Shown: in pieces, positions 1 to 64,000 of the stretch | Layout: every line of letters starts with the position of its first letter | How positions within the stretch are numbered: position 1 is the stretch's first letter | DNA from: an uncultured Bacteroidales bacterium | GTDB taxonomy: Bacteria > Bacteroidota > Bacteroidia > Bacteroidales > Muribaculaceae | NCBI GenBank assembly: GCA_902784675.1 | Contig: CACZVR010000003.1 | Span: 9,899-73,898 of the forward strand | Direction of reading: 5' to 3' | DNA length: 64,000 nt | The notes under the pieces: generated by a model | Database searches by the model: none | Seen by the model: only the letters and a program-made list of their open reading frames with translations | What the model was told of the DNA's origin: nothing | Position numbers and translations under genes: made by a program

Positions 1-125
1 ATTACACAAATCCAAATGAATTTTTGCAGAAAAGTTTTTGTTTTTTTTCTCAAAAACACTACTTTTGCACCCACAAAAGACTGAAAAAACAATATTTATA
101 TAAACTATAGCACAAGATTTGACTT

Positions 126-689
126 ATGATTAATGCTCAAGACATTAAGAACGGAACGTGCATCCGCATGGACGGCGATCTGTATTTCTGCATTGAATTC
201 CTGCATGTAAAACCCGGTAAGGGTAATACTTTTATGCGCACTAAGCTGAAAAACGTGGTTGACGGCCGCGTGCTGGAGCGCCGTTTCAACATCGGTGAGA
301 AGCTTGAGGACGTGCGCGTGGAGCGTCGCCCCTATCAGTACCTCTACATGGACGGTAATGACGCCATGTTCATGAACAACGAGACTTTTGAGCAGATTCC
401 CATCGACAAGAACCTCATCACCGGTGCTGACTACATGAAGGAAGGTGACATCGTGGAGGTTGTCAGCGACGCCTCGACCGAGACCGTGCTGTTTGCCGAG
501 ATGCCCATCAAGACTCAGCTCAAGATTACTTACACCGAGCCCGGCGTGAAAGGCGACACTGCCACCAACACCCTGAAGCCCGCCACCGTTGAGACCGGTG
601 CCACCGTGCGTGTGCCCCTGTTCATCGACACCGACGAGATCATCGAGGTTGACACTCGTGACGGCAGCTACGTTGGCCGCGTGAGGTAA
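126..689 (+). CDS. efp: Elongation factor P
   Basis: HVKPGKG loop, [10 protein letters not shown] and VPLFI motifs; 187 aa. Confidence 0.98.
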
Positions 690-708
690 TCAATTCACGA
701 TACCAAAG

Positions 709-746
709 AAAATGTCATCAAAGGATTTCCCCTTTGATGACATTTT
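709..746. terminator. Bidirectional intrinsic terminator between convergent genes
   Basis: 16-bp stem AAAATGTCATCAAAGG/CCTTTGATGACATTTT with A/T tails. Confidence 0.85.
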
Positions 747-769
747 TGTTTTCCGGCATAGGTCAGCGC

Positions 770-2065
770 CTATTTGCCTTTCAGGTACTGCCAGGACTTG
801 TATTGTGCCTTCTTGAGGCTGGCCTTGTCGTTGGGGTTGATGCCATATTTCTCGGGAGGTGGGATGACCACTCGGGTGCCCGGACGGATGTTGTTCGGGT
901 TGGAGATGATTGCCTTGTTCTCCTCGTAGATATAGACCCAGAACCAAGGGCTGCCGTAATGTTTCTCGGCCAGTGTGGTGAGCACGATTTGCGACGTCAC
1001 GATGTCGGTCACCTGTTTGTGTGCTGCTGCAGGTTTTTCGGCCGCTACCTTTTCGGCCACCTTTTCAGCTGGCGTTTCTGTGGTTTTCTCGGCGGGTTTC
1101 TCGGCAGGATTACTGGAGAGTGTCTTGGCAATTTTCTCGGCGCGCTTTTCTTGCTCGGACTTCTGCTCGACAGGCTTGTTCTCGGCCAACAGGATGCTGT
1201 CGTTGTCGCTGATGGTGTCAGCAGCCATGACAACATGTTCTTCTTCACCGCTGATGCCGTTCTTGCCGTTGGAGCTGAACCACCAAATCAGTGCACCCGC
1301 AACGAGCAGGCCCAGCACCGGAATCCACCACTTGGGGGTGGGTTTGCTGTTGATTTCTTCAATCTGCTCGGGAGTGGGGGAGTAGGCATTGCGCAATTCA
1401 GGCCGATAGAAACGTTGGTTGGATGTCTCCTCCTCGACAGGTTCGGGCTCTGGTACCGGCTGAGAAGGACCGTCGATGGGGATGCCGATGAGCATGGGTT
1501 TGCGTTCCACGGGATTGTGCTCAACCGACTTTGCCATAGCGGGCGCGACGTGCGGTTTCGGCTCAGGCTTGCTTTCAGGCACTGGCGTGGGCTTGGGCTT
1601 TTTTGTCTCGGGCTGAAGTGCTTGTTTGGGTGCCTCTTGTTCGACAACGGGTTTGGGCGCGGGTACAGATTCTTCGACTTGAGGTTGCTCCTCGTCGCTG
1701 TCGGTTGTTATGACCGATGACGGGAAACGTTTGTCGATCTCGGCAAGTTGCTCATCGGTTATCGAATCGTCTAGGATGATGGTCTTGAACTGTGCGAAAG
1801 GCTCGTTGAGCGCCTCGGCAAGGGCCTTGTCGGGAGTGAAGGTGATGCGCTTGTGCGCCCCTGATTTGTCGGCATCCTTGCGAGCAGCCGATTCAACAAC
1901 CTTGAATTCACCGATGCCCTTGACAGTCACCGGTCGGCCTTTGATCAATGTCTGTGAGATTGTGCTGAACAGTTCGCGCAGGAACAGCTCACACACGCGG
2001 TCGGTGGTCGATGTGGCCTCGGACAGCAGGTCGACAAGTTCGACAAATGTAATCTTGGTGTTCAT
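770..2065 (-). CDS. HU-domain / Pro-rich linker / TM / LysM-like protein
   Basis: N-terminal HU fold (VTVKGIGEFKV..ITFTPDKALAEALN), TM WWIPVLGLLVAGALIWWF, C-terminal LysM-like LAEKHYG..W..IYEENK..NPNNIRPG. Confidence 0.85.
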   Translation of the reverse strand: MNTKITFVELVDLLSEATSTTDRVCELFLRELFSTISQTLIKGRPVTVKGIGEFKVVESAARKDADKSGAHKRITFTPDKALAEALNEPFAQFKTIILDDSITDEQLAEIDKRFPSSVITTDSDEEQPQVEESVPAPKPVVEQEAPKQALQPETKKPKPTPVPESKPEPKPHVAPAMAKSVEHNPVERKPMLIGIPIDGPSQPVPEPEPVEEETSNQRFYRPELRNAYSPTPEQIEEINSKPTPKWWIPVLGLLVAGALIWWFSSNGKNGISGEEEHVVMAADTISDNDSILLAENKPVEQKSEQEKRAEKIAKTLSSNPAEKPAEKTTETPAEKVAEKVAAEKPAAAHKQVTDIVTSQIVLTTLAEKHYGSPWFWVYIYEENKAIISNPNNIRPGTRVVIPPPEKYGINPNDKASLKKAQYKSWQYLKGK

Positions 2066-2083
2066 AGTCGTGAGTTCCTCCTG

Positions 2084-2356
2084 TTATCTGAGTTTGTTCT
2101 TGAGCACATTGCTCACCTTGAAATTCAACACGATCTTGGGCGGTACAAGCATCCGTTTGCCATTGCGGGGATGCACCATCACGCGCTCATCGCGCTTTTT
2201 GGGCTCGAATGTGCCGAACGATGGCACAAAGACACTGTCCATCTCGCTGCACTTGGACCGCAGCACACCAGCCAGACCCTCAAGGAGTTTGCTCACATCC
2301 TCAGGCGTGCGTCCAATGTTCTGTGCCACGGTTTCTACCAGTTTCTTATTGTTCAT
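2084..2356 (-). CDS. HU family DNA-binding protein
   Basis: 90 aa, FGTFE..R.ER...HPRNGKRM.VP.K..L.FK arm motif. Confidence 0.9.
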   Translation of the reverse strand: MNNKKLVETVAQNIGRTPEDVSKLLEGLAGVLRSKCSEMDSVFVPSFGTFEPKKRDERVMVHPRNGKRMLVPPKIVLNFKVSNVLKNKLR

Positions 2357-2463
2357 TGAGTTATGATTCTTTTATTTGTTCTGCAAAATTAAAGATATTT
2401 TTTGTCATTAGATAATTTTCGTTTAATTTTGTCCAGTGATTTAACCAATTAATACCGATTATT

Positions 2464-3429
2464 ATGAGAAAAATCGTGATTCTTGACGGATATGCCGGCA
2501 ACCCCGGAGACCTCTCTTGGGAACCGATGCGTGCCCTTGCACCCTGTGACATCTATGACTTTGGCACCGCCGACACCGTGGTTGAGCGTTGCCGTGACGC
2601 CGAGATGGTGTTGACCAACAAGGTCCCCATCACTGCCGAGGCCATCGCCCAGTTGCCCGAGCTCAAGTACATCGGCGTGATGGCGACAGGCTTTAACGTT
2701 GCCGACGTCGCCGAGGCTACCCGTCGCGGCATCGTCGTGACCAACGTGCCGGCCTACAGCACCGACAGCGTCGCCCAACTCACCATTGCCCACTTGTTGA
2801 ACATCTGCTGGCAGCCCCAGCACTACACCGACGAGGCCCGAGACCTGAAGTGGACCAACTGTGGCAGTTATGCCTATTTCAACACCCGCCTCATCGAGCT
2901 GGCCGGCAAGCAGTTGGGCGTTGTGGGCATGGGTAACATCGGCAGTGCTGTGGCGCGCATTGCCCAGGCGATGAACATGCGTGTGATGGCCTTGACCAGC
3001 AAGAGTCCCGACCAGTTGCCCGCAGGCGTCATCAAGGCCGACAACATCGAGCACCTGCTGCGCACCAGTGACGTGCTGACCCTTCATTGCCCGCTCAACG
3101 CCGACACGACAGGCATGATCAACGCCGAGCGCCTGGCCATGATGAAGCAGGGATCCATCGTGCTCAACCTGGCACGTGGTGCCCTCATCGTGGAACAAGA
3201 TCTGGCCGATGCTTTGAACAGCGGACACTTGTACGCCGCCGCCATCGACTGCACCGCGGTCGAGCCGCCTGCTGCCGACCACCCGTTGCTCACGGCCCGC
3301 AACTGCTATATCACGCCTCACATCGGTTGGACCAGCTATGAGGCCCGTGTGCGCCTGATGGATGTCATCACCAGCAATGTCGCTGCCTATCTTGACGGCA
3401 AACCCGTGAACGTTGTCAACAACAAGTAA
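2464..3429 (+). CDS. D-2-hydroxyacid dehydrogenase (glycerate dehydrogenase/HprA-like)
   Basis: GVVGMGNIG NAD motif, LHCPL, NLARG, TPHIGW. Confidence 0.92.
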   Translation: MRKIVILDGYAGNPGDLSWEPMRALAPCDIYDFGTADTVVERCRDAEMVLTNKVPITAEAIAQLPELKYIGVMATGFNVADVAEATRRGIVVTNVPAYSTDSVAQLTIAHLLNICWQPQHYTDEARDLKWTNCGSYAYFNTRLIELAGKQLGVVGMGNIGSAVARIAQAMNMRVMALTSKSPDQLPAGVIKADNIEHLLRTSDVLTLHCPLNADTTGMINAERLAMMKQGSIVLNLARGALIVEQDLADALNSGHLYAAAIDCTAVEPPAADHPLLTARNCYITPHIGWTSYEARVRLMDVITSNVAAYLDGKPVNVVNNK

Positions 3430-3441
3430 TATCATCCAGTC

Positions 3442-3801
3442 ATGAACGAACAAGAGAAGATTAACGAGGCCCTGGCATGGGCCGAGGGCACGCACTGTGC
3501 CATCACCGTGTGTGACCTGGAAGGCAAGGTGATCTTCATGAACGAGCGCTCAAGGGCCACTTTTGACAAGGACGGCAAGACGATGCTCGGCAAGAACCTG
3601 ATGCCTTGCCACAGCGAGAAATCGCAGGAGAAAATCCGCCACATGATTGCCACCGACACCGTCAACTGCTACACCATCGACAAGCAGGGTGTGAAAAAGA
3701 TGATTTATCAGACCCCGTGGCGCGACAGCGACGGCAAGGTGTGTGGAATGGTGGAGATCTCGATGGTCATCCCCGCCGAGATGCCACACTATGTGCGCTG
3801 A
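3442..3801 (+). CDS. Stand-alone PAS-domain protein
   Basis: ITVCDLEGKVIFMN, GKNL..CH; 119 aa. Confidence 0.8.
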   Translation: MNEQEKINEALAWAEGTHCAITVCDLEGKVIFMNERSRATFDKDGKTMLGKNLMPCHSEKSQEKIRHMIATDTVNCYTIDKQGVKKMIYQTPWRDSDGKVCGMVEISMVIPAEMPHYVR

Positions 3802-3946
3802 TGCAGGGTGGGGTGGAGCCCATGGTGCATGAGCCTGCTATTTAGTTTTTTTACGACAATAGTTTGCGGCATTTCACCAAAAACTTTGTATCTTCGCATT
3901 TCAATAGCGACTGAAATTTAAGCAACCATTAATTGGCGAAACAAAC

Positions 3947-4828
3947 ATGAAAGGAATAGTACTGGCAGGAGGGTCCGGGACACGTCTTTACCCGGTGACC
4001 AAGGGAATCTCCAAGCAACTCATACCCATCTATGACAAACCGATGGTCTATTATCCCATCTCGGTGCTGATGCTTGCCGGCATCCGCGAGATTTTGATTA
4101 TCTCGACCCCTCAGGACCTGCCCATGTTCCGCAGGCTCTTGGGAACTGGCGAGGATATCGGCGTGCGCTTTGAGTATGCCGAGCAGCCTCGTCCCGAGGG
4201 ACTGGCCCAGGCGTTCATCATCGGTGAGGAGTTCGTCGGCAAGGACAGTGTGTGCCTCGTGCTGGGCGATAACATCTTCTACGGCCAGAGTTTCACACGC
4301 ATGCTCATGGACGCTGTCGAGCGCACCGAGCGTGAGAATGTGTGCACCCTGTGGGCCTATCGTGTGAAAGACCCCGAGCGCTTCGGCGTGGTGGCCTTTG
4401 ACGAGCATGGCAATGCGACCGACCTGGAGGAGAAACCCGCCCATCCCAAGAGCAACTATGCCGTGACGGGCCTCTATTTCTACCCCAATGACGTGGTGGA
4501 GATTGCCAAGCACATCAAGCCCAGTGCCCGCGGCGAATTGGAGATTACCACAGTGAATCAGGAGTTCCTGGCCCAAAACCGTGTGCATGTCCAGACGCTG
4601 GGCCGTGGTTTCGCATGGTTGGACACCGGCACAAGCGAGTCGATGGCCGATGCCTCTAACTTCATCGGCACCATCGTGACCATGCAGGGCGTGCAGGTCG
4701 CTGCGCTCGAGGAAATCGCCTTCCGCAAGGGATGGATTGATGCCGAGCAGTTGCGGGCACTTGCCGAGCCCATGAAGAAGAACAACTACGGAGAATATCT
4801 CCTTAAACTGGCCAAGAATGGAATCTGA
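3947..4828 (+). CDS. rfbA: Glucose-1-phosphate thymidylyltransferase
   Basis: [31 protein letters not shown]. Confidence 0.97.
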
Positions 4829-5234
4829 CGTCAACAACGCGCCCCGCCTGATCGAGTTGCCCAAAATCAAAGACCCACGTGGCAATTTGACCGTCATCGA
4901 GAGTGGCATGAATGTGCCGTTCGAGGTGAAGCGCAACTACTGGATATATGACGTGCCCAGTGGCATGTGGCGCGACGGCCATGCCTTCAAGACGCAGGAG
5001 GAGCTCATCGTGTCGTTGAGCGGCAGTTTTGACGTCGTGGTCAATGACGGCACCGGCGAAAAGACTTTCCATTTGGCGCGTCCGCAAATCGGGCTGTATG
5101 TGCCCCCGATGACTTGGCGTCACCTGGACAATTTCTCGACCAACTCGGTGGCCCTGGTGCTCTCGAGCACACACTATGACGCCGATGACTATATTGAGGA
5201 TTTTGAACTTTTCAAGTCATTAAAGCATGGATAA
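4818..5234 (+). CDS. FdtA/QdtA-family dTDP-sugar 3,4-ketoisomerase (cupin)
   Basis: DPRGNL, R.YWIYDVP, R.GHA, GSF.V. Confidence 0.88.
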
Positions 5235-5688
5235 AACCGCTAAACCTGAGATGATTGACAATCACCGTCGGGCTCGGATCAACGACTGCCGCATCATCAG
5301 CCTGAACCGCAACCATCACGCCAACGGCAACCTGACTGCCGTGAACAACGGTGATGAGCTGCCGTTTGATGTATTGCGCACGTTCTATATCTATGATGTG
5401 CCTGGTGGTGCCGAACGAGGCGGACACAGCCATCACATGAGCCAACAGTTCATCATCGCCATCAGCGGCAGTTTTGACGTGACCGTTGATGACGGCCAGG
5501 ACCAGTTCACCTACACCCTCAACCGACCTTATCAAGGACTGTTGGTCGTGCCGGGCATCTGGAACCGATTGCACAATTTCTCGTCAGGGTCGGTGTGCCT
5601 GGTGCTGAATTCCCACCACTTTGACGAGGCCGATTATGTCAGGGACTATAACAAGTTCCTGGAACTGAAACGTGAATCATTAGAATAA
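5227..5688 (+). CDS. FdtA/QdtA-family dTDP-sugar 3,4-ketoisomerase (cupin)
   Basis: FYIYDVPGGAERGGHSH, GIW..L.NFS.GSVCLVL. Confidence 0.9.
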   Translation: MDKTAKPEMIDNHRRARINDCRIISLNRNHHANGNLTAVNNGDELPFDVLRTFYIYDVPGGAERGGHSHHMSQQFIIAISGSFDVTVDDGQDQFTYTLNRPYQGLLVVPGIWNRLHNFSSGSVCLVLNSHHFDEADYVRDYNKFLELKRESLE

Positions 5689-5699
5689 TAGACCCGACG

Positions 5700-6824
5700 A
5701 TGAGACTGAAGTATCCATTTCTCGATTTGGCGCTTGCCCATGCGCACTATATGGACCAACTCAAGGCTGCGGCATGCGAGGTGATAGAACGAGGCCGCTA
5801 TCTGCATGGCCCGCATACCGAACTGCTGGAGCAGGAAATCGCGCAATTGTGCCAGACAAAGCACTGCGTGAGCGTGAGCAACGGCCTTGACGCCCTGCGT
5901 CTCATTCTACGGGCCTACAAGGAGATGGGGCGGCTGCATGACGGTGACGAGGTCATCGTGCCCGCCAACACCTATGTGGCCAGCGTGCTTGCCGTGAGCG
6001 ACTGCGGACTGGTGCCCGTGTTGTGTGAGCCTCGCGAGGATACCTTGAACCTGGATTCACGATTGCTTGAAGAACTGATCACGCCACGCACCCGTGCGGT
6101 GATGCCTGTTCACCTGTATGGCACGCCCTGCTGGGACGAAACGCTGATGCGTGTGGCTCGTGAACATGACTTGCTCATCGTCGAGGACAATGCTCAAGCC
6201 ATCGGCGCAAAAAGCGCTGTTGCCGGTTTGAACGGCACCGTTGTCACCGGTGGACTGGGGCATGCCGCCGGCATCAGTTTCTATCCTACAAAGAATCTGG
6301 GTGCCCTGGGTGACGCTGGTGCTGTGGTGACCAACGACGACGAGTTGGCAGCCACGGTGTCGGCCCTTGCCAATTACGGTTCGGACCGCCGCTACCACAA
6401 CATCTATCAAGGCTATAATTGCCGTCTGGACGAGATTCAGGCCGCTATGTTGCGCGTGAAGTTGCTCCACTTGGAGGAAGAGAACAACGTTCGCAACAGT
6501 GTTGCTCAAGCCTATAGCATCACTATCACCAATCCCAAGGTGAAGACCCCCGATTTCATCGAGGGGACCAAGCAGATTTGGCATCAGTATATTGTGCGTG
6601 TCGAGCAGCGGGATGAATTCCGCAACTATCTCACCGAGCATGGTGTGGGGTCAGACATCCACTATGCCACTCCTCCGCACCGTCAACCTTGCTATCAAGG
6701 CATTTTGCAAGGGGCATATCCCATCACCGAGCGTCTTGCCGATGAGGTGGTGTCGCTGCCCATTGCACCCCCGATCACGCCCGCCGATGCCTGTGCCATT
6801 GCTGAAATCATCAACCGATTCTGA
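5700..6824 (+). CDS. DegT/DnrJ/EryC1/StrS aminotransferase (FdtB-like)
   Basis: VEDNAQAIGA, SFYPTKNLGALGDAG PLP-lysine motif. Confidence 0.93.
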   Translation: MRLKYPFLDLALAHAHYMDQLKAAACEVIERGRYLHGPHTELLEQEIAQLCQTKHCVSVSNGLDALRLILRAYKEMGRLHDGDEVIVPANTYVASVLAVSDCGLVPVLCEPREDTLNLDSRLLEELITPRTRAVMPVHLYGTPCWDETLMRVAREHDLLIVEDNAQAIGAKSAVAGLNGTVVTGGLGHAAGISFYPTKNLGALGDAGAVVTNDDELAATVSALANYGSDRRYHNIYQGYNCRLDEIQAAMLRVKLLHLEEENNVRNSVAQAYSITITNPKVKTPDFIEGTKQIWHQYIVRVEQRDEFRNYLTEHGVGSDIHYATPPHRQPCYQGILQGAYPITERLADEVVSLPIAPPITPADACAIAEIINRF

Positions 6825-6854
6825 TCTTCTCTCATTGCAGTGGACTCACGTGGC

Positions 6855-7907
6855 ATGAAACGGTTTGTCCTGCGGTCGCTGGTGGCGCTGCTGCCCGTGT
6901 TGTTGCTGGTAGCACTCTATGTAATCAAGGATCCGTTCCATGTTTTGCGACCTGGTGATGTCGCAGCTACACCTGTCGATACGGTGGCGCTGACGGTCAA
7001 TACGGGTTATCAGTCGGTTGAGACGTTTAAGCGTCACAATGCCGAGCTGCATTACGACTCGTTTATCTTCGGCTCCTCGTTGTCGGGGTATTACAGGGTG
7101 GGGGACTGGAAGAAGCATCTGCCCGAGGATGCAAGTCCCATCCACTTCAACGCATCGCGCGAGACCTTGCAAGGCATCCTCAACAAACTCCATTTCCTTG
7201 CATCCCGAGGCGTGCAGGTCGCCCATGCGCTCATCGTGATGGAGGATGAGATGCTGCAACGCAAGCCGTTGGACAGTGATGTGCTTTACGTCCAGCATCC
7301 GCAGACCACGCCCAAGGTCTCATGGTGGGAATTTCATCAGCTCTATTTCAACGCATTCCGTCATCCCGAGCTGGTGGCGTTCACGCTTTGGCCGTCACAG
7401 GCGACAGCACGTCTGGTCCTGGAGCGCGGCTATGCCACGACCGACATCCCTGACCGCATCGAGCCCGTCAATGAGAGCTACTACGCCTGGGCCGACTCCT
7501 TGATCAGCGTTGATGCCGGTGCGTTTTATACATCTGCTCATCTGGCCAAGTATTCCCATCCCTTGCGCAAGCAGCCGTGCACCGACAAGGTGACTCCTGC
7601 GGTAGAAGACTTGCTGAGACAGATTGCTCAGGCGTTAAAGGAGCAGGGAACCGATTATCAGATTATCATTCCGCCGCACTATGCGACCGAGGCCATCTCC
7701 AGTTCAGACTTGTTCGCGCTGGAATCCATCTTCGGGAACGAGCGTGTGCACGACTACAGTCACGACCCGGTGATGGGTAGCGACTTGCACTATTACTATG
7801 ATGACGGGCATTTGATTGCCAGCGTGTGTGCTCAACTCATGGACAGCGCCTATGCCGCTGTGACCTTGCCGTCGCCCTACCTGCGTGCGACGGTCGATAA
7901 CCGTTGA
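6855..7907 (+). CDS. Membrane-anchored hypothetical protein, SGNH-like
   Basis: N-terminal TM, FIFGSS and YYDDGHL resembling SGNH Ser and DxxH motifs; ATG at 6855. Confidence 0.6.
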   Translation: MKRFVLRSLVALLPVLLLVALYVIKDPFHVLRPGDVAATPVDTVALTVNTGYQSVETFKRHNAELHYDSFIFGSSLSGYYRVGDWKKHLPEDASPIHFNASRETLQGILNKLHFLASRGVQVAHALIVMEDEMLQRKPLDSDVLYVQHPQTTPKVSWWEFHQLYFNAFRHPELVAFTLWPSQATARLVLERGYATTDIPDRIEPVNESYYAWADSLISVDAGAFYTSAHLAKYSHPLRKQPCTDKVTPAVEDLLRQIAQALKEQGTDYQIIIPPHYATEAISSSDLFALESIFGNERVHDYSHDPVMGSDLHYYYDDGHLIASVCAQLMDSAYAAVTLPSPYLRATVDNR

Positions 7908-7916
7908 AAATGATTT

Positions 7917-8411
7917 TTAGAGTTTGCGCAAAATCCAGGCCAGAGGCTCCAGGATTTTGAGGCACACCTTTGTGTCTTTTTCTTTTATGAAAGCCGCTGC
8001 GTCTCCCGAATTGTCAAAGCCTTGTGCCACGACAAAGTACTTCTTGTCGGGTCCGCCAAAGAGGACGTAGCTGCCCTGCAGACCGCACTCCTCGCGCAGG
8101 CGGTCACAGTAACTCTTGGCGTTGATGCGCTGCGAGAAGGTGGCGACAATGACGTTATAATCTTGAGCGGTTTGGGTCGAGTCGACGGTGTTGACATTGA
8201 GATAGACCATGCGCACGCTGTCACCGTTGATGACGTGTGTATAGCGCTGCCGTTCGGCCTCGATCTTGGCGTAGGTCTCGGCGCCGATGCCGGTCTTTCG
8301 CGCTTCGACGGCTTTCTCGTATGCCTCGCGGTAGTTCTTCTCGCTGCTGTGGCAAGCGGTCATCATCACTGCTGCCACCATCATTGTCATGATATATAAT
8401 GCCTTCTTCAT
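7917..8411 (-). CDS. SPOR-domain lipoprotein
   Basis: Lipobox MTAC; YNVIVATFS...NA SPOR-like pattern; ends AWIL. Confidence 0.75.
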   Translation of the reverse strand: MKKALYIMTMMVAAVMMTACHSSEKNYREAYEKAVEARKTGIGAETYAKIEAERQRYTHVINGDSVRMVYLNVNTVDSTQTAQDYNVIVATFSQRINAKSYCDRLREECGLQGSYVLFGGPDKKYFVVAQGFDNSGDAAAFIKEKDTKVCLKILEPLAWILRKL

Positions 8412-8426
8412 GATTACTTTTAGTTG

Positions 8427-8478
8427 CTAAAACCTAAGACCTAAAACCTAAAGCCTAATACCTAATGCCTAAACCCTA
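8427..8478. repeat. Heptamer tandem repeat (nnCCTAA)n
   Basis: About 7 degenerate copies of CCTAA at 7-nt period, ending at the stop codon of the phosphoesterase gene. Confidence 0.85.
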
Positions 8479-8970
8479 TTTCGCCAACTCGATGACCTGA
8501 GCGTGCGTGATATTGCCATGGTCCAGGGTGAGCGTGATGAGGGTGCGCACCACTTGCCAGCCCTGCACGCCTGCAGCACCGGGATTGACCACCAAGCAAC
8601 CCAGCGCACGGTCGGGCATCACCTTGAGGATGTGGCTGTGGCCACACACAAACAGTTTGGGCTGCGACAGTTGCAGACGTTGTCTGATGCCCGGTGCATA
8701 CTTGCCCGGGTAGCCTCCGATGTGGGTCATGACCACCTTGACGCCCTCGACCTCAAAGATTTCCATCTCCTTGAAACGGCGACGCAGGCTCGCCCCGTCC
8801 ACGTTGCCGCACACGGCGCGAAACACGGGCGCGATGGCCTCCAGGCGGTCGGCGATGTCATCGCTGCCGATGTCGCCGGCATGCCAGATCTCGTCGCAGT
8901 CGGCAAAGTGCTGTGTGTAGCGGTCGTCCCACCAAGCATGCGTGTCACTGATGATGCCGATTTTCTTCAT
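8476..8970 (-). CDS. YfcE-family metallophosphoesterase
   Basis: ISDTH, HAGDIG, GNVD, THIG, GHSH, NPGA. Confidence 0.92.
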   Translation of the reverse strand: MKKIGIISDTHAWWDDRYTQHFADCDEIWHAGDIGSDDIADRLEAIAPVFRAVCGNVDGASLRRRFKEMEIFEVEGVKVVMTHIGGYPGKYAPGIRQRLQLSQPKLFVCGHSHILKVMPDRALGCLVVNPGAAGVQGWQVVRTLITLTLDHGNITHAQVIELAK

Positions 8971-8976
8971 CTCACT

Positions 8977-9027
8977 CTAAAGAGTTAAAAGACTTTAAGG
9001 TCCTTAAGGACTTTAAGGACTTTAAGG
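8977..9027. repeat. Nonamer tandem repeat (GACTTTAAG)n
   Basis: gactttaag gtccttaag gactttaag gactttaag directly after the ribE stop. Confidence 0.85.
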
Positions 9028-9636
9028 TCACAAGGCGAATTCCATCAAGCGGGCCAGGTACTTGCCGATGATGTCAAACTCCAGGTTCACCACGGTGCCC
9101 ACCTCGATGCAATGGAAGTTGGTGATCTCGCGGGTGTAAGGGATGATGGCGACCTGGAAACTGTCGCGTTCGCTGTTGCACACCGTGAGCGACACGCCGT
9201 TGACGGTGACACTGCCTTTCTCGACGGTGACATAGCCCTTGCGTGCCATCTCGGGCGCCACCTCATACTTGAATGTGAAGTAGTGGCTGCCGTCCACCTC
9301 CTTGACGTCGGTGCAGACGGCCGTTTGGTCCACATGGCCCTGGACGATGTGTCCATCCAGGCGTCCCTCGATGAGCATCGAACGTTCCACATTCACCTCG
9401 TCGCCCACCTTGAGCAGGCCCAGGTTGCTGCGGTCCAGCGTCTCCTGGATGGCGGTCACGGTGTAGGTGCCGTCGCCAGGTAGTTCCACCACCGTGAGGC
9501 ACACGCCGTTGTGCGACACGCTCTGGTCAATCTTCAACTCATCGGTGAAACTGCACTTGAGCGTGATGTGCAGGTTACCGCCGTCTTTACGCAATGCGAC
9601 GACGCGCGCCGCTTCTTCTACGATTCCTGAAAACAT
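9028..9636 (-). CDS. ribE: Riboflavin synthase
   Basis: MFSGIVE start, NGVCLTV, GHIVQGHVD, NGVSLTV. Confidence 0.97.
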   Translation of the reverse strand: MFSGIVEEAARVVALRKDGGNLHITLKCSFTDELKIDQSVSHNGVCLTVVELPGDGTYTVTAIQETLDRSNLGLLKVGDEVNVERSMLIEGRLDGHIVQGHVDQTAVCTDVKEVDGSHYFTFKYEVAPEMARKGYVTVEKGSVTVNGVSLTVCNSERDSFQVAIIPYTREITNFHCIEVGTVVNLEFDIIGKYLARLMEFAL

Positions 9637-9887
9637 AGTATATCTGTTGTGTTGTTTGTTGTTTCGTTTTGTCTAATAATTTGACAATGATATAGTTGCT
9701 GGTCCAACCCCTGCGGGGCTAATGCTAATTACACGAATTCAACCAATTTAATGCGAATTCATAAATTCTTTCGTGCAATTGGCTTCGCCGAGCTAAAGGT
9801 TCGCTTATTTAGCGAAATTGGCATTAAAAAAAACTTTCAGGGTCAACTCCTATATCGTTCCCAATAATTAACGCAGTGCGTTTGCCT

Positions 9888-11258
9888 TTATTGCCCACGG
9901 GCGACGTTGTCGCGTGCGGCATTCTGGAATTTGAAACGCTGCATGATGACCACGGCGACCACGAAAGCGACAAAATCGCTGGCGGGCAGCGAGAACCACA
10001 CGCCGTCGAGGCCCCAAATCGAGGAAAACAGCAACAGCATGGGCAGCAGGAAGAGCAACTGGCGCGAGAGCGACATGAAGATGCTCACGCGCACCTTGCC
10101 TATGGTCTGGAAGAAATTGGTCACCACGGCCTGATAGCCGATGACTGGGAAGACGAGCATGTTGATGCGGATGCCGCGGATGGAGATGGCCAAGAGTTCC
10201 TGGTCGTCGGTAAACAGGCGTGTGCACGGCCCGGGCAACAATTCGCCGATGATCCAGCCGACGGTCATGGCAATCACCGATGCGGTGATGGTTAACCGCA
10301 GCACATGCTTGACGCGGTCCATGTTGCGCGCACCGTAGTTATAGCCGGCAATGGGCTGGAAGCCCTGACAGATACCCATGATGACCATGAAGAAGATGAA
10401 GCCCAAACGGTTAGCGATGCTATAGGCGCCCACGGCGAGGTCGCCGCCATAGGTCATCAGGGCGTTGTTCATGAAGATGGCCACCACGCAGCCGGTGAGC
10501 TGCATGGCAAACGGCGAGACACCGATGCTCACGATGTCCTTGACAATGTTGCGGGCAGGCACGAGGAAACGCCATTCCAGGTGCAGCAGTTCGCGCTGGC
10601 GGCTGAACTGCCACAGCTGCCAGCACAGCACAATGGCCTGTGCCAAGATGGTGGCGATGGCGGCGCCCTTGATGCCCATGTGCAGCGGCCAGATGAAGAT
10701 GGGGTCAAGGATGGTGTTCAGCACCACGGTGACTATGGTCGCTATCATCGCGGCTCGTGGCTTGCTCGCCGACCGCAGGGCGGCATTCAGACCCAGATAA
10801 AGGTGGGTGATGACGTTGCCCACCAGCAGGATGAACATGTAGTCGTGGGCATGAGGCAGCGTCTGCTCGCTGGCGCCGAAGAAGGTGAGGATGGGGTCCA
10901 AGAAGATGATGGACACGATGCCCACCAGCAGACCGGTGATGATGTTCAGGGCGACCATGTTGCCCAGCACGTTGTTGGCCTTGTTGTACTGGCGTTGTCC
11001 CAATCGCAACGACATCAGCGTGGAACCGCCCACGCCCACCGCTGCGCCAAAGGCAGCACCGATGTTCATCAGCGGGAACGAGATGCCCAGGGCGGCCAGC
11101 GCCATCGGGCCCACGCCGTGGCCGATGAAGATGCTGTCCACCATGTTGTAGAGCGATGATGCGGTCATCGCAATCACACCGGGCAAGGCATACTGCCACA
11201 GCAGTTTGCCCACCGGCTGGGTGCCCAGAGCCAATGTCGCTTCCTTGTTATCCTTCAT
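9888..11258 (-). CDS. MATE family efflux transporter
   Basis: LYNMVDSIFIG, ILDPIFI, GIKGAAIAT, QPIAGYNYGA; multi-TM. Confidence 0.95.
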   Translation of the reverse strand: MKDNKEATLALGTQPVGKLLWQYALPGVIAMTASSLYNMVDSIFIGHGVGPMALAALGISFPLMNIGAAFGAAVGVGGSTLMSLRLGQRQYNKANNVLGNMVALNIITGLLVGIVSIIFLDPILTFFGASEQTLPHAHDYMFILLVGNVITHLYLGLNAALRSASKPRAAMIATIVTVVLNTILDPIFIWPLHMGIKGAAIATILAQAIVLCWQLWQFSRQRELLHLEWRFLVPARNIVKDIVSIGVSPFAMQLTGCVVAIFMNNALMTYGGDLAVGAYSIANRLGFIFFMVIMGICQGFQPIAGYNYGARNMDRVKHVLRLTITASVIAMTVGWIIGELLPGPCTRLFTDDQELLAISIRGIRINMLVFPVIGYQAVVTNFFQTIGKVRVSIFMSLSRQLLFLLPMLLLFSSIWGLDGVWFSLPASDFVAFVVAVVIMQRFKFQNAARDNVARGQ

Positions 11259-11364
11259 AGCGTTTTAGAAAAACCGCTGCAAAGGTACGCATTATTTCCC
11301 ACACGCACCTGTTTTTTAAAACAACTTGAACAACTAAAACAATTTAGCATCTGCGCACCAATTT

Positions 11365-11490
11365 TTTAACGGCGAATTAAGCGGATTAAACGAATAGCAT
11401 CAGCACTCTCTTAGTTTAACGCGGATTACGCGAATTAACGCGGATTGTTTTTTAAAAATCAGCGATAATCAGCGTAATCCGCGTTTATAT
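11365..11490. repeat. 9-nt-period repeat with inverted arm downstream of the DUF4435 gene
   Basis: TTAACGCGGATTACGCGAATTAACGCGGATT followed by complementary AATCAGCGATAATCAGCGTAATCCGCGTT. Confidence 0.75.
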
Positions 11491-11542
11491 TAAAAGAGAA
11501 GGCGGATGCCGTTGTATTTATTGTTTTCCTTTTAGTGGTGGG

Positions 11543-13108
11543 TTATTCTTCGAGGCCGAAGCAGGCTTTGATGGCCTTGCGGATGGCGCGGGCGTGTTCG
11601 CTGTTGCCCTTGAGGATGTTGAGGACGCCGCGCACATAGTCATCCCTGTTCTTGTAGCCGCACAGGACGGCGACGTTGCTCTCGCCGAGCATCAGCTTCT
11701 GATTATAGACCTTGAGGATGCTGGGATAGTCCTCGTTGTCCTCATAGACGTGGAACTCGCGGCACAGCTGGTCGTACAGGCCGCGCGGGTTGATTTCGCT
11801 CACGAGTTCTATCATGTGGTCTTCCAATGCGTTGATGCTGGTGAACTTCATGTCCACGCGTTTCTCCACATCGCGTTTCACGCGGTGGCGTACATGTTGC
11901 AGCGCCTGTTGCTTGAGTTCGTGGGTGAACAGGGCGATGACGCGCTTCTTCACCTTGGGGAAGACGATGTCGGGGTTGCGGCGTTTGTATTTGGCCACGG
12001 CACGGATAACGCCCTCGAGCATGAGGATATTCTCCACCTCGGCGACATTGGGCACCAGGATGTTCTTCTTGCGCAGGTATTCTACTTCCTCGTCGCTGCG
12101 GCGGTCGCGGTCCACGATGCCGCGGCTCTCGAGTTGATGGAGGTTCTGGAGGTCGCCAAAGGTGCGCACCGTCTCGATTACCTTGTTGCAGCTGCCCAAG
12201 GGCTTGACGGTGTATTCGGGGAAGATGAGCGGGTAGAGGCGCGAGTCGATGCTGTGCTTTTCGTCACCCTCGACGAACAGGACAGGCTTGCGGCTGCCCA
12301 AGAGTTCCAGCAGGGCGGTGTCCAGGTCGCGGCTTGAGGGCATCACTTCATAGTCCCATGCCTTGGCATCGGGGTCAAACTCCTTGACCCACACGCACTG
12401 GTTGTCGATGCGTGAGCTGGCAAAGCCCACATCGTGGGTGTTGTAGATGAAGGTGCAGTCGGGTCGCAGCTGCTCCAGCACATTCCACAGCGTGCGCATG
12501 ATGCTGCTGTGGATGAAGGTCTCGGGATCATCGACCAGAATGGCGGCATCGGGCATGGCATAGAGCACCGCACCGATGTAGTAGAGGACCGACTTCTCGC
12601 CGTCGCTCAGTCCCATCAAGGGATACTTGTCGTCGTAGCCCTCGGTGGAGAACATCAGTTTGCCGTTCTCGCGCAGCACCTTGTTCTTGGGAAAGACCTC
12701 CTGCCACTTCTTGACGGTGATGTCGAGTTTGGTCTTGGGAAACTCCATCTGCTCGTCCATGAGTTGGTGGGCCTTGAAGTTCATGAGTTCACGGAACTCG
12801 TCGCTGAGCATTACAAAGAACAGTTTGTCAAACTCGGTCTGTGCCTTGTTCTCGACCAGCGGATTGGCCGCGTTCATCTTATTGAAGAGGTCATCAATGG
12901 AGCCGGGCATCACCTTGGCGCTGGGCGCAGTGGGGAAGAGGGCTTTCAATGCCGAGATGCGGTAAGCTTTGTTGCCCAATTCGTCGACCAGTGCCGAGCA
13001 GAAACGGCTCTTTCCGGCACCGTTAGTGCCGATGATCGTGATCTGTTTGGAGTCGATCAGCACGTCTGGCTGATGCCCGTCCATCCTTTTAGGTAATCTG
13101 ATATCCAT
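11543..13108 (-). CDS. ABC/AAA ATPase fused to DUF4435 (TOPRIM-like) domain; PARIS/OLD-like
   Basis: Walker A GTNGAGKS, signature LSDGEK, Walker B ILVDDPE, H-loop NTHD; then FVEGD, GSC.KV, GIVDRD, EVEN. Confidence 0.85.
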   Translation of the reverse strand: MDIRLPKRMDGHQPDVLIDSKQITIIGTNGAGKSRFCSALVDELGNKAYRISALKALFPTAPSAKVMPGSIDDLFNKMNAANPLVENKAQTEFDKLFFVMLSDEFRELMNFKAHQLMDEQMEFPKTKLDITVKKWQEVFPKNKVLRENGKLMFSTEGYDDKYPLMGLSDGEKSVLYYIGAVLYAMPDAAILVDDPETFIHSSIMRTLWNVLEQLRPDCTFIYNTHDVGFASSRIDNQCVWVKEFDPDAKAWDYEVMPSSRDLDTALLELLGSRKPVLFVEGDEKHSIDSRLYPLIFPEYTVKPLGSCNKVIETVRTFGDLQNLHQLESRGIVDRDRRSDEEVEYLRKKNILVPNVAEVENILMLEGVIRAVAKYKRRNPDIVFPKVKKRVIALFTHELKQQALQHVRHRVKRDVEKRVDMKFTSINALEDHMIELVSEINPRGLYDQLCREFHVYEDNEDYPSILKVYNQKLMLGESNVAVLCGYKNRDDYVRGVLNILKGNSEHARAIRKAIKACFGLEE

Positions 13109-13142
13109 ATCCCTTGTCGTTTTTGTTCTGGTCCTTTAATCT

Positions 13143-13204
13143 TTAACGCGGATTACGCGAATTACGCGAATTTTTTTTCAACCATGCTTTATTTAACGCG
13201 AATT
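13143..13204. repeat. 9-nt-period repeat upstream of the DUF4435 gene
   Basis: TTTAACGCGGATTACGCGAATTACGCGAATT; first ~23 nt identical to the copy at ~11416. Confidence 0.8.
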
Positions 13205-13361
13205 ATTTTGTCAATCTGCGTTTCATTTATTTGGCAGGGGTAAAATTAGACATTTATTTTTATTGTGGCAACGATTTGGCTGCCAAATTGTCGAAAATGG
13301 CGTTTTTTTTAACTTCGGCGCATGACCATTATCAATAAGAATTACTACCTTTGTCGGCGTT

Positions 13362-14606
13362 ATGATGGACTATGTGAACGCTTTTGTGTCGATGCTGAAC
13401 GGCATGTCGCCTTACCTGTTGTTGGGCTTTTTCATCGCGGGTGTGCTGCATGCGTTCGTGCCGTCGGCGATTTATAGCCGCTACTTGGCGGGGACTGGAC
13501 TGCGGTCGGTAGCGACCGCGGCGGCATTTGGTATTCCCTTGCCGTTGTGCTCGTGCGGGGTGCTGCCCACGGCGGTGGCGCTGCGTCGCAGCGGAGCGTC
13601 GCGTGCGGCCTCGACGTCGTTCCTCATCGCCACGCCACAGACGGGTGTGGACAGCATCGCGGCGACCTATTCGATGATGGGCCTGCCGTTCGCCATTTTG
13701 CGTCCAGTGGCTGCCCTGGTGACCTCGCTGCTTGGGGGCATGGCCGTGGGACACTGGGAACGCAAGGGTGCCCTCGACGATGTGCGTGACGAGACCAGTT
13801 ACGAATTCAGCGAGTTGCCGCAAGGCTTCTGGAACAAGGTAAGGGAGACGTTCAAGTATGGCTTCTTTGACATGATGCAGAGCATCGGGCGCTGGCTGCT
13901 TATCGGTCTGGTAGTGGCGGCGCTGATCACTGTGCTGTTGCCTGACGATTTCTTCTCGACCTATGCCCGCTGGCCGTTGTTGAACATGTTCGTCATTGTG
14001 CTGGTGGCCGTGCCGATGTATGTGTGCGCCACTGGTTCCATCCCCATTGCCGCCGCACTGATGCTCAAGGGCATGTCGCCTGGTTGCGCGCTGGTGCTGC
14101 TCATGGCGGGACCTGCTGCCAACGTGGCGTCGATGTTCGTTGTGAACAACGCTTTCGGTCGCAAGGCCACGGTGGTCTATCTGCTGTCCATCATCGGCGG
14201 CGCTATCGGCTTTGGCGTGCTGGTGGACTATTGGCCCGGTCTGCGTGAACTATTTGTCAACGCGCTGCCATGCCATGTGATGCATCACGGCATGCACGGC
14301 GCGTCATGGTTCAACACCCTGTGCAGCATTGCCTTGCTTGGCATGATTGTTGTGGCAATGGGTGCGAAGTATTGGAAATCCTATCAAATCAAACGTAATA
14401 AAACCGCAACAATGAAAGAATTCAAAGTGAAGGGCATGATGTGTGCCCATTGCAAGGCCAATGTCGAGAAAGGCATTGCCGCCTTGCCCGGTGTGGAAAA
14501 AGTCACCGTCGATCTCGCTAAAGGTACTGCCCTTGTCGAAGGCTCCATCCCCGACCAGATCGTGATCGATTGCATCGAGGACTTGGGCTATGAGGTAATA
14601 GATTAG
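13362..14606 (+). CDS. SO_0444-type permease with C-terminal HMA domain (Cu/Zn efflux)
   Basis: PLPLCSCGVLP, PMYVCATGSIP; HMA GMMCAHC. Confidence 0.9.
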   Translation: MMDYVNAFVSMLNGMSPYLLLGFFIAGVLHAFVPSAIYSRYLAGTGLRSVATAAAFGIPLPLCSCGVLPTAVALRRSGASRAASTSFLIATPQTGVDSIAATYSMMGLPFAILRPVAALVTSLLGGMAVGHWERKGALDDVRDETSYEFSELPQGFWNKVRETFKYGFFDMMQSIGRWLLIGLVVAALITVLLPDDFFSTYARWPLLNMFVIVLVAVPMYVCATGSIPIAAALMLKGMSPGCALVLLMAGPAANVASMFVVNNAFGRKATVVYLLSIIGGAIGFGVLVDYWPGLRELFVNALPCHVMHHGMHGASWFNTLCSIALLGMIVVAMGAKYWKSYQIKRNKTATMKEFKVKGMMCAHCKANVEKGIAALPGVEKVTVDLAKGTALVEGSIPDQIVIDCIEDLGYEVID

Positions 14607-14722
14607 GTTTTAGGTTATAGGTTTTTGGCTTTAGGCTTTAGGCTTTAGGAGTCGGATTCAACCTAGTGCCTAACGCCTAACGCCTAATGCCTAGTGCCTA
14701 ACGCCTAGTGCCTAATGCCTTA
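14603..14722. repeat. Inverted heptamer arrays (TTAGGnn)n / (nnCCTAA)n at a convergent junction
   Basis: About 7 TTAGG units from the permease stop, a short spacer, then about 9 CCTAA/CCTAG units ending at the menG stop. Confidence 0.9.
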
Positions 14723-15466
14723 TTTAATCGCAGAGTAAATGGTGCAGACGCCTAGGGTGAGGCGCTTGAACGTGGCGTCGCGCAGGCCGGCCTCGCGCAT
14801 CAACTGCAGCATGTTATCGCCTTGCGGAACAGCGGCGATACTCTGCGGCAAGTAGCGGTAGGCGCTCTTGTCGCCGCTTTTTATTGTGCCGATGGCAGGG
14901 ATGATGTGCAGGGTGTAGAGATCGTAGAACCAGCGGATGATGGGGTTGGTGGGTGTGGAGAGCTCCAGCACGCACAGCATGCCGCCAGGCTTGAGCACAC
15001 GCGCCATCTCGCGGTAGCCTTGCAGCAGATGCTCGAAGTTGCGCACCCCAAAAGCCACCGTCACTGCGTCAAATGCTTCGTCCTGCATGGGCAATGCCAT
15101 GCAGTCGCCTTGTTCAAACGAGATATCCTTTTCTAAACCTTTTTCCTTGACCTTGCGCTTGGCTTCGTCAAGCATCCCCTGTGACAGGTCGATGCCCGTG
15201 ATGTGTTGCGGCTGCAGCGAACGGTGCAGCTGGATGGCGAAGTCTCCCGTGCCTGTCGCCACGTCAAGCAGTCGGGTGGGGTGGAGCCGTTTTAACCGTT
15301 TGACAGCCAGTTTTCTCCACCAGATGTCAATGCCCATGGTCATGGCACGGTTCATGAAGTCATAGGCAGGTGCGATACTGTCAAACATCTGTCTGACCTG
15401 TTCGGTCTTAGCGCCCTCGCCATAGGGCTTTACCTGTTCGACTTGTGTACCATTGTCGCCATTCAT
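14720..15466 (-). CDS. ubiE: Demethylmenaquinone methyltransferase (MenG/UbiE)
   Basis: MFDSIAP.YD.MN, LDVATGTGD, AFGVRN, AYRYLP.S. Confidence 0.95.
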   Translation of the reverse strand: MNGDNGTQVEQVKPYGEGAKTEQVRQMFDSIAPAYDFMNRAMTMGIDIWWRKLAVKRLKRLHPTRLLDVATGTGDFAIQLHRSLQPQHITGIDLSQGMLDEAKRKVKEKGLEKDISFEQGDCMALPMQDEAFDAVTVAFGVRNFEHLLQGYREMARVLKPGGMLCVLELSTPTNPIIRWFYDLYTLHIIPAIGTIKSGDKSAYRYLPQSIAAVPQGDNMLQLMREAGLRDATFKRLTLGVCTIYSAIK

Positions 15467-16434
15467 TCCTTATCGGGATTTTGCTCAAAGAGTTTTTCCT
15501 CCTCGTGGAAGCGCTCATAGGCCTCGACGATGCGCTGCACCAACTGGTGGCGCACGATGTCCTTCTTCTCAAATTCCACCTTGCCGATGCCTCGCACACC
15601 GTCCAGCACATGCAGGGCGTGAATCAGGCCCGATGTCGTGCTGCGCGGCAGGTCAATCTGAGTGGTGTCACCGGTGACAATCATCTTTGAGCCCATGCCC
15701 AGTCGGGTGAGGAACATCTTGATCTGGTGCTTGGTGGTGTTCTGCGCCTCGTCGAGCACGATGATGGCATCGTTGAGGGTGCGTCCGCGCATGAATGCCA
15801 ACGGCGCGATCTGGATCACGTTGTTCTCCATATATTCCTTGAGCTTGGCCTGCGGAATCATGTCCTCGAGGGCATCATACAGGGGCTGCAGATAGGGGTC
15901 GATTTTGTCTTTCATGTCGCCAGGCAGGAAACCCAGTTTCTCGCCAGCCTCGACAGCGGGACGCGAGAGGATGATCTTGCGGGCCTCGCGGTTCTTGAGC
16001 GACCTGACGGCCAATGCGACAGCCAGGTAGGTCTTTCCGGTGCCGGCGGGTCCCAATGCAAAGGTCAGGTCATTCTCGGTGAACTTTTGTACCAGCAGCT
16101 GCTGGTTGGGTGTGCGCCCGCTGATGGGTTTGCCGTTCACGCCATAGACGATGACATCGTCCATCTTGAGCTGTTTGGGCGGTGTGCCCTTGATGGTGTC
16201 GATGATGACATCCTCGGGCAGGGTGTTGTATTGCGCGCAGTAGTCGGCAAGGCTGTGGATTTTCTTCTCGAAATCGGCGGTCTCGCTGTCATCGCCGATG
16301 ACCGTGATGACGCTACCCCGCGCCGCCATGCGCAATTTGGGAAACAGATTACGGATAAGTTGTATATTGCTATTATTCACCCCGTAGAAAGTCACGGGAT
16401 CCACGTTCTCAATGATAATGTGTCGTTCAATCAT
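15463..16434 (-). CDS. phoH: PhoH family ATPase
   Basis: GPAGTGKT, RPAVEAGEKLGFLPGD, AFMRGRTL, DEAQN. Confidence 0.95.
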   Translation of the reverse strand: MIERHIIIENVDPVTFYGVNNSNIQLIRNLFPKLRMAARGSVITVIGDDSETADFEKKIHSLADYCAQYNTLPEDVIIDTIKGTPPKQLKMDDVIVYGVNGKPISGRTPNQQLLVQKFTENDLTFALGPAGTGKTYLAVALAVRSLKNREARKIILSRPAVEAGEKLGFLPGDMKDKIDPYLQPLYDALEDMIPQAKLKEYMENNVIQIAPLAFMRGRTLNDAIIVLDEAQNTTKHQIKMFLTRLGMGSKMIVTGDTTQIDLPRSTTSGLIHALHVLDGVRGIGKVEFEKKDIVRHQLVQRIVEAYERFHEEEKLFEQNPDKE

Positions 16435-16615
16435 TCAATGATAGTCAAAATTTAATCACTGCACAAAAGTACATATAATTTGTGCAAACCGAAAACAAAA
16501 ACAAAGATTATTTGTTTTTTGTCGAAGCATTGTAAACCGAAGTGTGAAAAATGATGATGCGTTAAAGAAAAATGATTACATTTGCAGTTGGTTTTTCCGA
16601 AAACCCAGTGTGTAG

Positions 16616-17335
16616 ATGTCACTTGAAGTCGGTTTATACTTGATTCCCACACAGTTGAGCGAGGGGCCGCTGGAGCGGGTGTTGCCTGCGTACAACACAG
16701 AGGTTGTGCGTCAGGTGCGCTTTTTTGTTGTTGAGAGTCTGCGATCGGCAAGACGTTTTCTCAAGAAATGTGACCGCGAGATCGACATCGACGCCCTCAC
16801 GTTTAATGAGCTGAACGAGCACACCGACGTGCGTGTCACTGCTGCCCTGGAGGCCTTGTTGGAGCCGATAGGGCGGGGTGAGCCGGTAGCTGTACTCAGC
16901 GATGCCGGGTGCCCTGCGGTGGCCGATCCGGGTGCCGACCTGGTTGCCATCGCTCAGCGCAAGGGGTACAAGGTTTTTCCGCTGGTGGGTCCGTCAAGCA
17001 TCTTGATGAGTCTGATGGCATCGGGGTTCAACGGTCAGCGCTTTGCCTTTGAGGGCTATCTGCCCATTGACGCGCAGGCCCGTCAGGCGCGCTTCAAGGA
17101 GATGGTGCGACGCATCGAACGCGAGCGCCAGACGCAAATTTTCATCGAGGCGCCCTATCGCAACAACCAGCTCATTGCCGACTTGACCCAGCGCCTATCT
17201 CCCGCCATGCGGTTGTGTGTGGCGAGCGACATCACGGGTGAGGGTCAGACCATCGTCACACGCACCCTGGCCGAGTGGAAGCAGGCGAAGTATGACTACC
17301 ACAAGGTCCCCACAATTTTCTTATTGTATCAATAA
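16616..17335 (+). CDS. Tetrapyrrole-methylase-fold SAM methyltransferase (RsmI-like paralog)
   Basis: LYLIPT, SDAGCPAVADPG, GPSSI, FIEAPYRN. Confidence 0.88.
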   Translation: MSLEVGLYLIPTQLSEGPLERVLPAYNTEVVRQVRFFVVESLRSARRFLKKCDREIDIDALTFNELNEHTDVRVTAALEALLEPIGRGEPVAVLSDAGCPAVADPGADLVAIAQRKGYKVFPLVGPSSILMSLMASGFNGQRFAFEGYLPIDAQARQARFKEMVRRIERERQTQIFIEAPYRNNQLIADLTQRLSPAMRLCVASDITGEGQTIVTRTLAEWKQAKYDYHKVPTIFLLYQ

Positions 17336-17348
17336 CGTCAATCATCCC

Positions 17349-18377
17349 ATGGCAGGACACAAATATAAAGGATACACCAACGACGGACGTCCGTTGAAGA
17401 TAGCGTTTGATGTGGACGGCGATGACACGCCGCCCGCACAGCCGATGGTCGAGCCGAGCATCCCCTTCACCTATGACACAGGGGCGGGGAAGGGCTTGTG
17501 CTTCATCAGCTTCGGCAGTGGCAGTAGCGGCAACTGCGCCTATCTGGGTACTCCGCGTGGCGGCATTCTCATCGATGCCGGCATCCGTGAGCCTGTCAAA
17601 TATCACCGCAAGAAAAAGAACCCCGACAATCAGGTTGCTATCACTCTGGATCAGGCTTTTGCCGAGCTTGAGCGCAACGGCGTGTCGCAAGACATGGTGA
17701 AAGGCGTCCTGCTCACGCATGCCCATCAGGACCACATGCGGTGCCTGTATCCCGCCGTGAGCCGTTGCCACTGCAGCGTGTACTGCACCATGGGCGTGAT
17801 GGCTCAACTGCAGCAGCGATGCCGCATCTCAAGCCGCATCCGCGACCACCATGTGCCCATCTTCAAAGAGATTCCTTTCCGCATCCTGGACATGGAAATC
17901 ACAGCTTTTGAGACCAAACATGATGTCAAGAGCGTGGGTTTTAGCATTGAGTATGAGGGTGAGCGTTTTGTTGTGGGGTCGGATATGGGCTCCATCACCG
18001 AGCGCGCCGCTTATTACATGAGCCGCGCCAATTACCTGATGATTGAGTGTGACTATGACCTCAAGAAGCTTGAGGAAGGCGGTTACTCGGAATTCTTGAA
18101 AAACCGTGTGAAAAAAGACGACGGGCACCTGGACAACGTGGTGGCTGCCCGGTTTGTCGCCGACCATTACCATGAAGGCCTGCGCAACGTGTTCTTGTGC
18201 CACTTGAGCGAGAAGAACAACGACCCCGCGCTGGCGTTAGCCACGATGCGCGAGGCGCTGGAGGCGCGAGGTCTCACCGTCGGAGATGCATCTAACGCAG
18301 CCGACCAGCGTGACCGTAACGTCCAGATCTACGCCTTGCCCCGTTATACCTCTTCCGATTGGTTCGTTTTGGCTTAG
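17349..18377 (+). CDS. MBL-fold metallo-hydrolase (YycJ/PhnP-like)
   Basis: SGSSGN, IDAG, THAHQDH, GHLDN, LCHLSEKNN; ATG at 17349. Confidence 0.88.
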   Translation: MAGHKYKGYTNDGRPLKIAFDVDGDDTPPAQPMVEPSIPFTYDTGAGKGLCFISFGSGSSGNCAYLGTPRGGILIDAGIREPVKYHRKKKNPDNQVAITLDQAFAELERNGVSQDMVKGVLLTHAHQDHMRCLYPAVSRCHCSVYCTMGVMAQLQQRCRISSRIRDHHVPIFKEIPFRILDMEITAFETKHDVKSVGFSIEYEGERFVVGSDMGSITERAAYYMSRANYLMIECDYDLKKLEEGGYSEFLKNRVKKDDGHLDNVVAARFVADHYHEGLRNVFLCHLSEKNNDPALALATMREALEARGLTVGDASNAADQRDRNVQIYALPRYTSSDWFVLA

Positions 18378-19452
18378 TGTAATAGGGCTTCTTGTAATAA
18401 CCCGATTTCTTGGTTTTGTAGCTCTTTTGCGATGTGGCATGGCTGCTGCTGGTCTTTTTGGCGGGTGCAGTGCTCATCGCAGCGACTTGACGTGCGGGGT
18501 TGACAGGCTCGGGCTTGATGTTGTCGTTGAAGACAGTGTAGCCTTCGTTGCTCTCAACCATCTGCTTGAATTCCTCAGTCAAGAAAGGCGTTAGCTTGTC
18601 ATAGTCAATCAGGATTTCGATAGGCTGGCTGGAGATGGTGCCGTGCTTGTACTCAAACAGGATGCCTTTCTTGCTGCAGCAGATCTCGGCGGGCACGTTC
18701 AGCGCGTGTTGCAGCTGGCGTTCATCGCTGCGACCCTTGTTCAGCTCGTCAATCTTCTTGTTGATGACCTTGAGCAATTTGTTTTCCTTGTCCACATCGG
18801 CTACCAGGATGTCGAGGCGCTTGAGCACACGACCCTTCGTGCGGTCATAGTGGATGTAGCTCTTGTCCTCGGTAGTGGTGGTGCCGTTATATTCAGTCTT
18901 GTCAATCTCCATCACCAGCAGGCGATGCGAGGTCATGTAGGGGTAGACCAGCACCTGGCTCACGTTGCCGTAAACCGGCACGATGGTGGGTGCCGTGGAG
19001 AGTTTGTGGTAATCATCACCGATGGGCTTGTTGAACTGAGGTGTGTTCAGATAAACGTAGCGGGCATCGGGCATCTTGTCCTGACTGTTGCCGAAGGCTT
19101 TGCTGATCAACTCCTTGTTGAGAGCTACCGGGTTCTCCTCGCCGTTCACTTTCTTGGGCCAGCGCACCTTCACATGCTTGATGCTGGCATAGCGGGAGCT
19201 GTTGTCACCCTGTATGGCGGGCGTGTTGGCGATGAAGTAGTAAGTGTTGTGCTGCAACTCGTCAAACTCGTCGTCTTGATGCACGGTGGAGACGGTGTCG
19301 GCCTCGACGATGTCGTCGGTGCTGTCGCGTTCCTCGAACAGGGTTGGCGCTTTGCCGCTCACCTCGAAGCTGCGAGATATATACCAGCCTGCTGCCACCA
19401 GGTCGATGATGACAAGCAGGATGATGGTGATGATGAGGTTCTTTTTGGTCAT
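18292..19452 (-). CDS. Membrane-anchored hypothetical protein (RsiV/DUF3298-like) with basic tail
   Basis: N-terminal TM; YD..GRVL..DIL and GI.F.Y..I..I.YDKL.PFL patterns. Confidence 0.65.
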   Translation of the reverse strand: MTKKNLIITIILLVIIDLVAAGWYISRSFEVSGKAPTLFEERDSTDDIVEADTVSTVHQDDEFDELQHNTYYFIANTPAIQGDNSSRYASIKHVKVRWPKKVNGEENPVALNKELISKAFGNSQDKMPDARYVYLNTPQFNKPIGDDYHKLSTAPTIVPVYGNVSQVLVYPYMTSHRLLVMEIDKTEYNGTTTTEDKSYIHYDRTKGRVLKRLDILVADVDKENKLLKVINKKIDELNKGRSDERQLQHALNVPAEICCSKKGILFEYKHGTISSQPIEILIDYDKLTPFLTEEFKQMVESNEGYTVFNDNIKPEPVNPARQVAAMSTAPAKKTSSSHATSQKSYKTKKSGYYKKPYYTKPKRTNRKRYNGARRRSGRYGHAGRLR

Positions 19453-19470
19453 TGGGTTATATCGTGATTT

Positions 19471-20346
19471 CTAATTCGTGATAGATTGCTTGACGGCTTC
19501 GCTCACACGTTGCATGAGCCAGCGAGGGGTGGAGGTGGCACCGCAGATGCCGATGCGCTCCTTTCTCACGAGCCAGGCAGGGTCGATGTCTTCCTCACTG
19601 CTCACCAGGTGAGAGTCGGGGTTGGCGTCAAGGCACTCGTTGAACAGGATGCGCCCGTTGCTGCTCTTGGCACCGCTCACAAACAGGATGAGTTCATGCT
19701 GGCTGGCGAACTCGCGGATTTGCGGGATACGGTTAGCTACCGAGCGGCAGATGGTGTCGAAGCTGCGGAAGGTCACCCCGGGCTTGACGCAGCGCTTGAT
19801 TTCCTCGACAATGCGCTGGAATTCCTGCACGCTTTTGGTGGTCTGGGAATAGAGATAGATGTCGCGTGAAAAGTCGATTTTATTGATTTCGTCGATGTTC
19901 TCGATGACGGTGGCGCGACCTTGGGTCTGTCCCACCAGGCCCAGCACCTCGGCGTGACCACGCTTGCCGTAGATAACGATTTGAGGCGCGTCGGCGCCCG
20001 GTTCAACGCCATTGAATGTGGTGTTGATGCGCTGTTGCAGTTTGAGCACCACAGGACAGGTGGCGTCGATGATTTCGATGCGGTTGCGTCGGGCGGTCTC
20101 GTAGGTCTCGGGCGGTTCGCCATGGGCGCGCAACAGCACCTTCACGTCATGCAACTGTTCAAGCTGCTCGTGCGTGATGGTTTCCAGGCCGCGGCTGGCA
20201 AGACGGTCCACCTCGGCAGTGTTGTGCACGATGTCACCCAGGCAGTAGAGGTGCCCGCTTTGCTCAAGCTCCTCCTCGGCTTTGCGGATGGCTGTCGTCA
20301 CACCGAAGCAAAACCCCGATCCCTTGTCAATCTCAATAATCGCCAC
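19471..20346 (-). CDS. ispH: 4-hydroxy-3-methylbut-2-enyl diphosphate reductase
   Basis: GFCFGV, IVHN, RAHG, DATCP, SQTT, DTIC, SSN, GATSTP. Confidence 0.97.
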   Translation of the reverse strand: MAIIEIDKGSGFCFGVTTAIRKAEEELEQSGHLYCLGDIVHNTAEVDRLASRGLETITHEQLEQLHDVKVLLRAHGEPPETYETARRNRIEIIDATCPVVLKLQQRINTTFNGVEPGADAPQIVIYGKRGHAEVLGLVGQTQGRATVIENIDEINKIDFSRDIYLYSQTTKSVQEFQRIVEEIKRCVKPGVTFRSFDTICRSVANRIPQIREFASQHELILFVSGAKSSNGRILFNECLDANPDSHLVSSEEDIDPAWLVRKERIGICGATSTPRWLMQRVSEAVKQSITN

Positions 20347-20412
20347 TTTTTCGGTTTCAGTTTGTGGAATTGTACAGCAGTCTGTTGGCTGATGCTAACC
20401 CCTAACTCCTAA

Positions 20413-21114
20413 CTATTTTGTCGCTCTCTCCAGATAGAGGTTGTAGAGCCATTCGTCCTGCTCGGCCAGGGTCATGTGCGAGTTGTCGAGCACCTCAGCG
20501 TCATCGGCCTGGCGCAGAGGACTCTCTTTGCGCGTGCTGTCGATGCGGTCGCGCTCGGTGACGTTGATCAATACCTCCTCAAAGGTCGTTGTCATGTCGC
20601 CTTTGGCGCGCAATTCGTCAAAGCGACGTTGGGCGCGCACCTCGGCGCTTGCCGTGGCAAACACCTTCATTTCGGCGTCGGGGAACACCACCGTGCCGAT
20701 GTCGCGGCCGTCCATCACCAGACCCTTGTCCTTGCCCATGGCCTGCTGCTGCTTGACCATCGCCTTGCGCACAAAGCCGATGGCAGCGATGATGCTCACC
20801 ACGTTGCTCACGCGCATTGAGCGGATGTAGCGCTCCACGTTGCGGCCGTTGAGCACGGTCACGCTCTTGCCCTCCTTGGTCGGGCGGAAGGTGATGGCGA
20901 TGTCGCCACGTTTGAGGTGCTCCTTGAGCGCCTTCTCGTCCACCTTGTCACCGTGGATGAGTTTGTTGCGCAACGCGAACAGCGTCACCGCGCGATACAT
21001 CGCACCCGTGTCCACATAGGCGTAGCCAATCCTGCGCGCCAGCGCCTTGGCCATCGTGCTCTTGCCCGTTGATGAATGCCCATCAATCGCAATCGTAATC
21101 TTCTTCTGTGCCAT
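20413..21114 (-). CDS. cmk: Cytidylate kinase
   Basis: [32 protein letters not shown]; ATG at 21114. Confidence 0.97.
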
Positions 21115-21366
21115 AATATCTGATGTCCAATGTTGATTTCCGCCACAAAGATAATCAAATTGCACTCACACAGTGTTTTTTTTCTGTAAAAAACACTTAT
21201 GAGTGTGTGGTTTGGCTCTTTTCACGTTTGGTCATTTGTGTCTGTATAATAGTGCAAATAGCTACGATAATTGATACAGTACACAAAATGGTGGATTTTT
21301 TTGTGATAAACTTCACCGAGATAAGGAAGGCATTAGATCTGTTGAACCCAGGAAACTCTATTTTAA

Positions 21367-21412
21367 AAAAAGAAAGCCCTCACAAACCAGCTAAAATAGC
21401 CTCTGCAAGGGT
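21367..21412 (-). terminator. Intrinsic terminator of the acidic-ORF transcript
   Basis: Minus strand CCCUUGCAGA...UUUGUGAGGG stem followed by CUUUCUUUUUUU. Confidence 0.75.
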
Positions 21413-21428
21413 ACCCTTATTTTTAATA

Positions 21429-21536
21429 TGTCTTGGCTCCGAGCCTACTCCTGCCAGCTTTCGCTGCTTCAGGAGCCGCACGTTTCACAGCAGTGGGATT
21501 CACATCTTAGAGCGCTGTTCCCGTGCAACGAGGACA
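21429..21536 (-). ncRNA. Candidate structured RNA in 3' UTR (family unknown)
   Basis: GC-rich segment in AT-rich DNA with stems GUUGCACG/CGUGCGGC, ACAGCG/UGCUGU, CUCCUG/CAGGAG, CAGC-GAAA-GCUG and GGCU/AGCC. Confidence 0.55.
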
Positions 21537-21542
21537 ATCGAT

Positions 21543-21869
21543 TTAGTCGTCATCGTCGTCATCATCGTACTCGCAGTCTTCCTCATCGTAGTCCTCGACG
21601 TGCAGTGCCACAAGAATTTCAGAGCCATTCCAGTCGTATGTGACGTCTTCCCAATCTTCAAGGGCATCGTCAAGTGTTGACTCGATGTCGTCATCAGTTA
21701 CATCACCCATCTCGGAGTAATCCCAACTGATGCAGACTTCATAAATTGCACCATCGCCGTCGGGTGAGATGCCCTCGCGATCGACACTGATGAAATCATA
21801 CTCATCAAACGCGCTTTCGATGTCGCTCAAAAGCTCTGCGCCAAGTTCATTTAATTCGTTCCAGTCCAT
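21543..21869 (-). CDS. Small hyper-acidic protein (108 aa)
   Basis: MDWNELNEL...DDDDDDD; about 43 D/E, one R, no K; has its own promoter and terminator. Confidence 0.8.
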   Translation of the reverse strand: MDWNELNELGAELLSDIESAFDEYDFISVDREGISPDGDGAIYEVCISWDYSEMGDVTDDDIESTLDDALEDWEDVTYDWNGSEILVALHVEDYDEEDCEYDDDDDDD

Positions 21870-21877
21870 AATAGAAT

Positions 21878-21938
21878 CTGTTGGTCCTTGATTGTTACTT
21901 CTATTTTTGGCACAAGGACCTTTTGCTGCCAATAACAG
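21878..21938 (-). promoter_or_regulatory. H-type pseudoknot in 5' UTR
   Basis: UUGGCA/UGCCAA stem whose loop GGUCCUUG pairs with downstream CAAGGACC; flanking CUGUU/AACAG. Confidence 0.6.
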
Positions 21939-21996
21939 GGGTAATTTCATCCTTTGAAATGTGCTAATCAAAATAATGAATTGCTATATTCTATCA

Positions 21997-22013
21997 TGCA
22001 AAAATCATGCCAA
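21997..22013 (-). promoter_or_regulatory. Sigma-54 (-24/-12) type promoter
   Basis: TTGGCATGATTTTTGCA: GG-N10-GC spacing, close to consensus TGGCACG-N4-TTGC. Confidence 0.65.
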
Positions 22014-22169
22014 CTCTATATTAAACACTAAAAAAGTAAAATGAATTGAAGTGATGAAGTTGGAACATTTCAGAATTTTTGCAGTTGTTCTTAAAAACTG
22101 GTCAATTCCCTTGGACCGTATGTTGATTTTTTCTATATTTGCATTTCAAATTCTATAACTATTACCAAC

Positions 22170-23651
22170 ATGGAAGATTCTAAAACAATAGTTGACGTCT
22201 TATTTGACGAAATGCATTTTTTGTATAAAAAATGTTCAGACTTAAGGGAATACATGAAATCTCTGTCTGTGCCTTCAAAAGAATTGAACAGCCTTTATAA
22301 AAAGATAGGGGAATTAGACGATTGTATGAGTCTGATTAGAGTTCATCAGGAATTAAAGAATACAAGCCTTCAAGAAGTTGATTTCTATTCCAAATTCAAA
22401 AAGCATTTTTATAAAGATAAAGCCAATAAAGAAGTTCGTTTTATTGTTATAGATGGTCTTGAGAATGAAGAGGATGACTTGAATGATGCTGAACTGTTGA
22501 AACGATATGTCATTGAGAATAATTCAAGTGTTGCTGATAAACTAGATAAAGAAGAAGAGGAAGAACTCAAAAAGCAATTCACGATTAAAAATTGTTTGCC
22601 TGTAATGGAGTTGGTTCCGATTCAATTTGCAAGCAACGCAAGAAAGTATATGCCTCCTGGTACCATTGTGACAGTGACTCTCCGAAAAACAGAAAAAAGA
22701 AATTTCATCACTGTTTCTAATTTGGGACCTCGAAGTGAGCAGGATGAAATGAATAAGATTTTAGAAGAAGGAGGACGTGGCAAGAACACGTCAATCGTAA
22801 GAGGCATGGGGCTGGGATTGAAGCAGGTGAAAGAGATCTTGAACATGCACAGGGATTGGTTGGACACTGCATTTGACGTCGACCAAAATGAGAATGATTT
22901 TCTTTACGAGAATATTCATTACTCGATGTTTACGGTCAAGTTTACCTATCTCAATGGTGAAAACGAACAATCAATTAACACCGATTATTTGGATTGGAAT
23001 GAAGACTTCTGGAACGACGATATTCCGATAGTGATTGTGCATAATATGTTCACGGTTTCTTATGATTTAAGGAAATTATGTGAAAACAAATTAATCTCAC
23101 TCAAATTGTCAGAGGATAATGATAAAGAGGAATGGAAACTTATTTTAGAAGAATTACGCATGGTAATTAGGCGCTTCGATGACACGCTTCGTCAATGTTT
23201 GTATAAGGTATATTTAGAACAAAACGATGACGAACTCGTGGATGCGATTATGGGAAATGAATGTTCGGTGAGTCTACATAAGGTCGTGTATAGAACCTTT
23301 GAGAGCTTGGTAAATACACTATATTCAAACAAGAATATTGATTATGATCCCCAAGTGAATGAGGCCCTGAAGAGCATAGATGCTCACAGTTGTTTCTATT
23401 CTTTTATTTATGGTGTTTTTTCTTTGATTCTTGAACGGGCACCAAAGGGTTCGTTTTTTGAAATCACCTATGAAGGCGGCCGAAAGGATAACCAGATTAC
23501 AATAAAATGTGAGCAATGCAATTTTAAGGGCATTTTTTATGAGAGTGCTTCAGAGCTAATCAAAAATAGAGTGCATATGTATAAAGATATGTTAGCAGAA
23601 TGGAATGGAGCATTTATTATTCAAGAGCATGCGTTAAAAATAAGATTATAA
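22170..23651 (+). CDS. Cytoplasmic histidine-kinase-like protein, tandem duplicated (intact HATPase plus degenerate copy)
   Basis: N-box SNARKY, G1 VSNLGP, G2 GMGLGL; no TM or sensor domain; second half starts at IVHNM; TATATTTG promoter at ~22134. Confidence 0.75.
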   Translation: MEDSKTIVDVLFDEMHFLYKKCSDLREYMKSLSVPSKELNSLYKKIGELDDCMSLIRVHQELKNTSLQEVDFYSKFKKHFYKDKANKEVRFIVIDGLENEEDDLNDAELLKRYVIENNSSVADKLDKEEEEELKKQFTIKNCLPVMELVPIQFASNARKYMPPGTIVTVTLRKTEKRNFITVSNLGPRSEQDEMNKILEEGGRGKNTSIVRGMGLGLKQVKEILNMHRDWLDTAFDVDQNENDFLYENIHYSMFTVKFTYLNGENEQSINTDYLDWNEDFWNDDIPIVIVHNMFTVSYDLRKLCENKLISLKLSEDNDKEEWKLILEELRMVIRRFDDTLRQCLYKVYLEQNDDELVDAIMGNECSVSLHKVVYRTFESLVNTLYSNKNIDYDPQVNEALKSIDAHSCFYSFIYGVFSLILERAPKGSFFEITYEGGRKDNQITIKCEQCNFKGIFYESASELIKNRVHMYKDMLAEWNGAFIIQEHALKIRL

Positions 23652-23653
23652 TT

Positions 23654-24454
23654 ATGGACAAAAACAAGCTGAAATTAATAGAGCCAGTTAAAACGGCTTG
23701 GGAAATAATTAAAACCATATTTGTTGTGATTACGGCTATTGGCGTAATTGCGGGAATAATAGCAGATTGGGCTGGATTATGGGGCGAAATTACAAAATAT
23801 TTTCATGTGATTTTATCTGTTGTTTCAATAATATTGGCTATTATCGTAGTGTGTCAGTATTTTGCATACAAGAATAATCTGAAAAAGGTGAAAGATGCGT
23901 TGAATGAAGCAAAAGGATCCGATAGTCAGAAAATAGCAAAAGAATTACCTAAAGATATTAAAAGGAAGTGTCGTGTGTTGATTGTTGATGATAATGATAC
24001 TGCGTTGAAGGAGATAGAAACAGAACTCGAGAGCGGCATTAGCCAAAAAAAGATGCATCTTGTTTCTATCAATAGAATCCCAGATTATCGATTGGCTGCT
24101 GACTTTGACATTATTATCAGTGATATTTATGGAGCAGGTAGTGGCGCCAAAGAATCAATAGGTGCTCTAAAAGCTATCAAAGAAGTATTTCCGTATAAGA
24201 TTGTTGCTGCGATATCACAAAATACAGACAAAGAAACAAAGTCCAAGCTTGATGTCGTTTTATCTAAGAAAAAGAAAAATGTAATAAAAGATTTTGTTGA
24301 AACATCAATAAAAAGGCTTGATAATTTAGAAACCTTTATTCAAGGAGTTGAACTTGAATTAAAGGACAAGGGTCTAAATGATGAAGAAATAAAGACCAAA
24401 CGAGAGGAGTTTTTGGATTATCTTGAGAGAATGAAACGCTTAGCTGGTAACTAA
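23654..24454 (+). CDS. Two-TM membrane protein with response-regulator receiver domain
   Basis: Two N-terminal hydrophobic helices; RVLIVDD, DIIISDI (phospho-Asp), AAIS, LSK. Confidence 0.8.
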   Translation: MDKNKLKLIEPVKTAWEIIKTIFVVITAIGVIAGIIADWAGLWGEITKYFHVILSVVSIILAIIVVCQYFAYKNNLKKVKDALNEAKGSDSQKIAKELPKDIKRKCRVLIVDDNDTALKEIETELESGISQKKMHLVSINRIPDYRLAADFDIIISDIYGAGSGAKESIGALKAIKEVFPYKIVAAISQNTDKETKSKLDVVLSKKKKNVIKDFVETSIKRLDNLETFIQGVELELKDKGLNDEEIKTKREEFLDYLERMKRLAGN

Positions 24455-24504
24455 AGAGGATAATACACAGTCATTTTATTGTTGAATGACGATTGAATAA
24501 GATA

Positions 24505-24540
24505 AATTAAGTGCCCTTCAATCAAGTCGGGCACTTAATT
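24505..24540. terminator. Bidirectional terminator
   Basis: AATTAAGTGCCC...GGGCACTTAATT between convergent island units. Confidence 0.8.
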
Positions 24541-24565
24541 TTTAATTGTTTTTTAGAAAACAGCT

Positions 24566-24778
24566 CTAACTCATTTTGTGGTAGACTTCGTCTGGGTAAT
24601 CATTGCAATTCTCGCAATACCATCCGTCGTCAGTCCACTCAAGTTCTTCACCACAATCTCCGCATGTAGCGATGTCATATTCACCGGCTAAATCTTCATA
24701 GCAACTTGTGCAGCATTTTCGGTCCGCATCGTTTACCTCCCCACAATTGGGGCAAACATAATAGTGTGTTGTGAACAT
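24566..24778 (-). CDS. Small acidic double zinc-ribbon protein (70 aa)
   Basis: CPNC, CTSC, CGDC, CENC: four CxxC pairs. Confidence 0.75.
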   Translation of the reverse strand: MFTTHYYVCPNCGEVNDADRKCCTSCYEDLAGEYDIATCGDCGEELEWTDDGWYCENCNDYPDEVYHKMS

Positions 24779-24841
24779 AATAAAAATGCAATAATTTATA
24801 TGATTAAAAAAGTATCTTAAGAATTACGCTGACAGTAATAC

Positions 24842-25060
24842 TTAATGGTTATTACTATAATCTATTATGTCGTTGTAACCCTCACGTTCGTCACTCTCGT
24901 AGTCGCTCTCGTCGTCGTCATCGTCACAGGGCTCTATACCGAGGTCTTCTTTGTAATTCTCATAATCCATACAGATTTCGCAGTTCATGAAGTCATCATG
25001 GTCGCAATTGCAGAAATCGCCATAATTGTTGTCACAATCATCACAAAGGCACCAACTCAT
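24842..25060 (-). CDS. Small Cys/Asp-rich protein (72 aa)
   Basis: WCLCDDC..FCNC..CEIC, poly-Asp tail; AT-rich leader before ATG. Confidence 0.7.
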   Translation of the reverse strand: MSWCLCDDCDNNYGDFCNCDHDDFMNCEICMDYENYKEDLGIEPCDDDDDESDYESDEREGYNDIIDYSNNH

Positions 25061-25069
25061 AAATTAAAA

Positions 25070-25219
25070 TATTTAGGTTGCCTCACCCCCAAAAGAGGCT
25101 AGTAAATAATTGAAAAGAAAAGTATTGGGGCATTACTTTCCTGCTGTCACAGTTCTTGGTGAAAAATCCGCATCAGTTTGAAAGGGGCAGATCTCATCCT
25201 AAGAACACTTGCAAAATTA
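25070..25219 (-). promoter_or_regulatory. Bacteroidota -7 promoter and structured 5' leader
   Basis: TAATTTTG at 25219-25212; long hairpin 25206-25152; two hairpins with complementary loops CCCCAA/UUGGGG. Confidence 0.55.
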
Positions 25220-25448
25220 GGAAAACTTTTATTATTGCACAACTTTTGGTTGTAATTATTAACTAAAAAGTAAAAAAAACGAATAAGCCACAAAGCTTGG
25301 CAGGGGCGGCAGGGAATGCGTGCACTCAATGAATCACAACTCCAAAGCGTCAGTCCTATCAAAACACAATATATGTGTATTTCTTTTTGTCATTTTTCGG
25401 GTGAGAGCGGGGTTGGGTTGAGAGTTTTTTTGTAAGTTTGCGGCAAAA

Positions 25449-25766
25449 ATGTGGATGATGAGACATTTGTTATATATTGTGGCTGTGTTGGCGGTGGTGC
25501 TGGCTGGATGCGGTGAGAAGAAGTCGCCGCTGGATGCCGAGGCGCGTGACAGTGGCATGAGGGCCGCGGCAGCGCTGGTGGCGGTGGATCACACCGACAC
25601 GATGTCGATGGAGCGTGCAGTGATGGACGCCAAGGCCAAACAGAGCGTGTATGCCCTGAAGCGGGACTCGGCTGCGGTGCGTGCCTTTGATGAGGCCTTC
25701 CGTTCCTATCTCAAGGAGAAGGACCGCCCGTTGTATCAATCTTTATTCCCCGAAGACAAGAAGTGA
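25449..25766 (+). CDS. Hypothetical lipoprotein
   Basis: Lipobox LAGC; host-like codons; TAAGTTTG promoter upstream. Confidence 0.75.
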   Translation: MWMMRHLLYIVAVLAVVLAGCGEKKSPLDAEARDSGMRAAAALVAVDHTDTMSMERAVMDAKAKQSVYALKRDSAAVRAFDEAFRSYLKEKDRPLYQSLFPEDKK

Positions 25767-26428
25767 TGAGAAAGCTACCATTGATATTGATTGCACTGAT
25801 GCTGTTGCTCACGGCATGCAACGGCGCTTCGCGACGTGGTGAGGCCGCTGGACGCGACTTTTTGGCTGCATGGGGCGACACGGCTGCGATGCACCAGGTG
25901 GTGCAGCGCTTTGAGGCTTTGCGCGGTGACAGTCTGCGCTGGCCATGGCAGGCCAAGGCCGCGAACCGCGCTTTTGCCAACGTGCTGCTTGCCGATGGCC
26001 GCGACTCGCTGCTACAGGCCGCCCATGTGATTGTGCTCTCACCGCGTGAGCTGGCGCAGCTGAAATGCCCGCCGATGATTGACTTGATGGTGGCCCGTCA
26101 GTTGGACACCGACTCAATAGCCGGTTATGTGGAACTCATTCACTGGCTATGTAACACGGTGGGCCATGAGCGACATGCTCAGGTGTTTGACAGCACGATG
26201 CAGGCTATCGTTGACAGCTATTCGATCAGGGAACAGATGAACGTGTATGTGCAATGTGCCCGGCCAGCGGCCCTGGGTGCGGCTCTTGCTGATGATGCCA
26301 ATCAGCCTGACGCCGACATGGAAGAAATCAACGAACGCATCAGTGAATTGCGGGATAACATCTACACGCCCGCCGATTTTGCCACCTTTGAGGCTGCCTA
26401 CAAGAATGCATTGAAAAAGAAAGAGTAA
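25766..26428 (+). CDS. Hypothetical lipoprotein
   Basis: Lipobox LTAC; translationally coupled to the upstream gene. Confidence 0.75.
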   Translation: MRKLPLILIALMLLLTACNGASRRGEAAGRDFLAAWGDTAAMHQVVQRFEALRGDSLRWPWQAKAANRAFANVLLADGRDSLLQAAHVIVLSPRELAQLKCPPMIDLMVARQLDTDSIAGYVELIHWLCNTVGHERHAQVFDSTMQAIVDSYSIREQMNVYVQCARPAALGAALADDANQPDADMEEINERISELRDNIYTPADFATFEAAYKNALKKKE

Positions 26429-26449
26429 AACAAAGATATCATAAATGTC

Positions 26450-27415
26450 ATGAAACAATTCCAAGACTATCTCAATACCGTTAATCAAGCGATTGCCGCT
26501 ATCCCTTATCCTGATCAGCCGCGCAGGCTCTATGAACCCATTGCCTATCACATGGCGCTGGGAGGCAAGCGTGTGCGCCCCGTACTCACCCTCATGGCGT
26601 GTGACGCGATGGGCGGAGACACGGCAACTGCAATTGATGCAGCGCTGGGCATTGAGATGTTCCACAACTTCACCCTGCTGCACGATGATGTGATGGACAA
26701 TGCCGACGTGCGTCGCGGCAAGACCACGGTACACCGCCGCTGGAACGCCAACACGGCCATCTTGAGCGGCGACACGATGCTCACGCTCGCCACGCAGTTC
26801 ATTGCCCGCACCAGCAATCAGGCGGTGATGGACCTGTTCAACAAGACAGCCATCGAGATTTATGAAGGCCAGCAGTGGGACATGGACTTTGAGGTGCGCA
26901 ACGACGTCACCGTCGAGGAATATGTCAACATGATCAGGCTCAAGACCTCGGTGCTGTTGGGTTGTGCCCTCAAGACGGGCGCCCTGGTCGCCGGGGCAGG
27001 GGAGAAGGATGCCGACACCCTGTATGAGGCCGGTGTGAACATGGGATTGGCTTTCCAACTCAGGGATGATGTGCTCGACGTGTGGGGCGATCCGGTGACC
27101 TTCGGTAAAGAAATCGGTGGCGACATCATGAACAACAAGAAGACCTATCTGCTCATCAGCACCATGCAGAAAGCCAAGGGTGACGATGCCGATGAGTTGC
27201 GTCACTGGCTGAATGACCCATACGCCACGCGCGACGACAAAGTCGCTGGCGTGACAGCTCTGTATGAGCGATTGGGTGTGCGTGACATGGCCGAGGTCGC
27301 AATTGCCGACTACAATGACCGCGCAATCGCCGCTTTCAACAAGGTGGCAATGAGCGACGAAGACAAAGCCGCCTTCATCGCACTCTCAAATAAGTTAGCC
27401 GGCCGAAGCTATTGA
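26450..27415 (+). CDS. Polyprenyl synthetase (IspA/GGPP synthase family)
   Basis: GGKRVRP, LLHDDVMD..RRG, FQLRDDVLD. Confidence 0.95.
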   Translation: MKQFQDYLNTVNQAIAAIPYPDQPRRLYEPIAYHMALGGKRVRPVLTLMACDAMGGDTATAIDAALGIEMFHNFTLLHDDVMDNADVRRGKTTVHRRWNANTAILSGDTMLTLATQFIARTSNQAVMDLFNKTAIEIYEGQQWDMDFEVRNDVTVEEYVNMIRLKTSVLLGCALKTGALVAGAGEKDADTLYEAGVNMGLAFQLRDDVLDVWGDPVTFGKEIGGDIMNNKKTYLLISTMQKAKGDDADELRHWLNDPYATRDDKVAGVTALYERLGVRDMAEVAIADYNDRAIAAFNKVAMSDEDKAAFIALSNKLAGRSY

Positions 27416-27417
27416 TC

Positions 27418-28191
27418 ATGATTGATAGTCATTCTCATATTTATTGTGATGCGTTTGACGAGGACCGTGAGGTCGTCGTTCAGCGGGCTCGTGAGGCAGG
27501 GGTGCGACACATCATCCTGCCCAACGAGAATCTGGAGAGCGTTCCTCGACTGGTCGCCATGCAGGCACAATATCCCGAATATATCTCATTAGCACTCGGA
27601 TTGCATCCCGAGGAGGTGCATGACGATTATCTGGACGTGCTGAATGCCATGCGGCCGATGTTGGATCAGCATCCCGTTGTGGCTATCGGCGAGATAGGCA
27701 TCGACCTGTATTGGGACAAAACTTGGCGCGAACAGCAGCATCAAGCGCTTGACGTCCAGTTGCATTGGTGTCATGAACTTGGCGTGCCTTTCATCATGCA
27801 TTGTCGCGAAGCGCTTGACGATATCCTTGACGTTATCGACCACCTTGACTGCCCTTTGCCCCAGGGCGTCTTCCATTGTTTCACCGGCACACCAGCCGAT
27901 GTCGAGCGCATCCGCCAGCGAGGCGATTTCTACTTCGGTGTCAACGGCGTTGTGACGTTCAAGAAGAGCACAGTGTCGCAACTGTTGCCTGTCATCGGGT
28001 TGGACCGCCTGCTGCTTGAAACCGACGCACCTTATCTGGCACCTGTGCCTCATCGTGGCAAGCGCAACGAGAGCGCCTATATTCCACTGGTCAATGATTT
28101 CATTGCCAATGCCCTTGCCGTCACACCTCAGGCGGTGAGTGACGCCACCGACCGCAATGCCGCTCAATTGTTCCACCTCGAACTGCCTTAG
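27418..28191 (+). CDS. tatD: TatD family hydrolase
   Basis: DSHSH, GLHP, GEIGID, HCR, HCF, ETDAPYL. Confidence 0.95.
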   Translation: MIDSHSHIYCDAFDEDREVVVQRAREAGVRHIILPNENLESVPRLVAMQAQYPEYISLALGLHPEEVHDDYLDVLNAMRPMLDQHPVVAIGEIGIDLYWDKTWREQQHQALDVQLHWCHELGVPFIMHCREALDDILDVIDHLDCPLPQGVFHCFTGTPADVERIRQRGDFYFGVNGVVTFKKSTVSQLLPVIGLDRLLLETDAPYLAPVPHRGKRNESAYIPLVNDFIANALAVTPQAVSDATDRNAAQLFHLELP

Positions 28192-28284
28192 CCATACCGA
28201 TTGTTGATAACTATTTAGTGGAAAAGGGGTGACCTTTGAAATTATTAGTGTAATTTTGCTTGTTAATTCTAAACTATAGGACTA

Positions 28285-29703
28285 ATGAGAAGCAAAATGA
28301 TACTGATGGCGCTGGCTATGAGCGCCTTAACGCTTGTTGCCAATACCGGTGCCGATTGGCAGGACCAGGTGGACCAGCTGATAGCACAGGGTGAGTTCGC
28401 CCGAGCCGAAAAAGTGATGAAATCGTTGCCCAAGCAGGTGCGCAAAGCCGAGGCCGTGCGCATCGACTCGTTGCGTACCATCATGCAGCGCATCCGCACC
28501 GACTTCCGCATCACCCCCGAGGAGGGCGTGAAAAAAATCCGCGAGAAGATGCCCGAGGCCACCGATGCCCAGATCCAGCATTGGAAAGACACGCGTGCTC
28601 TCGAGGTGATGAACATCGACGGCAAGGAGATGTGGTTCCGCAAGAGTGTGGGCAACCTGTGGCTGCTGGGCAAGGAGTTTGCCGCGCAAAACGCTGCCGA
28701 CAACCATGAGACCTTCCTCACGCGCCGCAAATATTACTTGGAGGCCATGCGAACGCCTGCCGACGCAAACAACGTGCGCGACTGGCGCCATGTGAACATC
28801 ACGTTCACCCTGGATGTGGATGCCGATGCCGTGCCCGCTGGCGAGACCTTGCGTGTGTGGATGCCGTTTCCCTATAAGAACCTGCGTCAGCGCAACATTC
28901 AACTCGAGAGCAGCAACCGCGAGGTGACCTTCAGCGAGGGCAGCAAGCATCACACCGTCTATATGGAGGCTGTGGCTGTCAAGGGTCAGCCCACTCACTT
29001 CGAGTACACCTTCTCCTATGACGTGGGCGAGCGTCACTACAGTCAGCAGGACCTCATCGCCATGCTTGAGCCCTATAACACTAATGACCCCGAGTACATC
29101 CGATACACCGGCGATGAGCCGCGTCATGTCATCATCACCGACGAGATGCGTGCCCTGGCCCGCAAGATAGTGGGCAACGAGACCAACCCCGTGCTGCAGG
29201 CAGCCAAAGTGTATGAGTGGATCGGCCACACCTTGCCGTGGGCAGGTGCCCGTGAATACAGCACACTGACCAACATCCCGCAGTATGTCATCGAGAACGG
29301 TCATGGCGATTGCGGTCAGGTGGGTCTGCTTTATATCACACTCGTGCGCTCGCTGGGTATTCCTGCCCGCTGGGAAAGCGGCTGGATGCTTCATCCCGAT
29401 GAAATCAACTGGCACGACTGGTGCGAGACCTATTTCGAGGGTATCGGCTGGATTCCCACCGACCCGTCATTCGGCCGCAGTGCCGTGGGCACCTCGATGA
29501 ACGACTACTATGCCACGGGCATCGACCTGTATCGCATGGCGAGCAACGAGGGCGTGGGCGACGTGTTGAGTCCCGCCAAGACCTATATCCGCAGCGAGAC
29601 TGTCGATTTCCAGCCTGGCGAGGTCGAGTGGCGCGGCGGCAACCTGTTCTATGACAAGTGGGACAGCCATCTGAAAGTCAATTCAATAAAACCGATCAAG
29701 TGA
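28285..29703 (+). CDS. Secreted transglutaminase-like protein
   Basis: Signal peptide; GDCG..L.R.LGIPAR, HDW.E, W.P.DP catalytic triad. Confidence 0.88.
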   Translation: MRSKMILMALAMSALTLVANTGADWQDQVDQLIAQGEFARAEKVMKSLPKQVRKAEAVRIDSLRTIMQRIRTDFRITPEEGVKKIREKMPEATDAQIQHWKDTRALEVMNIDGKEMWFRKSVGNLWLLGKEFAAQNAADNHETFLTRRKYYLEAMRTPADANNVRDWRHVNITFTLDVDADAVPAGETLRVWMPFPYKNLRQRNIQLESSNREVTFSEGSKHHTVYMEAVAVKGQPTHFEYTFSYDVGERHYSQQDLIAMLEPYNTNDPEYIRYTGDEPRHVIITDEMRALARKIVGNETNPVLQAAKVYEWIGHTLPWAGAREYSTLTNIPQYVIENGHGDCGQVGLLYITLVRSLGIPARWESGWMLHPDEINWHDWCETYFEGIGWIPTDPSFGRSAVGTSMNDYYATGIDLYRMASNEGVGDVLSPAKTYIRSETVDFQPGEVEWRGGNLFYDKWDSHLKVNSIKPIK

Positions 29704-30857
29704 TGAGAATGAAATCATTTATCCTGGCTGTAGCGGTGGCAATGACCTGTTTCGTTGCCATGGCTGTGACGCCCGTTGAGACGCTGAAGGAACTCAAAGA
29801 ACGCATCGCCCCTGACAAGCGCACCGCTATTTGGGACGTGAACGCTACCCAGCAGGGTGGCAAGTGGGTGCTGTCGGGTACCGTGGGCACTAAAGCCCAG
29901 AAGCAGGCCATCCTTGCGGCCATGACCAAAAGCGGTTACGGAAACTACACCGACAAGATCACCGTTCTTGAAGACCGCATTCCCCAAAACCGCAAATGGG
30001 CGCTGGTGAAATTGAGCATCGCCACATTGCGCACCGAGCCCAAGCACAGCGCCGAAATTGCCACCCAAGGCATCATGGGCGCGCCTGTCAAGGTGCTGGA
30101 GAAACGTGATGACTGGTATCGCGTACAGATGGCCGATGACTACATCGCCTATGTTCCCGAGAGCTCACTCGCTTTCAAGAACGATGTCCAGATGAAGAAC
30201 TGGCGCAAGGCCAAGCGCTACATTGTCACCGCCTATGACTCGCGACTGGTGACCGAACCGCATGGCGACGAGACCGTCTCGGACCTGGTGATGGGCAACA
30301 TCGTGGAATTCAAGTCAACTCAGGGCAACTGGTACAAGGTGGCAACGCCCGACGGACGCACCGGTTGGGTGGATGGCGCCGACATCGCCGAGTTGTCGCA
30401 ATGGAGCCAGCAGGGTTTCAGTGCCGCACAAATCGAGAAGACCGCGCGTCGCATGATGGGTTCCAGCTATCTGTGGGGCGGCACCTCGACCAAGGTGACC
30501 GACTGTTCGGGCTTGTCCAAGGTGGCCTATTTGAGCAACGGCATCATTCTGCAGCGTGACGCCTCGCAACAGGCGCTCACGGGCAAGATCATGAAAAAGG
30601 GTACCGACTGGCGCCAGTATGAGACGGGCGACCTGCTGTTCTTCGGCAACGAGAAGACGGGACGCGTGACTCATGTGGGCATCTACCTGCGCGACGGCAA
30701 GTACATCCACTGCTCGGGCCAGGTGAAAATCAACAGCCTGATTCCCACCGCCAGCGACTATCCTTACCTCTATTCTCCCCTGAGCGCCAGCCGCATCAAG
30801 GGCATGGTGGGCACCAAGGGCATTAAGGCTCTGAAGGACCACCCGTGGTATTTTTAA
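29703..30857 (+). CDS. SH3b-NlpC/P60 gamma-D-glutamyl peptidase (YkfC-like)
   Basis: YLWGG.S....DCSG, RDASQQ, GDLLFFG, HVGIY; SH3b repeats. Confidence 0.9.
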   Translation: MRMKSFILAVAVAMTCFVAMAVTPVETLKELKERIAPDKRTAIWDVNATQQGGKWVLSGTVGTKAQKQAILAAMTKSGYGNYTDKITVLEDRIPQNRKWALVKLSIATLRTEPKHSAEIATQGIMGAPVKVLEKRDDWYRVQMADDYIAYVPESSLAFKNDVQMKNWRKAKRYIVTAYDSRLVTEPHGDETVSDLVMGNIVEFKSTQGNWYKVATPDGRTGWVDGADIAELSQWSQQGFSAAQIEKTARRMMGSSYLWGGTSTKVTDCSGLSKVAYLSNGIILQRDASQQALTGKIMKKGTDWRQYETGDLLFFGNEKTGRVTHVGIYLRDGKYIHCSGQVKINSLIPTASDYPYLYSPLSASRIKGMVGTKGIKALKDHPWYF

Positions 30858-30924
30858 AGTGAGGAGTAAGGAGTTTGCCGCTCTGGTTTAATCAAGAAAA
30901 TAATCTTTATAACTTCAAGAATAT

Positions 30925-32088
30925 ATGGATCGTAGAAAATTTATTGCAGGAATGGGTCTGACGGCTATCGCCGCCGCTTCGCCCGTGTCGATCGACGCAG
31001 TGGAACGCGTCGCTAAAAAAGGACGTCGTCGTGTTCCCCGTGTTCACCAAGTGGCCAAGACAGGAAAACTGAAACTGTCGTTTTTCCCCTATGAGCTCAA
31101 GTTGCGCCACGCCTTCAATCTGGCGCGCTACAGCCGCACCACCACGCCCGACGTGCAGGTGGCGCTGGAGTATGACGGCATCAAGGGTTATGGCGAGGCA
31201 TCGATGCCTCCCTATCTGGGCGAGAGTGTTGAGAGTGTGACCACTTTCCTCAACAAGCTCGACTTGGATCAGTTCAATGACCCATTCCGCATTGAGGATA
31301 TCTTGAGCTATGTTGACAGTGTTGACGAGAACAACCGTGCCGCTAAGGCCAGCATCGATATCGCCCTGCATGACCTGTTGGGCAAAATCATGGGTCAGCC
31401 GTGGTATAAGATTTGGGGCTATAATCCCGAGAAGACACCAGTGACGAGTTTCACCATCGGCATCGACACACCCGAGGTAGTTCGCCAGAAGGTAGAAGAA
31501 GCCCGTCCCTACAAACTCATCAAGGCAAAGATGGGTTTGGATCAGGATCAGGCGACTATCAACATCATCAACGAGATGATGCCCGACGTGCCCATCTGCG
31601 TGGACTGCAACCAGGGCTGGAACAACAAGGAATATGCTCTGGAGATGTGCCACTGGCTCAAGGAGCACAACTGTATCTTCGTCGAGCAGCCATTCGACAA
31701 GACCTGGATTGACGAGACCGCATGGTTGCGTGAGCGCTCACCGCTGCCCATCATCGCCGACGAGGCCTTCCAGCGTCTGCCCGACATCGTCAAGTTCAAG
31801 GGCGTGTATGACGGCATCAACATCAAGCTGATGAAGAGTACCGGTTTGTATGAAGCGCACAAGATGGTGACCTTGGCTCGTGCCCTCGACATGAAGGTGA
31901 TGATCGGCTGCATGACCGAGACCTCTTGTGCCGTGACTGCCGCTGCCAACCTGTCGCCCGTTGTGGACTATGCCGATCTGGACGGCAACCTGCTCATTGC
32001 CAACGACCGTTTCACCGGCATGACTGTTGAGAACGGTAAAATCACTTTGCATGACCGACCTGGTCTCGGCATTAAATTGCTGGAATAA
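30925..32088 (+). CDS. L-Ala-D/L-Glu dipeptide epimerase with twin-arginine signal
   Basis: DRRKF signal; K.K, DCN, EQP, ADE, NIKLMK, DLDG enolase-superfamily motifs. Confidence 0.9.
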   Translation: MDRRKFIAGMGLTAIAAASPVSIDAVERVAKKGRRRVPRVHQVAKTGKLKLSFFPYELKLRHAFNLARYSRTTTPDVQVALEYDGIKGYGEASMPPYLGESVESVTTFLNKLDLDQFNDPFRIEDILSYVDSVDENNRAAKASIDIALHDLLGKIMGQPWYKIWGYNPEKTPVTSFTIGIDTPEVVRQKVEEARPYKLIKAKMGLDQDQATINIINEMMPDVPICVDCNQGWNNKEYALEMCHWLKEHNCIFVEQPFDKTWIDETAWLRERSPLPIIADEAFQRLPDIVKFKGVYDGINIKLMKSTGLYEAHKMVTLARALDMKVMIGCMTETSCAVTAAANLSPVVDYADLDGNLLIANDRFTGMTVENGKITLHDRPGLGIKLLE

Positions 32089-32104
32089 TCTGACTGTTAA
32101 CTGA

Positions 32105-32908
32105 ATGAATAAACACTATTGGGGGCTCTGGAGCCTGCTGCTTGCCGCACTTGTTTTCTTTGTTGTCTTGTCGTTTTGGCAGGACGGATTCAATGTGGGC
32201 GGACTGGAAATAAAGACTGCATCGTTTGCGCGTGACATGGGGGCCGAGCCAGGTCCTCGTCACGTCACCGACGCCGATACTCTTGACGCCAACGGTCGCT
32301 TGCCCAACGGCAAACACCCCAAGGGTTGGAGAGCCCCGATGGACACTACTGCCAAGAACATCCTCTTCATCGGCGACTCGATGCTCGAGGGACTGGCGCC
32401 ACGACTGGCAAAATACTGTGACAAAAATGGTCACAAGCTGGTCGAGGTCATTTGGTACAGTAGTTCCACCCTGTGCTGGGGTGAGTCGGCGCGGTTGACC
32501 GAGCTGATCAATGAGTATCATCCCGACTACATCTTCGTGTGTCTGGGTGCCAACGAATTGTATGTGCCCGACATCAAGCGTGCGCGCCGTCCTCACCTGA
32601 AAAAGATGCTGGCCGAGATAGGCGACATCCCCTATGTGTGGATTGGCCCGCCCAACTGGGACGAGGACACCGGTATCAACGACCTGTTGAAACAGGAAGT
32701 TGACGAGGGTTGCTTCTATCTTAGCGCCAACGACCATTTTGAGCGCAGCCGTGACGGCGCTCATCCCACACGCCCGTCGGCCCACCAATGGATGGACCGC
32801 GTCATCAAGTGGGTGGTAGCCGAGGGCGCCCATCCCATCCGTCTCGAGAGCCCGGGCGAGGGCATCAGCCGAGCTTCTCGCATCGTCATTTATCAACCAC
32901 CTAAATAA
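32105..32908 (+). CDS. SGNH/GDSL O-acetyltransferase/esterase
   Basis: FIGDS, LGAN, DGAHP; N-terminal TM. Confidence 0.82.
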   Translation: MNKHYWGLWSLLLAALVFFVVLSFWQDGFNVGGLEIKTASFARDMGAEPGPRHVTDADTLDANGRLPNGKHPKGWRAPMDTTAKNILFIGDSMLEGLAPRLAKYCDKNGHKLVEVIWYSSSTLCWGESARLTELINEYHPDYIFVCLGANELYVPDIKRARRPHLKKMLAEIGDIPYVWIGPPNWDEDTGINDLLKQEVDEGCFYLSANDHFERSRDGAHPTRPSAHQWMDRVIKWVVAEGAHPIRLESPGEGISRASRIVIYQPPK

Positions 32909-32912
32909 TTCC

Positions 32913-34388
32913 ATGATATTAGACACGATTGACATATCGCAACTGCTGTCGCTGCTGACTTTCAACCGCGACGAGCCTATGCTGTTCACCAGCGGATTGT
33001 TCTGGGTGCTGTTCCTGTTGTTCCTGCCGGTGTATGCCATGCTCAAGTCACGCCGCAAGAAGATGATGATTTTTGTCATCGCCTTCAGCTTGTATTTCTT
33101 CTACAAGTCAAGTGGCATCTTCTTCCTCTTGCTGGTGGCGACCTCCATCTTTGACTGGTGGGTGGCGCAGTTCATCGACTCGAGCAAGAACCGCACCGAA
33201 CGGCGCATCGCGCTCACGGTGTCGCTGGTGTTCTCGTTGGGCATCCTGCTGTTCTTCAAGTACAGCAACTTCGTTATTTGGAACATGAATGCGCTCATCC
33301 ACGGCAACTTCCAGCCCTTGGATTTGATCATGCCTGTGGGCGTGTCGTTCTATACTTTCCGCACCATCAGCTATGTCGTCGATGTCTATAAAGGCAGGAT
33401 TCAGCCGGTAGATGATTATCTGGACCACCTGTTTTTCCTGTCCTATTTTCCCTGCCTGGTGGCAGGTCCCATTGTCCGTTCGCGCGACTTCATTCCGCAG
33501 TTGCAGGAAAACAAGCCTGCCACGCGCGAGATGATTTACGGGGGTCTGTTCCTCGTCATGCTGGGTATCATGAAGAAGGCACTGTTCGCCGACTACATCG
33601 CGCAGTATAACAACATTGTCTTCGGTAACCCCACGGGCTACACGGGCTTTGAATTGCTGATGGCTGTGCTGGGCTTCACCATGCAGATTTATTGTGACTT
33701 CTCGGGTTACAGCGACATGGCAATCGGTCTGGGCAGCATCATGGGCTTCAACCTGGGTATCAACTTCGATTATCCTTATCGTGCCTTGAACGTGAGTGAG
33801 TTCTGGCACCGCTGGCACATCACACTGTCCACATGGTTGCGCGACTATGTTTACATCCCTCTGGGCGGTAATCGCAAGGGCAAATTCCGTCAGTACATCA
33901 ACCTGATGGTGACCATGCTGCTTGGCGGACTTTGGCATGGTGCGGCATGGACATTTGTCGTCTGGGGAGCTGGCCACGGCATCGCCTTGTGTGTTCACAA
34001 GCTGTGCAAGCCATGGCTGGACACGATAGCCAGCACGCGCCTGTCGCGCACTGTCTCGTGGCTGCTGACTTTCACCTTTGTGGCCTTTTTGTGGATATTT
34101 TTCCGCGCAAACACCTTCCATGCTGCGGGGCAGATTATCAGCGGCATCATCACCGACTTTGAGTGGGCCTATTTGCCCGTATTTCTTGAACGCCGTTTCA
34201 CCTGGTGCTTGATGCTGGCCATCATCTATGCGTTGCACTTCGTTCCCCGCCGTGTGTGGGATAGCCTGCGTGAGCGTTTCATCGCAGCCCCCTGGTGGCT
34301 CAAACTGGTGTTGTTTATCCTGCTCATCCAGCTCGTCCTGCAGTTCGCCAGCGCCACTGTGCAACCATTCCTCTACTCACAATTCTAA
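32913..34388 (+). CDS. MBOAT O-acyltransferase (AlgI/PatA-like)
   Basis: PVGVSFYTF, DFSGYSDMAIG, FW.RWHITLS.WLRDY.YIPLGG, GLWHGA. Confidence 0.95.
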   Translation: MILDTIDISQLLSLLTFNRDEPMLFTSGLFWVLFLLFLPVYAMLKSRRKKMMIFVIAFSLYFFYKSSGIFFLLLVATSIFDWWVAQFIDSSKNRTERRIALTVSLVFSLGILLFFKYSNFVIWNMNALIHGNFQPLDLIMPVGVSFYTFRTISYVVDVYKGRIQPVDDYLDHLFFLSYFPCLVAGPIVRSRDFIPQLQENKPATREMIYGGLFLVMLGIMKKALFADYIAQYNNIVFGNPTGYTGFELLMAVLGFTMQIYCDFSGYSDMAIGLGSIMGFNLGINFDYPYRALNVSEFWHRWHITLSTWLRDYVYIPLGGNRKGKFRQYINLMVTMLLGGLWHGAAWTFVVWGAGHGIALCVHKLCKPWLDTIASTRLSRTVSWLLTFTFVAFLWIFFRANTFHAAGQIISGIITDFEWAYLPVFLERRFTWCLMLAIIYALHFVPRRVWDSLRERFIAAPWWLKLVLFILLIQLVLQFASATVQPFLYSQF

Positions 34389-34530
34389 TGCAAAGAATGC
34401 ATTCTTTCTAGTGCTAACGCAGTGATTATCGCAGATTTTTTGTAACTTTGCGGCGCTTTTTGCGCGCGTGACGCGCGAAAAGCGGCTAACAGATGGATTA
34501 TTAACGAAATAACTATAAGATAAAATCATT

Positions 34531-35403
34531 ATGGGTTTAAGAATCATTGTTCTGGCCAAGCAAGTGCCAGATACCCGCAACGTGGGTAAGGATGCGATGA
34601 AGGCCGATGGCACCATCAACCGTGCCGCTCTGCCCGCCATCTTCAACCCCGAGGATCTCAACGCCTTGGAACAGGCGTTGCAGCTCAAGGATGCTCATCC
34701 CGGCTCAACGATTACGCTGCTGACGATGGGATTGCCTCGCAGCGCCGAGATGGTGCGCGAGAGCTTGTATCGCGGCGGTGACGACGGCGTCGTGCTGACC
34801 GACCGCCCCTTGGGTGGCGCCGACACCCTGGCCACCAGCTATTCGCTGGCACAGGCTATCCGTCACATGGGCGATTTTGACATCATCGTGGGCGGCCGTC
34901 AGGCCATCGACGGTGACACCGCACAGGTGGGACCGCAAATCGCCGAGAAGTTGGGTCTGCCCCAAGTGACCTATGCCGAGAGCATCAAGGTCGTTGACGG
35001 CAAGGCCACCATCAAGCGCCGCATTGAGCACGGTTTCGAGACCGTGGAGTGCCCGCTGCCTCTGGTCGTTACCGTGAACGGCAGTGCCGACGCATGCCGT
35101 CCCCGCAACGCTCGTCTGGTGCAGAAGTACAAATATGCTGTGACGCCCAGCGAGAAGGCTGTATTGCCCGAGGATCGTCAGGCACTTGTTGACGGCCGTC
35201 CCTATCTCGCCATCAAAGAGTGGGGCGTGAAAGAGATTGAGGCCGATCCCGAGCAGATTGGTATGCCCGGTTCGCCCACCAAGGTGAAGACCATTGTCAA
35301 CGTCGCCTTCCAGGCTAAGGAAGCCCGTCGCATCGATGCTGCCGCCGACGCCGAATTAGAGGGTCTTGTTAAGGAACTTATCGCCGACCACATCATCGGC
35401 TGA
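34531..35403 (+). CDS. etfB: Electron transfer flavoprotein beta subunit
   Basis: KQVPDT, GADTLATS, GRQAIDGDTAQVG. Confidence 0.95.
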   Translation: MGLRIIVLAKQVPDTRNVGKDAMKADGTINRAALPAIFNPEDLNALEQALQLKDAHPGSTITLLTMGLPRSAEMVRESLYRGGDDGVVLTDRPLGGADTLATSYSLAQAIRHMGDFDIIVGGRQAIDGDTAQVGPQIAEKLGLPQVTYAESIKVVDGKATIKRRIEHGFETVECPLPLVVTVNGSADACRPRNARLVQKYKYAVTPSEKAVLPEDRQALVDGRPYLAIKEWGVKEIEADPEQIGMPGSPTKVKTIVNVAFQAKEARRIDAAADAELEGLVKELIADHIIG

Positions 35404-35406
35404 TCG

Positions 35407-35446
35407 TTAAAGACCTTAAGGACTTTAGGGACCTTGAGGACATTAG
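35407..35446. repeat. Nonamer tandem repeat (GACYTTAAG-like)
   Basis: gaccttaag gactttagg gaccttgag gacattag; same unit as 8977-9027. Confidence 0.75.
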
Positions 35447-35467
35447 AAATGAAAAATCTGAAGAAAA

Positions 35468-36496
35468 ATGGAAGACAAGAATAATCTGATAGTCTATTGC
35501 GAGTATGACGAGGGCCGCATCGCCGACGTCAGCCTCGAACTGTTGACCAAGGGCCGCACTCTGGCCACCCGTCTGGGTTGCCGCCTCGAGGCTCTGGTGC
35601 TGGGCGACAAGCTTGAGGGTATCGAGCAGGTACTGTTCCCCTATGGTGTCGACGTGGTGTATAAGGTGCAGGACGACCGTTTGTTCCCCTATACGTCATT
35701 GCCTCACAGCAGCGTGGTGACCACGTTGTTCAAGGAGATTGAGCCGCAAGTGTGCCTCATGGGCGCCACCACCATCGGCCGTGACCTGGGTCCCCGCGTT
35801 TCCTCGTGTCTGCACAGCGGTCTGACTGCCGATTGCACCTCGCTGGAGATTGGTGACCACACCGATGCCGCCGCAGGCAAGGAGTATAAGGACCTGTTGT
35901 ATCAGATCCGTCCCGCATTTGGCGGCAACATCGTCGCCACTATCGTCAACCCCGAGTGCCGTCCCCAGATGGCTACCGTGCGCGAGGGCGTGATGAAGAA
36001 GGAAATCTTTGATGAGGGTTACAAGGGCGAGGTTATCAACCTCGATCCTGACAAGTATATTGACCCCGCTAGCCTCGTGGTGAAAATCATCGACCGCGAG
36101 ATCGAGCAGAGCAAGGTGAATATCAAGAATGCTCACATCATCGTGGCTGGTGGCTACGGCGTGGGCAGCAAGGAGAATTTTGACATGCTCTTTGAACTGG
36201 CCGACGTGCTCGGTGGCGAGGTGGGTGCATCACGCGCTGCTGTTGATGCCGGCTTCACCGACCATGACCGTCAAATCGGCCAGACCGGTGTTACCGTTCG
36301 TCCCAAGCTGTATATTGCGTGCGGTATCTCGGGTCAGATCCAGCACATCGCCGGCATGAACGAGAGTTCCATCATCATCAGCATCAACACCGACCCCGAG
36401 GCGCCCATCAACGCCATCGCCGACTATGTCATCACGGGCAGTGTCGAGGATGTCGTTCCCAGGCTCATCAAGCATTACAAGAAGAATTCAAAATAA
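35468..36496 (+). CDS. etfA: Electron transfer flavoprotein alpha subunit
   Basis: GLTADCT, RPAFGGN, QIGQTG, GISGQIQH. Confidence 0.95.
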   Translation: MEDKNNLIVYCEYDEGRIADVSLELLTKGRTLATRLGCRLEALVLGDKLEGIEQVLFPYGVDVVYKVQDDRLFPYTSLPHSSVVTTLFKEIEPQVCLMGATTIGRDLGPRVSSCLHSGLTADCTSLEIGDHTDAAAGKEYKDLLYQIRPAFGGNIVATIVNPECRPQMATVREGVMKKEIFDEGYKGEVINLDPDKYIDPASLVVKIIDREIEQSKVNIKNAHIIVAGGYGVGSKENFDMLFELADVLGGEVGASRAAVDAGFTDHDRQIGQTGVTVRPKLYIACGISGQIQHIAGMNESSIIISINTDPEAPINAIADYVITGSVEDVVPRLIKHYKKNSK

Positions 36497-36506
36497 CGAT
36501 TAATTC

Positions 36507-36601
36507 AGTTTCTAGTCCAGAGTCCCTAGTTTATAGTTGGCATCCGCACTAAAGCAATTAGGGAACACAGACTGGGGACTAGAAACTAGGGACTAGAAAC
36601 T
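36507..36601. repeat. Inverted heptamer-type repeat (CTAG core)
   Basis: AGTTTCTAGTCC..CCCTAGTT versus GGACTAGAAACTAGGGACTAGAAACT. Confidence 0.7.
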
Positions 36602-36612
36602 CAAAAAAGAAT

Positions 36613-38319
36613 ATGGCTAACTTTTATACCGACAATAAAGCGCTCCAGTACCACCTGCGTCACCCGTTGATGAAGGAAATCGTCGCATTGCGTGAGCGCA
36701 ACTATACCCAGAGCGGAGAGTTTGACTATGCGCCCCTCGACTTCGAGGATGCCATGGACTCCTATCAGCGCGTGTTGGACATCATCGGTGAGCTGTGTGG
36801 CGACATCATCGCTGCTAATGCCAAGGATGTGGACCTTGAGGGTCCCCATCACGAGAACGGTCGCGTGCGCTATGCCAAGGGCACCGAGGACAACCTCAAG
36901 GCCTTGAACCAGGCTGGCCTGATGGGCATCACCTTGCCCCGCCAGTATGGTGGCTTGAACATGTCGTTGATTCCCTATATCATGGCTGCCGACATGGTGA
37001 GCCGTGCCGATGCGGGATTTGTCAACGTGTGGGGCCTGCAAGACTGCGCCGAGACCATCAATGAGTTTGCCAGCGAGGACCAGAAGCAGCGTTTCCTGCC
37101 CCGCACCTGCAAGGGCGAGACCCTGGCGATGGACCTCACCGAGCCCGACGCAGGCAGCGACCTGCAGTCTGTCATGCTCAAGGCCACTCAGGACGAGGAC
37201 GGCACTTGGCGCCTGAATGGCGTGAAGCGCTTCATCACCAACGGCGACGGTGACATCTCGCTCGTGCTGGCACGCAGCGAAGAGGGCACCCGTGACGGCC
37301 GTGGCCTGTCGATGTTCATCTATGACAAGCGCGACGGTGGCATGACCGTGCGTCGCATCGAGGACAAGATGGGTATCCATGGCAGCCCCACGTGCGAGCT
37401 GGTGTTCAAGAACGCCAAGGCCGAGCTGTGCGGCGACCGCAAGCTGGGTCTCATCAAGTATGTGATGTCGCTGATGAACGGTGCACGCTTGGGTATTGCT
37501 GCCCAGAGCGTCGGCGTGAGCGAGGCCGCCTATCAGGAGGCCATCGCCTATGCCCGCAGCCGCGAGCAGTTCGGCAAGGCCATCATCAACTTCCCCGCTG
37601 TGAGCGAGATGATTGCCAACATCAAGGCCAAGTTGGATGCTTCGCGCACCTTGCTGTATGAGTGCACCCGCTTTGTGGATATGTACAAGTCGCTCGACGC
37701 CATCAGCCGCGAGCGCACCCTCGCCCCCGAGGAGCGCAAGACCATGAAGGCCTATAACCGCCTGGCTGACGCCTTCACGCCGCTGGCCAAGGGCATGACG
37801 AGCGAGTTCTGCAACCAGAACGCCTATGACTGCGTGCAGATTCACGGTGGTAGCGGCTTCATGCGCGACTACGCCTGTGAACGCATCTATCGCGACGCCC
37901 GCATCACCAGCATCTACGAGGGTACGACCCAGTTGCAGGTGGTAGCTGCCATCCGCCACGTCACCACGGGCACCTACTTGAACCAGATCAAGGAGTATGC
38001 CGCCCGTGAGTATAGCGAGGCCGTTGCTCCCATGCGGGCCAAGCTCGAGGCGATGACCGCCCTCTACGAGGAGACGTTTGCCAAGGTGCAGGCTGCCGAG
38101 GATCCCGAGTACATCACCTTCCATGCCCGTCGCCTCGTCGAGATGCTGGGACACATCATCATGGGCTATCTGCTCATTGGTGACGCCAGCAACGAGCCTG
38201 ACCTGTTCATGGACAGCGCCAAGGTCTATGTCAACATGGGTGAGGCCGAGGTGGCACGTCACGCACGCTTCATCGGCAATTTCAACCCCGCCGACCAAGC
38301 CGCCTACATGCGCCAGTAA
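36613..38319 (+). CDS. Acyl-CoA dehydrogenase
   Basis: LTEPDAGSD, KRFITN, R.QFGK, IHGG.G, IYEGT. Confidence 0.95.
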   Translation: MANFYTDNKALQYHLRHPLMKEIVALRERNYTQSGEFDYAPLDFEDAMDSYQRVLDIIGELCGDIIAANAKDVDLEGPHHENGRVRYAKGTEDNLKALNQAGLMGITLPRQYGGLNMSLIPYIMAADMVSRADAGFVNVWGLQDCAETINEFASEDQKQRFLPRTCKGETLAMDLTEPDAGSDLQSVMLKATQDEDGTWRLNGVKRFITNGDGDISLVLARSEEGTRDGRGLSMFIYDKRDGGMTVRRIEDKMGIHGSPTCELVFKNAKAELCGDRKLGLIKYVMSLMNGARLGIAAQSVGVSEAAYQEAIAYARSREQFGKAIINFPAVSEMIANIKAKLDASRTLLYECTRFVDMYKSLDAISRERTLAPEERKTMKAYNRLADAFTPLAKGMTSEFCNQNAYDCVQIHGGSGFMRDYACERIYRDARITSIYEGTTQLQVVAAIRHVTTGTYLNQIKEYAAREYSEAVAPMRAKLEAMTALYEETFAKVQAAEDPEYITFHARRLVEMLGHIIMGYLLIGDASNEPDLFMDSAKVYVNMGEAEVARHARFIGNFNPADQAAYMRQ

Positions 38320-38370
38320 TTGTCAACTACGAATTCACGAATTAAACTGTTTTTGCTTAAATTTCTCATA

Positions 38371-38811
38371 ATGAGAAAGTACAGTTATTCATTGATGGTC
38401 ATGCTGCTGGCCTTGCTTACCGTTGGCTTTACCGCCTGTAGCGATGACGACGAGCCCAAGGGTGCTGACATCGTCGGGACCTGGCAATACAATCATCCTG
38501 ATGATGAAGAATATGATGATTATGATTTGTTTTATCAATTCACCAAAGACGGTAAGTTTCATCAAGTGTGGAAATCTCATGACGAATCTTATGGTTATGG
38601 CAAGAGCAATTTAATTGTTTTTCACGGAACATATACCGTATCGGGGACGAAGTTGATAGTCACCTACGACCACGACCCAGAGCCCGTCGAAGGCGAATAT
38701 TCTGTGCAGGGCGATAGACTGATGTTTCTCGGCGGAGATGAACCTACATACACCCGAGTGGATGACAGTGTGATAGAGCCCTATCTGAATGTAGTTCCTC
38801 ATCCTTGCTGA
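38371..38811 (+). CDS. Lipocalin-like lipoprotein
   Basis: FTACSDDDE lipobox, IVGTW, F..DG, GTY.V.G. Confidence 0.75.
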   Translation: MRKYSYSLMVMLLALLTVGFTACSDDDEPKGADIVGTWQYNHPDDEEYDDYDLFYQFTKDGKFHQVWKSHDESYGYGKSNLIVFHGTYTVSGTKLIVTYDHDPEPVEGEYSVQGDRLMFLGGDEPTYTRVDDSVIEPYLNVVPHPC

Positions 38812-38812
38812 C

Positions 38813-38860
38813 AAAAAAGCGTGTCCCTGCCGAGGTCCATCGGCGGGGACACGCTTTTTT
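38813..38860. terminator. Intrinsic terminator
   Basis: AAAAAAGCGTGTCCCTGCCGA / TCGGCGGGGACACGCTTTTTT. Confidence 0.9.
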
Positions 38861-38911
38861 AGCGTGTGGAAGTTGGCAGGTTTAAGTAAAAGGGCTACCT
38901 TTGCGACAACT

Positions 38912-39796
38912 ATGAATCGTGAGAAGGAAATCTATAAGGTGACGCTGGTGGGCAGTGCGGGTAATGTGGCACTGCTGACCTTCAAGTTCATTGCGGGCGT
39001 GATGGGCCACAGTTCGGCTATGATTGCCGATGCTGTACACTCGCTCTCGGACTTTATCACCGACGTCATCGTGCTTGCTTTTGTCCACGTGAGTGCCAAG
39101 CCGCAGGATGTGGACCATGACTACGGTCACGGCAAGTACGAGACCTTTGCCACCTTCATTATCGGTCTGGCACTGATTGCTGCCGCCACGGGCATTATCG
39201 TCTCGGGTGTGGCCAAACTCATCGATTGGGCGGGCGGCAAGCAATTGGAGGCCCCCGGGTGGGTTGCGCTGGCTGCCGCGATTGTGTCTCTCATCGTCAA
39301 GGAGGTGCTGTATCGTTACACGGTCGTCCAGGGCAAACGGCTTGAATCGCAGGCGCTGGTGGCCAACGCTTGGCACCACCGCAGCGATGCCTTCTCGTCG
39401 ATAGGAACGATGGTGGGCATCGGTGGCGCTATCCTGCTGGGCAACCGTTGGACCGTACTTGACCCGCTGGCCTCGGTTGTTGTGGGCATCATGCTGGTAA
39501 AGGTTTCCGTCAACTTGCTGCGTGGCAGTGTCGGCGAACTCACCGAGTCCTCGTTGTCGTCGGACATTGAAAAGGAAATCGAGGACATCATCTGCTCTTT
39601 CCCCGACGTGAGCGAACCGCACAACCTGCGCACACGTCGCATCGGCAACCGCTTTGCTATCGAAGCTCATGTGCGTATGGACGGCAATATACCGCTCACT
39701 GCCGCTCATGACCGTGCCACGGCCATTGAGGATGCGCTGCGAAAGCGTTTTGGCAAGCAGACTCATGTCACCATCCACATGGAACCGGTGAAGTGA
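38912..39796 (+). CDS. Cation diffusion facilitator transporter
   Basis: ADAVHSLSD, H.YGHGK.E, AWHHRSD, IHMEP. Confidence 0.95.
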   Translation: MNREKEIYKVTLVGSAGNVALLTFKFIAGVMGHSSAMIADAVHSLSDFITDVIVLAFVHVSAKPQDVDHDYGHGKYETFATFIIGLALIAAATGIIVSGVAKLIDWAGGKQLEAPGWVALAAAIVSLIVKEVLYRYTVVQGKRLESQALVANAWHHRSDAFSSIGTMVGIGGAILLGNRWTVLDPLASVVVGIMLVKVSVNLLRGSVGELTESSLSSDIEKEIEDIICSFPDVSEPHNLRTRRIGNRFAIEAHVRMDGNIPLTAAHDRATAIEDALRKRFGKQTHVTIHMEPVK

Positions 39797-39818
39797 ACTC
39801 AATACACCATGTCATAAA

Positions 39819-39855
39819 GCAAACGAGAAGCGGCACATTGCAGCTTCTCGTTTGT
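39819..39855. terminator. Bidirectional terminator
   Basis: CAAACGAGAAGC / GCTTCTCGTTTG between convergent genes. Confidence 0.75.
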
Positions 39856-39878
39856 TGTATAGACTTGGAACTTGTCCC

Positions 39879-40388
39879 TTAATCGTAGTTCAAGTTGTTG
39901 GCCTGTGAGTAGATGCCGTCCTTGGTCACCTTGAAGCCAGTGGACTTTCCGCTGTACTTTTCAAGTGTGCTCACAACTTTGTTCTTGGCAACGCCCGAAG
40001 CGTCAAAGATGGTAACCTCATTGGCGTAGCTGGAGCCTTTGCTGGTCCTGCCGTTGAATTGCAGTTTGCAGGTGAGGTCATATTTGTCTTTGATCAATTC
40101 AGCGTCGGACTTGGTGCTGAATTTATACATCACGCCAAACTCGGCAGGAAACTTGTCGCTGGTGACGGTCTTGGTCCACCAGGTTGAGGTGATAGCTTCC
40201 ATGACGTTGCGGCCGTTCTCGGCCTTGTAGGTGATGAACACGTTGCACGCTTCAAGCAGGTCCTGCGAGAAGAACATGGTGTAGGTGGCGGTTGCCGTGA
40301 TCTTGTCTTTGGGCTCGTCGCTGCCGCATGAGGTCATCATTAAGACAGCCACGATCAGCAAGGTTGCTACATGAAAAAACTTTTTCAT
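39879..40388 (-). CDS. Hypothetical lipoprotein
   Basis: Own start MKKFF with lipobox MTSC, inside the 302-aa track ORF. Confidence 0.8.
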   Translation of the reverse strand: MKKFFHVATLLIVAVLMMTSCGSDEPKDKITATATYTMFFSQDLLEACNVFITYKAENGRNVMEAITSTWWTKTVTSDKFPAEFGVMYKFSTKSDAELIKDKYDLTCKLQFNGRTSKGSSYANEVTIFDASGVAKNKVVSTLEKYSGKSTGFKVTKDGIYSQANNLNYD

Positions 40389-40408
40389 CGTTCTTGGGGA
40401 TTTTTGAA

Positions 40409-40787
40409 TTAGTTGCCTAAAATGATTTTGATGACGGCATTGATGTCGCCGAAGCATCGGCCCCAGCCAGTAGTCATACTGAGGGTCATCGCCTGCGGTA
40501 ATCATGACAGACTCGTTATAGACGATGGTGGTGTAGCCAAACTCGTCGGTGCCGGTAACGCCGGTCACCTCAATATTGCCCACGGGAACGCTCTCGCCCT
40601 CCGAAATGAGCGCGAAGTTCTTCAGGCTCAAGTCATAGCTGCCGTTGTTGTTGGTGACATCAACTTTCACTTGATCCTGTTCCGATACAGTTCCGTTCAC
40701 CACAACCTTCAAGTGGCAGGTATAGGTGGTGGCATTCAATGCCATGGCGCAGCACAGGGCTGCCAGAATTGCTAATGTCTGTTTCAT
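40409..40787 (-). pseudogene. Secreted calycin-like protein with dockerin tail, internally deleted and frameshifted
   Basis: Sensible protein up to WLGPML; another frame then gives the dockerin-like end GDINAVIKIILGN-stop at 40409. Confidence 0.7.
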
Positions 40788-40824
40788 GTTCTTATGAGTG
40801 ATTATGTTGATTTATCAATGTTGA

Positions 40825-42309
40825 TTAGTGGGAGAGCAGGTAGTTGATCAGTGCAGTCAGGTCATCCATGCCCACGGTAGTGCTGCCGTCAACATCGGCG
40901 TTAGCCATGTTGATGCCGTCGCTGTTGCTGGTCAACAGGTAGTTGATCAGTGCGGTCAGGTCATCCATGCCGATGATTTGGTCGCCGTCAACATCGCCAG
41001 GCAGTACATCGTTGACAACGGTTGCATTGATGATGTAGGCAGTAGCGGTCTGCAAGTCGCCCGAGATAACGCTGATGACGATGCGGTAACTGCCGTCGGC
41101 ATTCTGCTCCATCGACTTGGTGACAACGGCGCTGGCGCCCTCGATGGTGGCGGTGAAGTCATCCAGGTTGGGCTCACCGGAGATTTCCATGCTGTAGGTC
41201 GTCACAGCGGGATTCCAGTCCGTGATGGTCGTGCCCTTGTAGCGCAAGTCGGTCATGTTGCCCAGATAAACCAGTTCCATGTCGTCGACATAGAGGGCAT
41301 CGTTCTTGTTGCCCTGGCCAGGGTTGCCGTTGGTCGAGAAGGTGACGAAGATGGCCTCGCTGGCTGCATTGTTGGCAGCATAGCTGTCATAGTCGAAGGG
41401 AAACGAATACTGTGTCCAGTCACCAGCCGGAATCTGGCCGCCCACGATGCTGCCCGACAAGTTGGTATAAACTTGGTTGTCAGGCTCCTGATAATAGGTG
41501 CCGTCAAAGGTCTTCACGCTCACACTGGCCTTGTTGTTTGCATTGGCGTTGGTGCACTTTAACCAGACGTTGAATTTGTCAGGCTTGGCATACAGGGGCA
41601 TATAGAATTCGTCGGTGCCATTGGCATTGTCCATTTCGGCATGGTTAGCATAGCTTGTTGCATCCCATGAGTTGGCCATGAGTTGACCATTAGTCATGGT
41701 GCCATTGGCAATAGTACCAATCACAGGCACTTGACCTGCAGTTATTACTGCACTATAAGAACCAGTCGCATTGGGGTGCAAGTCTGTACTCTGTTCCAAC
41801 TTTGCATAGCTTGCCGAAGCACCGGCAAAGGTGCCGCCAGCTGTCTTGAAGCCGTGCCAGCGGTCGGGCTCGCCTTTGTCGTTGGTCCATGCTTCCAGGT
41901 CGCTGTTGGGCAATTGGAAGTGATCGCCCACGGTGTTGAACCACATGGTGGTGTTGTATGCAGGAATAGCAACGTCGGCAGCCATCATTCCGTCGGTGGC
42001 GCGAGCAAACAAGACGGTGTACATCGTTCCGAACATGGTGCTCACGTTGCGCTCGGCGCTATAGACCGTGATGTCGCCGGTAGTAGTGGCAGGCACGTCA
42101 TTCATGTTCAGGGTCAGGTTCATTCCCATGAAGGGAACCGCCAAAGTCAACTTGTTCAGTCCATTGCTCTGCTGCTGCACCGTCACGGTAGCAGTTTCAG
42201 TGTTGGTCTGTCCGTTTCGTGTCACGAGGATAGGTCCCGTGTAACTTTGGGCATTGAGGGCCATAGAGGCTGTCAGTGCCACGAAAAGTGCGATAATTGT
42301 CTTCTTCAT
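40825..42309 (-). CDS. Secreted PCMD-like protein with C-terminal dockerin type I repeat
   Basis: Signal MKKTII; LPNSDLEAW..LYVDDMELVY; GDVDGD..MDDLTALINYLL twice. Confidence 0.8.
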   Translation of the reverse strand: MKKTIIALFVALTASMALNAQSYTGPILVTRNGQTNTETATVTVQQQSNGLNKLTLAVPFMGMNLTLNMNDVPATTTGDITVYSAERNVSTMFGTMYTVLFARATDGMMAADVAIPAYNTTMWFNTVGDHFQLPNSDLEAWTNDKGEPDRWHGFKTAGGTFAGASASYAKLEQSTDLHPNATGSYSAVITAGQVPVIGTIANGTMTNGQLMANSWDATSYANHAEMDNANGTDEFYMPLYAKPDKFNVWLKCTNANANNKASVSVKTFDGTYYQEPDNQVYTNLSGSIVGGQIPAGDWTQYSFPFDYDSYAANNAASEAIFVTFSTNGNPGQGNKNDALYVDDMELVYLGNMTDLRYKGTTITDWNPAVTTYSMEISGEPNLDDFTATIEGASAVVTKSMEQNADGSYRIVISVISGDLQTATAYIINATVVNDVLPGDVDGDQIIGMDDLTALINYLLTSNSDGINMANADVDGSTTVGMDDLTALINYLLSH

Positions 42310-42344
42310 TTTAAAATAATAAATGTTTTTTTTATTTGATGTTT

Positions 42345-43094
42345 TTATTTGATGCGGTAGATGATGCCCAGTGTGCCGTAGAGCGGGCGCAGCGTTTCCA
42401 CCGAGTGGAAGTTGCTTTTGAACAGTCCGCTCAAGCCATAGGTGAGTTCGGCAAACGCACCCCAATGGCGGCTGAACTGGCAGTCGGCACCCACATCGAG
42501 TCCCCACTGCATGTGGCGCATGTTGGAGTCGAACTCAAAGTCGCCGCGTTCGCCAGGTTCGGTACCCATCTCAATCTTGGGACCGACGGGCGTTCCCTCG
42601 CGCAGATAGCCGTCATAGGCCCATCCCCAAAAGCGACGGTTGGTGAGCCATCCCATGAACACGCCGCCGCGCAAGCGCCATTGCTCATTGATGGCAAATG
42701 CAGCCTGGATGGGCAAGGTGATGCGACGTTGCGCGCTCTTGATGCGCACATTGCCGTTGAAAATGCCATCGAGGGACTCTTCACCGCGCACTACCTCGAT
42801 GTCGTAATTCTTCACACGGGCATCCACGTCCATGCTTCCCAATTCAAAGCGCAATCCCGAGTGAATGGCCCAGCGCTCGCTGATCGGATAGGACGCTTCG
42901 GCGGCAATGGTGAAGTTGAAACCGGGATTGTAACTGTTGAGGTGGCGTATCTTGTTGTCCACATGGGTGGGCACTGTGCCTCCAAGCTCATAGCCGACCC
43001 TAGCGTCGAACCTGAGGTCGTCGAACACTGTGGCTTGCAAGCCCAGAACGGTGCATGCCGTGAATACTATAGAAAATAATGTCTTGAGTCTCAT
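42345..43094 (-). CDS. Outer-membrane beta-barrel (PorT/porin family)
   Basis: Signal peptide, amphipathic strands, GYLREGTP.G.K, terminal LGIIYRI. Confidence 0.8.
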   Translation of the reverse strand: MRLKTLFSIVFTACTVLGLQATVFDDLRFDARVGYELGGTVPTHVDNKIRHLNSYNPGFNFTIAAEASYPISERWAIHSGLRFELGSMDVDARVKNYDIEVVRGEESLDGIFNGNVRIKSAQRRITLPIQAAFAINEQWRLRGGVFMGWLTNRRFWGWAYDGYLREGTPVGPKIEMGTEPGERGDFEFDSNMRHMQWGLDVGADCQFSRHWGAFAELTYGLSGLFKSNFHSVETLRPLYGTLGIIYRIK

Positions 43095-43120
43095 GTTGCT
43101 TTTTCCCTCCTCGTTTTTTC

Positions 43121-44213
43121 TTATTCTTCTCGGGAACAGATGAGTCGCACCATGTCAACGCACAGGCGGCTGCCGATAGCACCCACAAAGTCACCGCCCC
43201 GTCGGCTCGACGAGAAAACGATGGCCAGGCTGTAGCCTCGGTTTGCAAGCAATTGCTCATCGATGTCCTCTCGATAGACAAACTCCACATCCCATGCCGT
43301 CCAGGTCGTCGTCGGGGCGACATAACCCAGGTTGGCTACGGCAACGATCTGGCTGCTCGACAGCACGTTGTCGCCGTAGAGCACCACCTCGTTGCCTGCA
43401 GCGTCATGGTTGCGGTAGAAGACGGCATACACATCGGCCGAGTCGGTGCGCTCGGCTATCGGGTTTCCGTAGAAGTCCTGAACCGTGGGGCCAGGTTCGT
43501 AGGTGTAGTAGCCGGTGAATCGGTCAGGGCGATCGGTGAATGGGAGACCGAAGCGTGTGGCATGCAAGTGGTCGCTCATCGCGATGCTGATGTCAAAGGT
43601 GCCCAGGAACATGTTGCCGGCTGCCGAGCGGTGTAGTGGGGTAGTCCATGGGCTGCGCCGAGCTCATCGAGATGCGATAGCCGGCATTGGCGGTTGCCCA
43701 GTCATTGCCCAGCGAGCCGTCGGCTGTCACGTTGTGCCAGGTGTAGTACCGTTGATTGGCTGTCTCCAACTCAAAGTGCTCAAAGTCAAATCGCAAGGTG
43801 TCGGCCACAACCTGCATCGTGGGGATGACGCTCACCGTGTAGCAGCGGCTCCATTTGCCGTCTTGAGAGGTGACGGTGTACTTAACTGGACCGTCGCTGA
43901 AGTCGTGGGTACTGCCGTTGGCAGGCGAGATGCTGGCTTGGGGCGAGAGCGTGAACTCTGGGCTCAAGCTTGTCACATCGGCGTCGCCGCGCACCGTGAA
44001 GACGATGGCGGTGTCGGTCGAGAATACCACTTGTGTCGAGTCTGTCGCCTGGAAGAAGAACGACGTCGGGTCGGCAACATGCAGGGTTGCAGTCTCGATG
44101 TCGGCCTCGCAACACTCCGGTTCGTCCAGACAGGATGCGTTCATCACTGCCATGAGAGCCGTAAAAGTTGCGATAACAGACAAATGTAAATAGCGTTTGT
44201 TGTTACCAGTCAT
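43121..44213 (-). pseudogene. PCMD-domain lipoprotein split by deletion/frameshift
   Basis: N-part (lipobox ASC..WATAN.GY..YPT) and C-part (AAGNMFLG.F..T.FG.PF..VFSSS..G..F.GA.GS.L.VD) lie in different frames joined at ~43627. Confidence 0.8.
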
Positions 44214-44519
44214 TATACCATTGCTTATTCAAAACTGCAAAATTACGCAAATTCTAAATAGCGCAAGCACTTTTCGCCAGTTTTTATTGAAAATTAAACC
44301 TTACAAGTGCCTTTATGAGTGCTTTATTGCCGTGATGGCTGCATTGCCAGGGATAAAACTTCACCGTTGGCTTGCTTACGGCAATTCAGTGATTTTTGTG
44401 GTTTCTTGTTGCTGATTAAAAATAAATAGTTAACTTTGTGGGCTTGAATCAAGGGTTGGGTTTCTCGTCTATTTAATAGAAAATGAGAATCTCAATGGCA
44501 TGAATTAAGACACTTGATA

Positions 44520-46526
44520 ATGGAAAAACTGATAAATAAAATACTTGAACTGAGGATATTCAGGGCATTCAAAGTTCGAACGACTCCACGATGGATTATT
44601 TTGTTGCTCGATATGCTCATTGTCATGACCAGCTATGTTGCCACAGTTGTGGCTGGCATATACTCTCAACACACGGTGACTGCTCCTCTCAGCATTCTGT
44701 ATAACGGTTTTATCGTTTTCATGGTGTATTTTCTGGTTACCTATGTGTCAAAGAGTTACACATGGGTGATACGCATGTCGGTCATCGAGGACCTCTACCG
44801 CGTGTTCATGGTCATTGCGGTTTCCACATTGCTGCTGGTAGTGCTAAACGCGGGGCGTTTGGTGCTGTTTGGTGTGGTATTCCTAAAATTCTGGGACATC
44901 CTGGTCATTGGTGCCGTGTCGTTTTCAATGATGATGATCGAGCGCCTGTGCATCAAGTATCTGTATATGCGCATGAACAGCGCTACCGAGGGGCGCAAAC
45001 GCGTGCTTGTATTGGGAACATCGTTTGGCTCGGTTTTCCTGGCCAATGCACTCAAGGGAGAGATTGGCGGTAAATATTTGCCAGTTGGCCTGCTCAGCAT
45101 CAAACCCAATGAAGAACGTGACGAAATCAACGGTTTGAAGGTCTACATCTATGACCCGACCCGTATGAACGAGTTGTTTGAGAAAAACGATATCGACGCC
45201 CTTATCTTTGACTCCAAGAGTGACAACCTGATGAACAGCGGCTTTGCCGACTACTTCATCAAGAACGACATCCCCTTGTTGACGATGAACAAGGTGGCCG
45301 AGTTCGAGCAGAACGGGAACAAAGATGAGAAAACAGGTATCTCCACCTACGTTAAGGAGGTGCAGATCGAGGACCTGCTGGGTCGTCCGCCCATCGTGCT
45401 TGACAATCCGCTGGTGAGTCAGCACATCAAGGGCTCGTGTGTGATGATTACGGGTGCTTGCGGTTCCATCGGCAGCGAAATTGTGCGCCAGGTGGCCAAC
45501 TATGGTGCCAGCAAGATCATTCTGTTCGACCAGGCCGAGACGCCCATGCATGACGTTTCGCTTGAGATGAAGAAAGATCATCCCGATGCCGATATCGAAT
45601 TGTTCATGGGTGATGTCCGCAACCGTGAGCGCCTTGAGGAGGCCTTCAGCAAGTTCCGTCCCTGCTATGTGTTCCATGCTGCGGCCTACAAGCATGTGCC
45701 CATGATGGAAATCAACCCCACCGAGGCCATTATTGCCAATGTCATGGGTACGCGCAACGTGGCCGACTTGGCACTGAAATATGACGTCTATAAGTTTGTG
45801 ATGATTTCCACCGACAAGGCTGTCAATCCCACCAATGTCATGGGCTGCACCAAGCGTTTGGCCGAGATTTACTGCCAGTCGCTGTTCTTTGATGCGCAGA
45901 AGCACGGCAAAAAGACGCAGTTCATCACCACGCGTTTCGGTAACGTGCTGGGCAGCAACGGTTCGGTGATTCCGCTGTTCCGCAAGCAGATTGCTGCCGG
46001 CGGTCCCGTGACTGTGACTCACAAGGACATCATCCGTTACTTCATGACCATCCCCGAGGCTTGCTCGCTCGTGCTTGAGGCTGGCTGTATGGGTAGCGGT
46101 GGTGAAATCTACATCTTTGATATGGGTGCTCCTGTCAAGATCTATGACATGGCGCGTCGCATGATTTCGTTGGCCGGCCTCAAGCCCGATGTTGACATTA
46201 AGATCAAGGAAATCGGTCTGCGCCCCGGTGAGAAACTCTATGAGGAACTGCTCAATGACGCCGAGCAAGTGACAGCGACAATCAACAAGAAAATCATGAT
46301 TGCCAAGGTGAAGACCTATGATTATCGCGACGTGTGCGAAAATGTTGACAAAATCGTCGACCTGGCCCACAAGGGCGACGTGCACGGCATGATTTTCGCC
46401 ATGAAGCAGTTCGTGCCTGAATACAAGAGCCAGCAAAGCCGCTTCGAGGCTATTGACAAGGAAATTGAGAATACCGCATCTCCAAGCGATGCGGCATTGA
46501 AGAATCATCAGCCTACAGCCGAATAA
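44520..46526 (+). CDS. Membrane-bound nucleotide-sugar 4,6-dehydratase (CapD/PglF family)
   Basis: 4 TM, EDLLGR, TGA.GSIGSE, HAAAYKHVP, STDKAV, RFGNVLGS. Confidence 0.95.
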   Translation: MEKLINKILELRIFRAFKVRTTPRWIILLLDMLIVMTSYVATVVAGIYSQHTVTAPLSILYNGFIVFMVYFLVTYVSKSYTWVIRMSVIEDLYRVFMVIAVSTLLLVVLNAGRLVLFGVVFLKFWDILVIGAVSFSMMMIERLCIKYLYMRMNSATEGRKRVLVLGTSFGSVFLANALKGEIGGKYLPVGLLSIKPNEERDEINGLKVYIYDPTRMNELFEKNDIDALIFDSKSDNLMNSGFADYFIKNDIPLLTMNKVAEFEQNGNKDEKTGISTYVKEVQIEDLLGRPPIVLDNPLVSQHIKGSCVMITGACGSIGSEIVRQVANYGASKIILFDQAETPMHDVSLEMKKDHPDADIELFMGDVRNRERLEEAFSKFRPCYVFHAAAYKHVPMMEINPTEAIIANVMGTRNVADLALKYDVYKFVMISTDKAVNPTNVMGCTKRLAEIYCQSLFFDAQKHGKKTQFITTRFGNVLGSNGSVIPLFRKQIAAGGPVTVTHKDIIRYFMTIPEACSLVLEAGCMGSGGEIYIFDMGAPVKIYDMARRMISLAGLKPDVDIKIKEIGLRPGEKLYEELLNDAEQVTATINKKIMIAKVKTYDYRDVCENVDKIVDLAHKGDVHGMIFAMKQFVPEYKSQQSRFEAIDKEIENTASPSDAALKNHQPTAE

Positions 46527-46555
46527 ACATTTAACAGTCTAAAGCCAAGGATAAA

Positions 46556-46592
46556 ATGAGCCGGAATCCACTTGAGTGGGCTCCGGCTCATG
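46556..46592. terminator. Bidirectional terminator
   Basis: ATGAGCCGGA..CCAC / GTGG..TCCGGCTCAT. Confidence 0.8.
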
Positions 46593-46620
46593 ATTTTTTA
46601 TCAGTGTTCAGTTGACAGGA

Positions 46621-47196
46621 CTAATACTTGACGATGTGGTAATCTTCGCGAGGACGCCATTCACGGGTCAGGATCCACATGATGCCCACAGCCAGCACAA
46701 TAGTGATGATGACCATCATGGACATCATCGACCAGTTGACCATGCGGCCCTGGGTAGCATAGAAGATGTCTTCATAGTTATAGATGTTCATGTCCTTGGC
46801 AATGTTGTAGTCAAATTTCCACACCGCCGTCTTGGTGAAAGGAATGAGTGACATGGCGGCATAGCTGGTGATGGTGCCCAGACGTCCGCGGTAATTGCCC
46901 AAAAACTTGCGGAATCCCTCGGCCACAAAACCCAGAATGAAGCATCCGAGTGCCAAAACTTCATGTCCTTGACCGAAGAGGAAGTTGAGCAAGAGCAACA
47001 ACACGGCACACAGCATGGCGAGGCCAGGCAAGGGATATCGCTCGCACAATTTGTAATAGGGCCATGCGGCCAATACTGCTGCTGGCACAGCACTATAGGT
47101 CCACGCATAGGGGTGTAGGAATCCCAGGAGTTCCACAACGAAGAATGCCAGCACATACAGTAGGGCAAGGCCTACCAGTTTTAAAGCTTTTTCCAT
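46621..47196 (-). CDS. Multi-pass membrane protein (MptD/ECF S-component-like)
   Basis: About 6 hydrophobic helices, G..AE...G.Y motif. Confidence 0.6.
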   Translation of the reverse strand: MEKALKLVGLALLYVLAFFVVELLGFLHPYAWTYSAVPAAVLAAWPYYKLCERYPLPGLAMLCAVLLLLLNFLFGQGHEVLALGCFILGFVAEGFRKFLGNYRGRLGTITSYAAMSLIPFTKTAVWKFDYNIAKDMNIYNYEDIFYATQGRMVNWSMMSMMVIITIVLAVGIMWILTREWRPREDYHIVKY

Positions 47197-47370
47197 ATTT
47201 TAGGGCTATTATTTGCTATTTTGCGGCAAAAATACATTATTCTTGTTGAAACTACAACTAAAAAAAGTAATTAATTGCTTTTTTTTTACATAAAGCAGTA
47301 ATCATGGCCTTTGGCGAGTTGTTCTGTGGGGCTTGCTGTAGATTAGGAAAAATATTGTACCTTTGTCGCG

Positions 47371-47721
47371 GTGAAGATAGTCAGGACGTCTATATTACCG
47401 TTCAAGGGATTCACAGCAATTAATTTGCTGGGAATGCTTTTTGTGCACCCTGGGGTGTACCTGAGCGATGAGTTGATGAATCATGAGCGCATCCACACGG
47501 CTCAACAGCGCGAGATGCTTTTTGTGTTCTTCTACCTCGCCTATTTCCTGGAATGGATGGTAAGACTGCCCATGCGTGGCAATGCCTACCGCAATATCTC
47601 GTTTGAGCGTGAGGCCTATGCCAATCAACGCAACCTTGACTATCTGAAGCATCGCAAGCTGTATGCTTGGCGCAATTACATGAAACGTTCATCTTTCAAA
47701 CGCAAGAAACATTCAAAATGA
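47371..47721 (+). CDS. Conserved hypothetical protein with HExxH motif
   Basis: NHERIH..QQ.E, AY.NISFEREAY; GTG start. Confidence 0.75.
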   Translation: MKIVRTSILPFKGFTAINLLGMLFVHPGVYLSDELMNHERIHTAQQREMLFVFFYLAYFLEWMVRLPMRGNAYRNISFEREAYANQRNLDYLKHRKLYAWRNYMKRSSFKRKKHSK

Positions 47722-49148
47722 AGAGAATAACTCTAGCATTGTTTTTGGCGCTTGTCGCCGTGTCGCGACTCGCTGCCTATACCGCCCAGGAAGCGGTGGA
47801 TAAATTCGTGTCCCACAGTTCGCTGCGTTATGCTTCGCTGGGTGTTCAGGTCATCGACCTGGACTCGGCAAAAACAATAGCCAGTTTCCGTCCCGAGCAG
47901 GCCAATATCACGGCCTCAACGATGAAAACCGTGGTCTCGTCGGCTGCTTTGGGCCTGTTGGGACCGCATTTCCGCTTCGAGACTCCTGTCTTTCTTGATG
48001 GTGAAATACGCGATAATTGCCTGTATGGCAACATCATTGTCAAGGGAACAGGCGACCCCACGCTGGGGTCAGTCTTCCTGCCTTGTCAGGCGAATATCGT
48101 TGATGAAATCATCGCTGCATTGCGAGCACGTGGCATCAGCAGGATTGAAGGTGGTATTATATGTGACGATTCCTACTACGGATTCCCTTATTTTGACGAG
48201 GACTGGGATGTGGGCGATCTGGCCTATGACTACGGTGCTGCCGTCCATGCCTTGAATTTTCATGACAATCTGGTGACGGTATCCTATACGCTTGATTCGC
48301 GTGGGCGCGTGGCGCGTTCGTCGTTCTCTCCCTCTGTTCCTGGCTTGAAGGTCATCAGCCGGTGTCGTTCAAGCCGACGCAATGCCATCACACCTTATTT
48401 GGATTACAGTGTTCCTGCACTGGTGATAACGGGTGAGACGAGCGGCAAAACATTCAGCAACACCTATGCTAACCCCACGCCGGCCCCAATGCTGGCCGAC
48501 AGTCTGGAACGCGCTTTGCGTGCCGGCGGTTTCCAGTTGTTTGCCGCCAGTGAAACGTCTGCCGAGTCAAATTCAGAACAGACCTTGCTCGTGTTGCACA
48601 AGTCGCCTGAATTAACCGAAATCATCACCTCGCTGCTTGACCGCAGTGACAACATGTTTGCCCACGCGCTGTTGCGTGCTATCGGGGCGCGTGACTATGA
48701 GGTGAGGAATCTGGATTGTGCTCCTGCCGACCTCGATGTCGTCGGTGTGGCGGCAGTCAAGCGCTGGCTGGAGTTGCAGGGCATCAACACCGAGCCGCTG
48801 TTCATGCGTGACGGCAGTGGACTGGCCCGTGCCAACAAAGCTTCGGTCAACTTCTTTGGCGACATGTTGACGATGATGGCTCACCGCCGCTTTGACGGTG
48901 TGCGTCTTTGTGACCTCATGCCCACGGCATCTGGACGCGCAGGCAAGACCCTCAAGGCCAATCCGTTGAGTGACCAGATTGTACTCAAGTCGGGCAGTAT
49001 GCGTCATGTGCAGTGCTTTGTGGGCTACTATCCTGCAGCGGAGCCTCGCTATTGTTTCGCTGTGCTGGTGAATAATTTCACTTGCTCTCAAGCGTCGATA
49101 CGCGAGCAGATAGGTGTGTTCCTGTGCAATCTTTTTGAAGGACGATAA
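47718..49148 (+). CDS. dacB: D-Ala-D-Ala carboxypeptidase/endopeptidase (PBP4, S13)
   Basis: STMK, SDN, KSG motifs; GDPTL, DGSGL. Confidence 0.92.
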   Translation: MKRITLALFLALVAVSRLAAYTAQEAVDKFVSHSSLRYASLGVQVIDLDSAKTIASFRPEQANITASTMKTVVSSAALGLLGPHFRFETPVFLDGEIRDNCLYGNIIVKGTGDPTLGSVFLPCQANIVDEIIAALRARGISRIEGGIICDDSYYGFPYFDEDWDVGDLAYDYGAAVHALNFHDNLVTVSYTLDSRGRVARSSFSPSVPGLKVISRCRSSRRNAITPYLDYSVPALVITGETSGKTFSNTYANPTPAPMLADSLERALRAGGFQLFAASETSAESNSEQTLLVLHKSPELTEIITSLLDRSDNMFAHALLRAIGARDYEVRNLDCAPADLDVVGVAAVKRWLELQGINTEPLFMRDGSGLARANKASVNFFGDMLTMMAHRRFDGVRLCDLMPTASGRAGKTLKANPLSDQIVLKSGSMRHVQCFVGYYPAAEPRYCFAVLVNNFTCSQASIREQIGVFLCNLFEGR

Positions 49149-49261
49149 AAAACATGCTGAAAATAGTTGGTGTTTCAGAAAAAATGCCTAAAATTGCAGG
49201 TTAAAAGTAAAGCAAATCCATGGCGGTAATCCGCTAAGCGATTATATAACTGATGATTATG

Positions 49262-50224
49262 AATATGTCAATTGAGAAAATGCTATCTCATGTCTATGAG
49301 ATAGAGGGTTTGATGCTCGTTACCCGTCGTTTGGGCGATGAGAACACCCCCGAAGTGATTACGAATAAGATTCAGCGCAAGGTGCGTGAGTTGGCCGAGA
49401 TGTGTGGCGTGACGCTCGAAGCTCAGCCTGCTGCAGCTACTGAAGCACCAACTCCAGAAGCTGCCGAGCACCTTCCCGAGGAGGATTATGATGCCGATGA
49501 GACTTGGCAGCATGATAACGGCGAGGAGTTTAAGGAGGTTTTCTCATTAGATTATGAGGAGCCGAAGCATGAACCCGAGGAAGTTCCGGTAGCTGACCGT
49601 GAGCCCGACGAGGACATTACCGTGGAGTGGATCGAGGCCGAGGATGAGCCTGAAGAGGTTGCCGAAACAGAGCCCGTTGCCACACCGACGCCTCCTGCAT
49701 TTCACCCCGAGCCCACGCCTCCTGCTTTCAAGCAGGAAGAGGAGCAGCAGGTGCCCGAGCAGGTAGCCGAGGACCCGATGCTCTCGGTGCCCGATGATGA
49801 GCCGGTGCCCGAGCCTGACCCTGAACTGGTTCCCGAAGCCGAGGACGAAACAGTTGTTCCCGACGACTTTATGGACTCAGGCGCTTTGCCCGAACCCGAG
49901 GATGAGATGCCGCTTCCTCCGCTGCCCACCGATTTCCCCGAGGTGATTGAGGAGCCCTCAACTCCGATGCGTGTTGACGAGAAGTTGCAGCGCAACCTCA
50001 CTAAAGATATTCGCAAGGCCTTCTCGGTCAATGACCGTTTCCGCTATCAGCGTGAATTGTTCGCTGGCAGCGCAAGTGCGATGAACACTGCTATTGAACA
50101 CATCGAGATGATGTCAAGCTACGGCAACGCCGAGCTGTATTTCTACAGCCAGTTGCATTGGGACCGTGAAGACGAGGTCGTTCAAGATTTCATGAACATC
50201 GTGCGCAACCATTTCCAGAAGTGA
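49262..50224 (+). CDS. Hypothetical protein with acidic Pro-rich linker and conserved C-terminal domain
   Basis: E/P-rich middle; C-terminal DIRKAFSVNDRFRY.RELF. Confidence 0.8.
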   Translation, partial: NMSIEKMLSHVYEIEGLMLVTRRLGDENTPEVITNKIQRKVRELAEMCGVTLEAQPAAATEAPTPEAAEHLPEEDYDADETWQHDNGEEFKEVFSLDYEEPKHEPEEVPVADREPDEDITVEWIEAEDEPEEVAETEPVATPTPPAFHPEPTPPAFKQEEEQQVPEQVAEDPMLSVPDDEPVPEPDPELVPEAEDETVVPDDFMDSGALPEPEDEMPLPPLPTDFPEVIEEPSTPMRVDEKLQRNLTKDIRKAFSVNDRFRYQRELFAGSASAMNTAIEHIEMMSSYGNAELYFYSQLHWDREDEVVQDFMNIVRNHFQK

Positions 50225-50234
50225 CATACCGACT

Positions 50235-50969
50235 ATGGCAGGCAAACTGTACATAGTGCCCACTCCCGTCGGGAACCTCAATGACATGACACCTCGTGCC
50301 ATCGAGGTGCTCAAGGCGGTTGACACCGTCCTTGCCGAGGACACGCGCACCAGCGGTGTGTTGCTCAAGCACTTCGGTATCACCACACCCATGCGCAGTC
50401 ACCACAAGTTCAATGAACATGAGGCGGTGGCTGCTGTGGTGGAACAACTCTTGGGCGGAGCCGTGATGGCACTCATCAGCGATGCCGGGACACCGGGAAT
50501 CAGCGACCCGGGTTTCTTGCTTTCGCGCGAGTGCCGCCGCCAAGGTGTGGAGGTCGAGACCCTGCCTGGGGCAACCGCCTTTGTACCAGCCCTGGTGAAC
50601 TCGGGTTTGCCTTGTGACCGCTTTGTCTTTGAGGGCTTCTTGCCCCAGAAGAAAGGCCGCGCCACACGTCTTGAAGAGTTGAAAGGTCAACCGCTCACAA
50701 TGGTTTTTTATGAGTCGCCCGTGCGACTGCTCAAGACCTTGCAGCAGTTTGCCGAGGTGTTTGGCGCCGAGCGTGAGGCGAGCGTGGTGCGTGAGATCAG
50801 CAAACTGCACAACACAACGCACAATGGCACCCTGGGTGAACTGGTGGAATACTTCACCGCCACGGCTCCGCGAGGAGAGATAGTCATTGTTGTGGCGGGT
50901 AGTCCGCCCGAAGCGGCTGCCAAGGTCGATAAATATGCCGCCTTCAAGCAAAAGAAGGCCAAAGTCTGA
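50235..50969 (+). CDS. rsmI: 16S rRNA C1402 2'-O-methyltransferase
   Basis: VPTPVGNL.D, AEDTR, SDAGTPGISDPG, YESP.R, REISK. Confidence 0.95.
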   Translation: MAGKLYIVPTPVGNLNDMTPRAIEVLKAVDTVLAEDTRTSGVLLKHFGITTPMRSHHKFNEHEAVAAVVEQLLGGAVMALISDAGTPGISDPGFLLSRECRRQGVEVETLPGATAFVPALVNSGLPCDRFVFEGFLPQKKGRATRLEELKGQPLTMVFYESPVRLLKTLQQFAEVFGAEREASVVREISKLHNTTHNGTLGELVEYFTATAPRGEIVIVVAGSPPEAAAKVDKYAAFKQKKAKV

Positions 50970-51040
50970 AAACAAACTAAGCAAAACAAAGAATATAGAT
51001 AAGCACAATAAAGTTTGACAATAATTAAAAAGCAATAGGT

Positions 51041-51928
51041 ATGAAAAAGATTTTTTATTTGGTTTGGCTGATGGTAGGGTTGGCGGTGATGCCTGCTTGC
51101 CAGCGCGCTAACCAATTGGAACAGGAGACCATACGCCAGGACTCGATCAATGCAGCCCTGCAGGACTCCATCAACACTGCCAATGCCGAGAAAGACAGTC
51201 TGATGCAACTCATGAGTGACATCGCCGATGGCATGGCACAAATCAAGGAAATCGAGGACATCGTGTCGGTGAACAACCTGAGCGGCGAGACTCCAGATCG
51301 CAAGAAACAGTTGCGCGACGATATCGTCCTCATCCAGGAGTCTGTTGCAAAGCACAAGAAACGCCTGGATGAACTGGAGAGGCGCTTGAAGCAATCGACC
51401 AACTATAATGACAAGATGGCCAAATCGATTGCGTTGATGAAGCAACAACTCGAGGAACAAGAGAAAACGATTAACTCCCTGACCGATCAACTGGCAGCCG
51501 CTCACATCCAAATCAAGAACCTGAACCAGAGTGTGGACTCGCTCAACACGGTCAACAAGGCTGTGGTTCAAGAAAAAGAAAAAGCTCAAGAGGAGTCCAA
51601 GAACTTGACCAATGAGGTCAACAACTTGAACACCTGCTATTATGTCATCGGCTCGATGAAGGAACTCAAGGCCCACAAGATTGTTGAATCGGGCTTCTTG
51701 CGCAAGACCAAGATCCTGCAGGGCGATTACGAGATGTCCTACTTCACCAAGGCCGACCGTCGCACCTTGAACGAAATCCCCTTGCACAGTGTTAAGGCTC
51801 AGGTGATGACCAATCACCCCAAGAGCTCTTATGAATTGGTGGATCAGGGTGGAACGAAGGTGTTGCGCATCCTGAGTCCTGAACGATTCTGGGAAAAATC
51901 CAATTTCTTGGTCATCAAAGTGGATTGA
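51041..51928 (+). CDS. Coiled-coil lipoprotein
   Basis: Lipobox PAC; long heptad region; YY.IG..KELK, FW..S..LVI. Confidence 0.75.
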   Translation: MKKIFYLVWLMVGLAVMPACQRANQLEQETIRQDSINAALQDSINTANAEKDSLMQLMSDIADGMAQIKEIEDIVSVNNLSGETPDRKKQLRDDIVLIQESVAKHKKRLDELERRLKQSTNYNDKMAKSIALMKQQLEEQEKTINSLTDQLAAAHIQIKNLNQSVDSLNTVNKAVVQEKEKAQEESKNLTNEVNNLNTCYYVIGSMKELKAHKIVESGFLRKTKILQGDYEMSYFTKADRRTLNEIPLHSVKAQVMTNHPKSSYELVDQGGTKVLRILSPERFWEKSNFLVIKVD

Positions 51929-53076
51929 TGAAGGTTGTCCTTGCGTTTGACAAGTTCAAAGGCTCGGCGACAGCACGCCAGTTAAACGAGGCCGCACAGC
52001 AATGCTTGTGCGGTCTTGATGGTGTAGAGGTGACCACTGTCGCTGTTGCCGACGGCGGTGACGGCACGACCGAGGTGCTGGCATCGAACCGGCAGGGACA
52101 ATGGGTGACCATGCCCACCATTGGACCCTTGTTGCAGCGTGAACCGGTCAATGCGCGTTACTTCATGTGTGACGATGGCACTGCTCTCATCGAGGTGGCC
52201 GCTGCCAGCGGACTCGCCTTGTTGCCCCAGGATGAACGCGACGTGATGCGCACGACGACGCTGGGCACCGGCATGCTCATGCGTGACGCTATGGAACGTG
52301 GCTCTCGCCACATCGTGCTGGGACTGGGTGGTTCGGCCACATGTGATGCCGGCATGGGTATTATGAGCGCCCTCGGCGCGGAGTTCCTTGACCGACAAGG
52401 GCACCACTTGTATCCCAGTGGGGAGTCTTTAGAGAGAATCGAGCATATCGAGACGTTGGGCATTCCGCAAACCGTCCGTGACTGTCGTTTCACCATCTTG
52501 ATAGATGTTGATACTTTTCTGTGCGGTGAACGGGGAACAGCACGCCTGTTCGCTCCGCAAAAGGGGGCATCGCCCGAGCAGGTAGAGCAGCTGGAACATG
52601 GTTTGGCCCATGTCGCGGATATTGTGGGACAGGAGATTGCCTGCAAGCAGGGCTGTGGCGCTGCGGGTGGCATCCCGGCGCTGATGATGTATCTGCTCAA
52701 TTGCGAACTGTTGCCAGGAGCGCCTTATGTGTTTGCGTGCAACGGCATGCGCGAGGCGCTGGACGGAGCCGACCTGGTCATTACAGGTGAAGGCAAATTG
52801 GACCGCCAGACCATGATGGGCAAGGGGCCGGGCTCGGTCATCACAATGGCTCGCGAGAAGAATGTTCCTGTGGCAGCCGTCTGTGGAGTGGTGGAGAGTG
52901 ATTTTGATTGGCAGCAGGCAGGACTTTTCAAGGCTGTCGCTGTGAGCGAGGGTCTAAGTGCAGCCGAGGCGATGGACAATGACAGGACGCTCATGAATGT
53001 CTCGCGGGCTGTCGCAGAATTGGTTGACGATTTTGCCGCGTTTGCTGATGGCGAGAAGAACCTGGGCGCGTTGTGA
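51928..53076 (+). CDS. Glycerate kinase
   Basis: DKFKGS, ADGGDGT, GLGGSAT.D.G.G, GAAGG, ITGEG.LD.QT. Confidence 0.93.
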   Translation: MKVVLAFDKFKGSATARQLNEAAQQCLCGLDGVEVTTVAVADGGDGTTEVLASNRQGQWVTMPTIGPLLQREPVNARYFMCDDGTALIEVAAASGLALLPQDERDVMRTTTLGTGMLMRDAMERGSRHIVLGLGGSATCDAGMGIMSALGAEFLDRQGHHLYPSGESLERIEHIETLGIPQTVRDCRFTILIDVDTFLCGERGTARLFAPQKGASPEQVEQLEHGLAHVADIVGQEIACKQGCGAAGGIPALMMYLLNCELLPGAPYVFACNGMREALDGADLVITGEGKLDRQTMMGKGPGSVITMAREKNVPVAAVCGVVESDFDWQQAGLFKAVAVSEGLSAAEAMDNDRTLMNVSRAVAELVDDFAAFADGEKNLGAL

Positions 53077-53131
53077 TATTCGTGAATTTATTGTAACTTT
53101 GTGCATTCATAATCACTAAACTGAACCAGAT

Positions 53132-53584
53132 ATGAAAATTGGAGATAAAATTCCCGAATTCTTGGGTGTAGATCAAAACGGTAACGAAATCAAGGCGAGC
53201 GATTTCACAGGTAAGAAACTCATTATTTATTTTTACCCTAAGGACAATACGCCCGGCTGCACGGCCGAGGCTTGCAGCCTGGCAACAGGCTATGGCGCTT
53301 TGAAGCGTGCCGGCTATGCGCTGCTGGGTGTGAGCAAGGACAGTGCGGCAAGCCATCAGAAGTTTGCCGACAAGTACAGTCTGCCGTTTCCGCTCATCGC
53401 CGATGTGGACACCAGCCTGAATCAGGCCTTCGGCGTCTGGCGTGAGAAGAAGATGGCGGGTCGCACCTACATGGGCACCGTGCGCACCACTTTCATCATC
53501 GATGAGCAAGGAATCGTCAAGCACATCATCGAGAAAGTGAACACCAAGGATAGCGCCAACCAAATTTTGGAATTGGATATCTAA
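53132..53584 (+). CDS. bcp: Thioredoxin-dependent thiol peroxidase
   Basis: YFYPKDNTPGCTAEAC, RTTFIID. Confidence 0.95.
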   Translation: MKIGDKIPEFLGVDQNGNEIKASDFTGKKLIIYFYPKDNTPGCTAEACSLATGYGALKRAGYALLGVSKDSAASHQKFADKYSLPFPLIADVDTSLNQAFGVWREKKMAGRTYMGTVRTTFIIDEQGIVKHIIEKVNTKDSANQILELDI

Positions 53585-53611
53585 GATACTGATAACTAAT
53601 AATCTAACGTG

Positions 53612-55780
53612 ATGAAAAAATATATTTTAACACTTGCGCTCCTCCTTATTACAATAGGTGCTGGAGCATTGACGCTCGAAGAATGTGTGTTGCGTGGCAA
53701 TTCGCCTCGCGGCGTCGGAGCAATGCAGCCTGCCAAAAATGATGGTCGCTACTTCTATCGCCTGAGCGATGATGGCAATGCCATCAACCGCATCAGTTAT
53801 GCCAAGGGTGACGAGAGCGTGCTGCTGGACACCAGCGACGAGGCTGTGACCGGTTGGGACGACTTCGAAGTGACGGCCGATGGCGCCTATGTCCTGCTGT
53901 GGAACAACTCGCAGGAGATTTACCGCTACAGTTTCAGCGCCGATTACTACGTCTATGACCTCAAGAACAAGACGATGAAGGCCTTGAGCGAGGGTGGGGG
54001 CGAGGAAATCGCGACCCTGTCTCCCGACGGCAAGCGCGTGGCCTATGTCAAGGGCAACAACGTGTTTGTGCGCAACCTGGTGGATGGCACGACCGTGCAA
54101 GTGACCCATGACGGCAAGAAGAACAACATCATCTATGGTGTGCCCGACTGGGTCTATCAGGAGGAATTGGGTATGCTCAACACGCTCAACTGGTCGAGCG
54201 ACAGCCGTTCGTTGGCTTTCCTGCGTTGGGACGAGAGCCAGGTGAAGATGGCGTCGATGGTCATCTATCAGGGTACCTGCAACCCCAAGGACGAGTATGC
54301 GCTCTATCCCGGACGCTATGATTTCAAGTACCCCGTGGCTGGTGAGAAGAACTCCATCGTGAGTGTTCACTGCTATGACGTGGTGGACGGCACGTTCAAG
54401 AAACTCAATGTGCCGCTCGACGAGGAGGACTACGTTTGCCACATCACCTTCAGTCCCGACCCGCAGCGCCTGATGGTGCAACGTCTGAATCGTCTTCAGA
54501 ATGACTTGCGCATCTATGCCGTCAATCCCATGACAGGTGAGGCCAAGCAAGTCTATCAAGAGACTTCGGACACCTGGGTGGACGCCGAGACATCGCAGCA
54601 AGTGCAGTATGAGGACAACTTCTTTGTGATTCCCAGTGAGCGCTCGGGCTACATGCAGCTCTATCAGTATGATTTGGACGGTAACCTGATGTGCCAACTC
54701 ACTAATGACAATAAGCGCATCATCTCGCAGTTCTACGGCTATGACAAGGCCACCAAGCGTTTCTATTACCAAGCCTCGTGTGGCCCGCTGAACCGCGTTG
54801 TCGAGTGTGTGGATACCAAGGGCAAAGTGACTCGCTTGGCACCCTCTACTGCCGATGGTCAAGGCACGGCATCGGCTGTTTTCAACGGTGATTTTACCTA
54901 CTATGTGGGATGTTACAGTGATGCGCAGACGCCCAATCAGTACCGCATCTATGACCGCAAGGGCAAGCGCGTGCGTGACCTGCAGCTCAACGAGGAATAT
55001 GCTCGTCGTTACACTGCTGTCGATGTGCCCAAGAAGGAGTTCTTCACCATGGAGCATGACGGCTACACGCTCAACGGCTACATGATCAAGCCCGTTGACT
55101 TTGACCCGAATAAGAAATATCCTGTCATCATGGAGCACTATAACGGTCCTGGCTCGCAGGAAGTGCTCAACAAGTGGCGCATGGGCTGGGAGCAGTACTT
55201 TGCTACCCAGGGCTACATCGTTTGCGAGGTGGACAGCCGTGGCACGGGTTTCCGTGGCAAGGACTTTGAGTCGATTACCTATCTAAACTTGGGAAAATAT
55301 GAGACCGAGGATGCTGTGGCAGCAGCCAACTATATGGCCTCACAGCCTTGGGTGGATGCCGACCACATTGGCATCATGGGCTGGAGCTACGGCGGTTTCC
55401 AGACGCTGATGGCGATGAGCGAGCCGGGCAGCAACTACGCCTGCGGTGTGAGCATCGCACCGGTGACCACTTGGCGCTACTATGACAGCATCTACACCGA
55501 GCGCTACATGCGCACGCCCCAGGAGAACCCCGAGGGTTATAGCAACTTCCCGCTCAATCGTGCCGAGAACCTCAACGGTCGCGTGCTCATCATGTTCGGT
55601 AGCGCCGACGACAACGTGCACATCGTCAACTCGATGCAATATGTCTCCAAGCTCGTGGACATGAACCGCACCTGTGACATGATGGTCTTCCCCAACATGA
55701 ACCACAGCATCCGCGACTGCTCGGCCCGCTTTGTGGTCTACAAGCGCGCCCTCGAGTTCTACGACCAATACCTCAAGTAA
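53612..55780 (+). CDS. S9 dipeptidyl peptidase IV
   Basis: DWVYQEE, GWSYGG, DDNVH, terminal His motif. Confidence 0.93.
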   Translation: MKKYILTLALLLITIGAGALTLEECVLRGNSPRGVGAMQPAKNDGRYFYRLSDDGNAINRISYAKGDESVLLDTSDEAVTGWDDFEVTADGAYVLLWNNSQEIYRYSFSADYYVYDLKNKTMKALSEGGGEEIATLSPDGKRVAYVKGNNVFVRNLVDGTTVQVTHDGKKNNIIYGVPDWVYQEELGMLNTLNWSSDSRSLAFLRWDESQVKMASMVIYQGTCNPKDEYALYPGRYDFKYPVAGEKNSIVSVHCYDVVDGTFKKLNVPLDEEDYVCHITFSPDPQRLMVQRLNRLQNDLRIYAVNPMTGEAKQVYQETSDTWVDAETSQQVQYEDNFFVIPSERSGYMQLYQYDLDGNLMCQLTNDNKRIISQFYGYDKATKRFYYQASCGPLNRVVECVDTKGKVTRLAPSTADGQGTASAVFNGDFTYYVGCYSDAQTPNQYRIYDRKGKRVRDLQLNEEYARRYTAVDVPKKEFFTMEHDGYTLNGYMIKPVDFDPNKKYPVIMEHYNGPGSQEVLNKWRMGWEQYFATQGYIVCEVDSRGTGFRGKDFESITYLNLGKYETEDAVAAANYMASQPWVDADHIGIMGWSYGGFQTLMAMSEPGSNYACGVSIAPVTTWRYYDSIYTERYMRTPQENPEGYSNFPLNRAENLNGRVLIMFGSADDNVHIVNSMQYVSKLVDMNRTCDMMVFPNMNHSIRDCSARFVVYKRALEFYDQYLK

Positions 55781-55790
55781 TAGCTACATA

Positions 55791-55830
55791 CTTTAGATTC
55801 CCTAGAGATTCTAGAGCATCTAGAACTACA
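55791..55830. repeat. Nonamer tandem repeat (CTAGA core)
   Basis: tttagattc cctagagat tctagagca tctagaact. Confidence 0.6.
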
Positions 55831-55840
55831 AGAGAATGAG

Positions 55841-56735
55841 ATGGATTATCGGGATGTGTTCTTTGTGGTGACGGGGCCGACGGCGACGGGCAAGACGGCG
55901 CGCGCCGTGCATCTGGCCAAGACGATAGGCGGTGAAATCATCAGCGCCGACTCGCGCCAGATCTACCGCGGCATGGACATCGGCACGGGCAAGGACCTGG
56001 CCGAGTATGATGGTGTGCCTTATCACCTCATTGACATCCGTCCTGCGGGTTACCGCTACAGCCTCTATGAATTTTTGGAAGACTTCGAGCGGGCCTATGA
56101 CGACATCCGTGGTCGCGGCAAACCCGTCATCATGTGCGGTGGCACAGGGCCCGTTCCCCGCAACGAGGAATTGCGCGCCGATTTGGCCGGCAAGTCGCTG
56201 GAGGAACTCACCGCCTTGCTCAAGACAATGAAGACCTTGCGCAACAACAGCGACATCGACACCGTGGCGCGTGCCACACGCGCCATAGAAATCTGTCGTT
56301 ACTATGAGCTGCATCCCGAGCTCAAAGCGCTCACCGAGCCACATCCCATGGAGAACGCCCTTGTCATCGGCGTGGAGGTGGACCGGGACACCCGTCGTGA
56401 ACGCATCACTCGCCGTCTGCGAGCGCGACTTGACGAAGGCATGATTGACGAGGTGCGCCGTCTCATTGACGAGGGCATCGACCCCGAGGACCTCATCTAT
56501 TACGGACTATAAGTTCGTCACCCAATATGTTATTGGCCAGTTGACCGAAGACGAGATGTTCCGCCAGTTGGAAATCGCCATCCACCAGTTCGCCAAACGC
56601 CAGATGACCTGGTTCCGCGGCATGGAAAAACGCGGCACCCCCATCCACTGGCTCTCCAGCACCCTCCCCCCCGACGACTTCACCTCCCAAGTCCTCACCC
56701 TCGCCACCACCCTCTCAAACAATAAGAACAATTAA
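55841..56735 (+). pseudogene. miaA: tRNA dimethylallyltransferase, frameshifted
   Basis: GPTATGKT, SADSRQIYRGMDIGT; stop after YYGL, continuing in another frame YKFVT..FAKRQMTWFR; segment after GGTG missing. Confidence 0.85.
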
Positions 56736-56765
56736 TAGACTAAAGTCATACAACTGCCTGAAAAT

Positions 56766-56802
56766 TGAATCGGCTCAAATGTTTTGAATTTGAGCCGATT
56801 CA
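56766..56802. terminator. Bidirectional terminator
   Basis: TGAATCGGCTCAAAT / ATTTGAGCCGATTCA. Confidence 0.85.
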
Positions 56803-56805
56803 GTG

Positions 56806-56937
56806 TTACTTGGATTCGTTTTTCTTTTTGATGTATTCCTGGCGGGCGTGGCGCAGGCGGCGCTGCCGCTCTTGTTCGCGGCGGCGACGGCGCTTTTCGG
56901 CGTCCTCCTGGCGGTATGCAAAATCGTTGTCAGCCAT
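56806..56937 (-). CDS. Small basic helical protein (43 aa)
   Basis: MADNDFAYRQEDAEKRRRRREQERQRRLRHARQEYIKKKNESK; host codons; ends at terminator. Confidence 0.6.
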   Translation of the reverse strand: MADNDFAYRQEDAEKRRRRREQERQRRLRHARQEYIKKKNESK

Positions 56938-57033
56938 AATTGTCAACCACAGGTCAAAATGCGTAATAATTGAATGCGGATGCCAAATTAGTATAATTCG
57001 CGAAATTCGTAGTTTATTAATCCGTAGTTTGTT

Positions 57034-57663
57034 TTATTCCTTGTGGAAGGTGTCGCTGAAGAGGGTGCGGTTGAGGATGCTGCGGCCCAAAGTGAGTTCG
57101 TCGGTGTACTCAATCTCGTTGCCCACACTCACGCCGCGCGCCAGGATGGTGATCTTGACATCGGGGTAGGGGGCAAGACGGCGGAAGATGTAGAAATTGG
57201 TCGTGTCGCCCTCCATCGTGGCACTCAACGCCAGGATAACCTCCTTGATGCCGCCAGCCTTGACGCGTTCCTCCAGGCTGTCCACCTCGATGTCGGTGGG
57301 GCCGATGCCGTCCATGGGCGAGATGAGTCCGCCCAGCACATGATACAGTCCCTTGTGCTGGTGAGTGTTCTCGATGCTCATCACATCCTTGACATTCTCG
57401 ACGACGCAGATGGTGCTTGCGTCACGCGTCGGGTTACTGCAGATGGGGCACACCTCGGTCTCGCTGATGTTGTGACACACCTTGCAGTAGCGGATCTCGC
57501 GGCGCAGTTTGATGATGGCCTCGCCAAAGTTGACCGCTTCCTGCTCGTCGCGCTTGAGCAAGTGCAACACCAGACGGAGCGCGGTTTTGCGCCCGATACC
57601 CGGCAGTTTGGCAAACTCGCTGACAGCCGTTTCCAACAGATGAGAAGCAAATTCCTGATCCAT
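57034..57663 (-). CDS. recR: Recombination mediator RecR
   Basis: LPGIG.KTA.RL, C4 zinc finger, YHVLGG.ISP, EGDTT. Confidence 0.97.
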
Positions 57664-57684
57664 TTCTCGTGGGTGCTGATGCGA

Positions 57685-59316
57685 TTAGTTGTGTTTCACC
57701 AAACGCTCATATTCAGGATTTCCTTCATGCAGCAAGCGCTGATAACGCTCACGGTCGTTGAGCACGTCATAGGCCGCCTTCACATCAGGATTGCGGTGGT
57801 TGATGACCACGCTGTAGGCACCAGGGTCGCCATAGATGTCGCGGGCAATCAGTCCCTTGATGATGGCCTTGAGCATCATCTCGCTGGTGCGGTATTTCTC
57901 CTCGTCATATTTCACGCTGTCCTTCTCGCCCATGGTGATGAAATCGCGCATCATCTCGTCGCTCACGATGAAGCCATTGTCAAAGTCTTTCACTGTCTTG
58001 AACTGCTTGTTGAGGGACTTGCGGTTCTTGTCCACATACTTGATGGCATACTGGTTGATAATGCCCTTGGCGCTCAAGTCGCGGTAATAGGTGGAATACT
58101 CGGAAGTGTCAACGGGCACATACACATCGGGCATCACACCGCCACCGCCGTAGATGGTGCGACCGTTCAGCCTGGTGGCATAGCGCAAAGTGTCGTTGAA
58201 CTGGATGCTGTCCAAGCAATAGTATTCGCCCTCGTTGGCACGGTCCAGCAACTCTTTCTCGTAGGCCTTCTTGTCGCCACGGTTATAGGGTTTCTGGATG
58301 CAACGGCCGCTGGGTGTGTAGTAGCGTGCCACGGTGAGGCGCATCATCGAGCCGTCCTCGAACTTGAAAGGTCGTTGCACCAGTCCCTTGCCGAAGGTGC
58401 GTCTTCCCACAACCACGGCACGGTCCCAGTCCTGCATGGCGCCAGCAAAGATCTCGGCGGCCGATGCTGAATACTGGTTGACAATCACTACCATGTGCAG
58501 GTCCTTGTAGCTGCCCCAGCCGTTGGCGTTAGCCTCGCTGCGCGGGTTGTTCTCGCCCTCGGTGTAGACCATCAACTGGCCTCGTTCCAGGAACTCGTTG
58601 CACATGTCGATGGCGGCATTCAGGTAGCCGCCGCCATTGTCGGCCAGATCCAGGATGAGCTGTGTCATGCCCTGTTTCTTCAGGTCTTTCAAGGCATCCA
58701 TCATCTCCTCATAGGTTTTTGCGCCAAAGCGAGAGATGCGCAGGTAGCCCGTTTGCTCGTCCATCATGTAGCTGGCATCGATGCTGTGAACAGGAATGTT
58801 GTCTCGCGTGATGCGGAAGGTGATCAGCTCGGGCACACCGGCACGTTTCACCTTGATGATGACCGTGGATCCCTTCTTGCCGCGCAATCGTTTCTGGATG
58901 TCGCTGTTTTTCATCTTCACGCCGGCGATGAGCGTGTCGTTGACGTAGATGATGCGGTCGCCGGCCAACACACCCACGCGCTCACTGGGGCCACCGGGCA
59001 CGGTCTGGATGACATACAGCGTGTCCTTGTTCATGTTGAACTGGATGCCCACACCGCTGAATTCGCCCTGCAAGGGCTCCTCCAGTTCCTTGGTTTCCTT
59101 GGCATCGGTATAGGATGAATGAGGGTCAAGGCTCTCAAGCATTCCCTTGATGGCCTCCTCGATGAGTTTGTCCTCATCAACCGAGTCCACATACAGCGTC
59201 GAGATGGCATACTCTGCGTTCAGCAGTTTCTGCATTGCCTGCGGCATGCCACGCTGTGCTGACACCGACAATGACAGTGCCACAAACAGCGGCAAAACCA
59301 AAAATATCTTTTTCAT
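57685..59316 (-). CDS. S41 C-terminal processing peptidase
   Basis: LDPHS.Y, PDZ, DL..NGGG, SASA.EI, TFGKGLVQ. Confidence 0.93.
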   Translation of the reverse strand: MKKIFLVLPLFVALSLSVSAQRGMPQAMQKLLNAEYAISTLYVDSVDEDKLIEEAIKGMLESLDPHSSYTDAKETKELEEPLQGEFSGVGIQFNMNKDTLYVIQTVPGGPSERVGVLAGDRIIYVNDTLIAGVKMKNSDIQKRLRGKKGSTVIIKVKRAGVPELITFRITRDNIPVHSIDASYMMDEQTGYLRISRFGAKTYEEMMDALKDLKKQGMTQLILDLADNGGGYLNAAIDMCNEFLERGQLMVYTEGENNPRSEANANGWGSYKDLHMVVIVNQYSASAAEIFAGAMQDWDRAVVVGRRTFGKGLVQRPFKFEDGSMMRLTVARYYTPSGRCIQKPYNRGDKKAYEKELLDRANEGEYYCLDSIQFNDTLRYATRLNGRTIYGGGGVMPDVYVPVDTSEYSTYYRDLSAKGIINQYAIKYVDKNRKSLNKQFKTVKDFDNGFIVSDEMMRDFITMGEKDSVKYDEEKYRTSEMMLKAIIKGLIARDIYGDPGAYSVVINHRNPDVKAAYDVLNDRERYQRLLHEGNPEYERLVKHN

Positions 59317-59340
59317 GTGATATGTTCTTTCTGAAATGGG

Positions 59341-59847
59341 TTATTTGACGGGGAGTTGAGACAAATCGGCATCTTCCGGGAGATAGCCGCTCACATCCTG
59401 GCCAAACCTGGCCAGTTCGCGCACGATGCTGCTGCTGATGTGGCTGTACTCGGGCAGGGTATAGAGCAGGATGGTTTCAATGCCGCTCAAGTCACGATTC
59501 ACCTCGGCAAGGTGTTTCTCGTTCTCGAAATCCTGAATCAGGCGCACGCCGCGCACAATGAACTGGGCACCCACCTCGCGGGCGATGTCAACAGTCATGT
59601 TCTCATAGCTGATGACCTTCACGCGTGGCTCGTCTTGAAAAACGCTCTCGATGAACGCTTTGCGTTGCTCCATGCTCATGAACGAACGTTTGTCGGCATT
59701 CACGCCGATGGCGATCACGAAACGGTCAAACAACGGCAGAGCCCTACGCACGATGGACTCATGTCCGCGTGTGAACGGGTCGAACGACCCGGGGAACAGC
59801 GCCACGCGGCACGCTTTGTTATCAATGCACTGTGATGTCTTCATCAT
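59341..59847 (-). CDS. coaD: Phosphopantetheine adenylyltransferase
   Basis: [15 protein letters not shown]...DFE.E, ISSS.VRE. Confidence 0.96.
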
Positions 59848-61804
59848 CCTCGTTCACTAGGTTGTCAATAATGAAATTCTGGCGTTCCATGGTGTTCTTG
59901 CCCATGAAGAAGGCGAGCATCTGCTTCACCGAGTCCTCCTTGCGCAGCGACACACGGTCAAGGCGCATATCGGGACCGATGAAGTCCTGGAACTCGTCGG
60001 GGGAAATCTCACCCAGACCTTTGAATCGTGTGATTTCGGCATTCTCACCCAGCTTGTCAAGCGCGTTGAGGCGCTCCTCGTCGCTGTAGCAGTAATAGGT
60101 CTCTACCTTTTGCGGCTTGGCCTCGCGCTTGCTGGTGCGCGACTTGCGTTTTGCGTCTTTCTTGTTGAGCACGCGGAACAGCGGCGTCTGCAGGATATAC
60201 AGGTGGCCGGTCTTGATCAATTCGGGGCAGAACTGCAGGAAATAGGTCAACAGCAGCAGGCGGATGTGCATGCCGTCAACATCGGCATCGGTGGCGATGA
60301 TGACCTTGTTGTAACGCAACCCGTCGATGCCGTCCTCGATGTTGAGTGCCGACTGCAGCATGGCGAATTCGGTGTTGGTGATGACCTTCTTGGGGTCGAG
60401 CCCATAGGTGTTCAGCGGCTTACCGCGCAGCGAGAATACGGCTTGTGTCTCCACGTCGCGAATCTTGGTGATGCTGCCGCTTGCCGACAAACCCTCGGTG
60501 ATGAAAATGCTGCTCTCGCCACGGCGGTCGTTGTCCTTGGGGGCGCGGGCGTCGTTGAAGTGGATGCGGCAGTCGCGCAGCTTGTCGTTGTGCAAGGCGG
60601 CCTTCTTGACGTTCTCGCGCACCTGCTTGCTCACGCCGGCAATGGCCTTGCGTTCGCGCTCGTTATCCTGGATTTTCTTCAGCAGCACCTCGGCAGTCTC
60701 GGGGGCCTTGTGCAGGTAGTTGTCCAGCTCGCGCTTGATGAAGTCGTTGATGTATTTATAAATTGTGGGGCCGTCTTTCCACATCACGCTGCTGCCCAGC
60801 TTGATCTTGGTCTGGGACTCGAAAACGGGTTCCTCGACCTTGACGCTGATGGCAGCGACGATACCGTTGCGGATGTCGCTATACTCGAAATTCTTGCCGT
60901 AGAATTCCTTGATAGTTCTGGACAGCGCCTCACGGAACGCGCTCTGGTGCGTGCCGCCCTGGGTCGTGTGCTGGCCGTTGACAAACGAGTAGAACTCCTC
61001 GCCCAATTGTGCTGCATGGGTGATGACCACCTCGATGTCGTCGCCCGTGAAGTGCATGAGCGGATACAGCGGGTCGTTGGTCATGTTCTCCTTGACCAGG
61101 TCGCTCAAGCCGTTGCGCGAGTGGTACTTCTTGCCGTTGAACGTGAGCGTCAGTCCCGTGTTCAGGTAAGAGTAGTTCTTGATCATCTGTTCGATGATGT
61201 CCTCGCGGAACTCGTAGTTCTTGAAGATTGAACTGTCGGGGATGAAGCGCACGAACGTTCCGTTTTCTTCTCCCTCGCTGGCAGCAATGACACCGCTCTC
61301 CTCCTTGGCAACACCCTCGTGATAGGTCACCGAGGAGCACTGGCCGTCGCGCACGCTGCGGATGTAGAACTCCGAGGACAGGGCGTTCACCGCCTTGATA
61401 CCCACACCGTTCAGACCCACCGACCGTTTGTAGGTCTGCGTGTCATACTTGGCACCGGTGTTCATCTTGGATGACGCTGCCTTGACCTGATCCAGGGGGA
61501 TACCACGGCCATAGTCACGGATGGTCACTGCGCCGTCGGCAACGTCGATGTCAATGTTGGGCTTGGCATAGCCGGTATTGAACTCGTCGATACTGTTGTC
61601 GATGACCTCCTTGATGAGGACGTAGATACCGTCATCGCTCTGGGAACCGTCACCCAGTTTGCCGATATACATACCGGGGCGCAGTCTTATGTGTTCACGC
61701 GGAGATAGCGTCACCAGGCGGTCATAACCGCCAAAATCGCTGTCCGTCGCTTGTCCCGCATTCACTTCGGGCTCTTCTATTTGATTCAGTTTATCTTTTG
61801 ACAT
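59822..61804 (-). CDS. parE: DNA topoisomerase IV subunit B
   Basis: [45 protein letters not shown]. Confidence 0.93.
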
Positions 61805-62023
61805 TCTTTCTAGATGGTGATATCTGCATTTTTAACCTGCAAATATAGTAATAATCCTTCAACAATCATGCCAACGGCGTGTAACAATAAGGTTTATTAA
61901 CGATTGGGTGCGCTGTGTGAGGTGGTATAGAAAAATAATGTGACTTCAACGAGTCGTCATGTTTGTTTCATTCGCATTTGTTTTGTACTTTTGTGCCTTG
62001 TAATATAACACAAAATCTAAACA

Positions 62024-63550
62024 ATGATTATTATGGCAAGATTTCGCAATTTCATGCTTTTATGCCTGTGCGCACTGATGGCGGTTCCCGCTATGCGTGC
62101 AGACAACCTGACGATTATCGCAGTGAATGACACCCACAGCCAGATTGATCCCACCAGCGACAATCTGGGCGGTGTGGCACGCCGTCGTGCCATCTATGAC
62201 CAGTTGCGCGCCCAAAACCCCAACACCGTGCTGATTCATGCTGGTGATGCTGTTCAAGGCACGCTCTATTTCAGCATCTACCGTGGAGACGTGGAATATG
62301 CACTGATGGACACTTTGGGCTATGACGCTATCATTCTGGGTAATCATGAGTTTGACAACGGCATGGAGGAACTTGCAGCACATTATCGCAATGTCGATGC
62401 CGTGAAAATCAGCGCCAATTATGACTTCAGCGCCACACCGCTCGACGGTTTGTTCCAGCCCTATTGGATCAAAGCCGTGGGCGACAAGCGTGTGGCTTTC
62501 TTCGGCATCAATGTCAACCCTGTGGGCCTGATCGCCGAGACTAACTGCGAGAATTTGCGTTACATCAATGCCCCCGATGTGGCAGATGCCACGGCCCGCT
62601 ACCTCAAGGAGGTGATTGGCGTGGATTACGCCGTCATGGTGTCGCACATCGGTTACAGCAGCTATGAGCCCAGCGAGCCCAATGATGCGCTCATCATCGG
62701 TCAGAGCCACTATATCGACCTGGTCATCAGCTCGCACTCTCACACTACCATTAAACCTGGCAGCGGCATGGACCGTATCGCCAATGCCGACGGCAAACTC
62801 ATCCCCATCGGCCAGAATGGCAAGAGCGGCAAATTGGTCGCTACCTATGACTTGGATTTAGAGACCGGAAACGTCGTTTACAGCCACATTCCTGTTGACA
62901 ACAGTTGGGACGAAGCTGCAAGCCGTTATACCGCCATGGATGCGTGGTTGGGCGGTTACCGTCACGGTGTGGACAGCATCATGAGCAATCCCATTGCCGT
63001 GAGTGCCCGCCACATGAGAAACAGCAGTGCAGCAGCCCAGAACTGGGTGAGCGATGTTTCGCTGGAAATCATCAAGAAACTGTCGGGCATCAACAACATC
63101 GCCTGCGCCATCATGAACAAGGGTGGCATCCGCACCGATATGCCCGAGGGCACTGTTACCGAGGGCGTCATCCTCAATATGTTCCCCTTCGATAACAGGT
63201 TTGTCGTTCTGGAGATGACGGGCAATGACCTCATCGAGAGCGTGAAGCGCATGTGTGCTCGTGACGGTGATGCCGTGAGCAAGGAACTGCGTGCCACCTA
63301 CAACGACAAGGGCGAACTCATCAAGGCCACCCTCAACGGCAAGAAGATTGACCCCAACAAGATTTATAACGTCGCCACTATCGACTATCTGGCCAATGGC
63401 GGTGATTACATGGATTGCATGAAGGCCTGCAAACGCTTGTTCGTCGACAACCAGAAGTATGGTAACCACATTTTGAAATATGTGAAGGAATTGAACAACA
63501 AGCACATCAAGATCAATTCCACCGACGAGGTGAGAATCAGTAAGAAATAA
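62024..63550 (+). CDS. Bifunctional metallophosphatase/5'-nucleotidase
   Basis: NDTHS, AGD, GNHEFD, SHIG, HSH; C-domain N.GGIR, PFDN, YLANGGD. Confidence 0.92.
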   Translation: MIIMARFRNFMLLCLCALMAVPAMRADNLTIIAVNDTHSQIDPTSDNLGGVARRRAIYDQLRAQNPNTVLIHAGDAVQGTLYFSIYRGDVEYALMDTLGYDAIILGNHEFDNGMEELAAHYRNVDAVKISANYDFSATPLDGLFQPYWIKAVGDKRVAFFGINVNPVGLIAETNCENLRYINAPDVADATARYLKEVIGVDYAVMVSHIGYSSYEPSEPNDALIIGQSHYIDLVISSHSHTTIKPGSGMDRIANADGKLIPIGQNGKSGKLVATYDLDLETGNVVYSHIPVDNSWDEAASRYTAMDAWLGGYRHGVDSIMSNPIAVSARHMRNSSAAAQNWVSDVSLEIIKKLSGINNIACAIMNKGGIRTDMPEGTVTEGVILNMFPFDNRFVVLEMTGNDLIESVKRMCARDGDAVSKELRATYNDKGELIKATLNGKKIDPNKIYNVATIDYLANGGDYMDCMKACKRLFVDNQKYGNHILKYVKELNNKHIKINSTDEVRISKK

Positions 63551-63614
63551 ACTTTTAACCATAAGTTTTTTGTTGCTGGTGTTCAGGTTTTACAGCGTAT
63601 AAAAGAATAAGATA

Positions 63615-64000
63615 ATGACCAAATTCATTCGTGTATTATTGTTTGTGTTGGCAGTGACGATGGCGTCACATGTCACTGCGCGCTCTACCAGGGACTTGCC
63701 CAATCTGTTCAACAACGTTGACCTGGTGGAGATGAACAACTGGGTGGACAGTGTGTTCAACTCGCTGTCGCCCGAGGGACGCATTGGCCAGCTGATTGTA
63801 GCTGATGTGACACCGTCGGCCAACGATGCCGTGCGTGATTATGTGAGGCAACTGGTCACCAAGAATTTGGTGGGCGGACTCATCTATGAGCGCAGCACCA
63901 TGAGCGACCAGGCCAGTATCACCAACCTGGCGCAGTCACTTGCCGCAGTGCCGCTGATGATCACCATCGACGGTGAGTGGGGCTTGGGCATGAGGCTCAA
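63615..64000 (+). CDS. GH3 glycoside hydrolase (NagZ-like), truncated by the window end
   Basis: Manual translation MTKFIR..WVDSVFNSLS...IGQL..PLMITIDGEWGLGMRL. Confidence 0.88.
   Translation, partial: MTKFIRVLLFVLAVTMASHVTARSTRDLPNLFNNVDLVEMNNWVDSVFNSLSPEGRIGQLIVADVTPSANDAVRDYVRQLVTKNLVGGLIYERSTMSDQASITNLAQSLAAVPLMITIDGEWGLGMRL

Follow-up and report, generated by a model that had tools for sequence, protein, structure and literature searches.

A mobile gene pair encoding a tandem histidine-kinase-core protein and a membrane-anchored receiver in a composite low-GC island: a candidate defensive two-component module

The stretch of DNA analyzed here (64,000 nucleotides, referred to below as the window) contains a low-GC island. 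The GC fraction of the island was 0.368, versus 0.544 in the remaining window. It carries five ORFs, two on the plus strand and three on the minus strand, together with several candidate regulatory elements:

21166-25448, no strand: low-GC island, in a variable site between cmk and a lipoprotein gene pair
21429-21542, minus: former coding sequence, now decayed, of the zinc ribbon at the C terminus of the acidic protein (alignment with the relative L029)
21543-21869, minus: neighbor gene, hyper-acidic protein of 108 aa with 43 D/E and 1 K/R (protein homologs)
21997-22012, minus: sigma-54-type -24/-12 element TGGCAT-N5-TTGCA preceding the acidic gene (exact match)
22134-22141, plus: putative -7 promoter motif TATATTTG of the Bacteroidetes type, 29 nt ahead of the ATG of the kinase gene (pattern search)
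22170-23651, plus: core gene 1, soluble tandem histidine-kinase-core protein of 493 aa (Pfam, AF2 model, structure match)
23654-24454, plus: core gene 2, 2TM-receiver protein of 266 aa (hydropathy, AF2 model, structure match)
24504-24541, no strand: bidirectional terminator hairpin separating the pair from the convergent unit of small ORFs (inverted repeat, folding)
24566-24778, minus: neighbor gene, acidic double-zinc-ribbon protein of 70 aa with 9 Cys (Pfam DZR, 3e-06)
24842-25060, minus: neighbor gene, Cys- and Asp-rich protein of 72 aa with 26 D/E and 8 Cys (alignment of relatives)

The original prediction had described an AT-rich island in which a plus-strand operon is flanked by minus-strand ORFs for hyper-acidic or Cys-rich proteins of 70-108 aa, lacking an integrase and a DNA-binding output domain. 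All of this was confirmed. The operon encodes a HATPase_c protein followed by a protein that combines a receiver fold with two hydrophobic segments, and profile searches detected neither an integrase nor a DNA-binding output domain in the island. All five ORFs are genuine coding genes under purifying selection, with dN/dS values of 0.05-0.21 for the four that were tested; the coding status of the acidic ORF rests on protein homologs of about 61-100% identity.

The junction between cmk and the lipoprotein genes carried no insert in five of ten genomes of the same genus, and in the other five it was rearranged or occupied by different DNA. Alternative cargo at this junction included SusC/SusD genes, and a radical-SAM gene accompanied by unknown genes. 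The island is thus a composite cargo of three independent units in a variable chromosomal site. Taken as a whole, it is better described by the alternative that had been offered alongside the original prediction, namely a cassette hotspot with unrelated genes.

The kinase matched Pfam HATPase_c (9.2e-08, 32.9 bits against a cut-off of 26.4), and no match to Pfam HisKA was detected at E values up to 1. Its AF2 model (pLDDT 87, pTM 0.84) predicts two modules. Module 1 consists of a helical hairpin (residues 7-60) and an ATP-binding CA domain (68-261), and residues 1-265 superpose on the cores of the classical two-component kinases HK853 (from the HK853/RR468 system), CpxA and WalK (Z 13-15). Module 2 consists of a DHp-like hairpin (272-351) and a degenerate CA-like domain (354-492); residues 268-493 superpose on the kinase-related domain (HKRD) of a plant phytochrome (Z 13), and DivL is another of the degenerate kinase-related comparators.

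In 31 members of the kinase family, the N box (N156, K159, Y160), the G1-like box (N184-x-G186-P187) and the G2 box (G212-x-G214-x-G216) of module 1 were all invariant, as were R203, G204, H227 and H291. The G1 box begins with Asn, where Asp is usual. The CA domain and its three boxes are as expected for a phosphorelay kinase in the broad sense. Module 1 has no conserved His at the canonical phospho-acceptor place in the first hairpin helix, where His16 varied among the 31 sequences. In module 2 the ATP boxes are lost, but His291, in the first helix of the second hairpin, was retained in 31 of 31 sequences and was followed by N, D or E. From its position and invariance we infer that His291 is the phospho-acceptor. 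His59 was also kept in 28 of the 31 sequences (90%), which counts against certainty in this assignment.

The gene for the 2TM-receiver protein begins 2 nt after the end of the kinase gene (23654 versus 23651). Two transmembrane helices (residues ~18-38 and ~49-72) lie at the N terminus of the protein; a linker joins them to the receiver domain (~104-225), which is followed by two helices at the C terminus. Its AF2 model is a (beta-alpha)5 fold, which superposes on CheY-like receiver domains (Z 12-13, rmsd ~2 A, 110-125 residues aligned). D112, D113, D157 and K205 were invariant, with S/T at position 189 (protein numbering; alignment numbering is one higher). The fold together with the acidic pair, the phospho-acceptor Asp, the Ser/Thr and the Lys identifies the protein as a phosphorelay receiver. 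There was no match to Pfam Response_reg at E values up to 1, and no enzymatic or DNA-binding output was found in the 266 residues.

Homology searches showed that the pair recurs in at least six other genomic contexts (loci L008-10, L019, L020, L021/22, L025 and L026/27), always as adjacent genes and at 25-40% identity. A receiver gene of the same (A4) type lay directly downstream of the kinase gene in every locus with sequence there, and in the window lineage and all six contexts the junction was either a 2-nt gap or an overlap of start and stop codons. GC was measured at eight loci, and in every one of them the pair had a lower fraction (0.28-0.43) than the flanking DNA (0.41-0.53). An IS transposase and an IS66 TnpB were found among its contexts. 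In L005 and L001 the dS of the pair (1.6-2.7) exceeded that of the flanking genes (0.15-1.2), indicating that the allele of the pair has been replaced. No conserved third partner travelling with the pair was detected in profile searches of the loci.

The pair is also rare. It was present in none of 36 other genomes of the same genus, none of 400 other genomes of the order had a match at 1e-20, and among 1.84 billion representative proteins only 28 clusters matched at <=1e-30 and 62 at <=1e-10. The loci found so far are from Bacteroidales and from unassigned metagenome contigs.

The pair matched no characterised two-component family. NCBIfam matches were partial and did not exceed 30 bits, against cut-offs of at least 290 bits, and neither protein belongs to a characterised kinase or regulator family with DNA-binding or enzymatic output. 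The usual layout of classical two-component systems is reversed in this pair, with a soluble kinase and a membrane-bound receiver. Unlike classical kinases, the kinase also combines in a single chain two kinase cores whose losses are complementary.

In two of about seven contexts (a small sample, in which most contigs are short) the pair had recognisable defence neighbors. In L020 it lies beside a type II methyltransferase and a restriction enzyme (PADLOC, 3.7e-86 and 4.4e-84), and in L025 beside PDC-M31A/B (2.2e-68), an AbiJ-like Abi_C protein and a PDC-S01 fragment. The only defence-library models matched by both genes of the pair were those of PDC-M43, which comprises a receiver-type protein (A) and a HATPase-type protein (B). 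The PDC systems, including PDC-M43, are untested candidates obtained through guilt by embedding (bioRxiv 10.1101/2024.01.29.577857). PDC-M43B was matched by 28 of the 31 family kinases (best 2.2e-14), while PDC-M43A was matched by only two to four of ten receivers. In the window, residues 155-248 of the kinase aligned to positions 237-334 of the 347 in the PDC-M43B profile (1.1e-08), and residues 83-206 of the receiver to positions 56-183 of the 203 in PDC-M43A (4.7e-04). These matches are weak and cover only the generic CA/ATPase and receiver domains, and both profiles are shorter than the proteins described here, which have 493 residues, with an extra second kinase module, and 266 residues. 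The PADLOC search thus yielded partial, domain-level matches to a candidate system.

Among the closest described counterparts is Detocs (DtcA/DtcB/DtcC), in which a kinase and a receiver-effector pair provide phage defence, and in which transmembrane effectors occur (bioRxiv 10.1101/2023.01.24.525353). As in Detocs, a histidine-kinase-type protein is encoded together with a receiver linked to a putative effector that does not bind DNA; in Detocs, transmembrane effectors are the minority. The logic proposed for the two is also alike, in that infection would lead to autophosphorylation, transfer to Asp and effector activation. The differences are considerable. The rule for detecting Detocs is a three-gene operon with a stand-alone buffer receiver, DtcB (bioRxiv 10.1101/2023.01.24.525353), whereas here there are two genes, and the island has a single receiver-type ORF, as do the other contexts of the pair in profile searches of the loci. 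DtcA has an N-terminal TPR sensor followed by the kinase core; in the present protein the hairpin and CA domain come first, the second kinase core is C-terminal, and the ATP site and the conserved His are in different modules. In DtcC the receiver is N-terminal and the effector C-terminal, whereas here the transmembrane region precedes the receiver and no hydrolase domain is present. No Detocs model was among the PADLOC hits at E values up to 1 for the window or 0.01 for the family.

The receiver protein is also similar in layout to the transmembrane effectors of CBASS (2TM/4TM), Pycsar (PycTM) and type III CRISPR (CARF-TM), all of which are small proteins with at least two transmembrane segments and a cytoplasmic signal-receiving domain, and lack an enzymatic domain. 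Those effectors carry a nucleotide-binding domain, in place of which a phosphorylatable receiver is found here. When the receiver family was scanned with PADLOC, faint matches appeared to the effector models PycTM, CARF_TM and 2TM (E 0.0004-0.5). These reflect the hydrophobic segments and are not evidence of homology.

The preferred reading is that the pair is a mobile two-gene phosphorelay, with a cytoplasmic kinase, and would serve as a defensive two-component module that resembles Detocs and acts through a membrane effector; we assign this reading a probability of roughly 0.5. Module 1 of the kinase would phosphorylate His291 in module 2, either of the same chain or across a dimer, and the phosphoryl group would then pass from His291 to Asp157 of the receiver, tethered to the inner membrane. 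Phosphorylation of the receiver would cause the transmembrane hairpins to oligomerise and damage the membrane, by analogy with Detocs and with the transmembrane effectors of CBASS, Pycsar and type III CRISPR, and growth of the infected cell would stop (abortive infection). The original prediction had proposed a phosphorylation-driven membrane effector of the conflict or anti-phage type. For the central pair, indirect evidence points in this direction, namely its conservation as a two-gene unit in unrelated contexts, sporadic distribution, low GC content, two defence neighborhoods and weak PDC-M43 matches; the part of the proposal that concerned the small proteins was not upheld.

Prediction of a complex between the kinase and the receiver domain gave a score of 0.35 (best control 0.00), with at least 93% of contacts in agreement between runs and a partner pLDDT of at least 78. 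Of 80 solved complexes, 58 passed the mark applied, as did 2 of 110 mismatched pairs, but only seven of the 80 solved complexes, and both of the mismatches, reached it with a score of 0.60 or less, so that support from this result is weak. The pass may reflect likeness only, because kinase-regulator complexes have already been solved.

A more specific and more tentative proposal is that the pair constitutes an undescribed two-gene defensive two-component system, in which an asymmetric kinase functions as a single chain, module 1 is catalytic, the His-bearing module 2 serves as pseudo-kinase and infection sensor, and the receiver, once phosphorylated, oligomerises into a membrane lesion. If this were true, a pore-type effector would be gated directly by phosphorylation of its receiver domain, and one polypeptide would contain in fixed form what ordinary kinases achieve as a trans-phosphorylating dimer. 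The location of the ATP site and the conserved His in two linked kinase cores makes the protein a natural test case for directional (trans) autophosphorylation. To our knowledge, Detocs is so far the sole defensive two-component system with experimental support, and a pair that defends against phage would be a minimal, membrane-acting addition to this class. The immune repertoire of rumen and gut Bacteroidales is poorly charted, and the module, if defensive, would come from Bacteroidales that are probably rumen or gut bacteria.

Some observations count against defence. In L019 the pair sits between housekeeping genes, and L026 also has housekeeping neighbors. The hotspot in the window accepts metabolic, non-defence cargo such as the SusC/SusD genes mentioned above, and dN/dS values of 0.07-0.21 for the pair indicate purifying selection on both genes with no sign of diversifying selection. 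The two-helix anchor need not form a pore, since its role could be no more than to hold a signalling receiver at the membrane. CheY, DivK and other single-domain receivers act by protein-protein contact. The pair might then be an accessory one in which the soluble kinase senses a cytoplasmic cue and the anchored receiver, in which no toxic domain is recognisable, contacts other proteins to control a host membrane process without killing the cell. An accessory role of this kind would not readily explain the extremely sporadic distribution, the low GC content in every context, the replacement of alleles by recombination, or the restriction-modification, Abi and PADLOC-candidate genes and IS elements that adjoin the pair in several contexts, and no conserved third partner to be regulated travels along. 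We regard it as unlikely.

Less likely again is an addiction module similar to a toxin-antitoxin pair, in which the 2TM-receiver would be a latent membrane toxin restrained by the phosphatase or kinase activity of the kinase, so that loss of the kinase or of the locus would kill the cell, which would stabilise the island. The two genes are tightly coupled, the second encodes a small membrane protein, and the pair is mobile and sporadic; a PIN-like fragment adjoins it in L008, and the L025 locus has an intact kinase gene and a split receiver gene. Nothing sets this explanation apart from defence, as many abortive-infection systems act as toxin-antitoxin pairs, and the tandem kinase, at 493 aa, would be a large antitoxin. 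No plasmid was found among the contexts.

The small genes had been expected to belong with the pair, their products acting as its sensors, as antidotes or as mimics of nucleic acids. Both the 70-aa and the 72-aa gene do lie beside the pair in all syntenic relatives, the acidic gene adjoins it only in the window and in the closest relative, L029, and the three small proteins have a common acidic, zinc-ribbon character. This co-occurrence is limited to one vertically related lineage and one chromosomal site. In profile searches of all loci fetched, the 70-aa and 72-aa ORFs were confined to the syntenic lineage, and the pair's six other contexts lacked both of them and the acidic gene. The acidic protein belongs to a small family that was found without the kinase pair in L030, L031 and L032, with identities of 84% and 61% recorded among such loci.

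The 70-aa protein was 83-97% identical across syntenic relatives (dN/dS 0.05-0.08), and the 72-aa protein (dN/dS 0.06; no family match in profile-library searches) was 82-83% identical in protein alignments of syntenic relatives and 76% identical in L003 (tblastn). Since the small proteins remain 76-97% identical while the receiver falls to 47%, they do not co-evolve with it. In L001 the dS against the window was 0.15 for the 70-aa gene and 2.7 for the kinase gene, so recombination separates the two, with a breakpoint between the receiver gene and the 70-aa gene. The sequence comparisons thus indicate that the acidic, 70-aa and 72-aa genes are separate neighbors and not part of the core. An integrated five-gene system in which small proteins and structured RNAs serve the pair is therefore very improbable, the more so as most of the claims of RNA structure were unsupported. 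The locus is a cautionary case, since what appeared to be a tidy five-gene system with RNA cassettes is a hotspot with three unrelated units.

Promoters and terminators had been proposed for all three units. Motifs were found upstream of the kinase, 72-aa and acidic ORFs, but only one terminator was convincing, and a generic scan detected no excess of terminators. This is the hairpin at 24504-24541, which has a perfect stem of 13 bp, a loop of 12 nt and T-runs on both sides, with folding z values of -4.06 (plus strand) and -4.90 (minus strand); none of 200 shuffles was as stable. The TAnnTTTG pattern had 34 matches in the window versus 20.8 expected, and the promoter role of TATATTTG before the kinase gene is suggested by its position. 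A second motif of this type, TAATTTTG, is located on the minus strand at 25212-25219, 152 nt upstream of the 72-aa ORF, and the 72-aa and 70-aa genes are probably co-transcribed from it. The sigma-54-like element is the only exact match to its pattern in the 64-kb window, and forms a 16-nt block of identity amid poorly conserved flanks in L029, the one relative with this region.

The description of the flanking units as RNA-structured cassettes did not hold. An Rfam search gave no match, and the three claimed UTR structures were no better than shuffles (z -1.0 to -1.8). A structured 3' RNA at 21429-21542 was rejected as well. The acidic proteins of L029 and P0169 run on into a CPxC...CxxC ribbon, which is intact in L029. 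In the window, a GAA to TAA change, a TGG to TAA change and a 1-nt deletion relative to L029 mark this segment as decayed zinc-ribbon coding sequence, a further reason for caution, and the GC-rich block of 108 nt at 21429-21536 falls within this relic.

The interval between cmk and the lipoprotein and polyprenyl synthase genes (21166-25448) had a GC content of 0.368, compared with 0.544 elsewhere in the window, confirming the low-GC island of the original prediction. In 500-nt windows the values were 0.30-0.39 from about 21750 to 25250 and 0.53-0.61 on both sides, with sharp boundaries.

Genes of the island and its flanks (window coordinates, strand)
20413-21165, minus: cmk, left neighbour of the island (Pfam Cytidylate_kin, 3e-64)
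21543-21869, minus: island ORF, 108-aa hyper-acidic protein
22170-23651, plus: island ORF, 493-aa HATPase_c protein (the kinase)
23654-24454, plus: island ORF, 266-aa protein starting 2 nt after the kinase ORF (the 2TM-receiver protein)
24566-24778, minus: island ORF, 70-aa double zinc ribbon
24842-25060, minus: island ORF, 72-aa Cys/Asp-rich protein
from 25449, plus: right flank, two small lipoprotein genes followed by the polyprenyl synthase gene

Since the four island ORFs tested against relatives were under purifying selection (dN/dS 0.05-0.21), and the acidic ORF has protein homologues with 61-98% identity, all five are real genes. Domain searches of the island ORFs detected neither an integrase nor a DNA-binding domain, as had been predicted, and an integrase-borne element was rejected: there is no integrase, and flanking direct repeats were only short matches at chance level. 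The host belongs to a large genus of Bacteroidales, and sample names suggest that the related contigs come from rumen metagenomes. Upstream of the island, a conserved metallo-beta-lactamase-fold gene (17217-18377) has homologues in loci L002 and L003 (L numbers denote loci fetched from other genomes or metagenome contigs) with a faint Pfam annotation as Anti-Pycsar Apyc1; it keeps its synteny throughout the genus and is probably a housekeeping gene.

No named family in Pfam or NCBIfam was found for the kinase or the receiver protein. The only Pfam match was HATPase_c, NCBIfam gave only partial CA-domain matches (at most 30 bits against cut-offs of at least 290 bits), and Response_reg and HisKA were unmatched in the pair at E values up to 1. 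The AlphaFold2 model of the kinase, built with 31 family sequences, was confident (pLDDT 87, pTM 0.84) and contained two histidine-kinase cores in succession. Residues 1-265 (module 1) are modelled as a helical hairpin followed by an alpha/beta domain, superposing on the DHp and CA cores of HK853, CpxA, WalK and MprB (Z 13-15). A second hairpin and alpha/beta domain are predicted for residues 268-493 (module 2), which superposed on the kinase-related domain of plant phytochromes, itself degenerate (Z 13).

Conservation in the family was distributed unevenly over the two modules. In module 1, the N box (N156, K159, Y160), the G1-like N184-x-G186-P187 with R203-G204, and the G2 box G212-x-G214-x-G216 were invariant in 31/31 sequences, and H16, at the usual acceptor position in the first helix, was not conserved. 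H59, at the end of the first hairpin, was kept in 28 of the 31. In module 2 the same alignment contained no conserved ATP-box residues; H291, in the middle of the first hairpin helix, was invariant and followed by N, D or E. The structure model and the family alignment support a putative split of functions between the modules, and the single-chain kinase, divided in this way, is the most unusual feature of the pair.

Two hydrophobic segments of the receiver protein, in windows centred near residues 27 and 58, are bordered by Lys-rich stretches, which would place the receiver domain on the cytoplasmic side. The protein was modelled with the usual (beta-alpha)5 fold of receivers and two helices after it, matching CheY-like domains with Z 12-13 and an rmsd of about 2 A, and the acidic pair, phospho-acceptor Asp, Ser/Thr and Lys were conserved in all ten aligned receiver partners. 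Complex prediction for the kinase with the receiver domain scored 0.35 (best control 0.00); the mark applied was reached by 58/80 solved complexes and 2/110 mismatched pairs, and those that reached it at 0.60 or under were just seven of the 80 solved complexes, together with both mismatches. Agreement between runs was at least 93% of contacts, with a partner pLDDT of at least 78. The prediction lends weak support to contact between the kinase and receiver domain, and the pass may reflect likeness only, because kinase-regulator complexes have already been solved.

Close homologues of the pair (kinase 70-89%, receiver 47-83% identity) all occupied one chromosomal site, that between cmk and the lipoprotein and polyprenyl synthase genes, with the 70-aa and 72-aa genes downstream. 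They form one vertically related lineage and are therefore uninformative on functional linkage. A kinase profile search of 1.84 billion representative proteins detected 28 clusters at a limit of 1e-30 and 62 at a limit of 1e-10, mostly of 440-500 aa and aligned across both modules. Among these distant relatives, a 2TM-receiver gene came directly after the kinase gene in six additional, unrelated contexts, so that co-occurrence of the two genes elsewhere was borne out.

Further contexts of the kinase and 2TM-receiver pair
L008-10: adjoining an IS transposase, DUF5053 and a PIN-like fragment
L019 (Bacteroidales UBA1217 genome): flanked by a glutamate-synthase-like gene and signal peptidase
L020: immediately following type II methyltransferase and restriction enzyme genes
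L021/22: kinase and 2TM-receiver
L025: following PDC-M31A/B, an AbiJ-like Abi_C protein and a PDC-S01 fragment (PDC, PADLOC phage defence candidate), and preceding IS66 TnpB
L026/27: kinase and 2TM-receiver

Across all fetched loci, a profile search found a receiver of the same type downstream of each family kinase for which sequence was available there; the gene pairing is strict. Two of the contexts place the pair in a defence-gene neighbourhood. Its GC content was below that of the surroundings in 8/8 loci measured. The pair was missing from 36 other genomes of the same genus and, at 1e-20, from 400 other genomes of the order, a search that weak family members could have escaped because only four candidates per genome were scored. 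In viral contigs the kinase profile detected only ordinary membrane kinase/OmpR pairs. The pair is mobile and rare. The L025 pair lies inside a capsule-type gene cluster, and its 2TM-receiver gene (L025 9342-10033) is split into ORFs of 84 and 142 aa beside an intact kinase, which may represent a frameshift or an inactivated effector.

The interval from cmk to the polyprenyl synthase gene, proposed for comparison among close relatives, proved to be variable, and the cmk/lipoprotein junction (21165/25449 in the window) is a hotspot in the genus. In five of ten other species (L058, L061, L065-67) it is empty and cmk directly adjoins the lipoprotein gene; L059 and L060 each carry about 7 kb of other DNA at the junction, with SusC/SusD-type genes in the former and a glycosyltransferase-radical-SAM gene and unknown proteins in the latter, and 3/10 show a rearranged junction or larger insertions. 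In L021 the same right-hand junction is occupied by the pair in a version with 34% identity, alongside a radical-SAM gene. Such genes recur beside the hotspot or a homologue of the acidic gene (L021 8284-9702, L060 1210-2553, L030 8080-9357), two of the three with a glycosyltransferase-like N-terminus. Their identification as viperins was rejected, as the pVip model matches cover the radical-SAM core only.

The pair, as modelled, consists of a soluble tandem kinase with complementary modules and a receiver that is tethered to the membrane, catalytically complete and devoid of any further output. A role in defence or conflict is given a probability of about 0.5. Module 1 would use ATP to phosphorylate His291 of module 2, and the phosphate would then pass to Asp157 of the receiver. 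Association of phosphorylated receivers could bring the TM hairpins together and compromise the membrane, aborting infection. For a signal-gated small membrane protein, an analogy is provided by the TM effectors found in CBASS, Pycsar and type III CRISPR systems. A membrane-tethered receiver might instead serve a non-lethal, accessory signalling role, although this is considered unlikely, and the reading of kinase and receiver as an addiction module is more doubtful still.

The defence reading can be compared with Detocs, a defensive two-component system in which mutation of the kinase His or the receiver Asp abolishes defence and transmembrane proteins are among the effectors (bioRxiv 10.1101/2023.01.24.525353). 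By analogy, the pair resembles a stripped-down version of the same working. However, it has no third gene, its kinase lacks an N-terminal sensor, the domain order of the effector is reversed and no Detocs profile appeared among the PADLOC hits; the pair is a member neither of Detocs nor of an ordinary two-component family. Its sole relative in the PADLOC library was PDC-M43, a weak match at domain level to an untested guilt-by-embedding candidate (bioRxiv 10.1101/2024.01.29.577857), which no main text names and which is listed as a candidate cassette in a supplementary table alone.

The small proteins had been proposed as parts of one system with the pair, which did not hold up. Profiles run over every fetched locus detected neither the 70-aa nor the 72-aa protein in any of the six other pair contexts. 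The acidic gene adjoins the pair only in the window and its closest relative, L029; family members occur without the pair in L030 (84% identity, beside a radical-SAM gene, DDE transposase and helicase) and L031/32 (61%), and viral contigs gave no match. Within 300 genomes of the family, the 70-aa protein was detected only in the window's own genome and as one weak match, and the metagenome collection yielded syntenic relatives only. An ESM Atlas feature search with the two Cys-rich proteins returned generic zinc-ribbon clusters only (scores <0.9). Identity remains at 76-97% for the small proteins where that of the receiver drops to 47%, so that co-evolution with the receiver is not seen. A five-gene system, despite the shared synteny of the close homologues, is highly improbable.

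In locus L001, the region of the 70-aa gene (L001 2751-3065, window 24570-24880) is 97.7% identical to the window in DNA, with a dS of 0.15; the kinase and receiver share 70% and 59% protein identity, with a kinase dS of 2.7. For L005, dS was 1.6-2.1 for kinase and receiver, 0.63 for cmk and 1.2 for the small ORF and polyprenyl synthase. Recombination thus separates the units: the pair is swapped as an allele without its neighbours, and the mosaic at L001 indicates allele replacement by recombination.

The acidic gene is C-terminally truncated in the window; its homologues in L029 (P0166; L029 1485-1931) and P0169 carry an additional CPxC...CxxC zinc ribbon, which P0167, P0170 and P0171 likewise lack. 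Compared with L029, the relic of this ribbon (21429-21542, minus) has lost one nucleotide, contains a second stop and, at the junction, reads TAA in place of GAA. The GC-rich block of 108 nt that follows the acidic ORF is thus relic zinc-ribbon coding sequence and was rejected as an RNA element. The relic and the second ribbon of the 70-aa protein have a common pattern, CxxC-x(5-6)-W-(x)-D-G-x-aromatic-x-C-x-x-C; judged from such motifs, the small acidic island proteins may be distant relatives of one another.

The structured UTRs of the original prediction were for the most part not supported. An Rfam scan of 20000-27000 at E values up to 1 gave no match, and the claimed pseudoknot leader, 3' multi-stem block and 145-nt leader were not significantly more stable than shuffles (z -1.8, -1.5 and -1.0) by MFE folding, which is unable to score pseudoknots. 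The only strong RNA structure was a 13-bp perfect hairpin between the convergent units (24504-24541), which is a bidirectional terminator. Across four loci, RNAalifold of the 72-aa gene leader yielded a single 8-bp hairpin, which was invariant, and compensatory pairs were absent. By eye, the proposed loop-loop pairing CCCCAA/UUGGGG before this gene becomes CCCCGA/UCGGGG in L003 (A-U to G-C), one compensatory change among three distinct sequences. In the leader hairpin before the acidic gene (21878-21938, minus), one stem likewise changes by eye from GGCA/UGCC to GGUG/CACC in L029; this double compensatory change concerns one stem of the proposed pseudoknot in two sequences, the second stem having a mismatch in L029. 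The changes in the L029 stem and the L003 loop-loop pair provide limited support for parts of the predicted leader folds.

A generic sigma-70 and terminator scan showed no excess of terminators, with a promoter model unsuited to Bacteroidetes, and the convergent hairpin is the one terminator identified. The kinase operon and the 72-aa gene are preceded by TAnnTTTG motifs in plausible positions. No enhancer-binding ATPase is encoded near the sigma-54-type -24/-12 element upstream of the acidic gene (TGGCAT-N5-TTGCA, 21997-22012, minus), which is the sole exact match in the 64 kb and is preserved in L029 as a 16-nt identity amid diverged flanks.
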